In this document: positions 1 through 61,865 of the stretch, piece after piece
Numbering within the stretch: position 1 is the first letter of the stretch
How the letters are laid out: every line of letters starts with the position of its first letter
Source of the DNA: a virus
Lineage: Duplodnaviria > Caudoviricetes
Length of the DNA: 61,865 nucleotides
Virus record (IMG/VR): IMGVR_UViG_3300027747_000005
Span: 1-61,865 of that record
Reading direction: 5' to 3' (one strand)
Made by a program: the position numbers and the translations under genes
Notes under the pieces: generated by a model
What the model was told of the DNA's origin: nothing
Databases searched by the model: none
The model's input: only the letters and a program-made list of their open reading frames with translations

Positions 1-127
1 TAGGCTGCGGGCGAGCCGAACTTGGCCAGGATGTCTTCACGCTGCTGCGCCGCCTGTTGCTTTTGGCGGTTCAATGCAGCATCCTGAAGTGCCCAATCAT
101 TCTGTTGAATCTGGGCTTGGTTGCGGA
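1..127. repeat. Terminal direct repeat, copy 1 (circular assembly overlap)
   Basis: 1-127 is identical to 61739-61865. 127 is a common assembler k-mer, and an ORF reads through the join. Confidence 0.95.
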
Positions 128-1199
128 ACGTGCCCATGTTGCCGATAGAGCGGTCAAACAGGTCGTTCACGCCAGCCGTCGAAGAGTTGTAGATGTTCTT
201 GTTGTCCGACCAGCCAGAGTTCAGGTCGTTCTGCACGCCACCGATGCGATTGGCAGAACTGGTGTAACCACCCGCCAAGGCTTCCAACAAAGACCCAGTG
301 GGGATCTCCTGCCCGGGGCGGTAGCTGCGGGCTTGGGAATCGCGGGCAAAGTCATAAAACTGATTCATGCCGTTGGACGACGCGCCAAGGTTCAGCTTGT
401 TGAAGTCCATCAGTGCGCCATAGGCATCACCTACCATTGTCCGCGGCGTGTTGCGAGCAATGGCTTGGTCGGCATTGAGGGAGTTCAGGCCGGTTGAGTA
501 GTTGCGGTTGAGCGACGAAAGCTCTGCGCCGTTGTTGATGTCGCCACGCAGGCCGTCCAGCATGCCATCTCCGAACCCACCGCCGTAGCTTCCGCCGCCG
601 CCACTGTACGCGCCGTAGTTGCCGCTCCCATTCACGGCACCGGCCAGACTTGGCAGCGCACCGGCCACATCGCGCCCAACGGACATGGCAGCGCCAGCCT
701 TGCCAAGGCCAGCCAGCGCGTTGTAGCGGCCCACTCCAAGCTGGCTCACGGCGTTCTGGTTGCCGACATTCATGTCAGCCAGTGACCGCTGATATCCGTT
801 TTGATTCTGCGCCCACGCCTGCAATCCCTGCCCAGCCACATTGCCGTAGTTGGCCATGGCCGCGGTGCCAAGATTGGACACCGCCGCCTGCCGCGCAGCC
901 TCGGCCGCAGAGGCAGCTTGGTTGTTAGCTTGGGCGTTGTTCCAAGTGTTGCCTAGAGAATTGGCAAGCTGACCAATCCCGCCAGCCATAGCCGCGTAGT
1001 TCTGCGCGTAGCTGTTCCCCAGGCTCGCCAGCCCCTGGTTGTAGGTGCCGTAGCCCTGGTTGTAGGAGCCGTACATATTGCCCAGAGTCTGCCCGAACTG
1101 GGACGGCGCAGCGGCCAATTGGCCACCCACAGCCTGCGCGTATTCCTTGGCGGTGTTCGCGCCCCATGGGGCCAGAAAAGTTCCATCAAATGCGGCCAT
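1..1199 (-). CDS. Join-spanning internal virion/ejection protein, 408 aa (1199..1 continuing 61738..61711); absent from the ORF track
   Basis: AGGAG RBS, ATG at 1199, MAAFDGTFLAPWGANTAKEYAQAVGGQ... open to TAA at 61711-61713, which overlaps the next ATG. A/G/N/Q-rich helical composition typical of podovirus ejection proteins. Confidence 0.8.
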   Translation of the reverse strand, partial: MAAFDGTFLAPWGANTAKEYAQAVGGQLAAAPSQFGQTLGNMYGSYNQGYGTYNQGLASLGNSYAQNYAAMAGGIGQLANSLGNTWNNAQANNQAASAAEAARQAAVSNLGTAAMANYGNVAGQGLQAWAQNQNGYQRSLADMNVGNQNAVSQLGVGRYNALAGLGKAGAAMSVGRDVAGALPSLAGAVNGSGNYGAYSGGGGSYGGGFGDGMLDGLRGDINNGAELSSLNRNYSTGLNSLNADQAIARNTPRTMVGDAYGALMDFNKLNLGASSNGMNQFYDFARDSQARSYRPGQEIPTGSLLEALAGGYTSSANRIGGVQNDLNSGWSDNKNIYNSSTAGVNDLFDRSIGNMGTFRNQAQIQQNDWALQDAALNRQKQQAAQQREDILAKFGSPAA

Positions 1200-1208
1200 G
1201 CTTGTCTC

Positions 1209-2417
1209 CTATTTGCTATTGCCCCGGAAAGGGCGTTTCAGTGCCGACAGGGAAATAGCCGCTAAAATCAGCGCCGCCCCGGCAGGCGGGAAGAACCACA
1301 AATCCCGCTTCTCAGCCTCTTCTTTAAGCCAGCCGCATATTTCTGGGATGCGTTTCAGGCACTCCCGCTCGCCCCAGACATCCATCTGTGCAGCCCGGGC
1401 GTTGCAGCTACAGGTTTGGGAGGCGACTATTCCGACCTGCCGCAGCAGGGCTTTTAGCTCAGACCCCGGCCCGCAGTGAAGATGTGCCCCCGCGTCAAAC
1501 ACAACCGGATCGCCCACGGATGCGGGGGCGTAGTCTGGGCAGGGATCGTTGGTGACATATCTGACTTCGGCCTCATAAGACCCCGTAAAGCGATCTGTGC
1601 ATGTGCTGTTAGCTCGCAGCCGCAACGCGCCGGACCCCGGCTTGCCCGAATAGCTAGCGCCTACACTGAACGGTGCCCCGCCCACTTCTCCGATCAGGCG
1701 CAGGAGTGGCTCCGAACCCTTCACCTTGCATTCGGAAAACGCGCTCTCTGGTGGCACAGGGGAAGTGCCGTTGGGGCTTGAGCTTATGGGAGCAGTGTTA
1801 CCAGGGCCGGAAGCGCCGCCGGTCGCGGTAATGATCACAGTGGTGTCGTTGGGAATGGTCACACCAGTGTCAACCCACGCATCTTGTCCTACATCGATTG
1901 TCACAGTGACGGTCGCTGATGTCGTAGACCTGGGCTGGCACCCCTCGGCCCCGCAGCACTTCTGGTTGGGCTGGCAGCATGTATAAGCTGTGAAATTGCC
2001 TTGGCAGAAAGTAGTGCCAGTCCCGCACTTGTTCACGCATTCCCCATCAGTGCATCGCTGTTCAATTGGGCAGCAAGTCCCTTCGCAACATTGCCGCGGA
2101 GCATAACACACCGAAACGCAAGATCCTGTGCGCTCGTCACACACCTCGCAGTAACGTGGGCGGCACCCTCCGTGGGCAACGGAAGCCGCCAGGGTGCTGC
2201 AGTTACACGTTGTGAGGTTGATGGTTCTCTTACCCTTAGCGGCGCAGGAGCAGGCGTTTTCTTGGGTGCAGGGCTTCTCGCCCGCGTCGTCAACGCATGT
2301 CAGCGAGGCGCAAGAGGCAGTTGTTGTGCCGCCTGCGGTCGCGCATTGTGACTTTGTCTTTTCCTCACAAGAAGACCCGTTGCAGCACGCAACAGTAGAG
2401 CAGCAATCACATGGCAT
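1209..2417 (-). CDS. Cysteine-rich virion protein with a lectin-like beta-sandwich and a C-terminal GPGSELK...CSC domain
   Basis: About 32 Cys in the first ~160 aa (manual count). WVDTGV...LIGEVG...LRLRAN...GSY resembles PA-IL/LecA-like domains. Confidence 0.6.
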   Translation of the reverse strand: MPCDCCSTVACCNGSSCEEKTKSQCATAGGTTTASCASLTCVDDAGEKPCTQENACSCAAKGKRTINLTTCNCSTLAASVAHGGCRPRYCEVCDERTGSCVSVCYAPRQCCEGTCCPIEQRCTDGECVNKCGTGTTFCQGNFTAYTCCQPNQKCCGAEGCQPRSTTSATVTVTIDVGQDAWVDTGVTIPNDTTVIITATGGASGPGNTAPISSSPNGTSPVPPESAFSECKVKGSEPLLRLIGEVGGAPFSVGASYSGKPGSGALRLRANSTCTDRFTGSYEAEVRYVTNDPCPDYAPASVGDPVVFDAGAHLHCGPGSELKALLRQVGIVASQTCSCNARAAQMDVWGERECLKRIPEICGWLKEEAEKRDLWFFPPAGAALILAAISLSALKRPFRGNSK

Positions 2418-4540
2418 TAGTCAGGCTTCAAATAAGTGAGGCTTTCAGGTTTGCTGGTAACCGTCACGCTAATCGGCTTGTCCTCATAGACCGTATCCCA
2501 GTCCACTTCGTCACTGGTTAACTCTCCGGTGCCATCCGGGTACAGCACGGATGCTGTTCCCTTCGTTGCGACCTGAACGGCTTGCGTGCCGGGCGTTAGA
2601 TCCACTCCCAGCGCGGGCACGCTGATAGTCACATCTACCTGCTTTGTGCCAGGGGTCAATGCAATAGTGCCGCCAGACACAGAAAGGTTCGCGTCTGCCG
2701 TGCCGTTTGTTTTGTTAAACGTAATGGTCGGCGCTGGGATTGTTACGGTGGCGTTGGCGGAATCCGACAGTTTAATGCTACCCGTCACTGCCAGCGAGGC
2801 GCTCGCGCTGCCAGCAGACTTGTTTAACGTAACGGTCGGCGTGGGAATTGTTACGGTCGCAGTGGCAGCATCCGACAGCGTAATGGTGCCCGTCACGGGG
2901 AGAGACGCATTTGCACTGCCAGCAGACTTAGACAACGTCACTGTCGGCGTGGGAATTGTTACGGTCGCAGTGGCAGCATCCGACAGCGTAATGGTGCCCG
3001 TCACTGGAAGCGAAGCATTCGCGCTGCCAGCAGACTTGGACAACGTCACTGTCGGCGTGGTGATGCTCACAGTCTTTGCACTGGCTCCCCCCAGAGTCAC
3101 TGTGCCAGTTACAGTACCCTGAGACGTTACCTCGCAAGTCGGCGCGCCGGTAAAGGTGACAGTTATCTTTCGGTTTTCCGTAGTCAGCTGCAGCTTGCAG
3201 TCGGCATCCAAGGAGCCTCCAGTCACAACTGGGACGGTCACGGTGGCCGACAGGGATCCGATACTTCCCTTTACAGCAATGCCGCTGGGCGTGGCGGTAA
3301 AAGACCCGCTAGTGGGAACGTCAACAGTGCCGGTTATTTTAGACACGGTAGCACTGTCGTAGACATCGTAGCTTATGGACCCACTGGCCGTGGCATTAGA
3401 TAGACTGCCACCTGTTGGCACGGCCACAGTTCCGGTTAGCTTTGAAACCGTCGCACTGTCGTAGACATCGTAGCTTATAGAGCCACTGGCCTTGGCATTA
3501 GATAGACTGCCACCTGTTGGCACGGGCACAGTGCCGGACAGCTTTGACACAGTAGCACTGTCGTAGACATCGTAGCTTATAGAGCCACTTGCCTTAGCGT
3601 CCGAAAGACTGCCACCTGTTGGCACAGACACAGTGCCGGACAGATTCGACAAAGTGGCACTGTCGTAGACATCGTATTTAATAGATCCGGTAGCCTTCGC
3701 GTCAGACAGGCTTGCACTTGTAACCGTTGGCACTTCGGCCTTGCCCGTGGCGGAAGTAGATTTTGTTGTCGCGCTCGCAACGGTGGGGGCTTGGATCTCT
3801 CCCTTTGTAGTAATATTGACATCGGTGTTTTTTGCATTGACGGTGACGGCTTTATTCTTCACCGTCAGCCCAGAGACATTCGGAATAGACACAGTGCCAG
3901 TGGCAGTTTTATCTACATAGGTAATGATTTTTTGAGTGGAGCGAATCCCGCGAGAACCGCCCCCTCCACCACCATTGGAAAAAATCACCGTCGTAATGCC
4001 ATCTCGGCCAGCTGCTCCCGCCGCACCGTCAACGCCGTCCCGCCCAGATTGCCCCACGTAGGTGTTGTTGATGTAGGAAGCGTTGATGTTGTTTGTGGTC
4101 AGCGTGCTTGTGGTGACGTTGGTGCTGAACGTGTTGCTGAACGTGCTGTCTCCAGCGACGTTGAAAGTGTCGCCGCCAAAGTAGTTGCTGTACTGGAACG
4201 CTTGGTTGATGGGGAAGGCAAACTGATTGCCGTCATAGTTGCTGGAGTTGTTGATCACGCCGCCGCCGCCATATCCGCCACCACCGCCAAGCCCCGGCAT
4301 GTCCACAAACGCATTTTGGCCTGCGGTCGGCAGCAGGTTCCGGTAGTCGGATGTTTTCCACACGCCATTTCTGGCAAGCCCACCTGCGCCGGTTGTGGCT
4401 GGGGGCTGGAGGTTGACCGCACCGCGGTGCGTGAGAGGTTGCTGACAGTTGCCCAGCGACTGCATCAACTGACGCAAGGCCGCTTCGGGAAGCGCGCCAG
4501 AAAGCGCCTGCGCCAGTGCAGGCATGCTTTGCGTAAACAC
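2417..4540 (-). CDS. Tail needle/fibre-like protein with two blocks of tandem repeats
   Basis: GTG start overlaps the upstream TAG. Short collagen-like stretch (GQSGRDGVDGAAGAAGRDG), S/T/V-rich beta repeats, position directly after the nozzle gene. Confidence 0.65.
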   Translation of the reverse strand: MFTQSMPALAQALSGALPEAALRQLMQSLGNCQQPLTHRGAVNLQPPATTGAGGLARNGVWKTSDYRNLLPTAGQNAFVDMPGLGGGGGYGGGGVINNSSNYDGNQFAFPINQAFQYSNYFGGDTFNVAGDSTFSNTFSTNVTTSTLTTNNINASYINNTYVGQSGRDGVDGAAGAAGRDGITTVIFSNGGGGGGSRGIRSTQKIITYVDKTATGTVSIPNVSGLTVKNKAVTVNAKNTDVNITTKGEIQAPTVASATTKSTSATGKAEVPTVTSASLSDAKATGSIKYDVYDSATLSNLSGTVSVPTGGSLSDAKASGSISYDVYDSATVSKLSGTVPVPTGGSLSNAKASGSISYDVYDSATVSKLTGTVAVPTGGSLSNATASGSISYDVYDSATVSKITGTVDVPTSGSFTATPSGIAVKGSIGSLSATVTVPVVTGGSLDADCKLQLTTENRKITVTFTGAPTCEVTSQGTVTGTVTLGGASAKTVSITTPTVTLSKSAGSANASLPVTGTITLSDAATATVTIPTPTVTLSKSAGSANASLPVTGTITLSDAATATVTIPTPTVTLNKSAGSASASLAVTGSIKLSDSANATVTIPAPTITFNKTNGTADANLSVSGGTIALTPGTKQVDVTISVPALGVDLTPGTQAVQVATKGTASVLYPDGTGELTSDEVDWDTVYEDKPISVTVTSKPESLTYLKPD
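2650..3075 (-). repeat. Four 108-bp (36-aa) coding repeats, TVTIPTPTVTLSKSAGSANASLPVTGTITLSDAATA
   Basis: Near-identical DNA units start at about 2843 and 2951; the outer copies are diverged. Confidence 0.9.
3305..3713 (-). repeat. Four 102-bp (34-aa) coding repeats, SLSxAKASGSISYDVYDSATVSKLSGTVxVPTGG
   Basis: gtagacatcgta recurs at about 3359, 3461, 3563 and 3665. Confidence 0.9.
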
Positions 4541-7131
4541 TACTTAGCACCCTCCACAATGACAGTGTGTATCGCAGGGGCATTTGCAGAGGACGACTGA
4601 GTCCCGGCGAAGGCTATGGCAACATGCCTGTCCGCACCGGCGGATCGTTCTTCGTTGCCGCCGTAGAACATCGCCCGGGCCACGCCACTTGCCTCGCCCA
4701 GCGCCGACCGGGAACGCTTCATATTCAGCACCGAATCGGTTCCAGGGGAGGACGGCACAAACCCATCCCCCCGGTCACTGGCAACGGCGTTCTGTCGGGC
4801 GGTGTCTGAGCCATTGAAATAGCGAGACAGGGAGAGTGAGGCATCACCAGAGGTTGGCGTGTACAGCACGCTGACTGCCTGCCGCCCCTCCTCGGTTACT
4901 AGCTCCATGTTTCCCGAGCGGAAGCTGTACGGTATCGCTGTGCCGTTGTCGGAATAGCCAGCCATGCGCACAAACCCGGATCCGGTGGCGGCGTATGCCA
5001 CGCCCTGCTGACCGCCTACGGCGTATGGGGCCGATGCGGTAATCGGGGCTGCATACTGTTCATCCCACCAACACTTAGTGGTGACCGAGTAGCACAGCGC
5101 GCGTGCGGGGTAGGTGTCGGTTGCATTGCAGTAGAAGAAGCGCACAACCTTGGTCGCCAAATCGGCTCGCACAAAGAACTGAGACGATTTGGTAAAGTCG
5201 ATGATGCCGTCGCGGAAGTAGTTATCGACCGGCACGGAGACGGGTTGGTCGTTCTGGCCGTCAAAGACATAGAGGCCGTAGCTATCAGCAATGAACGCCA
5301 CGCCGCCCATCACATCCCAGCACCGGCTGTTCAGCACTCCGCGGTACGCCGCAAGCATGATGCTGGCATCTAGCACGGGCTGAGCCACGTAGCTCAGCTT
5401 ATACAGATGGCGCGATTGCGCGGCTATTAGAAACGAGCCGAGGGGGATGAGGGCAACTACCGCATCGGAGTCGCCAGCGTTCTCTTGGACAACGATCTCG
5501 TTTTCCAGCGGGATGGATTCTGGCTCGTCTACTTCCGAGTAGTACAGACTGTTGGGCTTTTCGCCAGTGGTGTCCACCGCCAACCAGCAGCGGTCTTGGA
5601 ACATGCAGGCCACAGCGAAATTCCCAGGAGGAACACCAAATCGGCGGGCGTTGATCTGGCCGCTAGGCAGGGTTACGGGCAGCAAGCCGTAGCCGTCGCG
5701 CTCCGCATCGGACAGCTGGTCGTCCGTGAGGGTGTCCGTATAGGTTCCCGAGAAGTTCCCGGCAGACCGCAGGATCTTGGCTACCCGAAATAGCAGCACG
5801 CTCTGATCAGAGGTTGTGCGCCACAGTTCAACTGCGTACACGCGGCTGTCCAGGTCAGAGTGAGCCAGAGTCCACGTTAACGAAGAAGCCCCGTTTGCAA
5901 CATCCACCTCAATCAACTCTGAGATTGAGGAACTGATAGGCCCGCGGAACTTTTCGGGCGTGGCATCGATATAGCGGATAGCGCATTTGTATTTGCCGCG
6001 CATCACGTTGGAGATGGTGGAGGATGCGGTGGCGTCGTAGTCTCCAAGCGTCACGGTGGGGGGCAGAGAGTATGACCCGCCCCCACTCACGGTGACTTTG
6101 GTGATGCTGCCTCCAGAGACGGTGGCGGTGGCCGCAGCTGCAGACGCAGTTGTGTCGGTGACATCGGGCTGAAACGCAATGGTCGGCGGCGTGAGAAAAC
6201 CCGTGCCGCCTTTTGTGACTGTCACAGCCGCAACGCCGTACTTCATGCCCACAAGCAGGCTTGCCCCGGTTCCGCCACCACCAGAAATAGTCGCGGTGAC
6301 TGCACCCGTAGCTCCCGTTCCGCCTGACAGAATGTCCACTGACGAGATCGCACCAGCAGACGAGACGCTGACCACCGCGTTGGCCTTAGTGAGTCCTTGG
6401 GCGCTGGAGAAAACAACGGTCGGCGTAGATGTGTAGCCGGTTCCACCGCTGGCAACCGTGACGGCATTCACAGAGCCAGACACGCCAACAGAGAAGGAGG
6501 CTCCTGAAGCGTTGCTGGTGCTGAGCGTCACAACAGGCGCGGAGGTGTAGCCTGCCCCAGGCTCTGAGATGGTGACACCGACCACCCTCCCACCACTCAC
6601 TTCGGCCCGCCCCACCGCGGCCTTTGTTGGTGAGCCTCCCGAAAATGTCACGCTGGGAGCGGTGGAATACCCACTGCCAGGACGCGCCACGTTGACTGCA
6701 TCCACATACCCAGCCATCGCAGTGCTAGCAATTGTGACGGCCGGACCCTTATAGGGCTTCTGCAGGCCAATCGGTTGCATGACGCTCGCCGCCCCATCCC
6801 AGCGCAACCCGCGGCCCATGCCGTCAAACACGTACACATCGTTAAAGCGCGAACGCACAAACGAGGCAGGGATCACGGAGCCGGAATACACGCGCGCCTC
6901 CGCAGCTGCGTTGCCAGCAATGGTTACCGTAGGCGCGGATGTGTAGCCCGTTCCACCATTTGTTATAACCACCGCCTCCACCTGAGTCCCGGCCATGTGG
7001 GCCACACCGACTGCTCCCGCCCCACCACCTCCCGAAAAACTCACCGCGGGAGGGGCTGTGTAACCAGAGCCGCCGGTCGTCAGGGAGATGGAGACGACTT
7101 GGCCCGAACGGCGTTGGGCAAGGTAGGTCAT
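4540..7131 (-). CDS. Tail nozzle/stabilisation protein (P22 gp10/T7 gp12-like) with N-terminal GGxGYTxAPxV repeats
   Basis: The C-terminal half has propeller-like motifs (FQDRCW, LYYSE..EPES, GV.NSR, GLYVFDG). About seven GxGY(T/S)xxPxV units. Lies after the adaptor gene. Confidence 0.65.
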   Translation of the reverse strand: MTYLAQRRSGQVVSISLTTGGSGYTAPPAVSFSGGGGAGAVGVAHMAGTQVEAVVITNGGTGYTSAPTVTIAGNAAAEARVYSGSVIPASFVRSRFNDVYVFDGMGRGLRWDGAASVMQPIGLQKPYKGPAVTIASTAMAGYVDAVNVARPGSGYSTAPSVTFSGGSPTKAAVGRAEVSGGRVVGVTISEPGAGYTSAPVVTLSTSNASGASFSVGVSGSVNAVTVASGGTGYTSTPTVVFSSAQGLTKANAVVSVSSAGAISSVDILSGGTGATGAVTATISGGGGTGASLLVGMKYGVAAVTVTKGGTGFLTPPTIAFQPDVTDTTASAAAATATVSGGSITKVTVSGGGSYSLPPTVTLGDYDATASSTISNVMRGKYKCAIRYIDATPEKFRGPISSSISELIEVDVANGASSLTWTLAHSDLDSRVYAVELWRTTSDQSVLLFRVAKILRSAGNFSGTYTDTLTDDQLSDAERDGYGLLPVTLPSGQINARRFGVPPGNFAVACMFQDRCWLAVDTTGEKPNSLYYSEVDEPESIPLENEIVVQENAGDSDAVVALIPLGSFLIAAQSRHLYKLSYVAQPVLDASIMLAAYRGVLNSRCWDVMGGVAFIADSYGLYVFDGQNDQPVSVPVDNYFRDGIIDFTKSSQFFVRADLATKVVRFFYCNATDTYPARALCYSVTTKCWWDEQYAAPITASAPYAVGGQQGVAYAATGSGFVRMAGYSDNGTAIPYSFRSGNMELVTEEGRQAVSVLYTPTSGDASLSLSRYFNGSDTARQNAVASDRGDGFVPSSPGTDSVLNMKRSRSALGEASGVARAMFYGGNEERSAGADRHVAIAFAGTQSSSANAPAIHTVIVEGAK

Positions 7132-7406
7132 TATGCGCTGCCCGTTTTGACTGAGGAGTAGATGCGACCGCCAGAGTCTTGGTAGATAAGATGCTCAGCC
7201 GTGCCGTTCTGATATCGGAAGGTGGAAACAACAGGCGACGAGGTTGAGTCTGCCGATGTGAACGTGATCGGAGTGAGTCCTGGACGCACCGAGAGCTTGC
7301 CCGGGACCAGGCACTGCAAGTTCACCTGCTGCACTGCCGATCCTGGTGGGATGGAATAGGGCGAAGCGTTGGTCGCCAGACCCGCCCATTTGTCGATAAC
7401 GATCAT
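7131..7406 (-). CDS. Probable separately encoded N-terminal segment of the nozzle protein
   Basis: WAGL...SPYSIPPG...NL...GKLSVRPG matches the usual N-terminus of gp10-like nozzles. TAATG coupling to 4540..7131. Confidence 0.5.
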   Translation of the reverse strand: MIVIDKWAGLATNASPYSIPPGSAVQQVNLQCLVPGKLSVRPGLTPITFTSADSTSSPVVSTFRYQNGTAEHLIYQDSGGRIYSSVKTGSA

Positions 7407-8539
7407 GGGTTGCCTCCATCAAAGTTGTCGGACTGCAGCGGCGTTCTCCAAGCCATGGCATCGAAGATCACTCGCTGCGGTTGCTGGAACGGAGTGAGTG
7501 CATCGGACTCCATAGCCAGACGCAAGTCCCTCTGGTACATGGCGAACGCATTGTCCGGCTTGGTGTTGCGGGTTCGCGCCAGCCAGTAGTTCGCGCAGGA
7601 CAAGAAACCGTTGTGCATGCCCGTGGCCATGTCCACAATGTCGGTAACGATGTACTTTGCCGCAGTGGCCGTGAGCGAGGTCGCTAGCGTGCAGGACGTT
7701 GCGCTTGCCACAGACGCTATGACTGCTTCGCCTTGGTACGGGGTCAGGGAGCCGTCACTGCCGGGGGACTCCGAGGAAGTTCCCACGCGCAACACGGATC
7801 CAACCATGGCAGATGTGAAGGCTGTGCCAGAGCCAGTGACGGCAGTCCCAGAAATGGTAACCGTGCCCTGGCGGGAACTGGCCTCATGCCCAGAGATTCG
7901 CAGCCGCCGCGGAAGTCTACGGTAGGTGAAGTCTAGGTTTGAGTTGGCGACCGGATACCCAACGACTTTAATCGCCCAACCCGTTCCCTGCGGATCCTTA
8001 ATGACAGTCCACGCATGCGGTGGGCCTGCTAGGTTATTGGCGTTCTCCAGCTTCATCGCCTGATCAGGTGTGGCATAGATGAACCGCGTCCAAGCCACAT
8101 GGTCAATGGGCGAGTCCAAAGACCGAAAGTCTGAAGGCAGAGGAAATGTGTCTTGGTACAGCGTTGCCGCCGTTGGATTCACCAAGTCTGTGGTGGGTGT
8201 CAGAATCGAATCGCACTGCAAGCGCGTATTGCTGACGCGCGTGGCGATCTTTGTCACCGTGTTGTTCAGGCGCATCCGGCAAAGAGCCGCATTGGTAGGA
8301 AAGGCATCGCCAGAAACTAGGTCGAAGTATCGGGTGCTCTGGGTGTACGTGACGGTTCCCAGCCAGTTGATTGCAAACCGAATGCGGCCGTGCGTCTGGT
8401 AGTAGTTCCAGTCTCGCAAGGTAGACAGTTCGCTGTACGCACGCTGGATAGCGGTGCGGATGTCTGTCTGCTCCGCATCTTGCGGCCCACCAAAACTGCT
8501 GGTGATGAGGTGTTCGACGGCGTCGTAGTAAGTCAGCAT
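7403..8539 (-). CDS. Tail adaptor (tail tubular protein A-like) with inserted beta domain
   Basis: IQRAYSEL...WNY, FPLPSDF and C-terminal helices; inserted GTVTISGTAVTGSGTAFT module. Confidence 0.65.
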   Translation of the reverse strand: MLTYYDAVEHLITSSFGGPQDAEQTDIRTAIQRAYSELSTLRDWNYYQTHGRIRFAINWLGTVTYTQSTRYFDLVSGDAFPTNAALCRMRLNNTVTKIATRVSNTRLQCDSILTPTTDLVNPTAATLYQDTFPLPSDFRSLDSPIDHVAWTRFIYATPDQAMKLENANNLAGPPHAWTVIKDPQGTGWAIKVVGYPVANSNLDFTYRRLPRRLRISGHEASSRQGTVTISGTAVTGSGTAFTSAMVGSVLRVGTSSESPGSDGSLTPYQGEAVIASVASATSCTLATSLTATAAKYIVTDIVDMATGMHNGFLSCANYWLARTRNTKPDNAFAMYQRDLRLAMESDALTPFQQPQRVIFDAMAWRTPLQSDNFDGGNP

Positions 8540-8559
8540 GTGTTATAGGCGGATGGGGT

Positions 8560-9678
8560 TTAAGAATCCAAGAAAGCCGCAGATGGCACGGTGAGGCTGG
8601 ACCCTGTGTAGCGCGCCGCCAGCGTCACGCGAAACTCGTCTAGGTATCCGGTAAAGTGACCGGAGGTTGCCTGCGAGATGTCGTCTACGTTAGTGAATAG
8701 AACGAACCTCGTCCCGCCAAAGTCATGCGAGCTAGCCTGGGTTAACGCAAGCGTGCCGTTGATGTAGACGCGGCGTGTTCCCGATGCGCGACAAATAGCT
8801 ATGTGACACCAAGAGTCGAACGGCACGGACGATTCGCTTGTATCCTGAGTATCGCTCCCCTCAAGTATGCGCATTGCGCCGTCGTTGCGAAAACCAACCA
8901 GCAACCTCTGGCCACGGGGGTTGATGTTGCCAGCATTAAAGATGTCAAATAAGATGTCGCCATACCCGGAGTTCCAAGAAGAGTCTTGGAGTCGCATCCA
9001 CCACTCAATGGTGTAGTCGCCAGTGCCAATGACCGGAACGGAAGATATGCCGGTGTCAAAGTTTCGCGATTCAAACAGAAGCCATCCACCTGTGCCTGCA
9101 TCGTACTTACTGCGCGCTCGTATAGAACCCGCGCCATATTTGGGATCCGCACTGCTCGCGGAAACACCAGATGAAGATGTTGGGCTTCGTCCATAGCTGC
9201 TGCTGTCTCCAAGCCCAGTGTTGCCGTGCAGGAGGAGCGTGACGTTGGCAAAGTATGGATCGCCAACAGCTTGGTCTGTGGGGGTTCCCGAGACGAAAGC
9301 GAACGTCCCAGTCCCTGCGGCTGAGTTGACCGCAGCCACGCCGAATAGATACGTTGTGCCGTTGGTTAGTCCGGTGACCGTGAACGTGCGGCCCGAGGTG
9401 TCCAAGTACACTTCTGAACCGTCGTCTGCCACGTAGAAGACTATGTATCCGACCACCGACGCGCTGCCCGCTGTCGTAGGGGCTGACCATGTCAGCGTGA
9501 CTTGGTGATTGCCACCCGTCGCCGCCAAGGAGTTGGGTCCACTAGGGGCCGTGAGCGGGGTGATTGTGCCATCCTGCTCCAGGTACCGATAAGCCTGCGA
9601 TGCCACCGCTGCACCAGCCGCAATGGCATTTGCCGCGGTAATGGCATCGCCTTTGAATCCGTAATTAATCTTCGGCAT
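8560..9678 (-). CDS. Fibre tip protein with FN3 and LamG/concanavalin A-like domains
   Basis: FN3 signature (VTLTWSAP...GYIV...VTGLTNGTTYLFGVAAVN) and LamG signature (DYTIEWW, WCHIAICR, VYING, GYLDEFRVT). Confidence 0.85.
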   Translation of the reverse strand: MPKINYGFKGDAITAANAIAAGAAVASQAYRYLEQDGTITPLTAPSGPNSLAATGGNHQVTLTWSAPTTAGSASVVGYIVFYVADDGSEVYLDTSGRTFTVTGLTNGTTYLFGVAAVNSAAGTGTFAFVSGTPTDQAVGDPYFANVTLLLHGNTGLGDSSSYGRSPTSSSGVSASSADPKYGAGSIRARSKYDAGTGGWLLFESRNFDTGISSVPVIGTGDYTIEWWMRLQDSSWNSGYGDILFDIFNAGNINPRGQRLLVGFRNDGAMRILEGSDTQDTSESSVPFDSWCHIAICRASGTRRVYINGTLALTQASSHDFGGTRFVLFTNVDDISQATSGHFTGYLDEFRVTLAARYTGSSLTVPSAAFLDS

Positions 9679-10037
9679 TAAGTGATTGCCTCATAGGAGA
9701 CAAACAACGTGAGCGTGTTGGCGGTCGAAGCTGTTTGCTCAAAAATTAAGATATCCCCAGGCTCCAAATACAACGCATCGTCCATGGTCGTTACGTTAAA
9801 TAGATTCTTTGCGTTGACGGTTACGCCAGAGTTGAGTGGGTACATCGTCGCACCGCGATATATCTGCACAGTAAACGTCTGCGCCGCCGACGTTTGATTG
9901 GATACGTAAATCGTTCGCAATCGTATAGTAGTGTTGGCGGGACAAGTCAGAACTCCCGTAGTGCCGGACGTTACCGGCTTGTGCATTAAGAGGCGCGCTT
10001 CGACTCGCGACGGCCTTGCAAGATCGGGAAGTGGCAC
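9678..10037 (-). CDS. Small beta-sandwich fibre adaptor, paralog 4
   Basis: IYVSN...TFTVQIY...VTVNAK...LYLEPGD; same pattern as 10274, 12919 and 15078. Confidence 0.65.
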   Translation of the reverse strand: MPLPDLARPSRVEARLLMHKPVTSGTTGVLTCPANTTIRLRTIYVSNQTSAAQTFTVQIYRGATMYPLNSGVTVNAKNLFNVTTMDDALYLEPGDILIFEQTASTANTLTLFVSYEAIT

Positions 10038-10040
10038 GGT

Positions 10041-10277
10041 CTAGCTCCAGTTGTACGGAAGTGTGTCATGGAAATAACCAGGCAGTACGAGTCCCGAAGC
10101 TGCTGGTATAGCTTCAGTCAAGCCATCTAAATCGCGTACGCCTGACCACAGAGGAACAAACGTCCTGTCTCCCAATACGCCGTCATCGTCCGGCGCTTTG
10201 TCCGTTGAGAAAGCGCCGCTGCGGCTCCCCGCATTGACGAAATTGACACCGTCCTTGAGATTCGTTCCGCGGCTCAT
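10041..10277 (-). CDS. Small hypothetical fibre-module protein
   Basis: ATGA-coupled to paralog 3. Confidence 0.5.
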   Translation of the reverse strand: MSRGTNLKDGVNFVNAGSRSGAFSTDKAPDDDGVLGDRTFVPLWSGVRDLDGLTEAIPAASGLVLPGYFHDTLPYNWS

Positions 10278-10645
10278 GCGAACTCCTTCCAGAATGCCGT
10301 GACGGCCAGAGCGCCAGCAACGCTTGCCGTAGCATAAATCGACTGCGCTTCTTTCAGATTCACGCCGTTGCTCTTAGAGATGACCACCAACGTGGACTTG
10401 GCAGGAACCGTGATGGTATTTGCGATGCGGTACGCTGTGCCGGTGTTAGTGGCCGCGGCGTATATAGTGATTGTGATGTCGGCGTTAGCAGCGCTTGTGT
10501 TTGCAACTAGAATGGAGTCAAACAAAAACACTTTGCTACTGGAAGCAGCATTGGCGATGATAAGCGTGTCCGTGGATGTGCCCAACGACAGGAGCGCGTT
10601 GTTCGCAAAACAGGACGACGGTGCGTTAATGTTTGGATTTGCCAT
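10274..10645 (-). CDS. Small beta-sandwich fibre adaptor, paralog 3
   Basis: MANPNI...NAASSSKVFL...ITVPAKSTLVV...LKEAQSIY; closely similar to 15078..15452. Confidence 0.75.
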   Translation of the reverse strand: MANPNINAPSSCFANNALLSLGTSTDTLIIANAASSSKVFLFDSILVANTSAANADITITIYAAATNTGTAYRIANTITVPAKSTLVVISKSNGVNLKEAQSIYATASVAGALAVTAFWKEFA

Positions 10646-10652
10646 TTGGAAT

Positions 10653-11717
10653 TCAGCTGAGTGCAAATATGGTCCCGAGCGTCGGACCACCGGATGAGTT
10701 GGAAGAGTTGATTGTGACAGCACCCGTAAGCCCGTTCACGCTTGTCACGGGACCATACTTAGCGGCTTCCGTTGCGAAGTCTGTGATTGTTGACGCGGCC
10801 TGCGTGTGTGCAGTCGGCGTGCGGGCATCCGATAATCTGGAGTCACTTGTCAGGACAACATTGGCGGAAAGACGCGAGTCAGCAAGCGTGCCAGAAACTA
10901 TGTCTGTGGCGGCATGAGTGTGCGCAGTTGGCGTGCGAGCATCTGATAGGCGCGCGTCGTTGCCTTGGCAGAATGAGCCAGAAGTGGTTCCGAAAGCGCC
11001 CGTCGTCAGGACACCGCTAGCGCCGGTCAGGACAGGCAAGCCGGATGTGGAGCCGATGGCCCCGCCATTGGTGATGTTCCCGTGCGCGTGTGAAGTCGGC
11101 GTGCGAGCGTCAGACAGCCGAGAGTCAGACGAGACAACGACCGCGGTGCCTCCAACCGTAAGGCTATTGGAAAAGTTGCTGGCCGTTGGCGTAATCGTAA
11201 ACGCCAAGCCCTGCACGGAACCGTCGCACACGTACATCTCTAGCTGGGTTCGCAGGGCCGCATCGCCCGCAGAAGGCGTTTGAGTGCATACGGATCGAAT
11301 TAACCCCGCTGCTGCCGCGGCACCTGTGGTCGTAACGCTGTGCCACGCGATAGCGCCAAGCGTGTCATTCGTCTGAACGATTGTTGGGCTGGCTGTGCTT
11401 CCGCGAGTGCGTTTAAACCGCAGCGCCGGATTGCCAGCAGAGTCCGCATTGCGCTGAATGGTGACGGCGGCATTTGTGTTGTCGCCTATTACCTGCACGC
11501 TGCCGTCGGGTGCCGCGGGGCCAACTACTGGCTTAACGGTCAGCACACCCGTCATTGTGCTATCGGTGGCCGGGAGGGCGGCAAAATTATCCACGCCCCC
11601 ATCCGCCGTGCGGTAGTACAGCTTGCCGTCTGCCTGGTTAATGGCGATCTCGCCATCCTCCAACGAGGCAGGAGTCTGACCGGCCGTATTGCTGCGTTTC
11701 AGGCGTGGAGGGGGCAT
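10653..11717 (-). CDS. Tail fibre protein with Mtd_N-like anchor and DARTPTAH repeats
   Basis: N-terminal LKRS..AG..P..L..GEIAIN.ADGKLYY; three DxRLSDARTPTxH units. Confidence 0.8.
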   Translation of the reverse strand: MPPPRLKRSNTAGQTPASLEDGEIAINQADGKLYYRTADGGVDNFAALPATDSTMTGVLTVKPVVGPAAPDGSVQVIGDNTNAAVTIQRNADSAGNPALRFKRTRGSTASPTIVQTNDTLGAIAWHSVTTTGAAAAAGLIRSVCTQTPSAGDAALRTQLEMYVCDGSVQGLAFTITPTASNFSNSLTVGGTAVVVSSDSRLSDARTPTSHAHGNITNGGAIGSTSGLPVLTGASGVLTTGAFGTTSGSFCQGNDARLSDARTPTAHTHAATDIVSGTLADSRLSANVVLTSDSRLSDARTPTAHTQAASTITDFATEAAKYGPVTSVNGLTGAVTINSSNSSGGPTLGTIFALS

Positions 11718-11737
11718 GTAAGTCCTATGAAATGGGC

Positions 11738-11753
11738 CTATAAGCTATTGTCC
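11738..11753 (-). promoter_or_regulatory. Candidate late promoter motif GGACAATAGCTTATAG
   Basis: Intergenic, upstream of 11717; matches copies at 19452, 27583, 28143, 30704 and 44787. Confidence 0.6.
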
Positions 11754-11777
11754 GCTCAGTCGGCAACTGGCCCCAAA

Positions 11778-12077
11778 CTAGATCCCAGCCGCCTCCGCCC
11801 ACGCGCCAGTCTCCCCATCTAGCGTCCATCCCTCTCCTGGGCTTGGTGGGATAAATCCCTGCAAGTCATCTCGCCAGACAAAACCAATCCCAGCGTAATT
11901 CAGCCGAAACTTTCCGTTGTATGACGTTTGCTTCCAGCGCCTGTGCCCAGTGATCGACTCCATGAGGTCAACGCCTCTCTCTTCAACCTCAACGCCGTCA
12001 GCACGCAGCACCTCATTGGCGACCACTGCTACAGATGTGACGACATTGTTCTCGTCCAACTCGGCGAAGTGTGCCAT
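11778..12077 (-). CDS. MAHFAELD-type small protein (possible fibre chaperone)
   Basis: MAHFAELDENNVV...WKQTSYN..FR.NYAGIG; this type typically follows glycine-rich tip genes in aquatic phages. Confidence 0.65.
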   Translation of the reverse strand: MAHFAELDENNVVTSVAVVANEVLRADGVEVEERGVDLMESITGHRRWKQTSYNGKFRLNYAGIGFVWRDDLQGFIPPSPGEGWTLDGETGAWAEAAGI

Positions 12078-12922
12078 TAGAAGGTGATACTCCCCGATCC
12101 GGTGAATGTGTAAACGTAATCGCTGCCAACTGGGGTGACCGTTGGCGAGCCTGTGGTTGAAATTGCTGGCGAAGGACTGCGGATGATGACAACGCCGCTG
12201 CCCCCATTTCCTCCCGCACCGCCGCCGCCGCCGCGATTCGCGGCACCCTGCGAGGCGGCTTGATTTGATGGCGATGTGTTTCGACCACTGCCGCCGCCGT
12301 CTGTTGCAGTGCCACCCGTGGCAGACAGGTAGTTCGCGCCGCTGCCGCCGCCGCAGTAACCTAATGAACTGCCTGTTATGTTGCTGCTGACACCCGACCC
12401 GCCATTTCCGGCGGCAGACGTTGTTGCGCTGCCTCCGGCACCCCCGGCACCACCACCGCCTCCGGTCGCATAGACACCGCCTGCGTATCCATAACCTCCG
12501 TTAAAGCCTTGAGTACCTTGCGAACCAAATCCAAACGCCGCAGACCCATATGATCCGCCGCCGCTCGCGCCGGAACCACCAGCAGGAGTGCCGTCTCCAC
12601 CTCCTCCAAACCCGCCGCCAATTGCCGTTAGGCCGAGAGCAGTTGTTGATGTTCCTGTTGTTCCGGGTGTTGAGGAGCTTGCGCCGTAGGCATAGGCAAG
12701 AGTGCCACCGCCGCCGACAACGAACGAATAGGTCACGCCAACGACCGCTGGGAATGTGCCGGTAAGAAATCCGCCAGCCCCGCCAGCCCCACCGCGAGGG
12801 CCAGCCCCACCACTGCCGCCACCACCAGCAATTAGGTACTGCACAGCAATGCGAGACGGCCAAATTGCCGACGACAGCGCAGCACCTCGCAGCGATGTCC
12901 CGCTAGTCAGTCGCCTGCTCAT
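12077..12922 (-). CDS. Glycine-rich fibre tip protein
   Basis: YLIAGGGGSGG...GGSGVVIIR...YTFTGSGSITF. Confidence 0.8.
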   Translation of the reverse strand: MSRRLTSGTSLRGAALSSAIWPSRIAVQYLIAGGGGSGGAGPRGGAGGAGGFLTGTFPAVVGVTYSFVVGGGGTLAYAYGASSSTPGTTGTSTTALGLTAIGGGFGGGGDGTPAGGSGASGGGSYGSAAFGFGSQGTQGFNGGYGYAGGVYATGGGGGAGGAGGSATTSAAGNGGSGVSSNITGSSLGYCGGGSGANYLSATGGTATDGGGSGRNTSPSNQAASQGAANRGGGGGAGGNGGSGVVIIRSPSPAISTTGSPTVTPVGSDYVYTFTGSGSITF

Positions 12923-13248
12923 GTGATCTCCACTCCAAACGCGCCGAACGACAGAGTGGATGAGCTTGCGTAGACGCTGATCACATCTGTTGCAGCGAGA
13001 GTTATCCCGAGAGTGAGAGTGATTGTGTCGTTGGCCGGAATCGCCGAGTCGTACACCAGATAGTGCTGCGCCGCCACCGTCGCACCCGCAGGCCGAATGG
13101 CGACTCTATACGTTGCTGACGTTGCGGCTTGGTTGCATATCGACAATGTCGAAACGATGGTGCTGGTAGACGCCGCCACCGTGTACAGCGTCGTCAGCGT
13201 CGTAGCTGATGGGTTGAGTTGTCCAAGAACCTTATGTGTCTGTGGCAT
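12919..13248 (-). CDS. Small beta-sandwich fibre adaptor, paralog 2
   Basis: KVLGQ..P.ATT.TTLYTV...LSICN...IPANDT...LAATDVISVY...FGVEI. Confidence 0.75.
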   Translation of the reverse strand: MPQTHKVLGQLNPSATTLTTLYTVAASTSTIVSTLSICNQAATSATYRVAIRPAGATVAAQHYLVYDSAIPANDTITLTLGITLAATDVISVYASSSTLSFGAFGVEIT

Positions 13249-13249
13249 C

Positions 13250-13528
13250 TCAGCCTCCCATCAATAGAAACGGATGAATCGGGATGAAATCTAGGCGGGC
13301 CTGCAAGAGCGTCCCGCTTGTGATGTCGCTTGCCGCGTGCGAGTGGCTTGTCGCAGCCGCACCAATGGCTGCGGGAGTAATCGGATCGCCGCCGCTTGAA
13401 CCGTGCGACGACGCATGCGCTGCGACGTTGGTTGTCAACTCCCACGCATAGCCGCTCCATGTGTATGTGCGGCCATTTTGAACGGATAGTTGACCGACTG
13501 TCGGTGATGCTGGGAGGGAGAGTGCCAT
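13250..13528 (-). CDS. Short fibre stalk/anchor protein ending HPFLLMGG
   Basis: P.SPT.GQ...YTWSG..W N-terminus and HxHAASDITSG fibre repeat. Confidence 0.7.
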   Translation of the reverse strand: MALSLPASPTVGQLSVQNGRTYTWSGYAWELTTNVAAHASSHGSSGGDPITPAAIGAAATSHSHAASDITSGTLLQARLDFIPIHPFLLMGG

Positions 13529-13580
13529 GGTTAAAAGCTAGTGAACTCCTCTGCCGGGACGGTGACGGTTTCGTTGTCTG

Positions 13581-14063
13581 TCACTGCAACGACTCCCACA
13601 ATGAGATGTCTGCCGCGTAGATTTCACGCACGCGAGCCTCCTGCTCTGGCGTGAGGATCGGCTTGTCGGCCTCGTTTGTGGCGTCCTCCAACGGCAGCGG
13701 CGTCGGCAGGCCAAGCCATTCGGCAGCAGCGTCAAATTGATCCTCAAAACGAAAGTGGCGAGCAAACTCACCTTGCGGCAGTGGTCTGTATAGTGGGCCG
13801 CTGAGATGCTCCTCTAAGGCCCGAGACGGCATGTGCGCGCATGCCGATCGAAAGCGTTCGATTGGATTTCTGACAATTATCCCAAGACCTTTCTGATCAA
13901 CAAAAATCTCAGTTGGCAATACGCTGGCTGGGTGTGCATTTTCTGGCACCTCAATAGAGGGATACCAAGCCGCGACGGCTGCGCGTGCAAGCGAATGACT
14001 CCCGCTCCTAGGCGTTAGCAGGATTGCATTTCCGTTAATTGGTGATCGAACAATGTCGCTCAA
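13581..14063 (-). CDS. Sulfotransferase-like protein
   Basis: LTPRSGSHSL (5'-PSB-like) and IVRNPIERFRSA (3'-PB-like) motifs, C-terminal VREIYAAD. TTG start after a GGAG/GAGG RBS. Confidence 0.65.
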   Translation of the reverse strand: MSDIVRSPINGNAILLTPRSGSHSLARAAVAAWYPSIEVPENAHPASVLPTEIFVDQKGLGIIVRNPIERFRSACAHMPSRALEEHLSGPLYRPLPQGEFARHFRFEDQFDAAAEWLGLPTPLPLEDATNEADKPILTPEQEARVREIYAADISLWESLQ

Positions 14064-14076
14064 GGCAACCTCACTC

Positions 14077-15078
14077 CTAAGAGAAATACAGAACCACAGC
14101 ACCAGCACCAGCAACGGGACTATTTGGGTCTGTTCCGCAGCCTGCGCCATATCCGCCGTTGGCTGTTATCGTTCTCGGGTCGTACTTACTGCGACCGCCA
14201 GACCCAAACGCTGGCGTTGCTCCGCAGTCCTCCGTTGTTTTCCCACCAGCGAGAGCGACTGCTGCTTTTAGTCCAGACACATCTGTCATCTGGACTCTGC
14301 CACATGATGCCGTCGTTCCGTTGCCACCCACGGCCCCGCCGCGATTGTTTTGACCGGCTCCACCGTTCGCACCGCCATCACCTCCTGAGTAACTTCCACC
14401 AGCACTGAACGCAGAAGCACCCAATCCTCTGATTGTCACGCCGCCATATGTAACAGTTGTGTCAGTATGAACGCTCCCTGTGGTTGTCGGAGCAGGCCCA
14501 GTGCTGTAACCGACCGTTGCTCCGCCAGAAACTGACCACGTTTTGTAGGCAACACCGCCAGCGTTCTGGTATATGTTGCCCGCCCCCACCGCCCACGCCT
14601 TCATCGTTGTCGCTCCGCTTGGCACCGTGTAACTGGTGCCGCTGGTGAGCAGAACGGCCATCGCCGCAAAGCTGGCCGGTGTGACGCTGGAACTTGCCGA
14701 CGAATATGGCCCCGTTCCCAAAGATGTAACGGCAGCAACTCTGAATATGTAGCTTGTCCCAGAAGTCAAACCCGTCACTGTCGCGCTGGCCGAGGACGAC
14801 GCGGAGTGCGAGAACGTAGACCAATTACTTCCGCTATCGCTGGAATACTGCACAATGTAATCAGTGACCTCATACCCGCCGTTGGATGCTGGTGCAGTCC
14901 AAGTCAACGCGACGCTGCCAGAAGAATTGCTTCCCGTCACGCCCGTAGGCGCACCGGGGAGCGCAGGCCAGACGCCTGAACGCTTGTATGCCTCTGCCTC
15001 GCGGGGCGTCCAAATGCCGCTCGCCGCCGACTGCGTTGGCGTGACGCTTGCGCCGATAATCCCGCCGCGTGGACGCAT
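14077..15078 (-). CDS. Fibre tip protein with FN3 and glycine-rich domains
   Basis: ASGIW motif, FN3 (LTWTAP...DYIVQYS...VTGLTSGTSYIFRVAAV) and Gly-rich C-terminus. Confidence 0.8.
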   Translation of the reverse strand: MRPRGGIIGASVTPTQSAASGIWTPREAEAYKRSGVWPALPGAPTGVTGSNSSGSVALTWTAPASNGGYEVTDYIVQYSSDSGSNWSTFSHSASSSASATVTGLTSGTSYIFRVAAVTSLGTGPYSSASSSVTPASFAAMAVLLTSGTSYTVPSGATTMKAWAVGAGNIYQNAGGVAYKTWSVSGGATVGYSTGPAPTTTGSVHTDTTVTYGGVTIRGLGASAFSAGGSYSGGDGGANGGAGQNNRGGAVGGNGTTASCGRVQMTDVSGLKAAVALAGGKTTEDCGATPAFGSGGRSKYDPRTITANGGYGAGCGTDPNSPVAGAGAVVLYFS

Positions 15079-15452
15079 TAGGAGAGTTCCTTCCAGCTTG
15101 CGTTCACTTTGAGCTTTGACGCCGTGCCCGCCGTGACATAAATGCTCTGAGCCTCAAGCAGAGATATGCCCTGCGCCTTATCCACAACGATTAAGGCCGC
15201 GTTCGCGGGTACGCTGACCGTAGAGGCCAATTCGTATGCCGTGCCCGAGTTGTCGGCGGTTCGATAGAGCGTCACAGTCACTGTCACGGCGTTAGAAGTA
15301 TCGATGTTTGCCACAGTGATTCCGTCAAGCAAGAAAACCTTGCCAGATGAAGCCGCGTTGCTGACAAGCTGAGTCGCAGCTGTCGCCGTCAAGGACAAGG
15401 AAGCGTTGTTGTAATAGACGTTCTGAGCCGTCCCTGCATTTGGATTTGCCAT
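15078..15452 (-). CDS. Small beta-sandwich fibre adaptor, paralog 1
   Basis: MANPN...NAASSGKVFL...SVPANAALIVVDK...LLEAQSIY. Confidence 0.75.
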   Translation of the reverse strand: MANPNAGTAQNVYYNNASLSLTATAATQLVSNAASSGKVFLLDGITVANIDTSNAVTVTVTLYRTADNSGTAYELASTVSVPANAALIVVDKAQGISLLEAQSIYVTAGTASKLKVNASWKELS

Positions 15453-15456
15453 ATCA

Positions 15457-15798
15457 CTAAACTCCAAAAACGATTGAGCGAATGACAGGGTTCATCCCAG
15501 TCACACCACCGAGAGGGCCAATCTCTATGTAAGCCGCACCCGTCCAGCGATAGACTCGCCCCGTGTCAGTCGCAATCACCAACTGAGCCGCACTGCCAGT
15601 GGCAGGGAAATTTGCAGTCGTTGCGTACTCGTAGATTTCAGTTGCGCCACCACTTCCGGTAGCCAGTGCCGTCACAACGCCAGACGAGTTCCGATAGAAC
15701 AGCTTGCCATCGGCCTCGTTGATTGCGATCTGCCCAGTGGACAGCGAGGACGGCGTGTTACCGGCGGTAGTAGATCGAAGTATCCTGACAGTTGCCAA
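15457..15798 (-). CDS. Mtd_N-like fibre anchor protein ending SIVFGV
   Basis: ILRS..AG..PSSL..GQIAINEADGKLFY. Confidence 0.7.
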   Translation of the reverse strand: MATVRILRSTTAGNTPSSLSTGQIAINEADGKLFYRNSSGVVTALATGSGGATEIYEYATTANFPATGSAAQLVIATDTGRVYRWTGAAYIEIGPLGGVTGMNPVIRSIVFGV

Positions 15799-16572
15799 CT
15801 AAAATGAACCCCCATCGATATCAGAACTGGGCGCGAGATAATCGGTTCCGGCAACTGCCGCCGAATACGCGGAGCCGTTTCCTTTGAGAAGGCCAGAGAC
15901 AGCCGATGTCAGTCCCGTCCCGCCATAGCCAACTGCTACAGCCGTACCCTGCCAGACACCCGTGGAAAGCGTCCCTACGCTTGTCAGGCTGGACGCTGTC
16001 ACGCCGGACCCGAGAGTGGTAGCCGACAGAACATTCGTACCGGCGATCTTGTAGGTCTTCCCGGTGAGGATGTTGAAGTTCTCGCTGCTCGTCCAAGAAG
16101 ATGAGGCAGAAACCCAATTCAGCGTGTAGTCCGCGGTGCCGTGCAACGTGATGCCGCCACCGTCTGCCGCAGCATCGGTTGTCGAACCCTTGGCCAGTTC
16201 GATGTTTTTATCGGCTACGGAGATGGTGGTTGACGAGATGGTGGTTGTGGTTCCGTTGACCACAAGGTTGCCGCCGACAGTCACGTTGCCGCTAAATGAA
16301 GCGCCCGAGAGCAGGGCATAGTTCGCCAGTTGCGTCGATACCGCAGAAGCCACGCCGGACGAGATTGAACTGTCTACATAGGAGGTGGTCGCAAACGCGC
16401 CCGAACCACCAATGGCGATGATGCTAGTAGCCGTGCCGCCCGCGCCGCCGGTGCCGGTTCCATAGTACAACACGTTTGACTGCTCATTGAAGCAGAGTTC
16501 CGCGTTGGCCAGACTGCTTGGGGCACCAGCGCCGCCGCCGCTTGCCCGCCGTTTGATACGAAGTGTTGCCAT
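15799..16572 (-). CDS. Fibre protein with Mtd_N-like anchor
   Basis: LRIKRR...APSSL..AEL; GNLVVNGTTTT...DKNIEL...ADGGGI; ends DGGSF. Confidence 0.75.
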   Translation of the reverse strand: MATLRIKRRASGGGAGAPSSLANAELCFNEQSNVLYYGTGTGGAGGTATSIIAIGGSGAFATTSYVDSSISSGVASAVSTQLANYALLSGASFSGNVTVGGNLVVNGTTTTISSTTISVADKNIELAKGSTTDAAADGGGITLHGTADYTLNWVSASSSWTSSENFNILTGKTYKIAGTNVLSATTLGSGVTASSLTSVGTLSTGVWQGTAVAVGYGGTGLTSAVSGLLKGNGSAYSAAVAGTDYLAPSSDIDGGSF

Positions 16573-16929
16573 TTAAAAATTACCCCCGTCTAAAAGTTGT
16601 GTCTCCGAATAATTGCGCCACTTACCGTTTGACCAGCGCAGCACATCCCCCGTCTTTATGTCGGTCATCTCCACATCACTGGAGGATGGAAGAGAGAACC
16701 GCAAAGAATTCAGTAGGTACGGCAGGTTGCTCCACCTCGTTACGCCGTCACCAATTTTGATTGCACCCGAGCCAAAGGCGGGATCGGAGTAGCTGAACGT
16801 GTCCGTGGATGTTTCCGTACCGGACGGCACATCACGCTCATAGCCAATCTCTCCTGCCTCTAGGATTGGATTTGCAGCCGCCCACTCTGCGGCGGTTCCA
16901 CGCCGAAACTGGACGAGCTTGTAGCTCAC
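16573..16929 (-). CDS. Major tropism determinant N-terminal (Mtd_N)-like protein
   Basis: QFRRGTAAEW..ANPIL..GEIGYE.D...KIGDG.T.W..LPY; ends DGGNF. Confidence 0.8.
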   Translation of the reverse strand: MSYKLVQFRRGTAAEWAAANPILEAGEIGYERDVPSGTETSTDTFSYSDPAFGSGAIKIGDGVTRWSNLPYLLNSLRFSLPSSSDVEMTDIKTGDVLRWSNGKWRNYSETQLLDGGNF

Positions 16930-17459
16930 ACATCCCTCCCTTTGACGCGGTAGGCATGCTTCTCAATGACCTTCTCTCGCAGATCCGCAGTCTTCGCAGA
17001 CGGGTTGAGCTTCTTGGCCTTGGCTACTTCCTCCCGCACAATCGACTCACTGATCAGCTTGCGCTTGGGGGCATCCACGCCCGGGTCGTAGTTCACAGTT
17101 CCGCTCACGGCTAGGCGGCGCTTGTGGGCGACTTTGAGGATGTCGTCATTGTTGGACACCCAGGCTTCGGGATCACGCCAGCCGCGGTTGTCGGCAATGC
17201 CGCCGACATAGTGCTTGCCCGAGATGTTGATGCCTGCCCGCTTAGCCTCCGCGGCCACGTACCTTGCCTGCCGGACGGGCATGCCGTCCAGCTGCTGGTT
17301 GTTCATGCGGCCCTCCATGAACGCACGGTCGGTGCCGGACGTTCCAGGTGGAGTCTGCGTTGCGACCATAGCGGCCCACTTCTCGCCGTATGGCAGGGCA
17401 CGCTTGTAGGCGGCGACGGCTTCGGGACCGGCGCGTTTAACTTCAACTGGGATTTGCAT
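16926..17459 (-). CDS. Hypothetical protein downstream of portal
   Basis: Coupled ORF; start MQIPVEVK chosen because it overlaps the end of the portal gene. Confidence 0.55.
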   Translation of the reverse strand: MQIPVEVKRAGPEAVAAYKRALPYGEKWAAMVATQTPPGTSGTDRAFMEGRMNNQQLDGMPVRQARYVAAEAKRAGINISGKHYVGGIADNRGWRDPEAWVSNNDDILKVAHKRRLAVSGTVNYDPGVDAPKRKLISESIVREEVAKAKKLNPSAKTADLREKVIEKHAYRVKGRDV

Positions 17460-19443
17460 TGGGCGGTCCTGGGGGTGGGCCTTGCGGGGGACCAGGCGGC
17501 GGGCCTGGAGGAGGGGGTGGGGGAGGCGGCACCATGTACCGTGCGACATCCACGTTCATCGCCTTGCCCCAGTCTTCCAAGAGCGAGTTGAACAGTTCTG
17601 GGCGACCGGCTTGCAGCAAGCCCTGACTGATCGGTGCAAGGATCTGCATCGCATTGGTGATGTTCTCAATGCGGGTGGCGTTGTTGGGCTTCTTCACAGA
17701 CCCAGCCTCAACGCGGTACGAATACTCGCGCACCACAGACTCTGGGTCTTCGCCCTGAACGTGCATCTGCCACGCCTGTGCAGCCATCGGCCCCAAGAGA
17801 GGCGCAACGTCCTGCGGGCCAATCAACCAGCGAGCAAGGAGAGCTTCCTTGCGTGCGACAAGAGACAGAGCGTCTTCCAAAATATTTGCATAGTCATCCG
17901 GCCTGACCGAAATTTGCTCAGCCTTCACCTGCGCTTCTGCAGCTGACCGGAACTGATTGCGGGTCATGCCATAAATTAGCTCTGTCAAACCGACGCGCCT
18001 GTCAAACAGCGCGGTGACCTCGGAGATAATCTGATACATGTCCGATGTGACACCAGGCATCTGGAAGACAGAGATCACATCGTTGACCGACCGGCCGATG
18101 GCTTCAGAAATCTCTACGATCTTAAAGCCACCCTCGTCCTTCTCCAAAATCTTGGCTTTTATATCTGGGTCGGCTGACTTCGCTACACCAATCAGCACCT
18201 GCGAACTGGTCGCAATGCGCGTGGCGAGGAAACTCATTGCCCAGTTAATAAATCGAAGCTCTCCGATACCTGGGCGAATGATGCTGATAGGCCAGCTGTA
18301 CCCGGGCTTGCCGTGCCACACCAGCGGAGTGAACGGCCAGCCATTCGGTTCTGCCCAGAAAGGGATAGGCCACTGCGCCGCCATAAACATCGACTGCGGG
18401 ACACCCGTCTCGTCCACTTCTTCCTGCAGCATCTGCTCTGGCATGTTCAACGGGAAGTCAATGCCATCCGCCACAACGATGTAGCAGTTTGGGCCAAACG
18501 CATCGAACTTGCCGCGGAGGTCTTTGTCGGCGTTCTTGAGCCGGTCACCAAACCCCGTCTTGGAATAGATTTCCCAATAGACGATGAGGTCGTTGGTCTT
18601 CCCCATCTTCTTCTTGTACTCAAACCCGCGCTCGTTGTTGTCGCCGCGAGACGAGTAGCTTTCCATGTGACCCTTCAGATCATCACGGGACAGACCAAAC
18701 TTTGCGGCTACCTCATCCAACGGCTGGACGCGCTTGCGAGCGGCCCAGCGAATGTCTTCAAACTCGTCCGCATCGGGATCCCAGACGAGGTTGTCGATAG
18801 AGTCGTAGAAGCTCCCAGCCATCTTCAGCTGCGATCCAGGCGGCGAATAAAGCTCATGCCACCAGACACCAGCGCCCTTAATGAACGCTTCCTCAACCAC
18901 CTTCCGAGAATGCTTCTTCAGGTCTAGCTCGTTGGGCGTGTAGTTCAGATAGTCTTCTAGGAGCCGGGAGACGAGCTTACGCCGCTCCAGAAGCATCTGC
19001 TGATTCTGCAAGCCCTGCTGGTACATCTGCATGCCCGGGTCTGGCATCATCACCGGCTGGCCATCCGGTCCAATGATCGGCTGACCGTCCGGCCCCATTG
19101 CCGGTACGGGGGGCTGGGGCTGGATGCCAAGGAGCGCAGGCCCAATGATCGGGTACTCCTTGGGGGTCACCGCGCGGTTTGGGTTCCGGTGGTGGATGAC
19201 CGCGGTAAAGAGACGCACGGCCTCCCACACGCGGTTGACCTGCATGCGGAACGCCGGGGGTGTCATGCCCTTGTTGTAGCCCCGCTCCCCGCGGGCATAC
19301 CCATCTTTCCACATGAAATCCGGGTCGCCCGCAAAGAAGTTCATCGCCTCGTCAGCGTCCTCTGTGAACGGACGCTTGTGGGCAGTCGCCTGCTTAATGC
19401 ACTCTAACCAGCGCGACACTATCGGACGAAGCGGTTTATCCAT
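17443..19443 (-). CDS. Portal protein
   Basis: 666 aa after the terminase; A..FF.G, VN, helical core, YRVEAGS and Pro-rich tail, as in P22-like portals. Confidence 0.8.
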   Translation of the reverse strand: MDKPLRPIVSRWLECIKQATAHKRPFTEDADEAMNFFAGDPDFMWKDGYARGERGYNKGMTPPAFRMQVNRVWEAVRLFTAVIHHRNPNRAVTPKEYPIIGPALLGIQPQPPVPAMGPDGQPIIGPDGQPVMMPDPGMQMYQQGLQNQQMLLERRKLVSRLLEDYLNYTPNELDLKKHSRKVVEEAFIKGAGVWWHELYSPPGSQLKMAGSFYDSIDNLVWDPDADEFEDIRWAARKRVQPLDEVAAKFGLSRDDLKGHMESYSSRGDNNERGFEYKKKMGKTNDLIVYWEIYSKTGFGDRLKNADKDLRGKFDAFGPNCYIVVADGIDFPLNMPEQMLQEEVDETGVPQSMFMAAQWPIPFWAEPNGWPFTPLVWHGKPGYSWPISIIRPGIGELRFINWAMSFLATRIATSSQVLIGVAKSADPDIKAKILEKDEGGFKIVEISEAIGRSVNDVISVFQMPGVTSDMYQIISEVTALFDRRVGLTELIYGMTRNQFRSAAEAQVKAEQISVRPDDYANILEDALSLVARKEALLARWLIGPQDVAPLLGPMAAQAWQMHVQGEDPESVVREYSYRVEAGSVKKPNNATRIENITNAMQILAPISQGLLQAGRPELFNSLLEDWGKAMNVDVARYMVPPPPPPPPGPPPGPPQGPPPGPPNANPS

Positions 19444-19451
19444 GGAGACTC

Positions 19452-19467
19452 CTATTAGCTAGTGTCC
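19452..19467 (-). promoter_or_regulatory. Candidate late promoter motif GGACACTAGCTAATAG
   Basis: Fills the intergenic gap upstream of the portal RBS. Confidence 0.65.
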
Positions 19468-19785
19468 CTACTTGCCCCGGCGGGCTTCCAAGTCGGCCAC
19501 CTTGCGCTCAAGAAGTGCCACTTTTTCCGCCAAGATCGCATTCTTCTGGGGCTTGTGTTCCCAGAATCCATAGTCCTTCCACGCCGGGAACTCAGCTACG
19601 CCAGGGTCCGTAACGTGGTGGACGCTCTGCTTTTCGGTCCCACCGTACCCGGGGGCCAAGGCCCACATGGTCAGGGTCCGCTGGGAGACTTTGGTCACCA
19701 GCGCCGGGACGGGGTCGGCACCCTCATGGGCGCGGAAGAACACCCAGTCACCAAGCTCCGCTGTCGGCATCGCGTAATCGCTCAT
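19468..19785 (-). CDS. Small hypothetical protein (SH3-like barrel plus coiled coil)
   Basis: LGDWVFF...PALVTKV...; coupled to the terminase gene. Confidence 0.6.
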   Translation of the reverse strand: MSDYAMPTAELGDWVFFRAHEGADPVPALVTKVSQRTLTMWALAPGYGGTEKQSVHHVTDPGVAEFPAWKDYGFWEHKPQKNAILAEKVALLERKVADLEARRGK

Positions 19786-21467
19786 TGTCGTCTACTCCCC
19801 ATTGGCCCGAGAACTATGCAGTTGTCTTCGGACGACTGCTGCCTGCGGCGTTTCTCCGCGAGGTAACGCACCCACCATGGATCGGGGCCATAGGTCTTTG
19901 GTGGTGCGTGGTATTTGGGTTCGTAGGCGCAGAGGTACTCCACGCTCTGAATGGCGTGGACTTCCCCGCGGCTCTGCGGCTCATCGGTCACATAGATTTG
20001 ACCGTTGACGCTCGTTGTCTTCTTGCGGTAGCGGCGGATCTCGCGCATGAGATTCGGACACGCACCGTCCAGAAACTTCAGCTTGGTCGTCCCGTCGCCC
20101 CGGATGTGCATCATCTGCCGGACGAGGGCGGTGCGGGCCGGGATGTCGTCTGAGCCTGGGATGAATCCGTACCCGCTCATCTGCGACTTAATGCCGCGCT
20201 TCTTCAGTTCTTCGGAGTACAGTTCATGGGGAAGCCGACCAGACCCTAAGTCTCTGAGCATGCCGCCGTGCATGTCGATGATGAACGTCCGGTAGCTCTG
20301 GCCATCGGCCTTCTGGGCGAACTGGTCGCCAAAGATCAGCGCATTGGCTTGGCGGATATACAACTCGTCGTAGATGAGAAGGAACTTTTCATCTGGGGGA
20401 ACCGCTCCAAACACGCACGCAAGGACCGTGTGGCCAGGATCGATTGCAACATAGCGCGTCCAGTCGGCCGGAACCCGTCCATCGGGTAGATCCTCTCGCC
20501 GCAGAACATGCACACCAGGATTGAACGACGGGTACATGAGCGTGCTTTCCGTGGTGAACTCGCCCTCCGCTCGCATGCGAAGCTCGTCCATCCCCAGGGC
20601 AGACCACCGCTCAATGTTTTTGGCTTTCTCTTCCTTGTCGATGTGGTCGTTATCCAAGAAGCGCAGGGTGAACTTCTTAATAATGGAGTTCTCACGCCCC
20701 TCTTCCTCTGCCTTGTCCGCACGTTCACACAATCCCAGCAACGCATCGTTTTTACTATGCGGCATAGCCGACCAAACAAACCGGCCTTTGCGGTCTGCAA
20801 GCCGCGCCTGCATCTCGCCGACCCACCGTTCATTATTAATATCCTCATCAATGTGAACTAAGTCGGCCTGAAAACCTTGGGGCGGTTCGCCTTCTGACGA
20901 GAAGCAATTGATAGTCCACCCATTGGTAAGCTCTGCCTTGTTTAGGTAGCCTGCGTTTTTCAATACCCAACTCATCTCTTTGACCATGCGAGGCGGGATG
21001 AGGGGCGGTGCTGGTTTTGCTTTGGAGGGGTCGTCCGCCCCGGGCTTAAAGGCCCGCCACTGATTCGTCGTCTCGTCTTTGATCATTTTGAAGGCACCGG
21101 CACGGAACAGCATTGGCACAACCACAAGGCCGATGTGGGGCCAGTTCCTGCCGATGATCACTAGGTTCCCGCCCTCCTTCGGATATTTCCCGTACGGGTC
21201 TTGTCCTGTGGCCGCGCGAGCGTCCTCTATGAAACTTGCGGCGCTCTTGCCTGACCGATTGCCGCCGATCAGCAGGCGTTCGCTCGCCATGCACTTGTGG
21301 AACTCCTCCTGCTTGGGCATCGGGACATAAAGCCGCAGGGCTTCGATCCGGCGTTCCGCAAGCTCCAACTGCACATCGCGCAGCTGATTGAGCGCGTGCT
21401 GCGTGATGCCTTGGACGGCCGGTTCTTCAGGTGGCGGCGGTGGGGGGATCTGTGGGTGCTTTTTCAT
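19782..21467 (-). CDS. terL: Terminase large subunit
   Basis: Q motif (PKQEEFH), Walker A GGNRSGKS, Walker B VHIDE, nuclease AIDPG. Confidence 0.93.
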   Translation of the reverse strand: MKKHPQIPPPPPPEEPAVQGITQHALNQLRDVQLELAERRIEALRLYVPMPKQEEFHKCMASERLLIGGNRSGKSAASFIEDARAATGQDPYGKYPKEGGNLVIIGRNWPHIGLVVVPMLFRAGAFKMIKDETTNQWRAFKPGADDPSKAKPAPPLIPPRMVKEMSWVLKNAGYLNKAELTNGWTINCFSSEGEPPQGFQADLVHIDEDINNERWVGEMQARLADRKGRFVWSAMPHSKNDALLGLCERADKAEEEGRENSIIKKFTLRFLDNDHIDKEEKAKNIERWSALGMDELRMRAEGEFTTESTLMYPSFNPGVHVLRREDLPDGRVPADWTRYVAIDPGHTVLACVFGAVPPDEKFLLIYDELYIRQANALIFGDQFAQKADGQSYRTFIIDMHGGMLRDLGSGRLPHELYSEELKKRGIKSQMSGYGFIPGSDDIPARTALVRQMMHIRGDGTTKLKFLDGACPNLMREIRRYRKKTTSVNGQIYVTDEPQSRGEVHAIQSVEYLCAYEPKYHAPPKTYGPDPWWVRYLAEKRRRQQSSEDNCIVLGPMGSRRQ

Positions 21468-21481
21468 ATTCTCCGCACCAA

Positions 21482-22111
21482 TCAGTCTGGTCGGTGATCG
21501 GGTGCGTGTCCTCCTCCACAGTCACCTGCGGAGGGTATCTCCTGCACCGGCCCCACGTTGCCACTGTCGGATCCCACCACCGGCACGTTTGACACTCCAT
21601 GCTGCATCTCCTTCAAAGGAATTCCTTGGATCGTAATTGTTGTGGCCGCTTCCATGATCCGCTGGCGAAGCTCGTCCTCTAGCTCCTCTTCGCTCCAGGC
21701 CGTGAGGGGTTTCTTGGCACCACCCATTGCTGTGTTGGCAGAGACGAGGCGCACAACGGTGTCCAGCATCTTGGTGCGAAACGCGCCGCCGGAAGGGGAG
21801 TCGAACAGCTGCTTCATGTATGCGTTCGCGAAACCTCGCACCCCGCCGAAGTATTCCATCAGAACCTCTAAGAGTTCCGATGAGTGGGGGATGTTGGCTC
21901 CTCCGATCCTTGCGGAGGCTACGAACAGATCGACCGCGCCCTTCTCAATCTCGGCGAGCTTCTTGTTGGTCTTCTTCTTGCGGGCCTTCTTCTCATGGGC
22001 GTTGCGGCATCGGCGGCAGCGCGCATGGAACCCGTCCTTCGACTTGTGCCAGTTTGCGGGTGTCAACTCATAAGAGGTGCCGCACTGGATGCAGGCTTTG
22101 TACTCAGCCAG
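21482..22111 (-). CDS. Zn-finger protein in the terminase small-subunit position, probable CTG start
   Basis: GGAG-8nt-CTG gives MAEYKACIQC...CRRC; an in-frame TGA lies just upstream. C-terminal WSEEEL; directly upstream of terL. Confidence 0.55.
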   Translation of the reverse strand: MAEYKACIQCGTSYELTPANWHKSKDGFHARCRRCRNAHEKKARKKKTNKKLAEIEKGAVDLFVASARIGGANIPHSSELLEVLMEYFGGVRGFANAYMKQLFDSPSGGAFRTKMLDTVVRLVSANTAMGGAKKPLTAWSEEELEDELRQRIMEAATTITIQGIPLKEMQHGVSNVPVVGSDSGNVGPVQEIPSAGDCGGGHAPDHRPD

Positions 22112-22970
22112 GTTTCACACTCCACTTTGGCCGAAGATCCATCAGCTTCACACTGTGGTCGTAGTTGGCCTGCCAGCACTGCTTGAGCTTGGCGCTGATG
22201 TCCACGGCCTGGACGATCTGGGGCTTGCCAACGCACTTGGGCTTCCAGTGACCGGCCCACGCATCCCAGTTGCAGAACACAGGGTTGTAGCCCAGCTTCT
22301 GCGTCCCGGCGAGAGACAGGTCGCGGGTCATCGTCACATCTTCTGTGGATGACTTCTCCGACTGATACTTGTCGGGGTATTCGTAATAAAACCAAGGGTT
22401 GTCGCTGGAGTCCTTCGGCTCAGTCACCTCAAACGCCCGCATGTCGTACATGATCAGTCCGGTGGGGAGGGCAGCGCACTCTTGGATGCCAGCCATCTTG
22501 GCCCCGGTGTCACGGTCGTACATCTCCAGCTTAAAGTCTGGGTTGGCGTTGGCCGACTGGTGGGCCTGCCAGCGGAACACGTAGACGTTCTCATGGGGCG
22601 GCGGGCCGCAATAGGGCGCGCCGATGACCACCGGACCCTTGGGGTAATGCTCCACCAAGAAGTCGAAGGAGGAAGACAGGAACGGCTTTGCGTCCGGCTG
22701 GCCCGAGTACATGTCAGGCTTCATGTCGGAATCAATCATCACCAAGACATCCACGCCATACTCGCGGGCCATCAGCACGGCCCGATTGCGAGTCATGGTG
22801 ATCGGCGTGTCTGAGAGATTCCAGACTTGGATTCGGGCTACGCGCGGATCCTGAGACAGGCCGGTTGTGGCCGGAAGCATCCACTCCCGAATGTCCGGGT
22901 GTTCCGAAGAGATGCCGCCATTCCCGCCATAGGAGAACGTGCAGAAACCGATAGTGAACTTCTGTTGCAT
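22104..22970 (-). CDS. GT-A fold glycosyltransferase-like protein
   Basis: ITMTRN, LVMIDSDM (DxD), TGL, WFY, (S)ED and GH motifs. Confidence 0.75.
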   Translation of the reverse strand: MQQKFTIGFCTFSYGGNGGISSEHPDIREWMLPATTGLSQDPRVARIQVWNLSDTPITMTRNRAVLMAREYGVDVLVMIDSDMKPDMYSGQPDAKPFLSSSFDFLVEHYPKGPVVIGAPYCGPPPHENVYVFRWQAHQSANANPDFKLEMYDRDTGAKMAGIQECAALPTGLIMYDMRAFEVTEPKDSSDNPWFYYEYPDKYQSEKSSTEDVTMTRDLSLAGTQKLGYNPVFCNWDAWAGHWKPKCVGKPQIVQAVDISAKLKQCWQANYDHSVKLMDLRPKWSVKPG

Positions 22971-23019
22971 TTCACACCCCGGGGTAGGTGTACAAGTCTA
23001 CAGTATTACGACGCGCGTG

Positions 23020-24561
23020 TCAACGAGCGCGCCACGGCATTGGCGTGCGGGTGTAAGCTCCGCGCTTGGAGGGCGGCGCTTCACTGCGCGGTTGTTGGAC
23101 GGGAGCCTGCTGGTACTGGCTGGGATTCTGCTTGGCTCTATTGAGATCACTGAAATACTTGCGAACGCCAGCCACGTTTTCTGGAGTGCCCTGTCCTGTG
23201 CCCCGAAGATCCATCACGGCCGACCGCTCTTGCTCACGGGCGCGGTCGGCTCTGTAGTCCGCTTGCGTCTTGTTGGGGTTGACCGCCTTGCCAGTTTCCA
23301 AGTCGTAATCAACGATGGGCCTCATGTTGGTGTAGTCTTGCTTTGGTCGCAGGTTGGGGTGCTGGCGATACAAGTCTTCCTGCGTCGGTTCGCTGCGAGG
23401 CAACGAGATGTTGTTCTTGGCGCGATATTCCTCTGCCCTCTTCTGGCTGTCCAGCTGCGATTTGATTGGGTCAACCGGAGGCAGCGAAGGATTCTGTTGC
23501 GTCGGGTTGTAGGTTGTTCCCTGAGAAGGGCTTGGCTTGGGCTGCGCGGCACCCGGGGTGACCCAGCTTGGGGCCGGGGAGGGGGGGTTGGCGTATTGGG
23601 GCGTACCACCAGGATTAAACGGCTGCGGAAGCGGAATTGGGGATTCGGGTCGGGTCCACGCGCTGCCGGTGGACTGCAGCGCGGGCTGGCCCTGACTGGA
23701 CGTGTTAATCACTGGCGGCTGACCGCCCACCCCAAAGGACGGCATAAATGGCCCTGACGGTGGACGCTGCGATTCGCTTTGAGGCGGGCTGGCGGTTGAC
23801 CGCGCAGCGGTCTGATTCGGATTGGAAGTGTTCTGCACTGGAGGCTGGCCACCAACTCCGAAAGACGGTGTGTTGGCCTGCGGGCCGAACGGGTTCTGCC
23901 ATTGAGTGCCGGTCGCAAACTGGCTCGCCCCACCCATGGCGCGCTGAACATCGGGGTTCTGTTGGCCGAATGGGTTGTAGAACGTGCCGTTGGCAAGTTG
24001 GTCGTTTGCCTGCCCAAGCAATTGGTTGGGGTCAAAGGCAACCGGACCAGTCAGCTGGCCGCCTGTGTACTGATTCAGCCGGTCGGAGAGGTTACCGACA
24101 AACGCTTCACGCTGAGCCAAGGAATCCTGCCACTGCATGGGGTTCCCGCCAACGCCTGTTGCAGAAGCCTGGATCGGGCCTGGGCGCTGGTCGATGGCGT
24201 TATAGGCCATGTTGCCGTCCCAACTTTGTCCACCAGTGGGCTGGCCGTATTGCCCAGTTGTCGGGTTGTAGCCCTGCGTGGAGTATGAACCAGGCATCGT
24301 CCAAGACTGAGCCTGCGTGTTGCCGCCGTACTGGTTAGACGCTTGGTTGTACGCCTGACCCCAGATTTGATTCGACGGCACCTGACCCGAGAGGTCGTTT
24401 GTTCGCGCATTTTTCGGAGGAGTGCGCGGCCCTGTGTAGGGCTGGTACGACGACATGTCAGGAGCCTTGTACGGCGAAGCCTGCTGCTGCGGCGCTGTCT
24501 GTTGCTGATACGGAGGTTGCTGGGAGGTCGGGTTTGGTTTGGCAAGATAGTCGTTTGCCAT
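23020..24561 (-). CDS. Gln/Pro-rich, probably disordered protein (likely virion)
   Basis: Low-complexity sequence; PSFGVGGQPPVxNTS occurs twice. Confidence 0.55.
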   Translation of the reverse strand: MANDYLAKPNPTSQQPPYQQQTAPQQQASPYKAPDMSSYQPYTGPRTPPKNARTNDLSGQVPSNQIWGQAYNQASNQYGGNTQAQSWTMPGSYSTQGYNPTTGQYGQPTGGQSWDGNMAYNAIDQRPGPIQASATGVGGNPMQWQDSLAQREAFVGNLSDRLNQYTGGQLTGPVAFDPNQLLGQANDQLANGTFYNPFGQQNPDVQRAMGGASQFATGTQWQNPFGPQANTPSFGVGGQPPVQNTSNPNQTAARSTASPPQSESQRPPSGPFMPSFGVGGQPPVINTSSQGQPALQSTGSAWTRPESPIPLPQPFNPGGTPQYANPPSPAPSWVTPGAAQPKPSPSQGTTYNPTQQNPSLPPVDPIKSQLDSQKRAEEYRAKNNISLPRSEPTQEDLYRQHPNLRPKQDYTNMRPIVDYDLETGKAVNPNKTQADYRADRAREQERSAVMDLRGTGQGTPENVAGVRKYFSDLNRAKQNPSQYQQAPVQQPRSEAPPSKRGAYTRTPMPWRAR

Positions 24562-24716
24562 CAGCGATCCCCCTGTTGAACTGTCAGGCCGTCCGTACCA
24601 ACGCCCGTTCCGTAGTACATGCGGAGCCGGTCAGCGTCTTCCTGCGGCAGCGATTTGATCTCAGCGATCAGCTGCCGCAAGAAGTCCAGGTTCTGTATTG
24701 CTGGTGGTTGATCCAT
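24561..24716 (-). CDS. 51-aa hypothetical protein (MDQPPAIQNLDFLRQL...), not in track
   Basis: Fills the gap; TGATG coupling to 24561. Confidence 0.55.
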   Translation of the reverse strand: MDQPPAIQNLDFLRQLIAEIKSLPQEDADRLRMYYGTGVGTDGLTVQQGDR

Positions 24717-24720
24717 CTAG

Positions 24721-24754
24721 AAAACGGGGCCAGGATGTTTCCACCCTGGCCCCG
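24721..24754 (-). terminator. Rho-independent terminator after the capsid genes
   Basis: CGGGGCCAGG-GTGGAAACAT-CCTGGCCCCG-TTTT. Confidence 0.7.
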
Positions 24755-24779
24755 CCCCCGAAAGCCCGTGAAGGGCAAA

Positions 24780-25394
24780 TTACGAAGCCCGAGTCTTGAT
24801 CAGCGCGAGAACGGCCGAGCCGGTCGTCGCCCCGGCACTCGCCGCAAACCCGATGACACCGATGCCGTTGTCGTTCGCACCAGCCGTGCTGGACGACAGC
24901 GGAGACACCGTCACGCGGCCCGCCGTCGTCGCACCGCTGGTAGCGGCGGTGACAACCGACAAGCGGTCACGGACGGCAACGTCCGAACCGGAGAGCGCCA
25001 CCGACACTTCGGTCGGGCCGTCCACGGTCACCCAGAACACATCGTTGCTGGCAACGCCCGCGGCAGGGAGGAACTCGTCCACCACACCAACGAGCGAATC
25101 GTTGGTAACCGCAGCGTAGCCGTCAGCCGCACCGAACAGAGCCGTGCCACTGCCTGCCAGACGCACAACCCGCTTGGGCAGCAGGGCCGCACCGGAGGTG
25201 TTACGGACAGCGATGCAGACCTTGCGACGATTGCTGCGGACCTGGCCGGTGGTGGCGTTCACATCGGTGAACTCCTTCACAGCGCCAACCCAGTTATCGC
25301 CATACGAACCAGAAATACCGTACAGACTGTCGTTGGGCGTGGTAACGCCAAGCGTCTGACCAAGACCGAACGGAGGATCAACTTGCAGTCCCAT
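24780..25394 (-). CDS. Capsid decoration/cement protein
   Basis: Follows the major capsid gene; GVV...FWV...GP beta-rich pattern. Confidence 0.65.
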   Translation of the reverse strand: MGLQVDPPFGLGQTLGVTTPNDSLYGISGSYGDNWVGAVKEFTDVNATTGQVRSNRRKVCIAVRNTSGAALLPKRVVRLAGSGTALFGAADGYAAVTNDSLVGVVDEFLPAAGVASNDVFWVTVDGPTEVSVALSGSDVAVRDRLSVVTAATSGATTAGRVTVSPLSSSTAGANDNGIGVIGFAASAGATTGSAVLALIKTRAS

Positions 25395-25412
25395 TGTGAC
25401 TATAGTCCTTTC

Positions 25413-26531
25413 TCAGGCGAGAGTAAGAAGTTTGAAGAAGTTGCGCGGCGACTTGAACTTCAGGTTGCCGAGGGTGGACACCACGTAGCGGTACTGCTGC
25501 GTGATTTCGTCATAGAACGGACCTTCTGAATTCAGCAGCTGGCCTTCCATGCACAGGAGTTCGATATTGCCTACAGACAGGCCGTATCCGACACCTGCAG
25601 GAACAGAATTTTCACTGCTGATTTCCACCCCGTCCAGCTCAAAAACATCAGTGAAACCATAGGAGCGGAGGCCGTTTGCGCGGCTGACAATCACTCGCTC
25701 CTTGGAGTCCAGCGTGTTCAGGAAGTCGATGAACAGGCGGCGGTCAAGCAACACCATGTCCACTTGATCTTCCTTGCTGTCGTTGCGGCGGGTCTGGTGA
25801 ATCGCCTCACGCACCGCCTTCACGCAGTTGTCCTTCCACGTTGCCGTCGCACCACCGAAGTAAGTGCTGGTGTAGTTCACCTGGACCGGCGTGAAGAAAT
25901 CGTACTCCGGGTCCGCGTAGCCGTTGGGCCACACGTTGCCCGAAGCCTGCGAGCCACCGTACGCACCCAGCACAGTCGAAAGACCAGCGTAGGTATCGGT
26001 CGGGTAGCAGAACGGGTCGGCCGCATTGGCCGTCCGCTGGGCACCGCTAGTAATGTTAACAGTGCCGTTGCTTCCCATGAAACTTTCGATGCCGTGGAAG
26101 CGCAGTTCGTTGCCAGAGGCATAGCCGTCAACAATCCACTCCTTGGCAAGGTACTGTTCCATGCTGGTAAGCAGTCGGCTGGCCATCTTACCAGCGACGT
26201 TTACAAGAGCCTGGGCCGAGCGGTTCTCCAGCATCTCCTTTTTGTAAATCGCGTCACTAGCTTGCGCACCCCTGAATTCAAGCTCCGCTCGCTTCCAGAG
26301 GTTCTGACGAGCGAAGGTCCGCGGCGTCTCACCATTGTTGCCGGAAGGCGTGTGATTACGGTACTGCAATTCCCAGTCGAAACCCCTGCCTGCCATGTTG
26401 GTGCGGATCTGGCCCGAGCCTTCCAGAGCGGCAAACAACTTGTACTTACGAAGCGATGCAATTTCCTCAACGGCGAGGTGGTTTACAATCGTTGTGGCAA
26501 TAGACCTTGCCCAGTCAGTCGAACTGCTCAT
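25413..26531 (-). CDS. Major capsid protein
   Basis: 372 aa between scaffold and decoration genes; HK97-like features (DG....FHGI, GF..FELDGVEI, GNL...PR). Confidence 0.85.
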   Translation of the reverse strand: MSSSTDWARSIATTIVNHLAVEEIASLRKYKLFAALEGSGQIRTNMAGRGFDWELQYRNHTPSGNNGETPRTFARQNLWKRAELEFRGAQASDAIYKKEMLENRSAQALVNVAGKMASRLLTSMEQYLAKEWIVDGYASGNELRFHGIESFMGSNGTVNITSGAQRTANAADPFCYPTDTYAGLSTVLGAYGGSQASGNVWPNGYADPEYDFFTPVQVNYTSTYFGGATATWKDNCVKAVREAIHQTRRNDSKEDQVDMVLLDRRLFIDFLNTLDSKERVIVSRANGLRSYGFTDVFELDGVEISSENSVPAGVGYGLSVGNIELLCMEGQLLNSEGPFYDEITQQYRYVVSTLGNLKFKSPRNFFKLLTLA

Positions 26532-27559
26532 CAGATAACTCCATCGTTAACGAGTTGGCTTCGCAGCCGGTCCTCAAAACTCATCCGCGAGCGCGGTGCC
26601 CGCGGTTCCGTAGTTCCAGCACTTCGATTCGGGGTGCGTGTTGCGCGCTCCCGAAGGAACTGCATGTTCTGTTCTGCCACTGGATCTGCCGGGGGAGCAG
26701 GAGGGGCGGGGGGTGCAGGCGGGGCATAGCCTTGCTGGGGCATCTGCTGCATCTGCTGGTAGCGCATGTTCAGGAGATCCCTCTGGAGCATGCCGGTCGC
26801 ATACTTCCAGCGAGACTCTGCGGACTGGATGCCCAGTTCCTGCGCCTGTGCGATGTACTGCGAGATCGCCTGGCCTTCCCGGGTGGGATTGCCAGCTTGG
26901 TCGTACAACCAGTCGGCGTTCTGTCGCTCCAAGTCAGAAACGTAGTTCTGGGTCTTGTAGGTGTTAAGATGGTTCTGAACCATCTCCTGCGCCTTCTGGA
27001 TTGCGACCTGCTCAACGAAGGGCTTCAGCGTGTTCTCTGGATCAGTGACCAGCTTGCGGGCGAAGTCCGCGGTGTAGCTCTGGTATTCCCTGAGAGCCTG
27101 CTGGGCCTCATACGGAGCGTCGGGGGCGATGACTTCCTTGCCCGTGGCGGGATCTCTGACGATGAAGCTCCTCCAGGTGTCTTTGACCTGGGGAGGGTTC
27201 CACCACTTCGGAGCTTCCGGTTCCTTGGGCTTGGCAGCTTCGGCCTGAGACTTCTTCCAGTTCTCAAACTCCCGCTGGTTGCGCAGGTACTCTTGGGCGT
27301 AGGGAACGACCGATTGGTACTGCTGCAGCTGCCGCTGGGTTTCACCGTAGCCGTTGTAGGCCCGATACAAGTTCTGGGCGATTGAGAGATCGTCCTGACC
27401 CTGGAAGTCGGGGAGATGGCGGAACGCAGCGTAGGGGGTATCAAAGCCGGGAGAAGAAGTCTCCGTACCGGCCGAACTCTCGGCTGGAGAGTCATAGCTC
27501 GCCGTCTGCTCTGTGACGGGAGCGTCCTGCGTCTGGATGTCTGGTGTTTCTTCTGACAT
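26531..27559 (-). CDS. Scaffolding protein
   Basis: Acidic N-terminus, coiled coil, Pro-rich linker; coupled upstream of the capsid gene. Confidence 0.75.
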   Translation of the reverse strand: MSEETPDIQTQDAPVTEQTASYDSPAESSAGTETSSPGFDTPYAAFRHLPDFQGQDDLSIAQNLYRAYNGYGETQRQLQQYQSVVPYAQEYLRNQREFENWKKSQAEAAKPKEPEAPKWWNPPQVKDTWRSFIVRDPATGKEVIAPDAPYEAQQALREYQSYTADFARKLVTDPENTLKPFVEQVAIQKAQEMVQNHLNTYKTQNYVSDLERQNADWLYDQAGNPTREGQAISQYIAQAQELGIQSAESRWKYATGMLQRDLLNMRYQQMQQMPQQGYAPPAPPAPPAPPADPVAEQNMQFLRERATRTPNRSAGTTEPRAPRSRMSFEDRLRSQLVNDGVI

Positions 27560-27582
27560 GTAAATCCTTTCGGGGGAAGGGT

Positions 27583-27599
27583 CTACATAGTCAGTGTCC
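27583..27599 (-). promoter_or_regulatory. Candidate late promoter motif GGACACTGACTATGTAG
   Basis: Intergenic, upstream of scaffold and capsid. Confidence 0.6.
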
Positions 27600-27628
27600 T
27601 ATTCCTCGTATTTTGTTACGGGGTAGGG

Positions 27629-28144
27629 TCATCGACGCATTAGCACTTCGATCAGCGGAGCCTGCTTAGTGCCGCCCACGCGCCTTGGATCTGCGTCAAA
27701 CACTTGCCGAGCAGCGTCCATCACATCGTCTGCTCTTCCATCAAAATATCTTGGAGACGATGGGAAATTGAAGACGGCGCGGCGGTTAGTGGATCCACGC
27801 ATTTGCTCTAAGGTCTTCAACAGCATGTCGATGTCCGACTGCGTATTAAGGACATTTGAAGCCATAACAGTGTCGTACTGCTTGGCAAGAGCGTCGTTGC
27901 CGACAGCGTTTCGGCCGAAGTCGTATTCGCTTACATCGCCGCCCGCTCGCCGCAACAACTCAGAATGGTCGTATAGGCCCGTGTGCGGGTTGGGTTTGCC
28001 AGCGCCGAAGTTGAGGATCGTCTCCCCCGGCCGCAACGTGTCGGCAACATACCGCGGAGTAATGGCCTTGCCGCTCACAGCCCCAAGAGAACGTGCCGAA
28101 CGGTTGGCGCGCGCGACCGCTTCCAGAACATCGTCTAGTCCCAT
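27629..28144 (-). CDS. Class I SAM-dependent methyltransferase-like protein
   Basis: ILNFGAGK motif I and YDTVMASNVLN. Confidence 0.7.
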   Translation of the reverse strand: MGLDDVLEAVARANRSARSLGAVSGKAITPRYVADTLRPGETILNFGAGKPNPHTGLYDHSELLRRAGGDVSEYDFGRNAVGNDALAKQYDTVMASNVLNTQSDIDMLLKTLEQMRGSTNRRAVFNFPSSPRYFDGRADDVMDAARQVFDADPRRVGGTKQAPLIEVLMRR

Positions 28145-28159
28145 AAAGGACTAGTGCCC
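28143..28159 (-). promoter_or_regulatory. Weaker late promoter-like motif GGGCACTAGTCCTTTAT
   Basis: Intergenic; abuts the methyltransferase ATG. Confidence 0.4.
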
Positions 28160-28172
28160 TGCTAGCAACGAT

Positions 28173-28763
28173 TTACTGCGCTCCGTACCCACCCCACGCC
28201 GCGCCGCCCATAGCAGCAGAGGCTTTGATGGGGTTGTTGTTTGCCGCGTTGAGAAGCTGCCGAATGGCATGGGTTGCATCATCGGCGCGTGAGGCACCTT
28301 TGAGCATGCGGCCCGCCATGCCGATCCCCATGTACGTGCCTGGGTCGGTCAGCACATCCAGAGTCATTGCAGTGCCTGGTTGGGCGTACTTGCGCCAGTC
28401 GTCAGGCGAATCCATTGTGCCCGCGGCCAACTGTGGCATCAGCGCAGAGGGAAGTGCCCGCAAAGCCAGACCACCGGCCTGCCCGTAGTTGCCCTTCCCC
28501 AGTTCTTGGGCTGAACGGACGAGCGTGTCCCGCGGGCGGCTGGTCATATCCATCACGTACAAGCCAGCATTGTAGGCATCGCTGGCGGCATCGCTGGTGC
28601 GAGTCGGTGTGAGGTTGTTTTGCTGGACGGCCATCCGCTGCTCTGGTGTCATGTAGTCCCAGAACGGACCCTTGTTCTTCTCAAAGCTGGCGCGCTGCGC
28701 CTCCAAGTCGGCCATCTGCTGCGCAGGAGATCCCTGCCAGTATTCGTAGAAGTTGTCAGCCAT
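28173..28763 (-). CDS. Hypothetical protein, probably internal virion
   Basis: DVLTDP.TY motif also occurs in 54460..58113 (EIVTDPLTY). Confidence 0.5.
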   Translation of the reverse strand: MADNFYEYWQGSPAQQMADLEAQRASFEKNKGPFWDYMTPEQRMAVQQNNLTPTRTSDAASDAYNAGLYVMDMTSRPRDTLVRSAQELGKGNYGQAGGLALRALPSALMPQLAAGTMDSPDDWRKYAQPGTAMTLDVLTDPGTYMGIGMAGRMLKGASRADDATHAIRQLLNAANNNPIKASAAMGGAAWGGYGAQ

Positions 28764-29058
28764 TCTTAGCCTTCTCTATCTTGGCCCGATAGCGCACGCA
28801 GTCTTCCCGTACTTCGGGGTTCGCACGGGTCCATGCCATTAAGTGTCCGTGGACAAGGTGACAAGGATCCGCACATAGCGTGATAAGATTAGTGGGGTCC
28901 AATTCCCGCTTGGGGTCTGTGTGGTACGGGACAATGTGGTGGACATTTAGCCCCTCGGCCTTTCCGCAGGCAACACACTCTGGTTCTTGGAGAAGGTGTT
29001 CCCGTCTTACCTTTGCCCATCCCCCGGCCCGAAGTGGAAAGAACAGCCACCGGAACAT
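28756..29058 (-). CDS. HNH endonuclease
   Basis: CVAC...VHHIVP...NLITLC..CH..VHGH. Confidence 0.85.
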   Translation of the reverse strand: MFRWLFFPLRAGGWAKVRREHLLQEPECVACGKAEGLNVHHIVPYHTDPKRELDPTNLITLCADPCHLVHGHLMAWTRANPEVREDCVRYRAKIEKAKNG

Positions 29059-29285
29059 CACTTGTAACACCACCCCGCAACCGCCCCGCACACAAAATTA
29101 ACGCACCAAACCCAAGGAGCCATAGCTGCGAGCGTGCGATACGATTCGTAGATGTACGCCGGATCATGCGCCATCAATTCGCAGTACCAAGAATTCTCCA
29201 GCACGTACATCTGCCCCAAGGGAACTGAGACTCCGACCCACGCAAACAGATAGGCACCCAGAATAGCGCGCGCCCATCTTTGCAT
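29058..29285 (-). CDS. Small membrane protein, two hydrophobic segments
   Basis: Hydropathy and gene coupling. Confidence 0.5.
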   Translation of the reverse strand: MQRWARAILGAYLFAWVGVSVPLGQMYVLENSWYCELMAHDPAYIYESYRTLAAMAPWVWCVNFVCGAVAGWCYK

Positions 29286-29319
29286 AGTGACTCATTCCAT
29301 TCGTCTTCAGAGGGAACAA

Positions 29320-29742
29320 TCAACACCCGCTTGCTGAACTGAGAGATCCACCCCACCGCGGCGTGCATTCCCCGCAAGCACAGCGACCTTCCAGATACAA
29401 AGCAGCAAACCGCAGCAACTCCGGGTCATCGCGGAAATGCCCCAAGCCCAGATTGCAACGGCTGCACAGCGCGCCGCGAACCTCGCCTGTTTTGTGGTTA
29501 TGGTCGATAGCCAACTGAATCGATTGCGTCTCACCGCAGATAATGCACTCGCGTATCTGCCGCGCCTCGGCAAACGAAACAACGTCGCTCACGCCGGGGG
29601 GCATGCGAGTCGCCTTTCGGTACTCGCTGCGGCATTGCTTGCACCAAGAATCCAAGCCATTCTTCTTGCGAGCGTTCTTGGGGAAGAAGGTTGCGGTGGC
29701 TTCTTTAGCCTCGCCGCACTTAGTGCAGGTCAGCAGTTCCAC
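29320..29742 (-). CDS. Endonuclease VII-like nuclease with N-terminal Zn finger
   Basis: CIIC...IDHNHKTGEVRGALCSRCN.GLG.F.DD. Confidence 0.88.
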   Translation of the reverse strand: MELLTCTKCGEAKEATATFFPKNARKKNGLDSWCKQCRSEYRKATRMPPGVSDVVSFAEARQIRECIICGETQSIQLAIDHNHKTGEVRGALCSRCNLGLGHFRDDPELLRFAALYLEGRCACGECTPRWGGSLSSASGC

Positions 29743-29999
29743 GCCCGCCTCGCCTTTCGCAAACGGCTATCGGGATCCGCGGCGGCTTCGGGCCACATCT
29801 TCATCTGACCAGCACTTCGGGCGCAGAAGGAATCCCTCCTCGGCCCGCCTTCTGGCTGGGGTGCTTGGAGATGGGCACCATTGGCGCGGTTGTAACTCTC
29901 CCGGCCACGCTCATTCAGCCCGCCTTCAGGATCCTGCCCCTCCTTGCGGCTCCATGCACCAGCCTTCAACTGGCGGATCTTGTCACCCTCTCTGTCCAC
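29730..29999 (-). CDS. Small basic protein of the AW.RKEG..P.GGLN type
   Basis: GGAGG RBS plus GTG; AWSRKEGQDPEGGLN...SFCAR...W.C. Confidence 0.7.
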   Translation of the reverse strand: MDREGDKIRQLKAGAWSRKEGQDPEGGLNERGRESYNRANGAHLQAPQPEGGPRRDSFCARSAGQMKMWPEAAADPDSRLRKARRAWNC

Positions 30000-30138
30000 T
30001 GACCTTCCTCCATTGCTTGGAATCGGGGTAGTCCTTGTCACCAGGCTTAGCCGGTGCCTCGCCCCGTTCACGCTTGGCGTGGATGTTGGCCCACAAGCCC
30101 TTCTTCAATTCCCGAATCTTCCCACCTTCTTTGTCCAT
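29983..30138 (-). CDS. 51-aa basic protein (GLWANIHAKR), not in track
   Basis: MDKEGGKIRELKKGLWANIHAKRERGE...; coupled on both sides. Confidence 0.65.
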   Translation of the reverse strand: MDKEGGKIRELKKGLWANIHAKRERGEAPAKPGDKDYPDSKQWRKVSGQRG

Positions 30139-30176
30139 TACTCGTCCCAGTCGTCATCAAAGAGGAAGTCAAACAT
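30138..30176 (-). CDS. Candidate 12-aa acidic micropeptide MFDFLFDDDWDE
   Basis: ATG overlaps the upstream stop; TAA overlaps the downstream ATG. Confidence 0.4.
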   Translation of the reverse strand: MFDFLFDDDWDE

Positions 30177-30693
30177 CGACCCACCGACCGTCAACGAATT
30201 GGCGATTAGTAACACCAGACGTTAACTGCTTCTGGAGCATGCGATCCTTCTCCCGCTCCTGCTGCTCCGCGGCCAGCCGCTGAAGGAGAGCCTCTTGGCG
30301 CATGGCCTCCATCTCTGTCTCATGCTCCATCCGGCGCTGTTCACGCAGCTGAGCTACCCGGGAGTCGTTCTCGTCCTGGTAGGCGTTCTGAACGTCATCG
30401 ACCATCCCGCCCAGGTGCTGTGCCTGCGCAGCGGGTCCAAAATCGTTTATAAAGCCTTGTTGCATCGAATGGCTCTGGGAGTAGGGCTGCATATTGAACG
30501 GCCGTCTAATCGCTTGCTGGGGCGCTTCCTGCGCATCTGGCTCGTCCTGGTCGTTGCTGAGTACCTGCTGGCGATCACTGAGGTACTTGGCGCGCTCAGC
30601 TGGAGTCAGGGTTCCCAGGTACTGGCGCATCTGGGTGTCGCCCTGCTTGGCGAGGAAATTGCGCGCGCGTTGCTGTTCGTAGCTAGTGGCCAT
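30169..30693 (-). CDS. Gln-rich coiled-coil protein, first late gene
   Basis: AGGAGG RBS, MATSYEQQR. Confidence 0.65.
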   Translation of the reverse strand: MATSYEQQRARNFLAKQGDTQMRQYLGTLTPAERAKYLSDRQQVLSNDQDEPDAQEAPQQAIRRPFNMQPYSQSHSMQQGFINDFGPAAQAQHLGGMVDDVQNAYQDENDSRVAQLREQRRMEHETEMEAMRQEALLQRLAAEQQEREKDRMLQKQLTSGVTNRQFVDGRWVDV

Positions 30694-30703
30694 CTGGACC
30701 CTC

Positions 30704-30720
30704 CTACAAGGCAAGTGCCC
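30704..30720 (-). promoter_or_regulatory. Candidate late promoter motif GGGCACTTGCCTTGTAG
   Basis: Sits at the head of the whole late region. Confidence 0.55.
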
Positions 30721-31128
30721 CGCGGCGACAGCGGGCACGCAGAGGGCGCAGAAACAAGGCCCAGATGGCTGGCGACACGCAGCCGGTTTCAGCTTTCGGG
30801 CTTTGGGAAACGCGGAAAAAGCGACATGTGGGGGCTAGAGGGTGGAAAAAATCCAGGGGTGGATATGACTGAATACCGCTATCGATCTGGGGGTGGGAGG
30901 GGGGTATTCGGCATGTCGCCTACCCTCCCTCCCGTTCCCTAAGCCTATGGCCTGCATAGACTTAGCTCACTCTCTCCGATTACGCACAGGAAACCTGCGA
31001 AGCTTACGTTTTCGTAAGGCGACGTTTTTTTCCGGCGGCGGCTTGGGATGCATCGCCGCCCCCCCAAACGCGACCGGCCCCGCGTCCATCTAAGGAAGCG
31101 GGGCCGGTCCATCGTCGCCTGCCTTGCC

Positions 31129-31881
31129 TTACTCTGCCTTCGCACGCCATGTGGTACGGTTCGCAAGGTCATCCGTTGTCCATGGGCTGGCCGTCACGGG
31201 TTCGCGGTTCGGTACAAACCGGCCCCGCTCGTCCCGGCCGAGCATCGCCCATGCTGCGATATCGGCTGACACTGGCACTGTCCGGCTCTTGCCGATATCC
31301 CGGTTTGCTACTGTACCCTTGTGCAGCACGCCATGGATGGTGACCGTCTCCCAACGGATGGCCGTATGAGTGTCGTAGCGTCCCTCCACAACTAGGATAC
31401 GCTCCCGGCGATTCCGGCCCCGTACGGCCTTCCTGCGGCTTTTACGTTGCCTATCGGAAACGTAGCGTAGCCCCTGCTGTGCTGCCTCTTTAGCCAAGAG
31501 AATGGCGAGCGGAGAGGGAGTGCGGGAATCCTCACTGGTGCCGGTTGACGGGGTAGCATCCCATCCCTCCGCCTGCTGCTGCTTTGCCAGTTTGGCAACT
31601 TTCCTGCGCTCCCTGTGATCGTCTGCCGTTTGGCCGAACCATCCTCGCATTCTCCATTTGCGAGCGTGCGAGGCTGCGGCGTGTTGGTGGCTTTCGGGAG
31701 TCCATTCCGAATAGTCTGCCGTTTGCCAGTCATAGATGATTCTCGCTACTACCTCTTCTCGCCCATCAAGAGAGAGGGGGGCCGGACAATCCGGCTGCGA
31801 ATGTTTGGACACGTACCGTCGAACGAAAAGCATCGTCTGCTTGGCGACGATATTGGACACGGTAAGAGGATTGTAAGACAT
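31129..31881 (-). CDS. Divergently transcribed basic hypothetical protein (possible regulator)
   Basis: GGAG RBS; two promoter-like elements upstream. Confidence 0.55.
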   Translation of the reverse strand: MSYNPLTVSNIVAKQTMLFVRRYVSKHSQPDCPAPLSLDGREEVVARIIYDWQTADYSEWTPESHQHAAASHARKWRMRGWFGQTADDHRERRKVAKLAKQQQAEGWDATPSTGTSEDSRTPSPLAILLAKEAAQQGLRYVSDRQRKSRRKAVRGRNRRERILVVEGRYDTHTAIRWETVTIHGVLHKGTVANRDIGKSRTVPVSADIAAWAMLGRDERGRFVPNREPVTASPWTTDDLANRTTWRAKAE

Positions 31882-31899
31882 GGTTCGTTCTCCGTTGCT

Positions 31900-31929
31900 A
31901 TTACTACTGCGTTGGGCCGGAACAATTCC
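31900..31929 (-). promoter_or_regulatory. Early repeat motif copy 1, GGAATTGTTC-N6-AACGCAGTAGTAAT
   Basis: 14-bp core identical to the copies at 32012 and 32181. Confidence 0.6.
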
Positions 31930-31944
31930 TGCCGCACGCCACTA

Positions 31945-31973
31945 TTTCTATCGTCTCTATATAGCCATGTCAA
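31945..31973 (-). promoter_or_regulatory. Sigma70-like promoter TTGACA-N17-TAGAAA
   Basis: Perfect -35, 17-nt spacer, 4/6 -10, AT-rich upstream tract. Confidence 0.5.
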
Positions 31974-31996
31974 TAAAAATCTTTCGCCCTTCCCAA

Positions 31997-32034
31997 GATT
32001 TGTTCTAGGGTAACGCAGTAGTAATAGTGTCAAC
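31997..32034 (+). promoter_or_regulatory. Early repeat motif copy 2
   Basis: GATTTGTTCTAGGGTAACGCAGTAGTAATAGTGTCAAC. Confidence 0.6.
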
Positions 32035-32164
32035 GAAAAACACTCACCAAGTGTAATCGATGACAGTGCCGATACTGTGCGGCGACACTATAAGCCGTGC
32101 AATCAGCGATGGAGCAAGACTGCTCCATACTCTGCGCCCAGTGAACATTCCCGATAATTTTTCG

Positions 32165-32203
32165 GGAATTGTTCTCTGGTAACGCAGTAGTAATTCGCTC
32201 AAC
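32165..32203 (+). promoter_or_regulatory. Early repeat motif copy 3
   Basis: GGAATTGTTCTCTGGTAACGCAGTAGTAATTCGCTCAAC. Confidence 0.6.
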
Positions 32204-32284
32204 AAATGACGAACAATTCGCCGCACATCGCACGCAGGATGCGTGTTGCTACTGTGCATGCGGGCAGCGCAGGGAGGCGCTACA

Positions 32285-32362
32285 ATGGAACGACATATTA
32301 CCGTGTTCGGTATTGCGGTCTGCATGTTCATCTGCTGGGTGTCCCAGCTGTGGGCGTGGTGA
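32285..32362 (+). CDS. Candidate 25-aa hydrophobic peptide
   Basis: GGGAGG RBS; MERHITVFGIAVCMFICWVSQLWAW. Confidence 0.4.
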   Translation: MERHITVFGIAVCMFICWVSQLWAW

Positions 32363-32480
32363 CGACATCCGATCACGGGCAGGTGGCACTAGGTGACTAG
32401 GTCAAATATAGGTGACCAAGTCCAGCCGCCTGCCCGCGTTCCGGTGCCGTTGTGGTTCCGGTTTCTTTCAGGAGGTGCGT

Positions 32481-33272
32481 ATGGTCGCAAGATCACGCAC
32501 CGTCAAGCCACTGGGTGTCATTCTGCACCGTGGTCAGTCTGCCTTCGATGGTTCGCCCTACGTGGTGATCATGCCACTGGGCAAGCCATCCAAGAATGGC
32601 AAGACGGGCAAGATGCTTCAGACCTACATTCTTAGGTCACATGTGCATCCAGTGGTGGCGGTGCGCAATGGGGGCGACGTTGGTATCTGCAACGATTGCC
32701 CTATGCGTGGTCTGGATGGACGCAAGCGGTTCCGTGCTTGCTATGTGAACGTCGGGCAGGGGCCGACAATGGTCTACGATGCGTTCAAGCGTGGGCGCTA
32801 CGTTGACTATGTTCCCTCCCTGCATGATGAATTCATCCGGGGCCGTAAGGTGCGGTTCGGCACCTACGGAGAGCCGGTGCTTATTCCCTTGGAGTTGGTG
32901 CAGCATCTGGTCAGCCTTTCATCGGGCTGGACGGGCTACACCCACCAATGGGCGAACCTGCACTTTGCAGGCTATCGGCAGTATCTCATGGCCAGTGTGC
33001 ATGGTCTTACGGGGCCGTGGTCACGGGAGCATGCAAAGTCTCTTGGCTGGCGCACCTTCCGCACCAAGCGTGCAGGTGAACCGGCTGCGGGTGAGATTCT
33101 CTGCCCAGCCTCTCTGGAAGCTGGCAAGCGACTGACCTGCGAGCAGTGCCGTCTGTGTGACGGTGCCGGTACTCGCAAGGCCGGTCTGCAGATGGTGGAT
33201 ATCTACATACCTGGGCATGGTGGCAAGGCGATTATGTCTGCCGTTGCCAACCTGCCCATTCTCCAAGGATGA
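32481..33272 (+). CDS. Cys-motif (Gp88-like, radical-SAM-related) phage protein
   Basis: N.KTG, C..C...CY, RFG.YGEP, GYTHQW, ASV, CPA...TC..C.LC...H motifs; GGAGG RBS. Confidence 0.6.
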   Translation: MVARSRTVKPLGVILHRGQSAFDGSPYVVIMPLGKPSKNGKTGKMLQTYILRSHVHPVVAVRNGGDVGICNDCPMRGLDGRKRFRACYVNVGQGPTMVYDAFKRGRYVDYVPSLHDEFIRGRKVRFGTYGEPVLIPLELVQHLVSLSSGWTGYTHQWANLHFAGYRQYLMASVHGLTGPWSREHAKSLGWRTFRTKRAGEPAAGEILCPASLEAGKRLTCEQCRLCDGAGTRKAGLQMVDIYIPGHGGKAIMSAVANLPILQG

Positions 33273-33410
33273 GGTGTGATATGTGGGCCGTTCGTACCGC
33301 GCGTCGATATCTGGCGGTGTTCAATGACCGCTGGGAAGCAGAGCAGTGGTTGCGTGATTGGGTGTCCATCCATGGGCACCGCGCCTACCTCGCAAGAACG
33401 GAGGTCTGAC

Positions 33411-33548
33411 ATGCGCAAGACCCCAGGCGCTAGCAAGGCGCATGGTAGCTGCGGCTACTGGAAACATCTGCGGAAGTTCGGCAAGCGGCTCGCCAACAAG
33501 GCGGGCCGTAAGTTTTTCCGGCGGGATTTGTCCCGGCTGAGTGAGTAG
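33411..33548 (+). CDS. 45-aa very basic peptide
   Basis: GGAGG RBS; MRKTPG...WKHLRKFGKRLANK..R. Confidence 0.55.
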   Translation: MRKTPGASKAHGSCGYWKHLRKFGKRLANKAGRKFFRRDLSRLSE

Positions 33549-33562
33549 TAACAGTGTCAACC
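33525..33562 (+). promoter_or_regulatory. Early repeat motif copy 4 (diverged)
   Basis: GATTTGTCCCGGCTGAGTGAGTAGTAACAGTGTCAAC, upstream of 33579. Confidence 0.5.
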
Positions 33563-33578
33563 AACAACGGAGGGTTCA

Positions 33579-34004
33579 ATGTCGATCCGACAACGGTTCA
33601 ATGCGTGGATCCAAGGCAAGGTGGATGCCGCCGTGGCAAGGTACATGCCGAGCGGCGAGGCGGTGATTATCAGCGCCATCAACGGCATCGACCGGAAGGA
33701 TTTGGCGTGGCATGTGGATACGCCTGACTTCCGCAAGAACGTCGCCCAGTTTGTGAAGGAGGAGCTAGAGGGTGACATCGATACTGACGAGATCGTCCGC
33801 AAGGTAGTGCGGGAGATCGATGCGTCAGAGGTTGCGTCCTACATGGACACTTCCGATGTCGCATCCAATCTGGACATCGAACCCTCTGAGATCGCAGAGC
33901 GTGTGCTGGATGACCTGGACATGTCCTCGCTGGCCGAGGAACTGGACTACGACAAGCTGGCAGTGGCACTGGTGTGCAAGTTGAAGGAAGCGTTGACTAA
34001 CTAA
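33579..34004 (+). CDS. Acidic protein with ~9-aa helical repeats
   Basis: IDTDEIVRK, IDASEVASY, MDTSDVASN, LDMSSLAEE, LDYDKLAVA. Confidence 0.7.
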   Translation: MSIRQRFNAWIQGKVDAAVARYMPSGEAVIISAINGIDRKDLAWHVDTPDFRKNVAQFVKEELEGDIDTDEIVRKVVREIDASEVASYMDTSDVASNLDIEPSEIAERVLDDLDMSSLAEELDYDKLAVALVCKLKEALTN

Positions 34005-34021
34005 CCAAAGGGGTGATGCGT

Positions 34022-34810
34022 ATGTGTCTAGCAATCTACAAGCCTTCTAAGGTAAAGCCTGACTGGGATGCCTTGGAGGAGGGGTTTAAGAGCAACTCGC
34101 ACGGTGCGGGGTTTGCTGTGGTGATGGATGGTTCCATCCAGATCCACAAGGGGTTCTTCAACTTCGATGACTTTGCCCGTGCGTACATGCCTTTGGAGGA
34201 CAAGCAGGCGCTTATCCACTTCAGGCTGGCTACGCACGGTGCGCGTGATGCTGAGATGTGCCACCCGTTTAGCGTGACCGATGAGACGGCCATGATCCAC
34301 AACGGCATCCTTAACATCAGCACCGATGACGACAAGACCAAGTCTGATACGTGGCATTACGTGGAGTACATCCTCAAGCCGCTAGCTGAGCGGGACCGGG
34401 ACTTCTACTCCGACAATTCCATCCGGTTCCTGGGTGAGTCTGCGATCAGCGGCTCCAAGTTCTGCTTCCTGCGAGCAGACGGTGACTGGCAGATTTGGAA
34501 CAGCGAGGACGGTCACTGGGGTGGCGATGCGTGGTACTCCAACCGGAGCTACGTCAAAAGCATCGGGTACACGCGGTGGCCGAAAGAGAAAGAGAAGGAA
34601 GAGACGCCGGTAGACCTGCATGCTTACGAAGCTGCGGACGAGAGCCGGTACTACCACTCGCTCACCACATCTGCGAAGTGGGAGTACGAGGACTTGCTAG
34701 AGGATGGGTACACCGCAGCTGACCTGGACGACTATATCCAGAACGACGGGGTGATTGCGTTGCGTTATCTGAATCGACAGCACAGCAAGTACGACGAGGA
34801 GAATGTATGA
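34022..34810 (+). CDS. Class II (Ntn) glutamine amidotransferase
   Basis: N-terminal MC, N.HG.G, HFR.ATHG, HPF, HNGI, SDT. Confidence 0.9.
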   Translation: MCLAIYKPSKVKPDWDALEEGFKSNSHGAGFAVVMDGSIQIHKGFFNFDDFARAYMPLEDKQALIHFRLATHGARDAEMCHPFSVTDETAMIHNGILNISTDDDKTKSDTWHYVEYILKPLAERDRDFYSDNSIRFLGESAISGSKFCFLRADGDWQIWNSEDGHWGGDAWYSNRSYVKSIGYTRWPKEKEKEETPVDLHAYEAADESRYYHSLTTSAKWEYEDLLEDGYTAADLDDYIQNDGVIALRYLNRQHSKYDEENV

Positions 34811-35973
34811 CCACAACAAATACTGAGGCGGAAGTCCTTTGCGAGGACGGGGAAACCCGTCCTCTTTCTGTTTGTGTGCAGGATCATGCCGGTCGATGGA
34901 ATGATACCGATGACTGCGTCGATATTGAAGGCAGCTACTACAACTTCAACGATGCCCTCATCTGCTATGTGGAGTCGCGTGATGAGTGGTTCCTGCGGGA
35001 AGACTGCATGCGTGTCGGCTCTGATTGGGTGCATGAGAACGATGCCTTTCACTGCCACATGTGCAACCGCGGTGGCCATGACGATGACTCTTGCACCGAT
35101 CCCGATGGCGGGACACTCTGTCGGCGGTGCTATGAGTACAACGTCTGCAACTGCGCAAATTGCGGCGACGAGCAGTGGTGCGACGAGAGCAACCTGGATG
35201 AGGACGGGTACTGCACGGATTGCGCCGAGCCGCCTAGTCTGATCTCCGGGTACAGCGACAGGTCTGCCAACCGTCTGAAGCCCGAGACAAAGGACAAGCT
35301 GCGGTTCGGTGTGGAGCTGGAGGTGGAGGGATACGAGTCTGCCGAGCAGGCAGCGGAGTACATCCGACAACACCTGCCCACTACCTACTGCACGCTCAAA
35401 AGTGACGGTAGTTTGGGCGAGGCTGGCGTGGAGATTGTGACAAGGCCGGACAGTATCGCAGTCCACAAGCGTATGTTCGGTGCGCTGTTTGCTGATTCTC
35501 CCGGCAAGGCGTTGTCTAGCTGGACAAATGGACGGTGCGGCATGCACGTTCACATCTCCAAGGATGCCCTGTCTCAACTGCAGATCGGCAAGATGTTGTG
35601 CTTCCTCAACGAGCCTGCTGCTGAGAATTTCATCAGCAAGGTCGCTGGTCGCAGGCCGTGCAGCTGGTGCAAGGTACACAAGAAGAAGCTGACCGATGTG
35701 CGGAAGGAGCATGACCGCTACACCGCGCTCAATGTGACCAACCGTCACACCGTAGAGGTGCGCATCTTCAAAGGCACGCTGGCCGAGGCTGGGTTTATGA
35801 AGAACCTGGAGTTTGTGCAGGCATTGGTTGAGTTCACTGCACCTGCGAGCCGGTCAATCTCGCAGGCTACATCGCACCGTGCATTCTGCGAGTGGCTCCC
35901 CAAGAAAGCCTATCCGCACCTGCATGCGTTTCTGGTTGCCAAGGGTTTCATTCGTCGCCGCAATGCGGCATAA
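34807..35973 (+). CDS. COOH-NH2 amidoligase (Amidoligase_2-like) with N-terminal Cys/Zn ribbons
   Basis: FGVELE, SDGSL, EIVTRP, CGMHVH, RY.ALN, TVEVRIF; several CxxC pairs at the N-terminus. Confidence 0.88.
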   Translation: MTTTNTEAEVLCEDGETRPLSVCVQDHAGRWNDTDDCVDIEGSYYNFNDALICYVESRDEWFLREDCMRVGSDWVHENDAFHCHMCNRGGHDDDSCTDPDGGTLCRRCYEYNVCNCANCGDEQWCDESNLDEDGYCTDCAEPPSLISGYSDRSANRLKPETKDKLRFGVELEVEGYESAEQAAEYIRQHLPTTYCTLKSDGSLGEAGVEIVTRPDSIAVHKRMFGALFADSPGKALSSWTNGRCGMHVHISKDALSQLQIGKMLCFLNEPAAENFISKVAGRRPCSWCKVHKKKLTDVRKEHDRYTALNVTNRHTVEVRIFKGTLAEAGFMKNLEFVQALVEFTAPASRSISQATSHRAFCEWLPKKAYPHLHAFLVAKGFIRRRNAA

Positions 35974-35988
35974 GCAAGGAGGTTGATT

Positions 35989-36279
35989 ATGGCTAAGGTA
36001 AATGAAGACAAGTTTCTCCGCACCATTACCCGTCACTGGCTGAAGGGTAGCACTCTCACTGCTGCGGCGCGTGAGATGGGTATCACGGTAGCGTCCGCAT
36101 GCAGCAGGCTGCGTGCGCTGCGTGAGCGTGGGGTAGGCAATCTCAGCGGCTGGGGTATCCCGCGCCGCAAGAAGCATGTGGCTGCACGCAAGTCACATGC
36201 ACCTGCGAGGGTGGCCAAGCCGCCCAAGCACGCAGCCAAGGCGTGGGTCTTGTATGTCGGTCACCCTACAGCCGTGTGA
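35989..36279 (+). CDS. HTH DNA-binding protein
   Basis: TLTAAAREMGITVASACSRL..LR.RGV. Confidence 0.65.
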   Translation: MAKVNEDKFLRTITRHWLKGSTLTAAAREMGITVASACSRLRALRERGVGNLSGWGIPRRKKHVAARKSHAPARVAKPPKHAAKAWVLYVGHPTAV

Positions 36280-36309
36280 AGCTGTACACTTTTACACTGG
36301 AGGAAGATC

Positions 36310-36648
36310 ATGCGACTAGGATCTGAGACTGGTAGTGCGATGAACCATGTGTACACAACCGGCACCCAGCCCAACCCAGAGGTTGGCATGGGGGCGACGA
36401 TGTGTTCATGGACTGACCGGCATGCCGGAACCATTGTCAAAGTCACGCCGTGTCAGGTGCATGTTCAGCAGGACACGGCTAAGAGGACAGACGAGAACGG
36501 CATGAGCGAGTGTCAGAGGTATGAGTACACCCCCAATCCGCATGCGCAGATCACCATCTTTCGACATACCAAGCGAGGGTGGCGCAGTAAGTGCGGGAAG
36601 AGGCTGATGATTGGCGTGCGCATGGAATACTACGACTACTCTTTCTAA
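36310..36648 (+). CDS. Conserved-looking phage protein (P.VGMGAT...TDR...YYDYSF)
   Basis: GGAGG RBS; SH3-like strand pattern. Confidence 0.65.
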   Translation: MRLGSETGSAMNHVYTTGTQPNPEVGMGATMCSWTDRHAGTIVKVTPCQVHVQQDTAKRTDENGMSECQRYEYTPNPHAQITIFRHTKRGWRSKCGKRLMIGVRMEYYDYSF

Positions 36649-36658
36649 GGAGCGAGCG

Positions 36659-36865
36659 ATGAAGAAGCGAGCGGGTGATCTGAAGGAAGAGGACCGCGTC
36701 GATGCAACGTCCTGCCCCTACCTGCATGACCACACCATGGCCGATATGGAGTGGTTTACCGTGCAGGAGGTGGAGATAGAGGGCAACGAATGCGTCTGCG
36801 TGTACTACGACTATGAGACCTGCGGTTATCCGCCTGACACCATGTTGGAGGTTGACGATGAGTGA
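36659..36865 (+). CDS. Small acidic hypothetical protein
   Basis: AAGGAG RBS; coupled. Confidence 0.55.
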   Translation: MKKRAGDLKEEDRVDATSCPYLHDHTMADMEWFTVQEVEIEGNECVCVYYDYETCGYPPDTMLEVDDE

Positions 36866-37154
36866 GCATACACCAGGACCGTGGGCAGTGGGCGAACACC
36901 GTGGCGTGTGGGTGGGGCCAGTGATCAGCGCCGAGGGTGGCAAGAAGGGGGTGGCGTTTGTGTGCGGTGAGTCCGATGCGAACGCTCGCCTCATTGCCAG
37001 TGCCCCGGAGTTGCTGGCCGCGCTGCACATAGCGGCGGATGCGCTGGACTATGCGCAGGCTCAAGTTGATTCGGAGAACGATGCACACAACCTGCGTGTA
37101 CGGTTGGTGCAGGTGAAGAGAGTGATTGCCAAGGCAGAGGGGAAGGGTGAGTGA
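36858..37154 (+). CDS. HTPGPW...ANARLIA.APELL type phage protein
   Basis: Signature motifs present. Confidence 0.75.
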   Translation: MSEHTPGPWAVGEHRGVWVGPVISAEGGKKGVAFVCGESDANARLIASAPELLAALHIAADALDYAQAQVDSENDAHNLRVRLVQVKRVIAKAEGKGE

Positions 37155-37363
37155 TGCCGAAAAAGCGGAGCAAGATGGGGCAGTTGTCCCGCTCGTACCA
37201 TGCCGATGTGGCGTGGTGCGCCGAGGACATCCAGGAGTTGCGGCCGGAATGGTCGGCCAAGAAGTGCAATGCGTTCCTCATGGATAATGAGGACGAGATT
37301 CAATGCCGGATGATTGAAGAGGGATGGGAAGCAATCAAAGATTTACTACCGAGGGAGGAATGA
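37151..37363 (+). CDS. Small hypothetical protein
   Basis: Coupled ORF. Confidence 0.55.
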   Translation: MMPKKRSKMGQLSRSYHADVAWCAEDIQELRPEWSAKKCNAFLMDNEDEIQCRMIEEGWEAIKDLLPREE

Positions 37364-37668
37364 TGGCACATACACCCGGGCGGTGGGAGTTGGTGTGGTT
37401 TCGCGGCAAAGGCAGCGTAGCCCGCATCCGGCTGAACGGATCGACGGTCTACCAAGTAAGCGATGTGACTGACCCGGAGTTCCCATCCGGCACGCCCCGC
37501 TACAACTTAGATGACTTGCGATTGATGGCAGCAGCACCTGAGTTGCTGGAGGCGTGCAGGAACTTGTTGCGCATGTGTGATGGCGAGGTCGAATACGAGT
37601 CAGAGACCAAGCCGATACTTGCTCGCGCGCGTCAGGCGATCCGGCAGGCAGAAGGACGGGCTGGCTAA
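37360..37668 (+). CDS. Second HTPG.W...AAAPELL type protein
   Basis: Paralog of 36858. Confidence 0.7.
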   Translation: MMAHTPGRWELVWFRGKGSVARIRLNGSTVYQVSDVTDPEFPSGTPRYNLDDLRLMAAAPELLEACRNLLRMCDGEVEYESETKPILARARQAIRQAEGRAG

Positions 37669-37689
37669 CCCTTAACAAGGAGGACAGGG

Positions 37690-37845
37690 ATGTCTATGAT
37701 TGACGCTTGGACTGACGAGAAGATAGAGACGGCCATTCGCCTGTTGGTCTGCGCCGAGGGGTTGTTGGAACCCTTCCGTGACCAGGAGGGTGATTGGGGT
37801 AGGGTGTACGAACAGATCCACAAGTTTTTGAAGGAGGACTGCTGA
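37690..37845 (+). CDS. 51-aa hypothetical protein, not in track
   Basis: AAGGAGG RBS; TGATG coupling. Confidence 0.55.
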   Translation: MSMIDAWTDEKIETAIRLLVCAEGLLEPFRDQEGDWGRVYEQIHKFLKEDC

Positions 37846-38114
37846 TGGCAGCACCGAGGCGTAAGATTTCCAAGGAGGAACGTCAGCACAGGGACGAGTT
37901 GATGAGCAGCTGCAATTGGGTTGTGGTGTGGGTGATACGACGATTGTTTGATAAGGGGTGGACTACCGATGAGGTGGCCCCACAGTTTGAGCGCATACAG
38001 CGTGAGGCTGGGCGGATTTGCGTGGAGGAGGACGCTATCTGCGGAAACGCTTTAGATGAACTGATGATTGCTGGAGAAGTGATCCGTTTACTTTCACGGG
38101 GAGACAAGCGATGA
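37845..38114 (+). CDS. Hypothetical protein
   Basis: AGGAGG RBS; coupled. Confidence 0.55.
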   Translation: MAAPRRKISKEERQHRDELMSSCNWVVVWVIRRLFDKGWTTDEVAPQFERIQREAGRICVEEDAICGNALDELMIAGEVIRLLSRGDKR

Positions 38115-38506
38115 CAGACGCACAGATTATCCAAGAGTTCTTTGACGTTCCCGGCATCGGCAAGAAGATGGGTTCGCCTATCTCTGTCGATGATCTAGTG
38201 ATGGCAGCAGCTGCACTGCGTGATCTCGGCAAGCAGGAGGGCACCACTGGCCGCTACATCATCGGTGCCCTGGAGCGTCTGCTGCTGGGCATCGGCCCGC
38301 ACAACCTGCAGATCCTGGCCGATGTGCCAATTAAGTGCGACGACTACTGGGCTGAGTGGTGCCCATCACCGCAGCCCTTGCACAGCGCCACCTGCCCAGC
38401 TGGTACGACGCCGCTGTGGTCGAACGGCACGGAGACTGTGTTCTATCGGATGACCAAGGATAAGCATGGCAACGATGTCATGGGGTTCGGCATTCACACC
38501 GCGTGA
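38111..38506 (+). CDS. Hypothetical protein
   Basis: GGAG RBS; ATGA overlap. Confidence 0.55.
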   Translation: MTDAQIIQEFFDVPGIGKKMGSPISVDDLVMAAAALRDLGKQEGTTGRYIIGALERLLLGIGPHNLQILADVPIKCDDYWAEWCPSPQPLHSATCPAGTTPLWSNGTETVFYRMTKDKHGNDVMGFGIHTA

Positions 38507-38620
38507 TGGAGATACCATGTACAAGGATGTACTTCAGGTGATGCACGTTCTGGCGACTGCTATACTGATGATGTTGGCAGGCCAGTTGAAGGAGATGTGT
38601 TTGAAGATACTGGGAGGTGA

Positions 38621-38875
38621 GTGATGGCTGTACGCCTGACCAATAGATGGAAGACGGTTTGCATTGTCGGATACCAGAGCATTGCCACGCAGTACCAGAA
38701 CCCGTCAGCCCACGGCAGCGTGTGCCTGTGCCAAGCCCGCATCAGCGGGAAGAACGGGAGGCGTGGGCGCAAGGTGAATTCAAACGGGCGGCACCAAGAG
38801 ATCGGCTATGCGTTTGCCTTAGACGATCAGATGCTCGCTCACTGGGAGTACTTGGACAAGCAGGAAGGGAGGTGA
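38621..38875 (+). CDS. Hypothetical protein
   Basis: GGGAGGTGAGTGATGGCT start context, repeated at the next gene. Confidence 0.55.
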   Translation: MMAVRLTNRWKTVCIVGYQSIATQYQNPSAHGSVCLCQARISGKNGRRGRKVNSNGRHQEIGYAFALDDQMLAHWEYLDKQEGR

Positions 38876-39118
38876 GTGATGGCTATTGATCCACGGGAGT
38901 ACAAGATTCTGTGCGAGTGCGATGTCGGCAGGCGCGCTGGCGAACGAATGGACAGCGACTTCGCACACTTCGATAGCCTGGCCCGCAAGGCGGGGTATGC
39001 GTCCGGCGTTGAGGCGGCAAACAACTGCGTGCTTTGGGGCGACACGGTCGCGATGGCAGTGAAGTTCTTGGAAGGTCAGCTGAATGAGGAGGAGGTGCCC
39101 GATGATTGCAATGAGTGA
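38876..39118 (+). CDS. Hypothetical protein
   Basis: Same RBS context as 38621. Confidence 0.55.
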   Translation: MMAIDPREYKILCECDVGRRAGERMDSDFAHFDSLARKAGYASGVEAANNCVLWGDTVAMAVKFLEGQLNEEEVPDDCNE

Positions 39119-39190
39119 GACGATGGACTTTCTAATCGGTGGCACTGGCGTTCTGCTGCTGTTGTGGTGGTCTTCGGGAGGTCGCTGACC

Positions 39191-39964
39191 ATGCTGTATG
39201 GATATGCCCGTGTTTCTACAGACAAGCAGGAGAACTCAGCTGATGCCCAGGCTATACGCCTGCGGGCCTACGCTGAGCAGTCGGGCGTGGAGTTCGGTGG
39301 CGTGTTCGTTGACGAGGATCAGTCGGCCTTTAAGATCCCCCTGCATAAGCGCAGGCAGGGCAGGGTGCTATGGGACAAGCTGAAGGCCGGTGATGTGGTG
39401 GTCTTCTGTACGTTCGACCGTGTGTTCAGGTCGGTGCTGGATGCGGCGCAGACTCTAGCCAAGTGCAAGGAGCTTGGCATCGGGCTGAAGTTTCTGGACA
39501 ACAGCATGGATGTGATGACCAGCCAAGGGGAGTTGTCATTCAACATCCTGTCTACCGTTGCGCAGTACAGCAGTCAGATCGCAGGCCAGAGGCAGCGGGA
39601 GATCCAGTCCTACCTGCGGTCAGCCGGTCGCCCGTATGGAAAGTTCAGGCCGTACGGCTGGCAAGCCAATGGGAAAGCGTTCGTTCCATACCCAGCCGAG
39701 CGTGAGATCGGTGACATGGTGGTGGCCATGCGGCGTGACGGCAAGCCGTTCACCGCCATCTGCCTGCACCTGTGCAAGAAGGAACTGCGCAAGCCACCCA
39801 ACAAGAAGGGTGTCAGGGGGTACTACGGCCTGTCCGACACAGTGGCTCTGCATCGGGCAGCTGCAGCTGGATATCCAAAGCTCCCGCCAAGGTTGCCGCA
39901 AGCGCAGTGGCACGCCGAGATGCAGCGCGTAGAGAAATCTCATGCGACTCAGCCAGCGCTCTGA
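39191..39964 (+). CDS. Serine recombinase (resolvase/invertase catalytic domain, short C-terminal DNA-binding region)
   Basis: YGYARVSTDKQ (catalytic Ser), GDVVV...DRVFRS, RPYGW. Confidence 0.9.
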   Translation: MLYGYARVSTDKQENSADAQAIRLRAYAEQSGVEFGGVFVDEDQSAFKIPLHKRRQGRVLWDKLKAGDVVVFCTFDRVFRSVLDAAQTLAKCKELGIGLKFLDNSMDVMTSQGELSFNILSTVAQYSSQIAGQRQREIQSYLRSAGRPYGKFRPYGWQANGKAFVPYPAEREIGDMVVAMRRDGKPFTAICLHLCKKELRKPPNKKGVRGYYGLSDTVALHRAAAAGYPKLPPRLPQAQWHAEMQRVEKSHATQPAL

Positions 39965-40379
39965 GAGTCTTGCCGTTGATGAACCTGTCGGTGGCTAGCT
40001 CCTGCTCCCACTCAGGGAGATCAGCTATGGCCAACCGGATGTGGTCAACGTGATCGAACTCTGGCAGCAGGTCGGCCGCCTCTTCTAGCGTGATGCGAAC
40101 TTCCCCTGGCTGGCGGGCTAGCTTCTTGATCGCTTTGTACATCGCGTTCAGCACAGCCCGTGCGAAGTATGCCTTTGGGTATGGCAACCTCTTTTGATCG
40201 TAGGTTCGGGCAGCTTTGACAAGCGCCAGATACCCTTCGCTTTGCAGGTCTTCGACCAGCACGGATCGCTGCCACCCCGGTCGGTTCTGCAGGAAATACT
40301 TTGCGAGTATCTGCGCCAGCGGCAGGTACTCAACGACTAAGCGTTGACGCTTGGCCGAGAGCTTCAATCTTCTTGTCAT
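39813..40379 (-). CDS. Sigma-70 family factor (regions 2 and 4, FliA/SigF-like)
   Basis: LVVEYLPLA...EDLQSEGYLALVKAARTYD (2.1-2.3); AIADLPE.EQ...KTLRALAE...IS (region 4 HTH). Confidence 0.8.
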   Translation of the reverse strand: MTRRLKLSAKRQRLVVEYLPLAQILAKYFLQNRPGWQRSVLVEDLQSEGYLALVKAARTYDQKRLPYPKAYFARAVLNAMYKAIKKLARQPGEVRITLEEAADLLPEFDHVDHIRLAIADLPEWEQELATDRFINGKTLRALAESHEISLRAASRRATALAATLAGALDIQLQLPDAEPLCRTGRSTP

Positions 40380-40557
40380 GCTGGTTCAGGCGAACCTCAT
40401 GTTCCTCAATGGTCTGGCGCAGTTCGTCCAGCATGCGGGGCAATGACTCCACGCTGCTAGCTATGACTGCGACCTTGGCATGCAGGCTGAAAGCCCACGG
40501 GACTACCGCTGCGGCAACCGAAATGCCCAGCATCCACAGTTCTGTTTCAGGCGACAT
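40330..40557 (-). CDS. Single-TM plus coiled-coil protein (holin/XhlA-like)
   Basis: LWMLGISVAAAVVPWAF followed by heptads (HEVRL..H...I..L). Confidence 0.55.
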   Translation of the reverse strand: MSPETELWMLGISVAAAVVPWAFSLHAKVAVIASSVESLPRMLDELRQTIEEHEVRLNQHDKKIEALGQASTLSR

Positions 40558-40774
40558 CGTTCCCCCTAACCAGTGCGATCAACATTAGTCCCGCGTACGG
40601 GTGCAGCTGCCCTTCTTCCACATGCAACTTAATCATGCGTGTGGCTTTGAAGGCTTCGGTGTCGGGGTATCTGTACATATGAGTCTGCCCGTTGTAGCGG
40701 GCTAAGACTTCAAAGCGGACATCGCTTCCAGCTTCAGATGCTCTAGGCTTGTTGGGGGTTCTTTGAAAATCCAT
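40547..40774 (-). CDS. Small hypothetical protein
   Basis: Coupled ORF; start uncertain. Confidence 0.45.
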   Translation of the reverse strand: MDFQRTPNKPRASEAGSDVRFEVLARYNGQTHMYRYPDTEAFKATRMIKLHVEEGQLHPYAGLMLIALVRGNDVA

Positions 40775-41007
40775 TTGGCTAGCCATGCACTGATGAGGTT
40801 GACGATGATGGGGATGAGGATCATTAGCAGGATCGATCCGCATTCCTGGTGACGCGCGCGGAAGGTGCTGCGAATCTCCTTGCGCCATGCCTTCATGTCT
40901 GGGTTGGCCGTGGCGATGGCGATCAGAGCCACCTCTTCGCCGTGCTTGGACATGCGGGCAGTGCCCGTCTCATCCGCACACCGCTGCGCTATTTGATTGG
41001 CAAGCAA
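40702..41007 (-). CDS. Small membrane protein
   Basis: AAGGAG plus TTG; TM segment ILLMILIPIIVNLISAWLAKWIF. Confidence 0.6.
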   Translation of the reverse strand: MLANQIAQRCADETGTARMSKHGEEVALIAIATANPDMKAWRKEIRSTFRARHQECGSILLMILIPIIVNLISAWLAKWIFKEPPTSLEHLKLEAMSALKS

Positions 41008-41231
41008 TCTTTGCACTCCTTCAGCACAGACTTGGTGCGACACAGGCAGTCAGGCGGGCAGGGGCAGTCGGTCACATGGCCGTCGCCGTGCGTGATCTTC
41101 CCGTTCTTGCATGCGCCACAGCACTTGGACTTGGGCGCGGCGTAGGTGGTGACAACGTACGCTGCCTCCACTGCGATGCGTTCAGGGAATGACGGGACGG
41201 GGAACAGCAATGAGAAGATGATTGAGATCAT
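40989..41231 (-). CDS. Small exported or membrane-anchored Cys-rich protein
   Basis: Hydrophobic N-terminus; CC..C..G....GDG....CPC...C.C. Confidence 0.6.
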   Translation of the reverse strand: MISIIFSLLFPVPSFPERIAVEAAYVVTTYAAPKSKCCGACKNGKITHGDGHVTDCPCPPDCLCRTKSVLKECKDCLPIK

Positions 41232-42175
41232 GTCTGCAGTAATCCGATGGTGCCGTAGTCGGGCAGCTTCTGAGGGGGGAACCCATCGACATTGCCGTAC
41301 GCATAGCAATCGCCACCGCGGATGCAGACTTCCCAGTCTTCAGCTTTGGTTACGATCATCCCGGGCACCCACGGCGGGAGGTCGGTTGGCCATTCTTTGG
41401 GAGGCTGGTTCCACGCACCCCAAGAATTTTGGATGAAGAACACATCGAACGGCCAGAACTTGCGGGTGAAATCCATACCGACCGTGGCCATTGAGTGCGA
41501 CCAGCCGCCTGCCGTGCGCGGATGGATGTGGTCTTTGCTGGGGTGCTGCGACCAAGAGGCGAACTGCCCAGAGGCTATCGCGTATCCGTTGAACAAAGCA
41601 TCCACCGCATCGCTCATCCTGGTCAGCTGTCGGATGATGCCAACCTTATGGTTTCGGCACAGACTTCTGACGGCCTCTGGCACACCACTGCCACCCCAGT
41701 TTGTTCCGATTGTGCTGTTGTATTTTGTAAGATCGACTGGGTCGTACTTCTTTCGGAGGAGATAGCCAGTCTCGTTAACAAACATGGCCGCTCGCGCGGG
41801 CGACATACCTTCGCCAGAGTGACCGCGCCCACCGTACGTGGGTTCCGTTGCGCTTCGGACAACAAAACTTTCCGGCCGGTTCTCAATGCAGATTTGCGTG
41901 GCCCTGGTCGTATCGATAGCGTTGCGCGAGCAATGCGAGGTGCAGTCCCCAGTCGTCTGAACCTCAGTGAAAGACAGGGGATCTAGCTTTTGCGTGTACG
42001 CCCACAGCGCGGCACGCTGGCCTTCTCCGCTACCCATTGTATTCGGCTCATAATACACCGACTGTTTCTGCGAGTCACCAAACAGGGCACGTTCCCTCGG
42101 ACTGTCAACATAACCTTGCAGCCCCGCTTCGTATGCAGCCAATGGCTGGAACACGTTGTCGTTTTTGTCAGCCAC
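41228..42175 (-). CDS. Papain-like (C1) cysteine peptidase
   Basis: Q..GDC (oxyanion Gln, catalytic Cys), SHSM..VG (His), IQNSWG (Asn). No signal peptide. Confidence 0.88.
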   Translation of the reverse strand: MADKNDNVFQPLAAYEAGLQGYVDSPRERALFGDSQKQSVYYEPNTMGSGEGQRAALWAYTQKLDPLSFTEVQTTGDCTSHCSRNAIDTTRATQICIENRPESFVVRSATEPTYGGRGHSGEGMSPARAAMFVNETGYLLRKKYDPVDLTKYNSTIGTNWGGSGVPEAVRSLCRNHKVGIIRQLTRMSDAVDALFNGYAIASGQFASWSQHPSKDHIHPRTAGGWSHSMATVGMDFTRKFWPFDVFFIQNSWGAWNQPPKEWPTDLPPWVPGMIVTKAEDWEVCIRGGDCYAYGNVDGFPPQKLPDYGTIGLLQT

Positions 42176-42821
42176 AGAATGCCTCCTGAGAAGTTGCTCT
42201 CAGATAGCTTGCTGCCGTTTCCAAGACAGCCGGATTATCTCTTGCGCTGCCCAGCATTCGGTTGCAAAGATTGCACAACGTGCCGCGCACCACTCCAGTG
42301 GCGTGGCAGTGATCGATGTTGCGGTCACGCGCAGTGGAGAACGATGACCCGCATATGTCGCATGCTTCTACGCTGCACATCTCTCGCACTTCTTCCAATG
42401 TCAGTGCATAAAGCTGAGCGCGGTTGCGGATGCTTGCGCAGTCCTTGCATTCTTTTCGGATGCCGGACACTCTCTTAGTTGCGCGGGGGAATTCCGATGC
42501 TGGCTTTTCCGTGCCGCAGTCGCAGCACACTTGCGACACCACCGAAACTTCGTAATGAACCGCTGACTTGCGTGCGCTGGTGCAGAGCTTGCACTCTTTC
42601 TGAAGGCCGCTTTTCCGCCCCTTCGACCGATTAAATTCTGCCGCTGACTTGGTCTGCTTGCACGCCGTACAGCGTTGTTCGCTCACAGTAACAGCGATGT
42701 TTTTTGCTACTGCCTTATGATTGCGGCACGCCTTGCAGGACGGCTGGAATCCATTCCGGCACGGGCTGTAGTCAGTCAGCGGCTTCGCGATGCCGCAGAC
42801 GGTGCAAGACCTATCACTCAC
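42168..42821 (-). CDS. Endonuclease VII-like (homing-type) nuclease with three Zn-finger repeats
   Basis: Three CxxC...K...F...CKxC units, then CDIC...IDHCH.TG.VRG.LC..CN..LG. Confidence 0.88.
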   Translation of the reverse strand: MSDRSCTVCGIAKPLTDYSPCRNGFQPSCKACRNHKAVAKNIAVTVSEQRCTACKQTKSAAEFNRSKGRKSGLQKECKLCTSARKSAVHYEVSVVSQVCCDCGTEKPASEFPRATKRVSGIRKECKDCASIRNRAQLYALTLEEVREMCSVEACDICGSSFSTARDRNIDHCHATGVVRGTLCNLCNRMLGSARDNPAVLETAASYLRATSQEAFCG

Positions 42822-43203
42822 TTTGCTTGGCGACCTCCCGGCATGCGGCTGCGATTTGGTTCACTAGCGAGGCGCTAAGTGGTGCATCATCTAGTGGGAA
42901 CTTGTCGGCCATCACCTTCTCAACGGCAACGTCCAGGCCAGCGTACTTGCCTCGCATGTCGGACGCAGCCAGCTTCAGGGTGTTGACATGCAGCTGTCGC
43001 CACATGCCCACGGTGCTGATGAGTGTGCCGTTGTCCTTCTCGGTTACATCGGCCAGCGATAGGTAGATGCCTTTCAGATGAGATCGATCTGATCGGCTAG
43101 CACCTATCAACGCAGTAGCTACTGGGCCTTCGGGTTTCTTGGAGGCGGGGAGGAATGACAGGGCCGCAACCAGGACTGCGACGATTACGGGTAGGTGTTT
43201 CAT
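42814..43203 (-). CDS. Exported or membrane-anchored helical protein
   Basis: MKHLPVIVAVLVAALSFLP signal or anchor. Confidence 0.65.
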   Translation of the reverse strand: MKHLPVIVAVLVAALSFLPASKKPEGPVATALIGASRSDRSHLKGIYLSLADVTEKDNGTLISTVGMWRQLHVNTLKLAASDMRGKYAGLDVAVEKVMADKFPLDDAPLSASLVNQIAAACREVAKQSE

Positions 43204-43421
43204 GCCTTCACCTGCAGTAGGGCGGATAGAAGTGCGTTGCATGCGGTGATGACGGCGGCATCAGCGTTTGCTTCCTTCACTTCTACGATGGCTTCGATCT
43301 GCTTTAGGATCGACGGCTTGGACTTGCTGATGGACGGGAGTCTGATTGCATGGAGGGGGAGGTACGTGAGTGCCGCCGCTACCAGCACAGCGACGATGGC
43401 GAGGATCTGAACTGTCGTCAT
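43200..43421 (-). CDS. Small N-terminal TM protein (holin candidate)
   Basis: ILAIVAVLVAAALTYL. Confidence 0.6.
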   Translation of the reverse strand: MTTVQILAIVAVLVAAALTYLPLHAIRLPSISKSKPSILKQIEAIVEVKEANADAAVITACNALLSALLQVKA

Positions 43422-44359
43422 AGAACTTTGGCTCCGGGGATGAAGATGGTTACGCCGCCAATGTTTGCCTGCATGGTGTAGTTCATCAGCTTGTGCGGAT
43501 CGACCAAGCCCCAGCCGTAGACGTTGTCTCTGCCCTGTTCGCCAACGTCCTTGCAGGTAGTGGCTAGTGCCTTCATCACATCGCTGTGGTTGACGGTGCG
43601 ATCCAGCTTGTGCTGCGCGCTGATGTACAATGCCAGCACACCGGAGACAAATGGTGCGGCCATGCTCGTCCCACTCACAGTTGCATAGCCATCGTTCAGC
43701 CAGCAGCTTGTGATGTCCTGCCCTGGTGCGGCGACTGCAATCTCCTTGCCGCGGCTGGAGAATTCACAGGCAGCGCCGTGGCTATCCACCGCACCAACAG
43801 CAATCGTTTCCTGGTAGGCAGCAGGGTAGTTCACAGAACCCCCGTCGTTACCCGCGGCACAGACAACAATGATCCCGGCTGCAGCTGCCTCGCGGATCGC
43901 AGTGTGTACCCCATCGTCCGTGCGGCTAGAGCCAAGGGACATGGAGATGATGTTCACCTTTGCTTCGGTGGCATGACGCACAGCTTGCGTTACCCACTCG
44001 TTGCTCCCCATCCCGCTGTGTCCTAGCACTTTGAGGGAGAGGATTCGGGAGGCAGGAGCAATGCCCTTCGCCAGCCCGTCACGGGCGGCGATGATGCCAC
44101 TCACATGGGTGCCGTGCCCCAAGGTGTCATGCGCATCGGAGTCGCTTGTGAAGTTGCGGTAGTCGATGACGGCTGCGTCTAGGGCAGGGTGCTTGGCAAC
44201 ACCACTGTCGATCACGGCCACCGTCACTCCCTCGCCCTGCGACTTCTGCCAGAGGGAAGGGATTCCGTATGAGCAGACACCCCAATCAACTCCGTGCTGG
44301 AGCGCGCGCGGTGCGTCTAGGTTAACCCGATAGGGTGGAAGGTGGACGAACCCGCTCAC
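43418..44359 (-). CDS. Subtilisin-like (S8) serine peptidase
   Basis: VAVIDSG (Asp), HGTHVSG (His), AAGN, GTSMAAP (Ser). No signal peptide or full propeptide. Confidence 0.95.
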   Translation of the reverse strand: MSGFVHLPPYRVNLDAPRALQHGVDWGVCSYGIPSLWQKSQGEGVTVAVIDSGVAKHPALDAAVIDYRNFTSDSDAHDTLGHGTHVSGIIAARDGLAKGIAPASRILSLKVLGHSGMGSNEWVTQAVRHATEAKVNIISMSLGSSRTDDGVHTAIREAAAAGIIVVCAAGNDGGSVNYPAAYQETIAVGAVDSHGAACEFSSRGKEIAVAAPGQDITSCWLNDGYATVSGTSMAAPFVSGVLALYISAQHKLDRTVNHSDVMKALATTCKDVGEQGRDNVYGWGLVDPHKLMNYTMQANIGGVTIFIPGAKVL

Positions 44360-44715
44360 TTATCTTCCTGGCCCGCGGCCAACGCTTTGAGAATGGACAG
44401 GACAATGGGCAGGATCACATCGACCAAGAGCTTCCAATCCACTCCCAGTGCAGCGAACTCTGCGCCAGCACCAAAGGCCATGGCCTCATAGTTCTGGTCT
44501 TCATAGTCCTCGTCATGGAAGCGGTGCTTGGTCAGCGCCTTGGGTGCAACGGCCTGGGCCTCCAACACAGGGATCAGAATCCGTGCGATGGAATCAACCA
44601 GCGCCCATTGCTCCACGTACGGAAGATCCTTGCGCCAAGACTTGGCGATCTCCACAACCTTCAGCAGGACGGCTTGGTTGGCGAGCAAGAACTTCACCAC
44701 TTTCATATTAACCAT
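44356..44715 (-). CDS. Membrane-associated protein heading the protease cassette
   Basis: GGAG RBS; amphipathic/TM segment WKLLVDVILPIVLSILKALA. Confidence 0.6.
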   Translation of the reverse strand: MVNMKVVKFLLANQAVLLKVVEIAKSWRKDLPYVEQWALVDSIARILIPVLEAQAVAPKALTKHRFHDEDYEDQNYEAMAFGAGAEFAALGVDWKLLVDVILPIVLSILKALAAGQEDK

Positions 44716-45007
44716 GATCTTCTCCCGTATGGTCATTGATTGCGATTGCCACAATGGCGTGGCCTGCGATGTCAGCGAGTGTCTCTCTAATAGCTAGTGT
44801 CCGGTCGGAGCCGATCATCCCCCGGAGGCGGCGGCACTTCTCCCCGATGCGGGCCAGCTGGTAGACCCACGGTTCGATGCCGTCCTCTGCAACGCCTAGC
44901 GCGTTCTCTAAGGGGCTTTCGTCTGGGCACCCGTAGTACCCCCGCTTCCGGCTCAGAAGCCGCCATAGCTCAACGCAGACGGGTAGGTAGGGATCGTCGG
45001 GGAACAT
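44708..45007 (-). CDS. Nmad1/DUF1599-like all-alpha protein
   Basis: RK..YG....P..N...R..EK..RL...ETL.D.A..A. Confidence 0.55.
   Translation of the reverse strand: MFPDDPYLPVCVELWRLLSRKRGYYGCPDESPLENALGVAEDGIEPWVYQLARIGEKCRRLRGMIGSDRTLAIRETLADIAGHAIVAIAINDHTGEDHG
44787..44802 (-). promoter_or_regulatory. Candidate late promoter motif GGACACTAGCTATTAG
   Basis: 15/16-like match to the portal copy (differs only in the AT before TAG); about 70 nt upstream of the protease cassette. Confidence 0.6.
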
Positions 45008-45017
45008 GGCCAGAGCC

Positions 45018-45371
45018 TCACCAAGTGCGCTCTCGGCAAGCCTTAACGATTCGTCCGAACTCTGCCCAGAAGGAAGGGTGGTGGTAGGGGTCATCGGTAT
45101 CTAGCTCCTCCTCGTCACAAAGAAATGCCGTGCGGGCATGCGCCCACTCCTCCGCAAAAGTCTCAACCAGTGCGTCCCGATCTAGGCTGTCTCGTAGGGC
45201 GATCACCCCGCGGTCTGCGTCGTCGTTCAATAGGAAATAACCCAGGTGTTCCGGCATCTGCGCCGCCGGTCGGACGCACACCCTGACCGGGAACATCACA
45301 GGGAATCGGTCTTCCGCCCACACCTTCAGCTTGCGGACCAGCGACCGCCTCCAGCAGGAACTTCGGGGCAT
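45018..45371 (-). CDS. Zincin/SprT-like protein with EEWAH in place of HExxH
   Basis: ETFAEEWAHA and a downstream H...F. Confidence 0.5.
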   Translation of the reverse strand: MPRSSCWRRSLVRKLKVWAEDRFPVMFPVRVCVRPAAQMPEHLGYFLLNDDADRGVIALRDSLDRDALVETFAEEWAHARTAFLCDEEELDTDDPYHHPSFWAEFGRIVKACRERTW

Positions 45372-45657
45372 CGGATAACTCCATGATCAGTAGCCAGGGC
45401 TGGTTGTTCCGGCGGTGCAGGACGAGAGGGCACTTCCCCTTGGCATCTCGGCGGGCCTGGGCCAGCCAGTCATAGGGGTTGCCGCGCTCGCATCGCTTCA
45501 CCTCTAAGTGAATGCCCGGGTAGTCGCTGACCACATCCGGCGAGTCGTTTCCCCCGGAAAATTGCTGGCCGCGGCGGGCCTTGCCGCCCATCACATGCGC
45601 CCAGACCTTGGACGCTTCCAGTTCCCCACGGCAACCCTTGGCACGGGACTGTGTCAT
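45163..45657 (-). CDS. Holliday junction resolvase (Hjc-like PD-(D/E)xK)
   Basis: SR.KG.RGE.E, ARRGQQ, PDV, LEVKR, W..QA. Confidence 0.8.
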   Translation of the reverse strand: MTQSRAKGCRGELEASKVWAHVMGGKARRGQQFSGGNDSPDVVSDYPGIHLEVKRCERGNPYDWLAQARRDAKGKCPLVLHRRNNQPWLLIMELSDAPKFLLEAVAGPQAEGVGGRPIPCDVPGQGVRPTGGADAGTPGLFPIERRRRPRGDRPTRQPRSGRTG

Positions 45658-45917
45658 TTCTGCCACCTCGCCAACAGGCCATTGGAATGTCGGGATTCAA
45701 CGAGCGTGAGCGTAGGGAACTGCTCAGTCATTAGTTTGATGGCATCCATCCCCACCTTCAGCTTGTCGATGGCCTTCTCATTTTGGCTAACCCACCGGCC
45801 CAGCCTGCCGCCCATGTTCAGGTCGGTGGTGGAACCAGCTGGCTCCCAATAAATAAGGAACGTGTAGCTGGAAGTGCGGAGCATGGTGCCTGTGTTCATG
45901 GTGATCTTGCCGTCCAT
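45654..45917 (-). CDS. Hypothetical protein
   Basis: Coupled ORF. Confidence 0.45.
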   Translation of the reverse strand: MDGKITMNTGTMLRTSSYTFLIYWEPAGSTTDLNMGGRLGRWVSQNEKAIDKLKVGMDAIKLMTEQFPTLTLVESRHSNGLLARWQK

Positions 45918-46294
45918 GAGGTGAGGTTCTGCTGGCGTTCGCGTGTGTAGTAATCCGGCAGAGGTTCCGGGTCGTAGCCCAGGTGCTTCTTGTGCTTTAG
46001 AGATGCAAGAAACACAGGGTCATAGTTATCGGGGTCGCACTCTTGCTTAACGCCAAGCAGTATACGCTTGTCCAGGTTGGCTCGTCCACTGAAAATCTTG
46101 CCGCTGTGGTACACCCCATGGCAGTGCGAGCAGAGGCGCAGGTAATTGCGGATGTCATGCTTGCGACCGGCACCACCGATGATGTGGTGAACCTCCAGGC
46201 TGCGGCGACCATCAGACTCAGGCCACCAGCACACCGCACAGCAGCGGTGCAGTTCAACCCACGCCAGCAATTCCTTTTGCTCAGCCCTATTCAT
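45896..46294 (-). CDS. HNH-type nuclease
   Basis: CAVC...VHHI..G..R....N..RLC..CH...H. Confidence 0.8.
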   Translation of the reverse strand: MNRAEQKELLAWVELHRCCAVCWWPESDGRRSLEVHHIIGGAGRKHDIRNYLRLCSHCHGVYHSGKIFSGRANLDKRILLGVKQECDPDNYDPVFLASLKHKKHLGYDPEPLPDYYTRERQQNLTSWTARSP

Positions 46295-46565
46295 TCCGCA
46301 AAGTATAAGGCTGTGCATCTTCCAGCGCCACAGCTTCTTTTACCCACGCTTTAATGTCGTATCTCTCAGGGTGGCACAGAGAACACAGCTGCGTCATCGG
46401 CTCGCTGGTGACCTTGTACTTCTTGTCACTCTCAGACAAACCCGTTGACCACAAGCGGCAGGCAGTATCACTCCCGGTCCACAGATGGGACTTGCCGTTG
46501 ACGTTCCCAAACTGCGTACACCTGACCAAGAAGCCCTTGTGATTCGGCAATCTACGCTGATCCAT
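46287..46565 (-). CDS. Small Zn-binding hypothetical protein
   Basis: HLW.G.DT.C.....G...C..C. Confidence 0.6.
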   Translation of the reverse strand: MDQRRLPNHKGFLVRCTQFGNVNGKSHLWTGSDTACRLWSTGLSESDKKYKVTSEPMTQLCSLCHPERYDIKAWVKEAVALEDAQPYTLRNE

Positions 46566-46569
46566 AAAA

Positions 46570-46950
46570 CCCCCAGTCTGTTTCGGTACGGTGAACTGGA
46601 CCGACTCCCTGGAAAATCCCGCAATGGAAAATTCCAAGGAGTCAGCAAAAGCCTGTTTCGGTTGGAGCCACAGACCTCTACCCCAAGTGTGATCTTTGGT
46701 GACGCAGTTCTCTTGGTTCAACCCTGACACTGCGCTGCGATTGGCTTATGCCTCGGTGGACGCGGAGTCGGAAGACATCGCACCTTTACCGCAGAGAAAC
46801 CCATTCAGCCGCGGGATTGCCTGTCGGCGCGTCTCCGCGGGGTTGCCCCCTCTTCGCCATTCCATGGCAGCGACTAGCCTTGCACAGCTAGCCTTCGGCG
46901 GGGGGCCGATCTTCAGGCCGGTTGCCAATCCAGTGGCTATGTGTGTCAGA
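46570..46950 (-). other. Structured non-coding region (candidate ncRNA or replication origin)
   Basis: About 380 nt with no convincing gene inside a tightly coupled operon; several hairpins. Confidence 0.4.
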
Positions 46951-46951
46951 G

Positions 46952-47098
46952 TTATTTACTGGCCATCATCCAAAGCCCAGCGTTCGCTACGGCATATGCA
47001 CCGTAAGTAATTGACATGGCTAGGTTTCCGTGCATGGCCTGCTCGCAGGACACGTACAAGTAAATGACGCCGGTCATAATGATCAGTGTCCCACTCAT
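46952..47098 (-). CDS. 48-aa two-helix membrane protein, not in track
   Basis: MSGTLIIMTGVIYLYVSCEQAMHGN...YAVANAGLW; ATGA overlap. Confidence 0.65.
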   Translation of the reverse strand: MSGTLIIMTGVIYLYVSCEQAMHGNLAMSITYGAYAVANAGLWMMASK

Positions 47099-47670
47099 CG
47101 CTTCTCCAGTTCAGCCATAAGGCGGGCGATTATATTCTGTTGAATCTTGGCTCGCCACCGAGTTGCGTGTAATTCCTTTCGCACCTCTTGGGCAAGCCGA
47201 TCTGGCAGAGCTTGCAACCGCATGTCGATACTAAGGGGAGTGTCAGGCATCCAATGGGTGATGGGTGCCGCACCCTTCTCCACCAAGAACTCTTGGTCGA
47301 AGTCGCAGTAGTACCACATGGCACCCTCTGGCCGCGCCACATAACGCCCAGGCTTTGATGGCAGCTGCTCTGTCACCGGGATCCATTCGCCGGTCGGCTC
47401 GCCGTTGACACAGCGGTCATGCAGGTCTTGGCACTCGCCCACCAAGATCCCAATGGATTCGCCGTCCAGCTTTCTGCCTTCTTGCAGGCGTTCGATCTCA
47501 TCCGCGGCCTCCAGCACAAGCGCTCTAGCAGCGTCCATCAGTGCAAAGTGCGAGGCCGCACGCAGCCGGTCGGTGAGTGCCCCACTCATATGCGAAACAC
47601 CTCGTTCTGCGGGTGGTTTCTCATATGATTCGGCGGCGTACTCTCTCGCTTGCGCGTCCCGCTTAGTCAT
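47095..47670 (-). CDS. DUF551-like domain protein
   Basis: EAADEIERL, WIPVTEQLP...ITHWMP. Confidence 0.65.
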   Translation of the reverse strand: MTKRDAQAREYAAESYEKPPAERGVSHMSGALTDRLRAASHFALMDAARALVLEAADEIERLQEGRKLDGESIGILVGECQDLHDRCVNGEPTGEWIPVTEQLPSKPGRYVARPEGAMWYYCDFDQEFLVEKGAAPITHWMPDTPLSIDMRLQALPDRLAQEVRKELHATRWRAKIQQNIIARLMAELEKR

Positions 47671-47738
47671 GGTGTCACTTTCTGGAATATGAAGAATAGG
47701 GTTTTTGGTAAACCGGAACCCAGCAAAACCGGGAGTCA

Positions 47739-48035
47739 TTACCAGTAGCGGACGCAGGCGAACCAGCCGCGGGCACCGCGGGACACGGCGACTTCCTTCA
47801 CCTTCCGCTGGCCCCAGTAACAAGAGGCGCGGCACGCCGCATCTCCACTGACGGTGGAGAAACCTATCCCCTCATAGCCTTGGCCACCCCGGTGTCGGAG
47901 GATGCCAGTGCGGGCCATCTCGTTGGCATCGTCCTGGGCAGAGCGGTAGACGGTGACCGTCCGCGTGCGGTAGCTGCTGTCAGCGTTGGCGGTAGCGGCA
48001 GTCAGGAGCAGGGCAAGGAACACAAAGTAACGCAT
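47739..48035 (-). CDS. Secreted minimal CAP/SCP-like protein
   Basis: Signal peptide ending ANA-D; A..MA..G...H.G...EGIG...CY...GWFAC.RY. Confidence 0.6.
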   Translation of the reverse strand: MRYFVFLALLLTAATANADSSYRTRTVTVYRSAQDDANEMARTGILRHRGGQGYEGIGFSTVSGDAACRASCYWGQRKVKEVAVSRGARGWFACVRYW

Positions 48036-48084
48036 ACGAATCCTTTCGTAGGGGGCATCAATCAACCAGCACTGTGCTGGAATG

Positions 48085-48330
48085 TTAATTATCGGACGGG
48101 TCAGACAAGAGCTTTCGGCCATTAGCATGGGCGACCAGCGTGTACAACGTGCGCAAGTAACCAGCAACCCGGGCGCAATCGTCCTCACTTTCTTGTGTCA
48201 TAGCAGCGTCCGCTTTCAATCCGGCCTCGCCATACTCCTGCGCAAGCTAGGCCATCTCGGCTGAGTAGCTATCTAAAGCATCCAGCACCAAATCCAAGTC
48301 ATCCAGCGTTAGCTGTGCTGTAATAATCAT
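48085..48330 (-). pseudogene. 81-codon ORF interrupted by one in-frame TAG (48247-48249)
   Basis: GAGG RBS and ATGA overlap; MIITAQL...SAEMA*LAQEYGEAGL...SDN reads continuously. Confidence 0.45.
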
Positions 48331-48623
48331 GTCCACCTCGGGTAGATAAGGACACCGTTCGTCTTACTGCCGTTCATTACTTCCACTGCACAGATGCGGG
48401 GGAAAGCCTTAGTCAACATCTCGGCCGTGTCGATCATTGCCTGCAGGTCAATCGTCTGCCTGTGTTCTTGGATGTAGGCGTTGATCTCTTTGTAATCTTC
48501 TTGGTCGTACGGGCCGCTCTTGTCACGCTCAACCCAGGTGCGGATGACCGTGTTCAAAGTGCGGAACGCCAAGATGTTTTCGTACAAGCGTTGCGGCTTG
48601 GAGAACAGGGGTAGAAAGCTCAC
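48327..48623 (-). CDS. Hypothetical protein
   Basis: Coupled ORF. Confidence 0.55.
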   Translation of the reverse strand: MSFLPLFSKPQRLYENILAFRTLNTVIRTWVERDKSGPYDQEDYKEINAYIQEHRQTIDLQAMIDTAEMLTKAFPRICAVEVMNGSKTNGVLIYPRWT

Positions 48624-48626
48624 GCT

Positions 48627-49277
48627 TCACCCCACATTCCGATCAGCTTTGCCTGGAGCCTTGCGACCTCTGCCTCTAGCTGCCGGATCCGATCTATCAA
48701 TTTCTTCACTGTCTCCTCCTCCGTGTGTAAAGAGTCCCGTGTCACCGTCCACCATCTCCAATAGTGTATGTGGGTACAGTAGTTGAATTAATTCGTCAGC
48801 CGAACGCAAGTGACTTTTTGGAGCAACCAATGTCTGCACATGGTGGTTGCGCCCGCGGTCAAAAACATTCTCTTCAAACCAGCTTTCATCCCGATCCAGT
48901 GCGGAGATCCACACCCACTGCCCTGTCGGCTTACTCTTAAAGACATAAGCGAAATGCTTCAGTCGTTCCTTGGCCATGCCGTGCATGTCATCAACGAACA
49001 CTGTGTCGTAGGGGTAATCCTCTGGGCAGGTAAATGAGATGCTCCGTTCCTTAATCTCCAGGCTTAGCATCACCACTGCGTCTGGTGTCTCGCAGTGGTC
49101 TGTGTTCTTGTTGTGGCCTTTGATCACCAGCTTCCGACCATGAGCCGCCGACCGGCCAGCGGAGCGCAGGTCATCGACCCACGCCCGCTCGGCGCGGTGG
49201 CCATTACTCAATGCCGATTGGAAAGAACGATGCGCCACGTGGCCTCCATGCGTAAGTGCGAATCCCGGGTTGGGCAT
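48627..49277 (-). CDS. PD-(D/E)xK nuclease-like protein
   Basis: G..AE, TPDA, LEIKER. Confidence 0.6.
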   Translation of the reverse strand: MPNPGFALTHGGHVAHRSFQSALSNGHRAERAWVDDLRSAGRSAAHGRKLVIKGHNKNTDHCETPDAVVMLSLEIKERSISFTCPEDYPYDTVFVDDMHGMAKERLKHFAYVFKSKPTGQWVWISALDRDESWFEENVFDRGRNHHVQTLVAPKSHLRSADELIQLLYPHTLLEMVDGDTGLFTHGGGDSEEIDRSDPAARGRGRKAPGKADRNVG

Positions 49278-49725
49278 CGCGGCGGTCCATGCCTTTCACC
49301 AAGCGAACCTCCAAGGCTCGCCGCAGGATTTCGTCGGGCGTGGGGTCGAACGGCTTCAGGCCGTCGTCGTACCACTCCAGGCTCGCCTCCATCGGCTCAG
49401 CCTCGCGGATGAGAGCGGTGTGTCGGCGCACGCTGGCCGACCACTCCGCGCTCTCCCCAAACACCTCGCCCACATCGCGGTCGTTGTAGCCGGGGTCAAG
49501 CTGACAGATGACCGCGAGGCGCTCACGGCTTGGCACCCTGCCCACGGCCTTCATCATTCGCACCAGCCCGCGGCACACCTCGGGGCACAGCCCCAGTTGC
49601 TTTGCCACCCGGGCCAGTTGTTCCTGGTTGATGACCACGCGGTGCCACAGCTGACCGGCGAAAGCCAAGGGGTGTGTTGAGCCAAGACCACAGTCGTTTC
49701 CAGAAACCAACTTTGCGTTGTTCAT
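49204..49725 (-). CDS. Hypothetical protein, possible HTH
   Basis: AAGGAGG RBS; LARVAKQLGL; DPTPDEI..R..EVR. Confidence 0.55.
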   Translation of the reverse strand: MNNAKLVSGNDCGLGSTHPLAFAGQLWHRVVINQEQLARVAKQLGLCPEVCRGLVRMMKAVGRVPSRERLAVICQLDPGYNDRDVGEVFGESAEWSASVRRHTALIREAEPMEASLEWYDDGLKPFDPTPDEILRRALEVRLVKGMDRRDAQPGIRTYAWRPRGASFFPIGIE

Positions 49726-49808
49726 CCGAACCTCCTTGTGAAAAAGCATGCTCCGGGGGGAAGGCATGCGGGACATCAAATCTCCAAAGGATCTCCGTTA
49801 CCGTCTCA

Positions 49809-50867
49809 TCAACTAACAAATCTTTGTTCTCTTCCATGGCGTCTACCCAGTTCCTTTCTGAACATTGACCGGATCCAGCCGTTGAGCTTTTCGTTACCCG
49901 CGGCCCAATGAACGTAGTGATCGGGCAACTCGCTCAGCTTGTAGCCCGCGTACTTGCCCTTCAGTGGGTTGTTATAAGTGCCGACCGACCGGACGCCCTT
50001 CCACGTAATGTCAACGTCCTTGCCGTGAATGCGGCCCTCCCCGCGGCCATGTGTGTTGCGGCGCATCTCCTCAATGAGCTTGGCACTGGCGATCTTCTCG
50101 GCCTTCTTCGCCGCCTCTGCCGCAGCCAGTTCGTCTATCTCTTTCTGCGAGAGTGGAGACTGCGCCGCTGCTTTACGGACTTGCGCTTTGACTTCCTCGT
50201 CTTGCGAGGTGCAGAACATGTCCACGCTTGTGATGACTGTGTGATCCAGAGTTCCTGCTGTGCAGTCAACAATTTTGAAATGAGGTTTATCCGAACGCGC
50301 GATTGCAGCAATTCTGTCGGCAGCGGTGAGAAGATGTTCCCCGTCAACAACACCGGGGAGTGGACGAGTGGCTCGCCCAACGCACTGAAGCCAGAAGGAT
50401 CGGGAGCGTGTTGGTCGGGCAAGGATGAGGGTGGCTGTTGGGGGATAGTCGAATCCAACGGCAACCACTTGGCAGTTGACCAAGACTCTGGCCTGCCGGG
50501 ATTTGAAGGCTGCGAGTGCATCGGCTCTCTCCTCGTCAGGCATGGTGCCCCAGACACAGACGGCTGGGATTCCGTAGTTGCGGGTTAGGTATTCAGTCGC
50601 ACCCTTGGCTGCGAACACGCTGCCGGTGAAGAGGACGGTCTGCCCCTCCATCTCCTCGGCGGTGATCATGCAGGCGCGATGCAAATTACTTTCCTTGTTC
50701 AGTTCAGCGGCGAGCTTGGTCTGGTTGAAATCACCGCCGACAATGTTGACCTTGCTGAGATCCAGCGACTCCACCCTGCTCAGCTTGCAGATAGGCGGAA
50801 CTGACCATCCGTTGGCAATGGCCCATTGGAGGTCGTAGTTGCAGACTGACTCTTCGTAGAATTGCAT
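49809..50867 (-). CDS. SF2 helicase, C-terminal RecA2 half
   Basis: TVLF (IV), VLVNC.V...GFDYP (V), RPTRS...QCVGR.TR (VI); own AGGAG RBS. Confidence 0.88.
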   Translation of the reverse strand: MQFYEESVCNYDLQWAIANGWSVPPICKLSRVESLDLSKVNIVGGDFNQTKLAAELNKESNLHRACMITAEEMEGQTVLFTGSVFAAKGATEYLTRNYGIPAVCVWGTMPDEERADALAAFKSRQARVLVNCQVVAVGFDYPPTATLILARPTRSRSFWLQCVGRATRPLPGVVDGEHLLTAADRIAAIARSDKPHFKIVDCTAGTLDHTVITSVDMFCTSQDEEVKAQVRKAAAQSPLSQKEIDELAAAEAAKKAEKIASAKLIEEMRRNTHGRGEGRIHGKDVDITWKGVRSVGTYNNPLKGKYAGYKLSELPDHYVHWAAGNEKLNGWIRSMFRKELGRRHGREQRFVS

Positions 50868-51370
50868 GCTTCACTCCTAAGCATGGGTTTGCCATCCATA
50901 CGGAATGGAGTGGCGGTGAAACCAGCGACCATCGCTCCTTGGTCCTGGTAGAACTTCAGCATCTCAATCACAGGCTCGCTGCACTGCATGTGCGCTTCGT
51001 CAACTATGACGAGCGAGAATCCGTTAAACCGCTTGTATCGCTTCTCGCCACCGCGGCTGGACAGAAGCGTCTGCTTACTGGCGACCACAACCTTGGCGGG
51101 CCAGTAGTCACGCTCGGCAACGAAGTCAGCCATCTCAATGTCTGGGTCTGAGTCTGTGACCTGACGCACCTTGTCAGCTGCTTGCCAGACAAGCTCACGC
51201 ATCGGAGCGATGATCAGCGTGCGTCCTTCAATGCGGTCGGCCAATGAGGTGAAGATGACGGTCTTTCCCGCGCCAGTGAACAGGCCAACGAGCGTGGACT
51301 TCACACCGCGGCGCATGGCGTCCAGCAGCGATTCGATCACTTCAGTTTGGTAGGCGCGCAGTCTGAGCAT
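50780..51370 (-). CDS. SF2 helicase, N-terminal RecA1 half (DEAH)
   Basis: LR.YQ, TGAGKT, VIVDEAH, GFTATP.R.D. Confidence 0.9.
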   Translation of the reverse strand: MLRLRAYQTEVIESLLDAMRRGVKSTLVGLFTGAGKTVIFTSLADRIEGRTLIIAPMRELVWQAADKVRQVTDSDPDIEMADFVAERDYWPAKVVVASKQTLLSSRGGEKRYKRFNGFSLVIVDEAHMQCSEPVIEMLKFYQDQGAMVAGFTATPFRMDGKPMLRSEACNSTKSQSATTTSNGPLPTDGQFRLSAS

Positions 51371-51385
51371 GAAACGTCCTTGTGT

Positions 51386-51435
51386 TAAGAAGCCCGGGGG
51401 AGGGCGGGTCGGAGGTTCCCGCCCTCCACCCCAGG
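51386..51435 (-). terminator. GC-rich hairpin between ssb and helicase (terminator or attenuator)
   Basis: GGAGGGCGGG/CCCGCCCTCC 10-bp stem followed by CTTCTT. Confidence 0.5.
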
Positions 51436-51455
51436 CGGCGCGGAGCAGCGCGCCA

Positions 51456-51800
51456 TCAACCAAACTCTGAGACGAACTCTTCTTCTCGGGCCGGTTCCTT
51501 CTTGCCACCAACAAGCTGGATGGCATTGACGTTCAAAACGATCTTCGACCGCTTCTGGCCGTCACGCTCCCACACCTGCTGATCCAACTCACCTTCGACC
51601 AGGACAGAGGTGCCCTTGTTCAGGTAGTTAACGACAGCGCCGCCCTTCCAGTATTCGCAGTCCAGGAACAGCACCTTGCCCTCGCGGTACGGGTTGTTCA
51701 CGGCTACTGAAAACTTCACAACATCCTTCTCACCGACACGCCGAATGTCGGGGTCAGCTGTGATGTTGCCCATCAGAATCGTCCGGTTGTAACTAGCCAT
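51456..51800 (-). CDS. ssb: Single-stranded DNA-binding protein
   Basis: N...L.GN...DP, FSVAVN, KG..V.VEG.L...WE.DGQKRS, acidic tail. Confidence 0.92.
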   Translation of the reverse strand: MASYNRTILMGNITADPDIRRVGEKDVVKFSVAVNNPYREGKVLFLDCEYWKGGAVVNYLNKGTSVLVEGELDQQVWERDGQKRSKIVLNVNAIQLVGGKKEPAREEEFVSEFG

Positions 51801-52452
51801 TCGTCACCTCCTTGGTTTCCCAGCACTTGGTAAATTCCGCCTTGCAGCGGTCGTAGCACCCACGGTCAATCGCCTTCTCGCGAAGACGAAGTTCAACTGT
51901 CTTCATCACGTTCACTGCGGTGAAGCGATCCTCCGCGTTGGCGATCTCTGTCTTCCACATGGCCTCCAGCTGGAGGTTCTTGGGACTCACGCCAGTGGGC
52001 CGCTGCGGTGATCGCTGCGGAGCGGACTCCACCTTCACCGAATCACCGTCATCGTCGGACTCACCAGAGAACCCGCCTGTCAGTGCCATCAGCAGGGTCC
52101 GCTTGGCGTAGGTCATCGCCGCACCGAAACCCTGCATGTCACCCTTGGGGTTCACCAGCGGGGCGATCCCCGTGATGTATTGCCCCGTCTTGTGCCGCAA
52201 GGTTCCGACAAGCACCCACTGACCGGCGACCAGCCCAGGCCGGAAGTCCGGCAAGGCAAGTCCGTTCTTGGTCAGCGGCCCACGCAACGCATCGCAGCAG
52301 GTCGCATAGGACGAGAACCGGCTTTTGAAATGCGGGTTCGCAGCGTCTAGTTCAACGTGCTTGTATTCCGCCTGCGCCTTGGCCAACGCCTCTGTGAGTG
52401 CGCTGGTATCGGGCGAACAGCTTGGTCCGAGAATGTCATGCGAATCATTCAT
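51793..52452 (-). CDS. erf: ERF-family single-strand annealing protein
   Basis: AL.KAQ...NPHFKS.., Q..G.A.TYAKR..L...DDDG. Confidence 0.88.
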   Translation of the reverse strand: MNDSHDILGPSCSPDTSALTEALAKAQAEYKHVELDAANPHFKSRFSSYATCCDALRGPLTKNGLALPDFRPGLVAGQWVLVGTLRHKTGQYITGIAPLVNPKGDMQGFGAAMTYAKRTLLMALTGGFSGESDDDGDSVKVESAPQRSPQRPTGVSPKNLQLEAMWKTEIANAEDRFTAVNVMKTVELRLREKAIDRGCYDRCKAEFTKCWETKEVTNG

Positions 52453-53303
52453 ACTGTGATTACCTCCTCCTCCTGACGCTTCGCCCAGGCTGGGAACTGA
52501 AGCTCCGTGATCTCACCGGCATCTGCCGATTCGTACACGCCCGTCTCCCGGCGAAGGCGAACCTCCTCCATCACGCGGGTCATACGCAGACCAGCCTCCT
52601 CAACGATCTCTGTCGGCAGATAGAAAACGTGGACACCGTACGGAGCCATCGTCTGGACGAAGACGAACGGCATGCGGAAGTGAGGCATGCCGACAGCCTT
52701 GGCACCCTGCACGTACAGCCACTCCTGCTCCGCATATCCGAAGTCCACCGCACTGCGGTACACCTTGTCCCAAGTGGACGAGGTGGTCTTTAAGTCCCAC
52801 CACAAGCTGGGCGTGCAGCCGTCCGGTCGCACCTTGCAGCGATGTCCGTTCAACTCAAAGAACACCGACACCTGAGTCTCAGTGGTCTGCTCCACCAACG
52901 CCTTGGCGGCGGGGTTCGCAAGCAGATGATCCAGCATGATCTCCAGCTGCCAGCCTTCTTCTTGGTTGCAGTCGATCAGTCCCTTCCGGTCAGCCTCTTC
53001 CTTCCAAGCGTCGTAGGCTTTGCCCCGGCGGTGGCCGTTGCTGGCCAGCACCTCGGCGGGCGGGATGGCGAGAACGTCACTCAACTTCTTCCCCTCACAG
53101 ACAGCAGTGACGATGGTGTCGAACTTGCTGCCGGTGCGGGTTCCGGCGTTCCCTCCAAAGAGGGAGTAGCCTTGATCCATCCACCGCTGCGCCTCGCCCC
53201 CAAAGCGGGCGACTGAGTGCAGGTAGGACCGACCAAGGAAATCGTTCTGGCTGTGGTAGTCCGCATTGCTCATGCCCACTACCTTCCGTGGCAAACTGCT
53301 CAT
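52449..53303 (-). CDS. RecE/exonuclease VIII-like PD-(D/E)xK exonuclease
   Basis: MSN.DYH, CK.RPD, DLKTT, Y..Q...Y. Confidence 0.85.
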   Translation of the reverse strand: MSSLPRKVVGMSNADYHSQNDFLGRSYLHSVARFGGEAQRWMDQGYSLFGGNAGTRTGSKFDTIVTAVCEGKKLSDVLAIPPAEVLASNGHRRGKAYDAWKEEADRKGLIDCNQEEGWQLEIMLDHLLANPAAKALVEQTTETQVSVFFELNGHRCKVRPDGCTPSLWWDLKTTSSTWDKVYRSAVDFGYAEQEWLYVQGAKAVGMPHFRMPFVFVQTMAPYGVHVFYLPTEIVEEAGLRMTRVMEEVRLRRETGVYESADAGEITELQFPAWAKRQEEEVITV

Positions 53304-53467
53304 CTGTACACCTCCTTAAAAGAAGCCGCCTCCGTGCGGCGAACAGACTCCCTCCGAAAAGAACGGCGGAACAAAACCGCCGCCCGTGCGAACTGTCCAA
53401 TGGCAAGAAGGGTGAGCAGAGTGCCCAAGCCATGGAGAAAAATGATGGCCACTAGAAAAGCTAGCGT

Positions 53468-53545
53468 TGCCCCCCCTACAATTCGGTGGAGCCACCCGCT
53501 TGGGGGGCTACGACGACCGATCCTATCCAATTGAGCTAGGGGTGC
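53468..53545 (-). pseudogene. Degenerate tRNA-Arg-like element
   Basis: GCACCCCTAGCTCAATTGGATAG 5' end; 3' GGGGGGC-A gives a 6/7 acceptor stem over 77-78 nt; D stem, anticodon arm and TTCGA loop are broken. Confidence 0.55.
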
Positions 53546-53641
53546 CTTGTGGTCCGCAAGTATAGCGTGGGGCTTGATGGATCCCAAAGTGGGGGTAATC
53601 TGACCCCCCTCAACCAGATCCACAGATTTTCCGAAACTAAC

Positions 53642-54463
53642 ATGACTCTCAGAGAGTTCGCGGAGGCTTACGCCCTCCAATCGGGGGCTAGCCCCGGATA
53701 CCGGGAGCAACTCGTTGTGCTGACCAAGCGACTCCCTTGGGGGGTGGCCGACTTGACCGTCAGCAACATCGACGCTTACCTGACCCAAGCTCTGAATCAT
53801 CTCGCCGCCTCCACGGTTCACAACCACCGCAGGATGCTGTCCACCCTGCGACGAGCCGCCCTCCGAGACGGCCTTGTAGTGGACGATTGTACACGCCCGA
53901 TCCGGCGTGTCAAGCACACCTTGCCGATGGTCCGCGCGTGGACTCATGACGAGATGCGACATTTGCTTTCTGTAGCCTCTGAGATGCCGGGGGGTACGCT
54001 CTACTGCCCGCACCGAATCCTGCTGCCTGCGTGGATTCTGGTCGGTTACAGTAGCGGCCTGCGGCTGGGTGACCTGCTGACCATTACCTACGACTCCCTG
54101 CGAGGGGATCGCTTGGCTACGGTTCTGCAGAAAACTCGCCAGCCGCATGTTGTCGTCCTTGACACAAACGCTTTGGAATCCATTCGCTCCCTACCTCGCC
54201 GCGGCCCGAAAATCTTCGGGGGCTTGGTCGGTCGGTCGCGGATCATAGTGGCTATGCGCACAGTCGTCAAGCGCGCGGGACTCACGGGTTCAGGCAAGTA
54301 CCTGCGGAGAGCTAGTGCCACTTACGCCCAATTAGCGGGCATTGATGCCACTGGACACCTGGGACATTTGACCCCGGGCATGAAGCGCCACTACCTAGAT
54401 CCAGTCATTCTGTCGGATCTGAAGCGTGCTGTGCCCAGCCTTCCCCTCGGGGGGGGGCTTTAG
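53642..54463 (+). CDS. Tyrosine recombinase/integrase
   Basis: GLRLGDL (R), QKT (K), KYLRR (K in place of H in HxxR), HLGH, RHY (Tyr). Confidence 0.85.
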   Translation: MTLREFAEAYALQSGASPGYREQLVVLTKRLPWGVADLTVSNIDAYLTQALNHLAASTVHNHRRMLSTLRRAALRDGLVVDDCTRPIRRVKHTLPMVRAWTHDEMRHLLSVASEMPGGTLYCPHRILLPAWILVGYSSGLRLGDLLTITYDSLRGDRLATVLQKTRQPHVVVLDTNALESIRSLPRRGPKIFGGLVGRSRIIVAMRTVVKRAGLTGSGKYLRRASATYAQLAGIDATGHLGHLTPGMKRHYLDPVILSDLKRAVPSLPLGGGL

Positions 54464-57400
54464 AACTGTTGGGTAACCCCTAGAACCTGGAGGGGATCCA
54501 GTGCCGCCTTCTTCTTGTCCCGGGCACGCTTGGCGGCTTCGCTCTGGACGATCTTGTACAAGAGGTACATGTCCCGCTGCTGCTTGGGCATGGCCCGCAG
54601 GACTTCGTCTGGGACGGTGACGTTTTCGTAGGTTCGTACACCTGGAGTGGACTCCAGCATCTTGTTCAGCATTTGGCGAGCGGCAAGCTGTTTCGTCCTC
54701 TCGCTGTCAACGTCAGTGAGTTTGAAGCCAGCGAGCAGGTTGATTGCTGCCTTGGCGTAGCGGTCGGCTGGGTCTAGCCGCTCGTCCCGCAACTGTCGCA
54801 TGGTTCCCAGAGCGCGAGATCCGAACGGCACAAGATTGGTGATCGCATTCTCCAACGGTCGCCCAATTGGCCCGATGTCTTGCTCAAGCGTGGAGTAGAG
54901 GTCCGACAGCTGCCGTCCGCTATACAGCTGCCGGTTGGTTGTGGACTCAATAAGGTACTTAGCCAGCGGGTTCAGCTGGCCCGCAAAGTTCATCCCGGTC
55001 TTCTGGATGGAATCCATCACGCGGGAGGTTGGTGTCGCCCCAACTCCGGGGGTGAACATGTTGAACGTAGACTCAAACGGAAGGTCGATGTTGGTGATGT
55101 ACCGCGTCAGGCCGTCCTTGGGCTGGAGCGGGAAGTCGGCTGGCAGAGGGATGGCAGCGGACTGACGAAGATGCTCTGGAACAAAGTTTTCTTCGCTTGG
55201 CTCTGACCCTCTCGTCACGGTGCGGATCAGCTGACCCTGCAAGCCACCAGGCTGGTACAGCACGTTGGTGGCGATGGACGGCAGAATGCCTTTCTGGAAA
55301 CTATAGAAGGGCACCAGCCGCTTCATCACGTTTCGCTCAAAGGATGTGAAGGCAGACGGGCTATAGTCCACTTGGCTCATGCGGGTAAGGTCAGCAGCCT
55401 GCCCGGGATCGACGCCCTTGCGGACTTGGTTGAGGAACGTGCCTGTGCGGAGGGCATCTTCGACTGAGTTGCCTACAGCATCGTTGAGAACAAGCAGTGG
55501 GTTAGTGTTTCGGTTCAGCGGGTTGCGAGTGATGCCAACCCCACGCATTGAGAAGAAGTCGCTAGCCCGATTCAAAATCCCCCGGCGGTTCGCAGGGAGC
55601 ATGCGGTCCAGCAATCCCTCGCCTGTGTTTGCCCCCGTGTACATGCCCTTAATCGACTGCTCGGGGAGGTCGGACACATCGTCCACAAGGTTGCCGCTGC
55701 CGATGCGGTTCCCGCCGGTCATATCCAAGAACGTGTTAATGCGTTCCTGTGGACTCATGCCGACAAACCCGGGAGCGTTTTCCAGTTGGCTGGCGATTCC
55801 TGAGTAATCTCCCCAGCTGGCCCGCAGCCCAGCGAGCCAGTCCATTGGATTGAAAGCGCCGTGCGTGGCCGCATTGATCTGGCCACTGTAAGTGTTGCGC
55901 ACATTGAATGCGGGGCTGGCAAGCGCACCGCCCTTAAACGCAGCCGTGAACTGATCTAGTGCGCCAAGCAGCCCCTTCTCGGGGAGGCTGGCCCGGGAAG
56001 GCGTGGCGAGCGTCTTCAGGGAATCTAGCAAGCGCTCTGGTACAGAGAAGTTGGCAACGTCTTGGCCGGTGCGAGCCTGCCACATCTGCCGGAAGTTATC
56101 TGGGTCAAAGTTTAACTTGCGGGCGGCTTCCTCTAACGGCACCACTGCGCCACCGACTACGCTCCTAGCGGAGACGTTCTGAACGCCGTTCAACAACTGA
56201 TTGATGACTTGGTCTGTGTTGGCGCGGACGCGGTTCTGACCAAGCTCATAGGTCAGAGCGTTCTGCCACGCGGGGGTATCGAACGCCCCGGTGTTGTTGG
56301 CGGCGAACTGTGTGTCTAGGCTGCGAAGGAGTTCAGCAAGGTCGCCCTTGTTCTCCCTGATCGTCCGCACGGCGGGGCGCAGCAGTGCCATGCGCCCTGC
56401 GGGATCAGCAGCCAGATACTCTGGGCTGGCCATAATTCTTTCAGCCTCGCCGCTGTAGGGCCTCGCGCGTGTTCGTAAACGCGGCGGTCCCGGCGGAAGC
56501 TCCAAGCCTAGCTGAGTAAAAGCATCATCGATGAGATTGCGGGACTGGCGAGCATCGGCAGCGAGGAGGCTCTGCTGGAATCCTGCCGAGTCAAACGTCC
56601 CGCCGCCCGGGAGCGGACCATTGCCAGTAAGGGCGCGGAACGTCCTGCGTCCACCTTCGATGTCGGTGTAAGGCTGTCGGCTTCGGGCAAAGTTGTCCTC
56701 TGTCCCCAGCACAAGCTCGCCTTGCGTCCAAGGCTTCTCAGTGTATGGCGAAGCGTTGGGCCGAACCGGAGCCGCATCCTGTTCCCACCACTTCAGCTGG
56801 CGTGGGAACCAGTTAGTGCCGTGATCTCTGCTGCGCCAGTTAGGTCCAGCACGGCCTTGCGCTTCAGCGATCTGGCGGGCTCGGTCACCCAGGTTAGTGA
56901 AGTTGTCTCTAATGTCGCGGAACTCAGGCACATTTTCCATAACCCAGTCGGCTAACGGGTCGCCGCTGGTCTTCTGCATGGGGCCGAACTGACCGGGGGC
57001 AAGCAGATCGCCGGGAGATTCAACGAAGTCAGCAAGAGCGTTCTGGAAGCGGGTGCTTTGGTATTGCCGAAGATCATTTGGAATCGCTCCCATCGGAGAC
57101 ATGTCGGGAACGTCTGCTTGCAGTGCCCGTCTCTGCAAGCGTGTTCGATCCCGCAGCAGAGCTTCATCTAGCCGCTGGTTGTCTGCCCTGGCTATCCGGC
57201 TAGCCCACTGCAGATCGGGATCCAGCACCTCGCCAGATGGCTTGTGGAACAACGCTGCGGCACCGCTAACGATAGGTCCGGTGATAGGGTTGCGCTTCGC
57301 TCCTTCGCCAAGGGCATCCAAGCCCTCTGCTAACGTGTCGCCCAACTGACCGCCGCGGATATTGAATCCGAGATTGGTGCCAGGGACACGGAAGTCCATC

Positions 57401-58113
57401 AGACCAGCAATAGGTTCGTCCAAGGCGGCTGGGTCTGCTCCCCATCGACGCGCCTGCTGCTGAAACCTTTGCAACGCATCGGCAGGGTCAGCGGCTTCTG
57501 CGATTAGTTGGCGTGGTGTCTGGGTACGGTAGTATGAGCGCACTCCTTGCCCAGCCTCACGCGCCTGCCCGCCAAGGAATGCCTGTGCAGCGTCGGGAGT
57601 GAATCCACGGTAGGCATCAGTGGCGGCGTGGCGAAGCAGGCCAGTGTCTCGCACCGCCCGCCCCAAAGGATTCAACGCGCCCTTGCCAAGGATGGCGAGC
57701 GGATTGAGGTACGTGAGCGGGTCCGTAACGATCTCGGTAGCCAATCCACCAAAGAAGTTGAGCCACGTATCTTCGTCGCTTGCCAGACCGTATTTGCGAT
57801 TAAGGTCACGCCCACTAATTCGCTCGCTGCCCAGAGGATCGCCCGCAAGCATCCCGCGCACCCATGCACCAGGCGTGTCTAGGATGTGCCCAGCAATAGC
57901 TAAGCCTGACGTTCCAGTCTCCGCCAAGGACTGAAGCATGCCCTGCTTCTCCTCCTCGGGCATGAGGTCAGAGAGTTGCGGCTTGCGAGTGCCTAGCGAG
58001 GCGATGCCTAATGGATCAAGCTCAGCGCCGGTGCTTGGCAGCATTCCGTACTGCGCTTGCTGGGCAAGCTCGCCGTACGGGTCGTAGAGATCAAAGAGTG
58101 GGGAGCGAGGCAT
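54460..58113 (-). CDS. Large internal virion (DNA ejection) protein
   Basis: 1217 aa; F..RN...G, DYS....FE...MKR..PFY.FQ C-terminal motifs typical of large podovirus ejection proteins. Confidence 0.7.
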   Translation of the reverse strand: MPRSPLFDLYDPYGELAQQAQYGMLPSTGAELDPLGIASLGTRKPQLSDLMPEEEKQGMLQSLAETGTSGLAIAGHILDTPGAWVRGMLAGDPLGSERISGRDLNRKYGLASDEDTWLNFFGGLATEIVTDPLTYLNPLAILGKGALNPLGRAVRDTGLLRHAATDAYRGFTPDAAQAFLGGQAREAGQGVRSYYRTQTPRQLIAEAADPADALQRFQQQARRWGADPAALDEPIAGLMDFRVPGTNLGFNIRGGQLGDTLAEGLDALGEGAKRNPITGPIVSGAAALFHKPSGEVLDPDLQWASRIARADNQRLDEALLRDRTRLQRRALQADVPDMSPMGAIPNDLRQYQSTRFQNALADFVESPGDLLAPGQFGPMQKTSGDPLADWVMENVPEFRDIRDNFTNLGDRARQIAEAQGRAGPNWRSRDHGTNWFPRQLKWWEQDAAPVRPNASPYTEKPWTQGELVLGTEDNFARSRQPYTDIEGGRRTFRALTGNGPLPGGGTFDSAGFQQSLLAADARQSRNLIDDAFTQLGLELPPGPPRLRTRARPYSGEAERIMASPEYLAADPAGRMALLRPAVRTIRENKGDLAELLRSLDTQFAANNTGAFDTPAWQNALTYELGQNRVRANTDQVINQLLNGVQNVSARSVVGGAVVPLEEAARKLNFDPDNFRQMWQARTGQDVANFSVPERLLDSLKTLATPSRASLPEKGLLGALDQFTAAFKGGALASPAFNVRNTYSGQINAATHGAFNPMDWLAGLRASWGDYSGIASQLENAPGFVGMSPQERINTFLDMTGGNRIGSGNLVDDVSDLPEQSIKGMYTGANTGEGLLDRMLPANRRGILNRASDFFSMRGVGITRNPLNRNTNPLLVLNDAVGNSVEDALRTGTFLNQVRKGVDPGQAADLTRMSQVDYSPSAFTSFERNVMKRLVPFYSFQKGILPSIATNVLYQPGGLQGQLIRTVTRGSEPSEENFVPEHLRQSAAIPLPADFPLQPKDGLTRYITNIDLPFESTFNMFTPGVGATPTSRVMDSIQKTGMNFAGQLNPLAKYLIESTTNRQLYSGRQLSDLYSTLEQDIGPIGRPLENAITNLVPFGSRALGTMRQLRDERLDPADRYAKAAINLLAGFKLTDVDSERTKQLAARQMLNKMLESTPGVRTYENVTVPDEVLRAMPKQQRDMYLLYKIVQSEAAKRARDKKKAALDPLQVLGVTQQF

Positions 58114-58116
58114 TCG

Positions 58117-59655
58117 CTACAAGTCGCCGCGAGTCGGAATGGGAGGGGTTGGCGATCCGGCACCAGCACTCGCCCCAGCAGTGGGCGATGCAGGACTAGC
58201 AGGCCGAATGGGAAGGTGAGCGACAGCCGCATCACCCATGCCCGGGTGTTGCTTTTCAACAGCCTGACGCACAGCCTCCACATCGGCAGCGTCGTACTTG
58301 TTATCCCAGCCACGCGGGTACTTAGAAATCAATGCGTCTGCCCGCGCAATCGCCCTATCGCGCGCTGCCTGTTCGGCCATTGGGTTGTTGGCTCCCAGCA
58401 CCCCAGCAGCGCCAAGGTTAATTCCGTTCAGTAAGCGCATGGCGTTTTGCGCGCCCATTGCGTCGGCCGTCAGCGGAGTGGTGTTGTCCATGTCGGGCCG
58501 CAGCGCATTGGCCATCACTGCCCGCTGCCAGTCGTTGACGCTGGGGTCGTTCAACTGGTTGTAGGCGTTGGCCGCGTTCTTCGCAGGGTTACGCCCAGCC
58601 AGCATCATCTGCGAACGCCACTGGTCTTCACGTTTGCTAGCAGCAGCCTGCCGTGCGCCTTCGTTCGCCGCCCTCGCACCTACGCGATCCCTCTGGCCAC
58701 CGGCAGTAAGGTCGCCGTAGTCTCCTGGGTTCGCAGCCAGAAGCGCAGCCGGCGACACTCCTTGGATCTGGGCATCGCGGTACAGCTGCCGCTCTTTCAT
58801 ATACGCGGCCTGCTTGGCCTTGGCCTCATTGGACTGAACGTACACAGAATTGTTTTCGGCCAACGGCCCAGGCATGCTTTCTACGCGGAAGCGCCGGATC
58901 GGGTTGCCATTCGCATCCACCATAGGCGTGCCATCCGCCTTCATCATCTGAGCTTCCAAGTCTTCACGCCAACCGCCACGCCCGGGAGTGCCAGGCAAGC
59001 CATCGACCTCGCCGCCTGGGCCGAGACGATACGACACCGTGCCGTCTGGGTTCATAACGGGCACATATCCGCGGGCCATCATCGCTTCGTCGCGGCCGGA
59101 TGGCTTATACCACCCCGGCCCATTCTGCTCGCGCGTGTTGTAGGCGGCGGCTTCGCTCTCAGTCATAAGCTGCCGTGGCCGCGCCGCACGGGTGCCATCG
59201 GGCATGTTGACCCCAGGCTCCGTGTATGGGTTGTAGCCCATATCTCTCAGTTGCTGGGCAGTCAGCGGAACTTGGTCGGGAGCCATCTGTGGCGGTGCAA
59301 TATCTGGCTTGGCGGGGGCACCTGTCGCCGCGTTGTAGTTGTCCTCAAAGATGCCCATCCGGCGCTCGCTAGCACGCTGATTAGCAATGCCCTGCCGCAG
59401 GTTGGCCATCCCAGCGGGACTGTTGTCCTGTGCCCACATGCCTTCGGGCCTCGGCCCGCTGCGCGCAAGCTCTGCGTCCACAGCCTTGGCGGCTTCCGCG
59501 GCCGTATAGCCAGCCGCGACAAGGCGAGCAATCATTGCCTCGCGTGTTGCGTAGCCCTTAGACGAACCCTTCGCACCGAGAGGTGGGTCTGGGGTAATCG
59601 GAGTATCGGCGGCGAAGACGGGATCAACTCTACTGGGCCTAAGATCGACTGCCAT
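58117..59655 (-). CDS. Internal virion protein
   Basis: A/Q/M-rich; position in the ejection block. Confidence 0.55.
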   Translation of the reverse strand: MAVDLRPSRVDPVFAADTPITPDPPLGAKGSSKGYATREAMIARLVAAGYTAAEAAKAVDAELARSGPRPEGMWAQDNSPAGMANLRQGIANQRASERRMGIFEDNYNAATGAPAKPDIAPPQMAPDQVPLTAQQLRDMGYNPYTEPGVNMPDGTRAARPRQLMTESEAAAYNTREQNGPGWYKPSGRDEAMMARGYVPVMNPDGTVSYRLGPGGEVDGLPGTPGRGGWREDLEAQMMKADGTPMVDANGNPIRRFRVESMPGPLAENNSVYVQSNEAKAKQAAYMKERQLYRDAQIQGVSPAALLAANPGDYGDLTAGGQRDRVGARAANEGARQAAASKREDQWRSQMMLAGRNPAKNAANAYNQLNDPSVNDWQRAVMANALRPDMDNTTPLTADAMGAQNAMRLLNGINLGAAGVLGANNPMAEQAARDRAIARADALISKYPRGWDNKYDAADVEAVRQAVEKQHPGMGDAAVAHLPIRPASPASPTAGASAGAGSPTPPIPTRGDL

Positions 59656-59663
59656 CGTAACTC

Positions 59664-60782
59664 CTAGCGGGTCTGTGCTGCGTTGCGCTGTTGGTCGCCA
59701 AGAGACTGGAGCCTCCTGACTTCTGCCATGATCTGCTGGGCCTGCGGTACTTCGCCGCCTGCCTTCTGCCGCATCTGATTCAGCTGGGCGATGAGAGCCT
59801 GGGCTTGGATGTGCGGATCACTGGATCCCTGCGCCTGTTGCGGAGTCATGGCGTTACGGCTCTGGTTGCTCATCGCCATGAGCCGATTGATCTCCTGCAT
59901 CATCTGTGCCGCCTCGGGCACTTCGCCGCCTGCTGCCCGTCGCATCTGGTTTAGCTGAGCAATAAGAGCTTGGGCCTGGTCACGCGGGCTGACCTGGGTG
60001 GCTTCCACCTTGGGAGCAGGGCGACTCTCTTCAACGAGATCCGCGGTGCCATCGGTGCTGTCCAACTCGCCAATGGCCTCCGACTCCTTGGCTCGCATTC
60101 CCTTGGGCATCATGTTGTAAGCAGTAGCCCCGGCACCGATTAGGCCAGCACCTGCCGCAGCCTTGGCCCACGCGGGTATGCCACCAGTGCTTGGGGCGAG
60201 CGTTGGTGCAGCAGTCGGGGCACGCCCACCCATCACGTTGTCAAACTGGCTGGCAATCTCATCGACTGCCTGCCGGTCACGCACCGCAGTAGGTGCCGGG
60301 AGGCTACGCTGAGCCGGTGCCGGGAGGCCAGCCCTAGATGGCGACGGCAGGCCGCGGGCAGCGGGTCCGGTGATTCGGGGCACGCCACTGGGGTCACCGG
60401 ACAAAGTGCCAGCGGTCGTACCGATTCTTTTTTGCGATGGCCCGCCCAGACCAACAAGGTCAGTGGGGATCATTTCCCTCCCAGGAGACATGCCAAGGGC
60501 AGGGGTGGTGGTTGTGTTCGCGCCCATTTGAAACCCGCGGGCACCGTTGTCGTACGGGATCAATGAGCGGACGCTATCGCCAGCATCGTCGCCGCGGAGA
60601 GGAAGCTGCATCTGGCGGGCAGGAGCAGGTGCCGCCATGCCAGCGACGGCGCGGTGAATCTCGTCTGCGGACATTCCCGGCTTAATTAGGCCAGCGTCAG
60701 CGGCACGCTTCAGCCAGACAGAGTTCACGCCGCTTGCGCCGCTGGAAATCAGATCGTCCAACCATCGCACAGGATTAGCCAC
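59664..60782 (-). CDS. Internal virion protein with duplicated C-terminal helical hairpin
   Basis: QAQALIAQLNQMRxxAGGEVP...RL...QxRNA occurs twice; GTG start overlaps the upstream stop. Confidence 0.6.
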   Translation of the reverse strand: MANPVRWLDDLISSGASGVNSVWLKRAADAGLIKPGMSADEIHRAVAGMAAPAPARQMQLPLRGDDAGDSVRSLIPYDNGARGFQMGANTTTTPALGMSPGREMIPTDLVGLGGPSQKRIGTTAGTLSGDPSGVPRITGPAARGLPSPSRAGLPAPAQRSLPAPTAVRDRQAVDEIASQFDNVMGGRAPTAAPTLAPSTGGIPAWAKAAAGAGLIGAGATAYNMMPKGMRAKESEAIGELDSTDGTADLVEESRPAPKVEATQVSPRDQAQALIAQLNQMRRAAGGEVPEAAQMMQEINRLMAMSNQSRNAMTPQQAQGSSDPHIQAQALIAQLNQMRQKAGGEVPQAQQIMAEVRRLQSLGDQQRNAAQTR

Positions 60783-61071
60783 GCTTCTTCCCCTTGGGTA
60801 CATCCGGCAGTTCGTCGTCGCCCTTAAACGGCATATCGTCTTCGGTCACCATCGGCGTGTTGGGCTTGCCGTGCATCTCTTCGTCTAGGTCGGCAAGGTC
60901 GTTCTTCTGCTTGTGGGGCTTGCCCTCGGCCTTCTCTTCGGAGGCACTCTGCTTGCCCAGCTTGGCGACGATCTTCTTTTCGTCTTCGTCGCTGGCTGCG
61001 AGAAGCTGCTTCACAAGGCGCTTCAGTCCGGCCTGCGTCAGGTCGTCTAGGTCAAAGTCGATGCGAGCCAT
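60775..61071 (-). CDS. Small charged hypothetical protein
   Basis: GGAGG RBS; coupled. Confidence 0.6.
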   Translation of the reverse strand: MARIDFDLDDLTQAGLKRLVKQLLAASDEDEKKIVAKLGKQSASEEKAEGKPHKQKNDLADLDEEMHGKPNTPMVTEDDMPFKGDDELPDVPKGKKRG

Positions 61072-61448
61072 TAGTTAAGCAAGCCTCCAAGGATCGAAGT
61101 CGCAAAATTCATCGCAGAATTCTGTCTCTGCTGTGCGGCCATCTGGTTGTTGTATTGCTGCTGCTGGAGAAGACCTTGCAGTGCCTGCTGCTGAGTGTCG
61201 TCGGCCTGCTGGTTCTGCAAGGTGTAAGCGTTGTTGTAGTCCTGCGCCTGCTGCTTGGTGCTGTACGCTTGCGCAATACCATCGGCAATCTTCTGCGCGC
61301 CCTGCATGCCAGCGTTGCTCAGCTGACCAGCCCCGCGTGACATGCCTCCGCGATCCATCTGCTTCATCTGCAAACGAGGATCGCCCATCGCAATGGCGTT
61401 GGCGTAGTCATTGTTGAAGTTGGCGTTGATCTTTGGTTGTGAGATCAA
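61071..61448 (-). CDS. Gln-rich small internal virion protein
   Basis: Ends ILGGLLN; coupled. Confidence 0.6.
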   Translation of the reverse strand: MISQPKINANFNNDYANAIAMGDPRLQMKQMDRGGMSRGAGQLSNAGMQGAQKIADGIAQAYSTKQQAQDYNNAYTLQNQQADDTQQQALQGLLQQQQYNNQMAAQQRQNSAMNFATSILGGLLN

Positions 61449-61711
61449 GTGGATAGCCCCCGCAAAATGTTGCCAGCTGGACCGAAGACACCATCCAAGC
61501 GGGCCTGCATCAGATTGTTGCGCTGGCCTTGCGACTGAATGTCATTCTGCAATCCCTGCAAGGCATACTGCTGGGCGAACTGCTTGGCCTGCTTACCAAG
61601 CTCCGACTGCCGCTTCGCCACGGCCATGTCCTCCGCTGCCTGCGAACCCTGCAGGAGAGCGTTCAGAACGTCTTGGTGCCCGCCGGGGTATTGCGTGTAT
61701 GGCGACTGCAT
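61445..61711 (-). CDS. Gln-rich small internal virion protein
   Basis: TAATG coupling to the join-spanning gene. Confidence 0.6.
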   Translation of the reverse strand: MQSPYTQYPGGHQDVLNALLQGSQAAEDMAVAKRQSELGKQAKQFAQQYALQGLQNDIQSQGQRNNLMQARLDGVFGPAGNILRGLST

Positions 61712-61738
61712 TAGGCGTATCCGTTGAGGGCGCGAGAG

Positions 61739-61865
61739 TAGGCTGCGGGCGAGCCGAACTTGGCCAGGATGTCTTCACGCTGCTGCGCCGCCTGTTGCTT
61801 TTGGCGGTTCAATGCAGCATCCTGAAGTGCCCAATCATTCTGTTGAATCTGGGCTTGGTTGCGGA
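61739..61865. repeat. Terminal direct repeat, copy 2
   Basis: Identical to 1-127. Confidence 0.95.

Follow-up and report, generated by a model that had tools for sequence, protein, structure and literature searches.

We propose that the SF2 helicase of the phage studied here is a RadD-like enzyme composed of two subunits, the products of two adjacent genes (ORF A and ORF B), and we assign this reading a probability of about 0.85. A split helicase was one of two possibilities raised by an earlier, sequence-only reading of this DNA, the other being a programmed ribosomal hop, and it is supported by a split site that is conserved among relatives, by selection on both halves, by a Shine-Dalgarno (SD) sequence and ATG belonging to ORF B, and by relatives whose junctions are those of two genes. 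The window, meaning the whole stretch of DNA that was analysed, comprises 61,865 bp, has direct terminal repeats and represents a complete viral record; its GC content is about 58%. The sequencing runs in which the sequence occurs are labelled as freshwater, lake or drinking-water metagenomes, and two Planctomycetota MAG bins give only a hint of the host. The features of the helicase locus are listed below.

50780..51370, minus strand: ORF A, 196 aa, the N-terminal helicase piece up to Met163 plus a tail (ResIII/DEAD, phrog_16)
50780..50881, minus strand: 33-codon out-of-frame tail of ORF A, overlapping ORF B (dN close to dS in the tail frame)
49809..50867, minus strand: ORF B, 352 aa, assigned the last RecA1 strand (residues ~4-12), RecA2 and the C-terminal domain (from Helicase_C, phrog_16 and the structure models)
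50882..50884, minus strand: first ATG, the codon for helicase Met163
50868..50881, minus strand: 14-nt spacer CTTAGGAGTGAAGC, which carries AGGAG; fused relatives are without the spacer
50874..50878, minus strand: Shine-Dalgarno sequence AGGAG, 6 nt ahead of the second ATG
50865..50867, minus strand: second ATG, the start of ORF B
50865..50885, minus strand: inverted repeat CATGCTT/AAGCATG, a perfect 7-bp stem with a 7-nt loop, neither conserved nor unusual

Across A and B together, the core of an SF2 helicase is present, with motifs I, II, III and VI and two RecA-like lobes. ORF A matches the Pfam families ResIII (1.9e-22) and DEAD (9.8e-14) and carries the Walker A sequence GAGKT, DEAH as motif II and the motif III triplet TAT within TATPFR; ORF B matches Helicase_C (6.4e-13) and carries QCVGRATR as motif VI. 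The PHROG 'DNA helicase' profile phrog_16 aligns with A over its positions 272-427 and with B over positions 428-700, and because the profile is continuous at 427/428, A and B read as one helicase that has been cut cleanly. Set against a single-chain homolog, the two pieces follow one another in order, with neither loss nor overlap, as judged both from phrog_16 and from fused relatives, which align across the site. The true start of ORF A is likely at 51370, with which the relatives and the fused protein P0007 agree. On the same strand, the helicase comes after genes for a PDDEXK nuclease (DUF3799), an ERF-family annealase and an SSB, a neighbourhood that looks like a recombination/replication module.

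To locate the cut in three dimensions, we used an AF2 model of the fused relative P0007 (mean pLDDT 73.8, pTM 0.60). In this model the motif III strand spans residues 147-152, the cut falls between residues 163 and 164, in a loop, and a strand (169-174) and a helix (176-181) follow it, both ahead of the second lobe. The models place the break inside RecA1, after motif III and before the last RecA1 strand; the RecA1/RecA2 boundary to which it had earlier been assigned is therefore approximately right, except that the last strand of RecA1 lies on the far side of the cut. A model of the complex between A(1-166) and B(1-235) gave an ipSAE of 0.75, compared with 0.00 for the best control, the mark applied being one that is reached by 58 of 80 solved complexes and by 2 of 110 mismatched pairs. 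The runs had at least 88% of contacts in common, with partner pLDDT values of at least 81. In this model, residues 4-11 of B run beside the strand that precedes the P-loop in A (residues 25-31) and also make contact with A 148-150; this lends support to donation of the last RecA1 strand by B. As the halves resemble solved single-chain helicases such as RadD, this pass is to be taken as likeness rather than as demonstrated binding. RadD has about 13 additional residues in the loop where the phage family is broken, so the loop at the cut appears tolerant of change.

Both genes could be functional and yet not form one enzyme, A or B acting alone or with some other partner; isolated RecA-like domains of some helicases do fold independently, which lends this possibility a measure of plausibility. 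We nonetheless consider it improbable. When viral contigs were scanned with ORF B, 45 loci were retrieved (53-95% aa identity), and in every one of the 45 an A-like piece lies directly upstream of the B-like piece. ATP hydrolysis by SF2 enzymes requires motifs from both lobes, B carries the strand that the models put in the sheet of A, and lineages appear to revert to the fused form. For this uncultured phage, we infer from sequence and models that the two products are separate and that the chains assemble into an active enzyme.

On the minus strand, positions 50885..50865 read C ATG CTTAGGAGTGAAGC ATG, and the wider junction runs from GGC AAA CCC ATG through the spacer to ATG CAA TTC. Re-reading this strand bore out the junction letters as first reported, together with the lack of a stop after the first ATG: CTT AGG follows, and ORF A continues through 33 out-of-frame codons to 50780, so that its stop lies 99 nt beyond the start of ORF B. 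Relative to A, B is displaced by 14 nt, that is, into the +2/-1 frame, and deletion of either 17 nt or 14 nt restores the frame. The initial proposal that removing 17 nt yields a continuous helicase thus holds as far as the frame goes, but the relatives fit 14 nt better: fused forms do exist, and in these the Met is followed by two residues and then FYE, where the window has 14 nt followed by ATG CAA. For the fused P0007, the lack of the 14 nt is deduced from the protein, its DNA not having been found among the viral and metagenome contigs.

The 45 viral loci fall into two states, with 31 split at one identical residue and 14 fused in frame (RMDGTAM-RD-FYE). Among the split loci, 21 have the layout of the window, in which the first codon, 14 nt and ATG follow one another; the spacer length is constant in all 21, and we can explain this constancy only by SD spacing and the rarity of indels. 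Other arrangements occur among the relatives as well. In L022, which is of the window type, the TGA of A overlaps the ATG of B (TGATG); in L016, an in-frame TAG stands five codons past the Met and is followed by an ATG; L018, L030 and L045 show short A/B overlaps with purine-rich SD sequences ahead; L033 and L034 have an 8-nt gap; L077 has an ATGA stop/start overlap; and in L032, L035, L042 and L044 a tightly packed ORF of 150-155 aa (ORF X) lies between A and B. As their sequences read, the junctions of L016, L018, L022, L030, L045 and L077 and of the four loci with ORF X can only give two genes. With a stop followed by a start, or an entire gene, standing at the junction in closely related lineages, the family has no need of a fused product.

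ORF X itself matched no Pfam or PHROG family, the nearest being a weak match to the coiled-coil family HOOK (E 0.0036, under the cutoff), and its look-alikes in the Atlas are unnamed. A search of the window for a homolog found none (best tblastn E 0.59). A homing endonuclease was considered for ORF X and rejected, as it showed no resemblance to one and no match to an endonuclease family.

Comparable layouts were observed outside the viral set. The 14-nt layout is shared by 11 of 16 loci from metagenomes, a set that coincides in part with the viral contigs (e.g. L068 and L003); L076 combines a 17-nt spacer with a CTG first codon, L065 and L066 are fused via a 15-nt in-frame linker, and the remaining loci comprise one distant fused form and one without the junction. 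The window layout is also found on a contig from a Phycisphaerales MAG, and contigs binned as Rubrivivax and Pirellulaceae carry the fused form. Among the best 120 protein clusters listed from a large protein database, 62 start exactly at the split site and 26 are fused (~500-516 aa, ResIII/DEAD plus Helicase_C); 31 have shorter N-termini and are unclassifiable, and one has a longer N-terminus or is a fragment. P0075 may have been cut short by the end of its contig.

Of the two ATG codons that bound the spacer, the first encodes Met163, which is nearly invariant: among 23 sequences, both split and fused, at least 90% have it, and RMDGxxM is the consensus of the fused forms. Because this Met is kept in split and fused forms alike, the apparent matched codons amount to a conserved Met and a start codon. 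The first codon is ATG in 19 of 22 window-type junctions and TTG in the other three (L036, L038 and L039). At the start of B, ATG or GTG was present in all 21 distinct split junctions, compared with an ATG at the equivalent site in 1 of 9 fused junctions, and an SD-like 4-mer lay 4-18 nt before the B start in 19 of the 21 split junctions versus 2 of the 9 fused ones. Sites of the AAGGAGG type also occur at the neighbouring SSB, ERF and PDDEXK nuclease genes. As the SD and the start codon are tied to the split state and similar SD sequences serve the neighbours, the spacer is best read as an ordinary ribosome-binding site for B. Ribosomes elongating on A would cross the B start, and with the A stop lying well downstream of it, stop-start coupling of the L022/L077 type is unavailable in the window.

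The alternative of programmed bypassing holds that ribosomes take off at the first AUG, skip 17 nt and land on the second AUG, with the fused helicase as the sole or a minor product. It draws on the matched ATGs 17 nt apart, on the AGGAG 6 nt before the landing codon and on the 7-bp stem in the window, as well as on the ATG found at both ends of 19 of the 22 window-type junctions; the tail frame of A is unselected in the overlap, which bypassing also predicts. Even so, we judge it very improbable. No stop or rare codon follows the take-off site, so normal decoding of CUU would compete; the first ATG is the conserved helicase Met, in the fused forms too, and gives way to TTG or CTG in the relatives named above; the SD and ATG are more simply a start site; relatives are known without any fused product; and the stem is at chance level and unconserved.

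The stem had been a central element of the sequence-only reading, and its description was accurate: it is a perfect 7-bp stem with AGGAG in the loop, 6 nt before the ATG. Its special status did not survive. The folding energy of -6.9 kcal/mol corresponds to z = -0.06, with 88 of 200 shuffles folding at least as well; the minimum free energy (MFE) structure of the 71-nt context does not use the stem; perfect 7-bp hairpins (loop 3-10) number 43 per strand in the window; and four of the seven pairs come free, since CATG is self-complementary and present in two copies. In the junctions of 22 relatives (15 distinct), the stem positions pair at 71.4% versus 70.4% after shuffling, a level reached by 102 of 500 shuffles, and no covariation in the stem was found across these junctions, in which one pair shows a double change. 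When 12 junctions were folded, the 7-bp stem was the MFE structure in the window only, with a 6-bp version in L003. The closest relative of the window, L067 (98.8% and 97.4% aa identity for A and B), carries four differences in the 14-nt spacer, with the loss of two of the seven pairs. Chance-level folding and the lack of conservation rule out the hairpin as a conserved element, and the suggestion that the second start stays masked by the stem until ribosomes arriving from upstream open it lacks support, given the broken pairs of L067 and the missing covariation. In lineages with the ATG-14 nt-ATG layout, the window included, a few ribosomes might still hop and produce a minor one-piece isoform beside the two-piece helicase; this addition is unnecessary, and we hold it to be no less improbable than bypassing in general.

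A programmed -1 (or +2) frameshift in the spacer, which might join A to B given the -1 offset of B from the frame of A, is barely credible, because in the B frame a TGA stands two codons before the ATG and leaves a single open codon (in the window and 13 relatives), no slippery heptamer (X XXY YYZ) occurs in the stretch from CCC ATG CTT AGG to GCA TGC, and no conserved downstream structure was seen. An assembly or sequencing artefact, of which a frame break in an otherwise single-chain enzyme is the classic signature, and likewise a recently inactivated pseudogene, can practically be set aside, as a junction of this length recurs in 21 loci of viral contigs and 11 of the 16 from metagenomes (partly shared), on the Phycisphaerales MAG contig and in Logan contigs from four studies, and relatives separated by a dS of 0.5-2 retain a low dN/dS in both halves. 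The Logan contigs, from four runs of these four studies, show no indel at 50851-50904, although one run (X1) may be the source of the window. The earlier argument that the symmetry of the junction speaks against a sequencing error thus reached the right conclusion, with independent contigs rather than symmetry as the evidence.

Returning to the two-subunit helicase, we compared substitution rates between split relatives. In 14 pairs with dS of 0.5-2, dN/dS was 0.04-0.20 for A and 0.06-0.29 for B, and internal stops were absent from all 23 sequences of A and all 23 of B. These values indicate that purifying selection acts on each half throughout the split lineages. Within the 33-codon overlap (21 pairs), the B frame is constrained (dN 0-0.08, dS 0.13-1.1) and the tail frame of A is not (dN 0.03-0.20, dS 0-0.19). 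A selected function of the 33-aa tail of A was also considered and is ruled out by dN being close to dS in its frame. Collectively, the substitution patterns and the recurring junction show the split to be genuine and of long standing.

The split and fused states have also interchanged. In a 49-row quick tree, the 14 fused viral loci formed one clade (SH-aLRT 90) and two changes were enough; this tree was rooted with three annotated phage helicases whose outgroup branches reach 7.6 changes per column, which makes its root unreliable. A 167-row FastTree that included database proteins needed seven changes, and a 57-row IQ-TREE tree with the junction residues trimmed, built as a quick tree, needed five. 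The 57-row tree is the basis for our count of at least five changes of state. An AU test rejected a single clade of the 20 fused rows (delta lnL 417, p = 6e-6), a grouping that was named after seeing the tree. The fused P0007, which is 83% identical to B and has the junction DGKPL-RE-FYEE, nests inside the window's own 9-row clade with a support of 100. The fused L065 and the split L077 are 94% (A) and 91% (B) identical, and their junctions differ by one G in a G-run, with GGAGG and ATG in L077 and GGAAA and TTA in L065. Since the linker of L065, five residues longer, corresponds to a translated spacer, we infer that in this pair a split gene more probably became fused again than the reverse.

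A two-subunit helicase of this kind would be produced as follows. Translation of ORF A would yield the part of RecA1 with motifs I-III and run on into the unselected 33-codon tail, and ORF B would start independently at its own AGGAG and ATG, providing the C-terminal domain and the entire RecA2 lobe as well as the last RecA1 beta-strand. The chains would then assemble, the N-terminal strand of B slotting into the sheet of A and thereby rebuilding the ATPase cleft. The 14-nt spacer would serve as a ribosome-binding site and not as a recoding signal, and small indels in it would have switched lineages between the split and fused states several times.

If the chains do reassemble, the family represents a natural experiment in cutting an SF2 motor, and one in which, if the models are right, the ATP-binding lobe itself is severed downstream of motif III and receives one of its strands from the second chain. 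The cut is found in dozens of lineages, and pairs of a split and a fused form that are nearly identical, such as L077 and L065, would permit a one-piece and a two-piece motor to be compared in assembly, stoichiometry, regulation and ATPase coupling, with possible guidance for engineered split helicases. The gene seems to switch easily between split and fused through indels of 1-14 nt in a ribosome-binding-site spacer. Caution is also warranted in annotation, where many such genes are called truncated or 'Helicase_C only' proteins and 31 of the 120 clusters listed apparently begin past the true start.

The closest characterized counterpart is RadD (E. coli YejH; PDB 6jde, 7r7j, 8h5y, 8h5z), an SF2 DNA repair helicase-like ATPase which, unlike the split helicase, is a single chain. 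RadD is the best sequence match of P0007 among solved structures (E 4.3e-26, residues 3-338) and the best Foldseek match of the P0007 model (E 7e-19, 27-28% identity); the fold also matches XPB. RadD and the window helicase have motifs I, II (DEAH), III (TATPFR) and VI in common, and RadD is the top NCBIfam family for P0007. The score of P0007 against the RadD family NF053632 is 134.7 bits and those of the window halves are 71.6 and 59, all below the equivalog cutoff of 720; with 134.7 bits falling so far under it, the helicase is RadD-like and not an ortholog. The RadD literature reports connections of the protein with SSB and RecA, and its domain boundaries are given in a figure of PMC9049331. 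The phage gene likewise stands beside SSB and recombination genes. Split enzymes are already known in phages and archaea; a split phage RadD-like helicase is apparently undescribed, as our searches, with subscription papers outside their scope, found no description of a naturally split phage SF2 or RadD-like helicase.

The bypass of T4 gene 60, at the split of the topoisomerase subunits gp39 and gp60, involves matched codons, a stop after take-off, a nascent-peptide signal ahead of the take-off site, an SD-like element about 6 nt before landing, a stem and a 50-nt gap. In the window, the peptide encoded ahead of the would-be take-off codon is the conserved region of motif III. The window resembles it in its matched codons, short gap, SD-like element about 6 nt before the would-be landing codon, local stem and split enzyme, and differs in that no stop follows the take-off codon and the gap is 14 nt rather than 50. 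At the level of the helicase family, the stem and the matched codon are unconserved, and relatives have ordinary two-gene junctions.

Phage genes in pieces offer another parallel. In Aeromonas phage Aeh1, NrdA is split by the homing endonuclease gene mobE, and gp43 polymerases are split in T4-like phages; here likewise one enzyme comes from two adjacent genes, its pieces presumably reassembling. One clade, with the loci L032, L035, L042 and L044, resembles Aeh1 in having an extra gene exactly at the break, but ORF X has no endonuclease match. In contrast to Aeh1 and gp43, most helicase lineages, the window included, have only a 14-nt spacer, and the state appears to have flipped repeatedly and in both directions. 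Split SF2 motors are known from archaea as well, the reverse gyrase of Nanoarchaeum equitans being made as separate polypeptides. Such archaeal motors are divided at the borders of domains or lobes, and their genes often lie at a distance from each other, whereas in the window the two genes are adjacent and overlapping and the models put the break inside RecA1.

The split helicase, encoded on the minus strand as an N-terminal piece (ORF A) and a C-terminal piece (ORF B), lies among the following features of the window.

51456-53303, minus strand: recombination module directly upstream of the helicase, comprising a PDDEXK-like nuclease (DUF3799, 6e-10), an ERF annealase (1e-08) and an SSB (6e-18)
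53549-54463, plus strand, opposite to the helicase: 304-aa ORF with a weak Phage_integrase match
49809-50000, minus strand: C-terminal part of ORF B (about residues 290-352), with the conserved motif NPLKGKYAG…LPDHY..WA
43418-44359, minus strand: subtilase-family gene (Peptidase_S8, 7e-55)

The Phage_integrase match of the 304-aa ORF (E 2e-4, 21.7 bits) falls below the cutoff of 27.1; the phage has terminal repeats, and this ORF may encode a tyrosine recombinase. For the C-terminal part of ORF B, PF12843 QSregVF_b matched weakly and below threshold (E 0.0054). Within ORF A, at 51055-51060, one contig from sequencing run X1, representing a divergent, co-occurring strain (91 substitutions over 686 nt), carries +1 and -1 indels 5 nt apart, which are a compensated frameshift pair.

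Among the 120 listed database clusters related to ORF B, 31 (P0005-P0015 and others) have its start called 12-39 residues too far downstream, probably because gene callers avoid the 99-nt overlap with the ORF A tail, and the true N-terminal strand is therefore under-represented in database entries.

In four related loci (L042:3534-4001, L032:1619-2071, L035 and L044), an additional ORF of 150-155 aa, ORF X, occupies the precise point of the helicase break, and stop and start codons overlap at both of its ends. Its two versions share 45% identity; it appears coiled-coil-like, matched no Pfam or PHROG family, and had no homolog in the window.

L065 and L077 carry helicases with >90% identity, fused in the former and split in the latter, and their junctions (L065:1981-1995 versus L077:1987-2000) differ by one G within a G-run. 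Decay of the SD and the start codon in L065, the fused member, turns this pair into a natural comparison of fused and split helicases that is ready to use.
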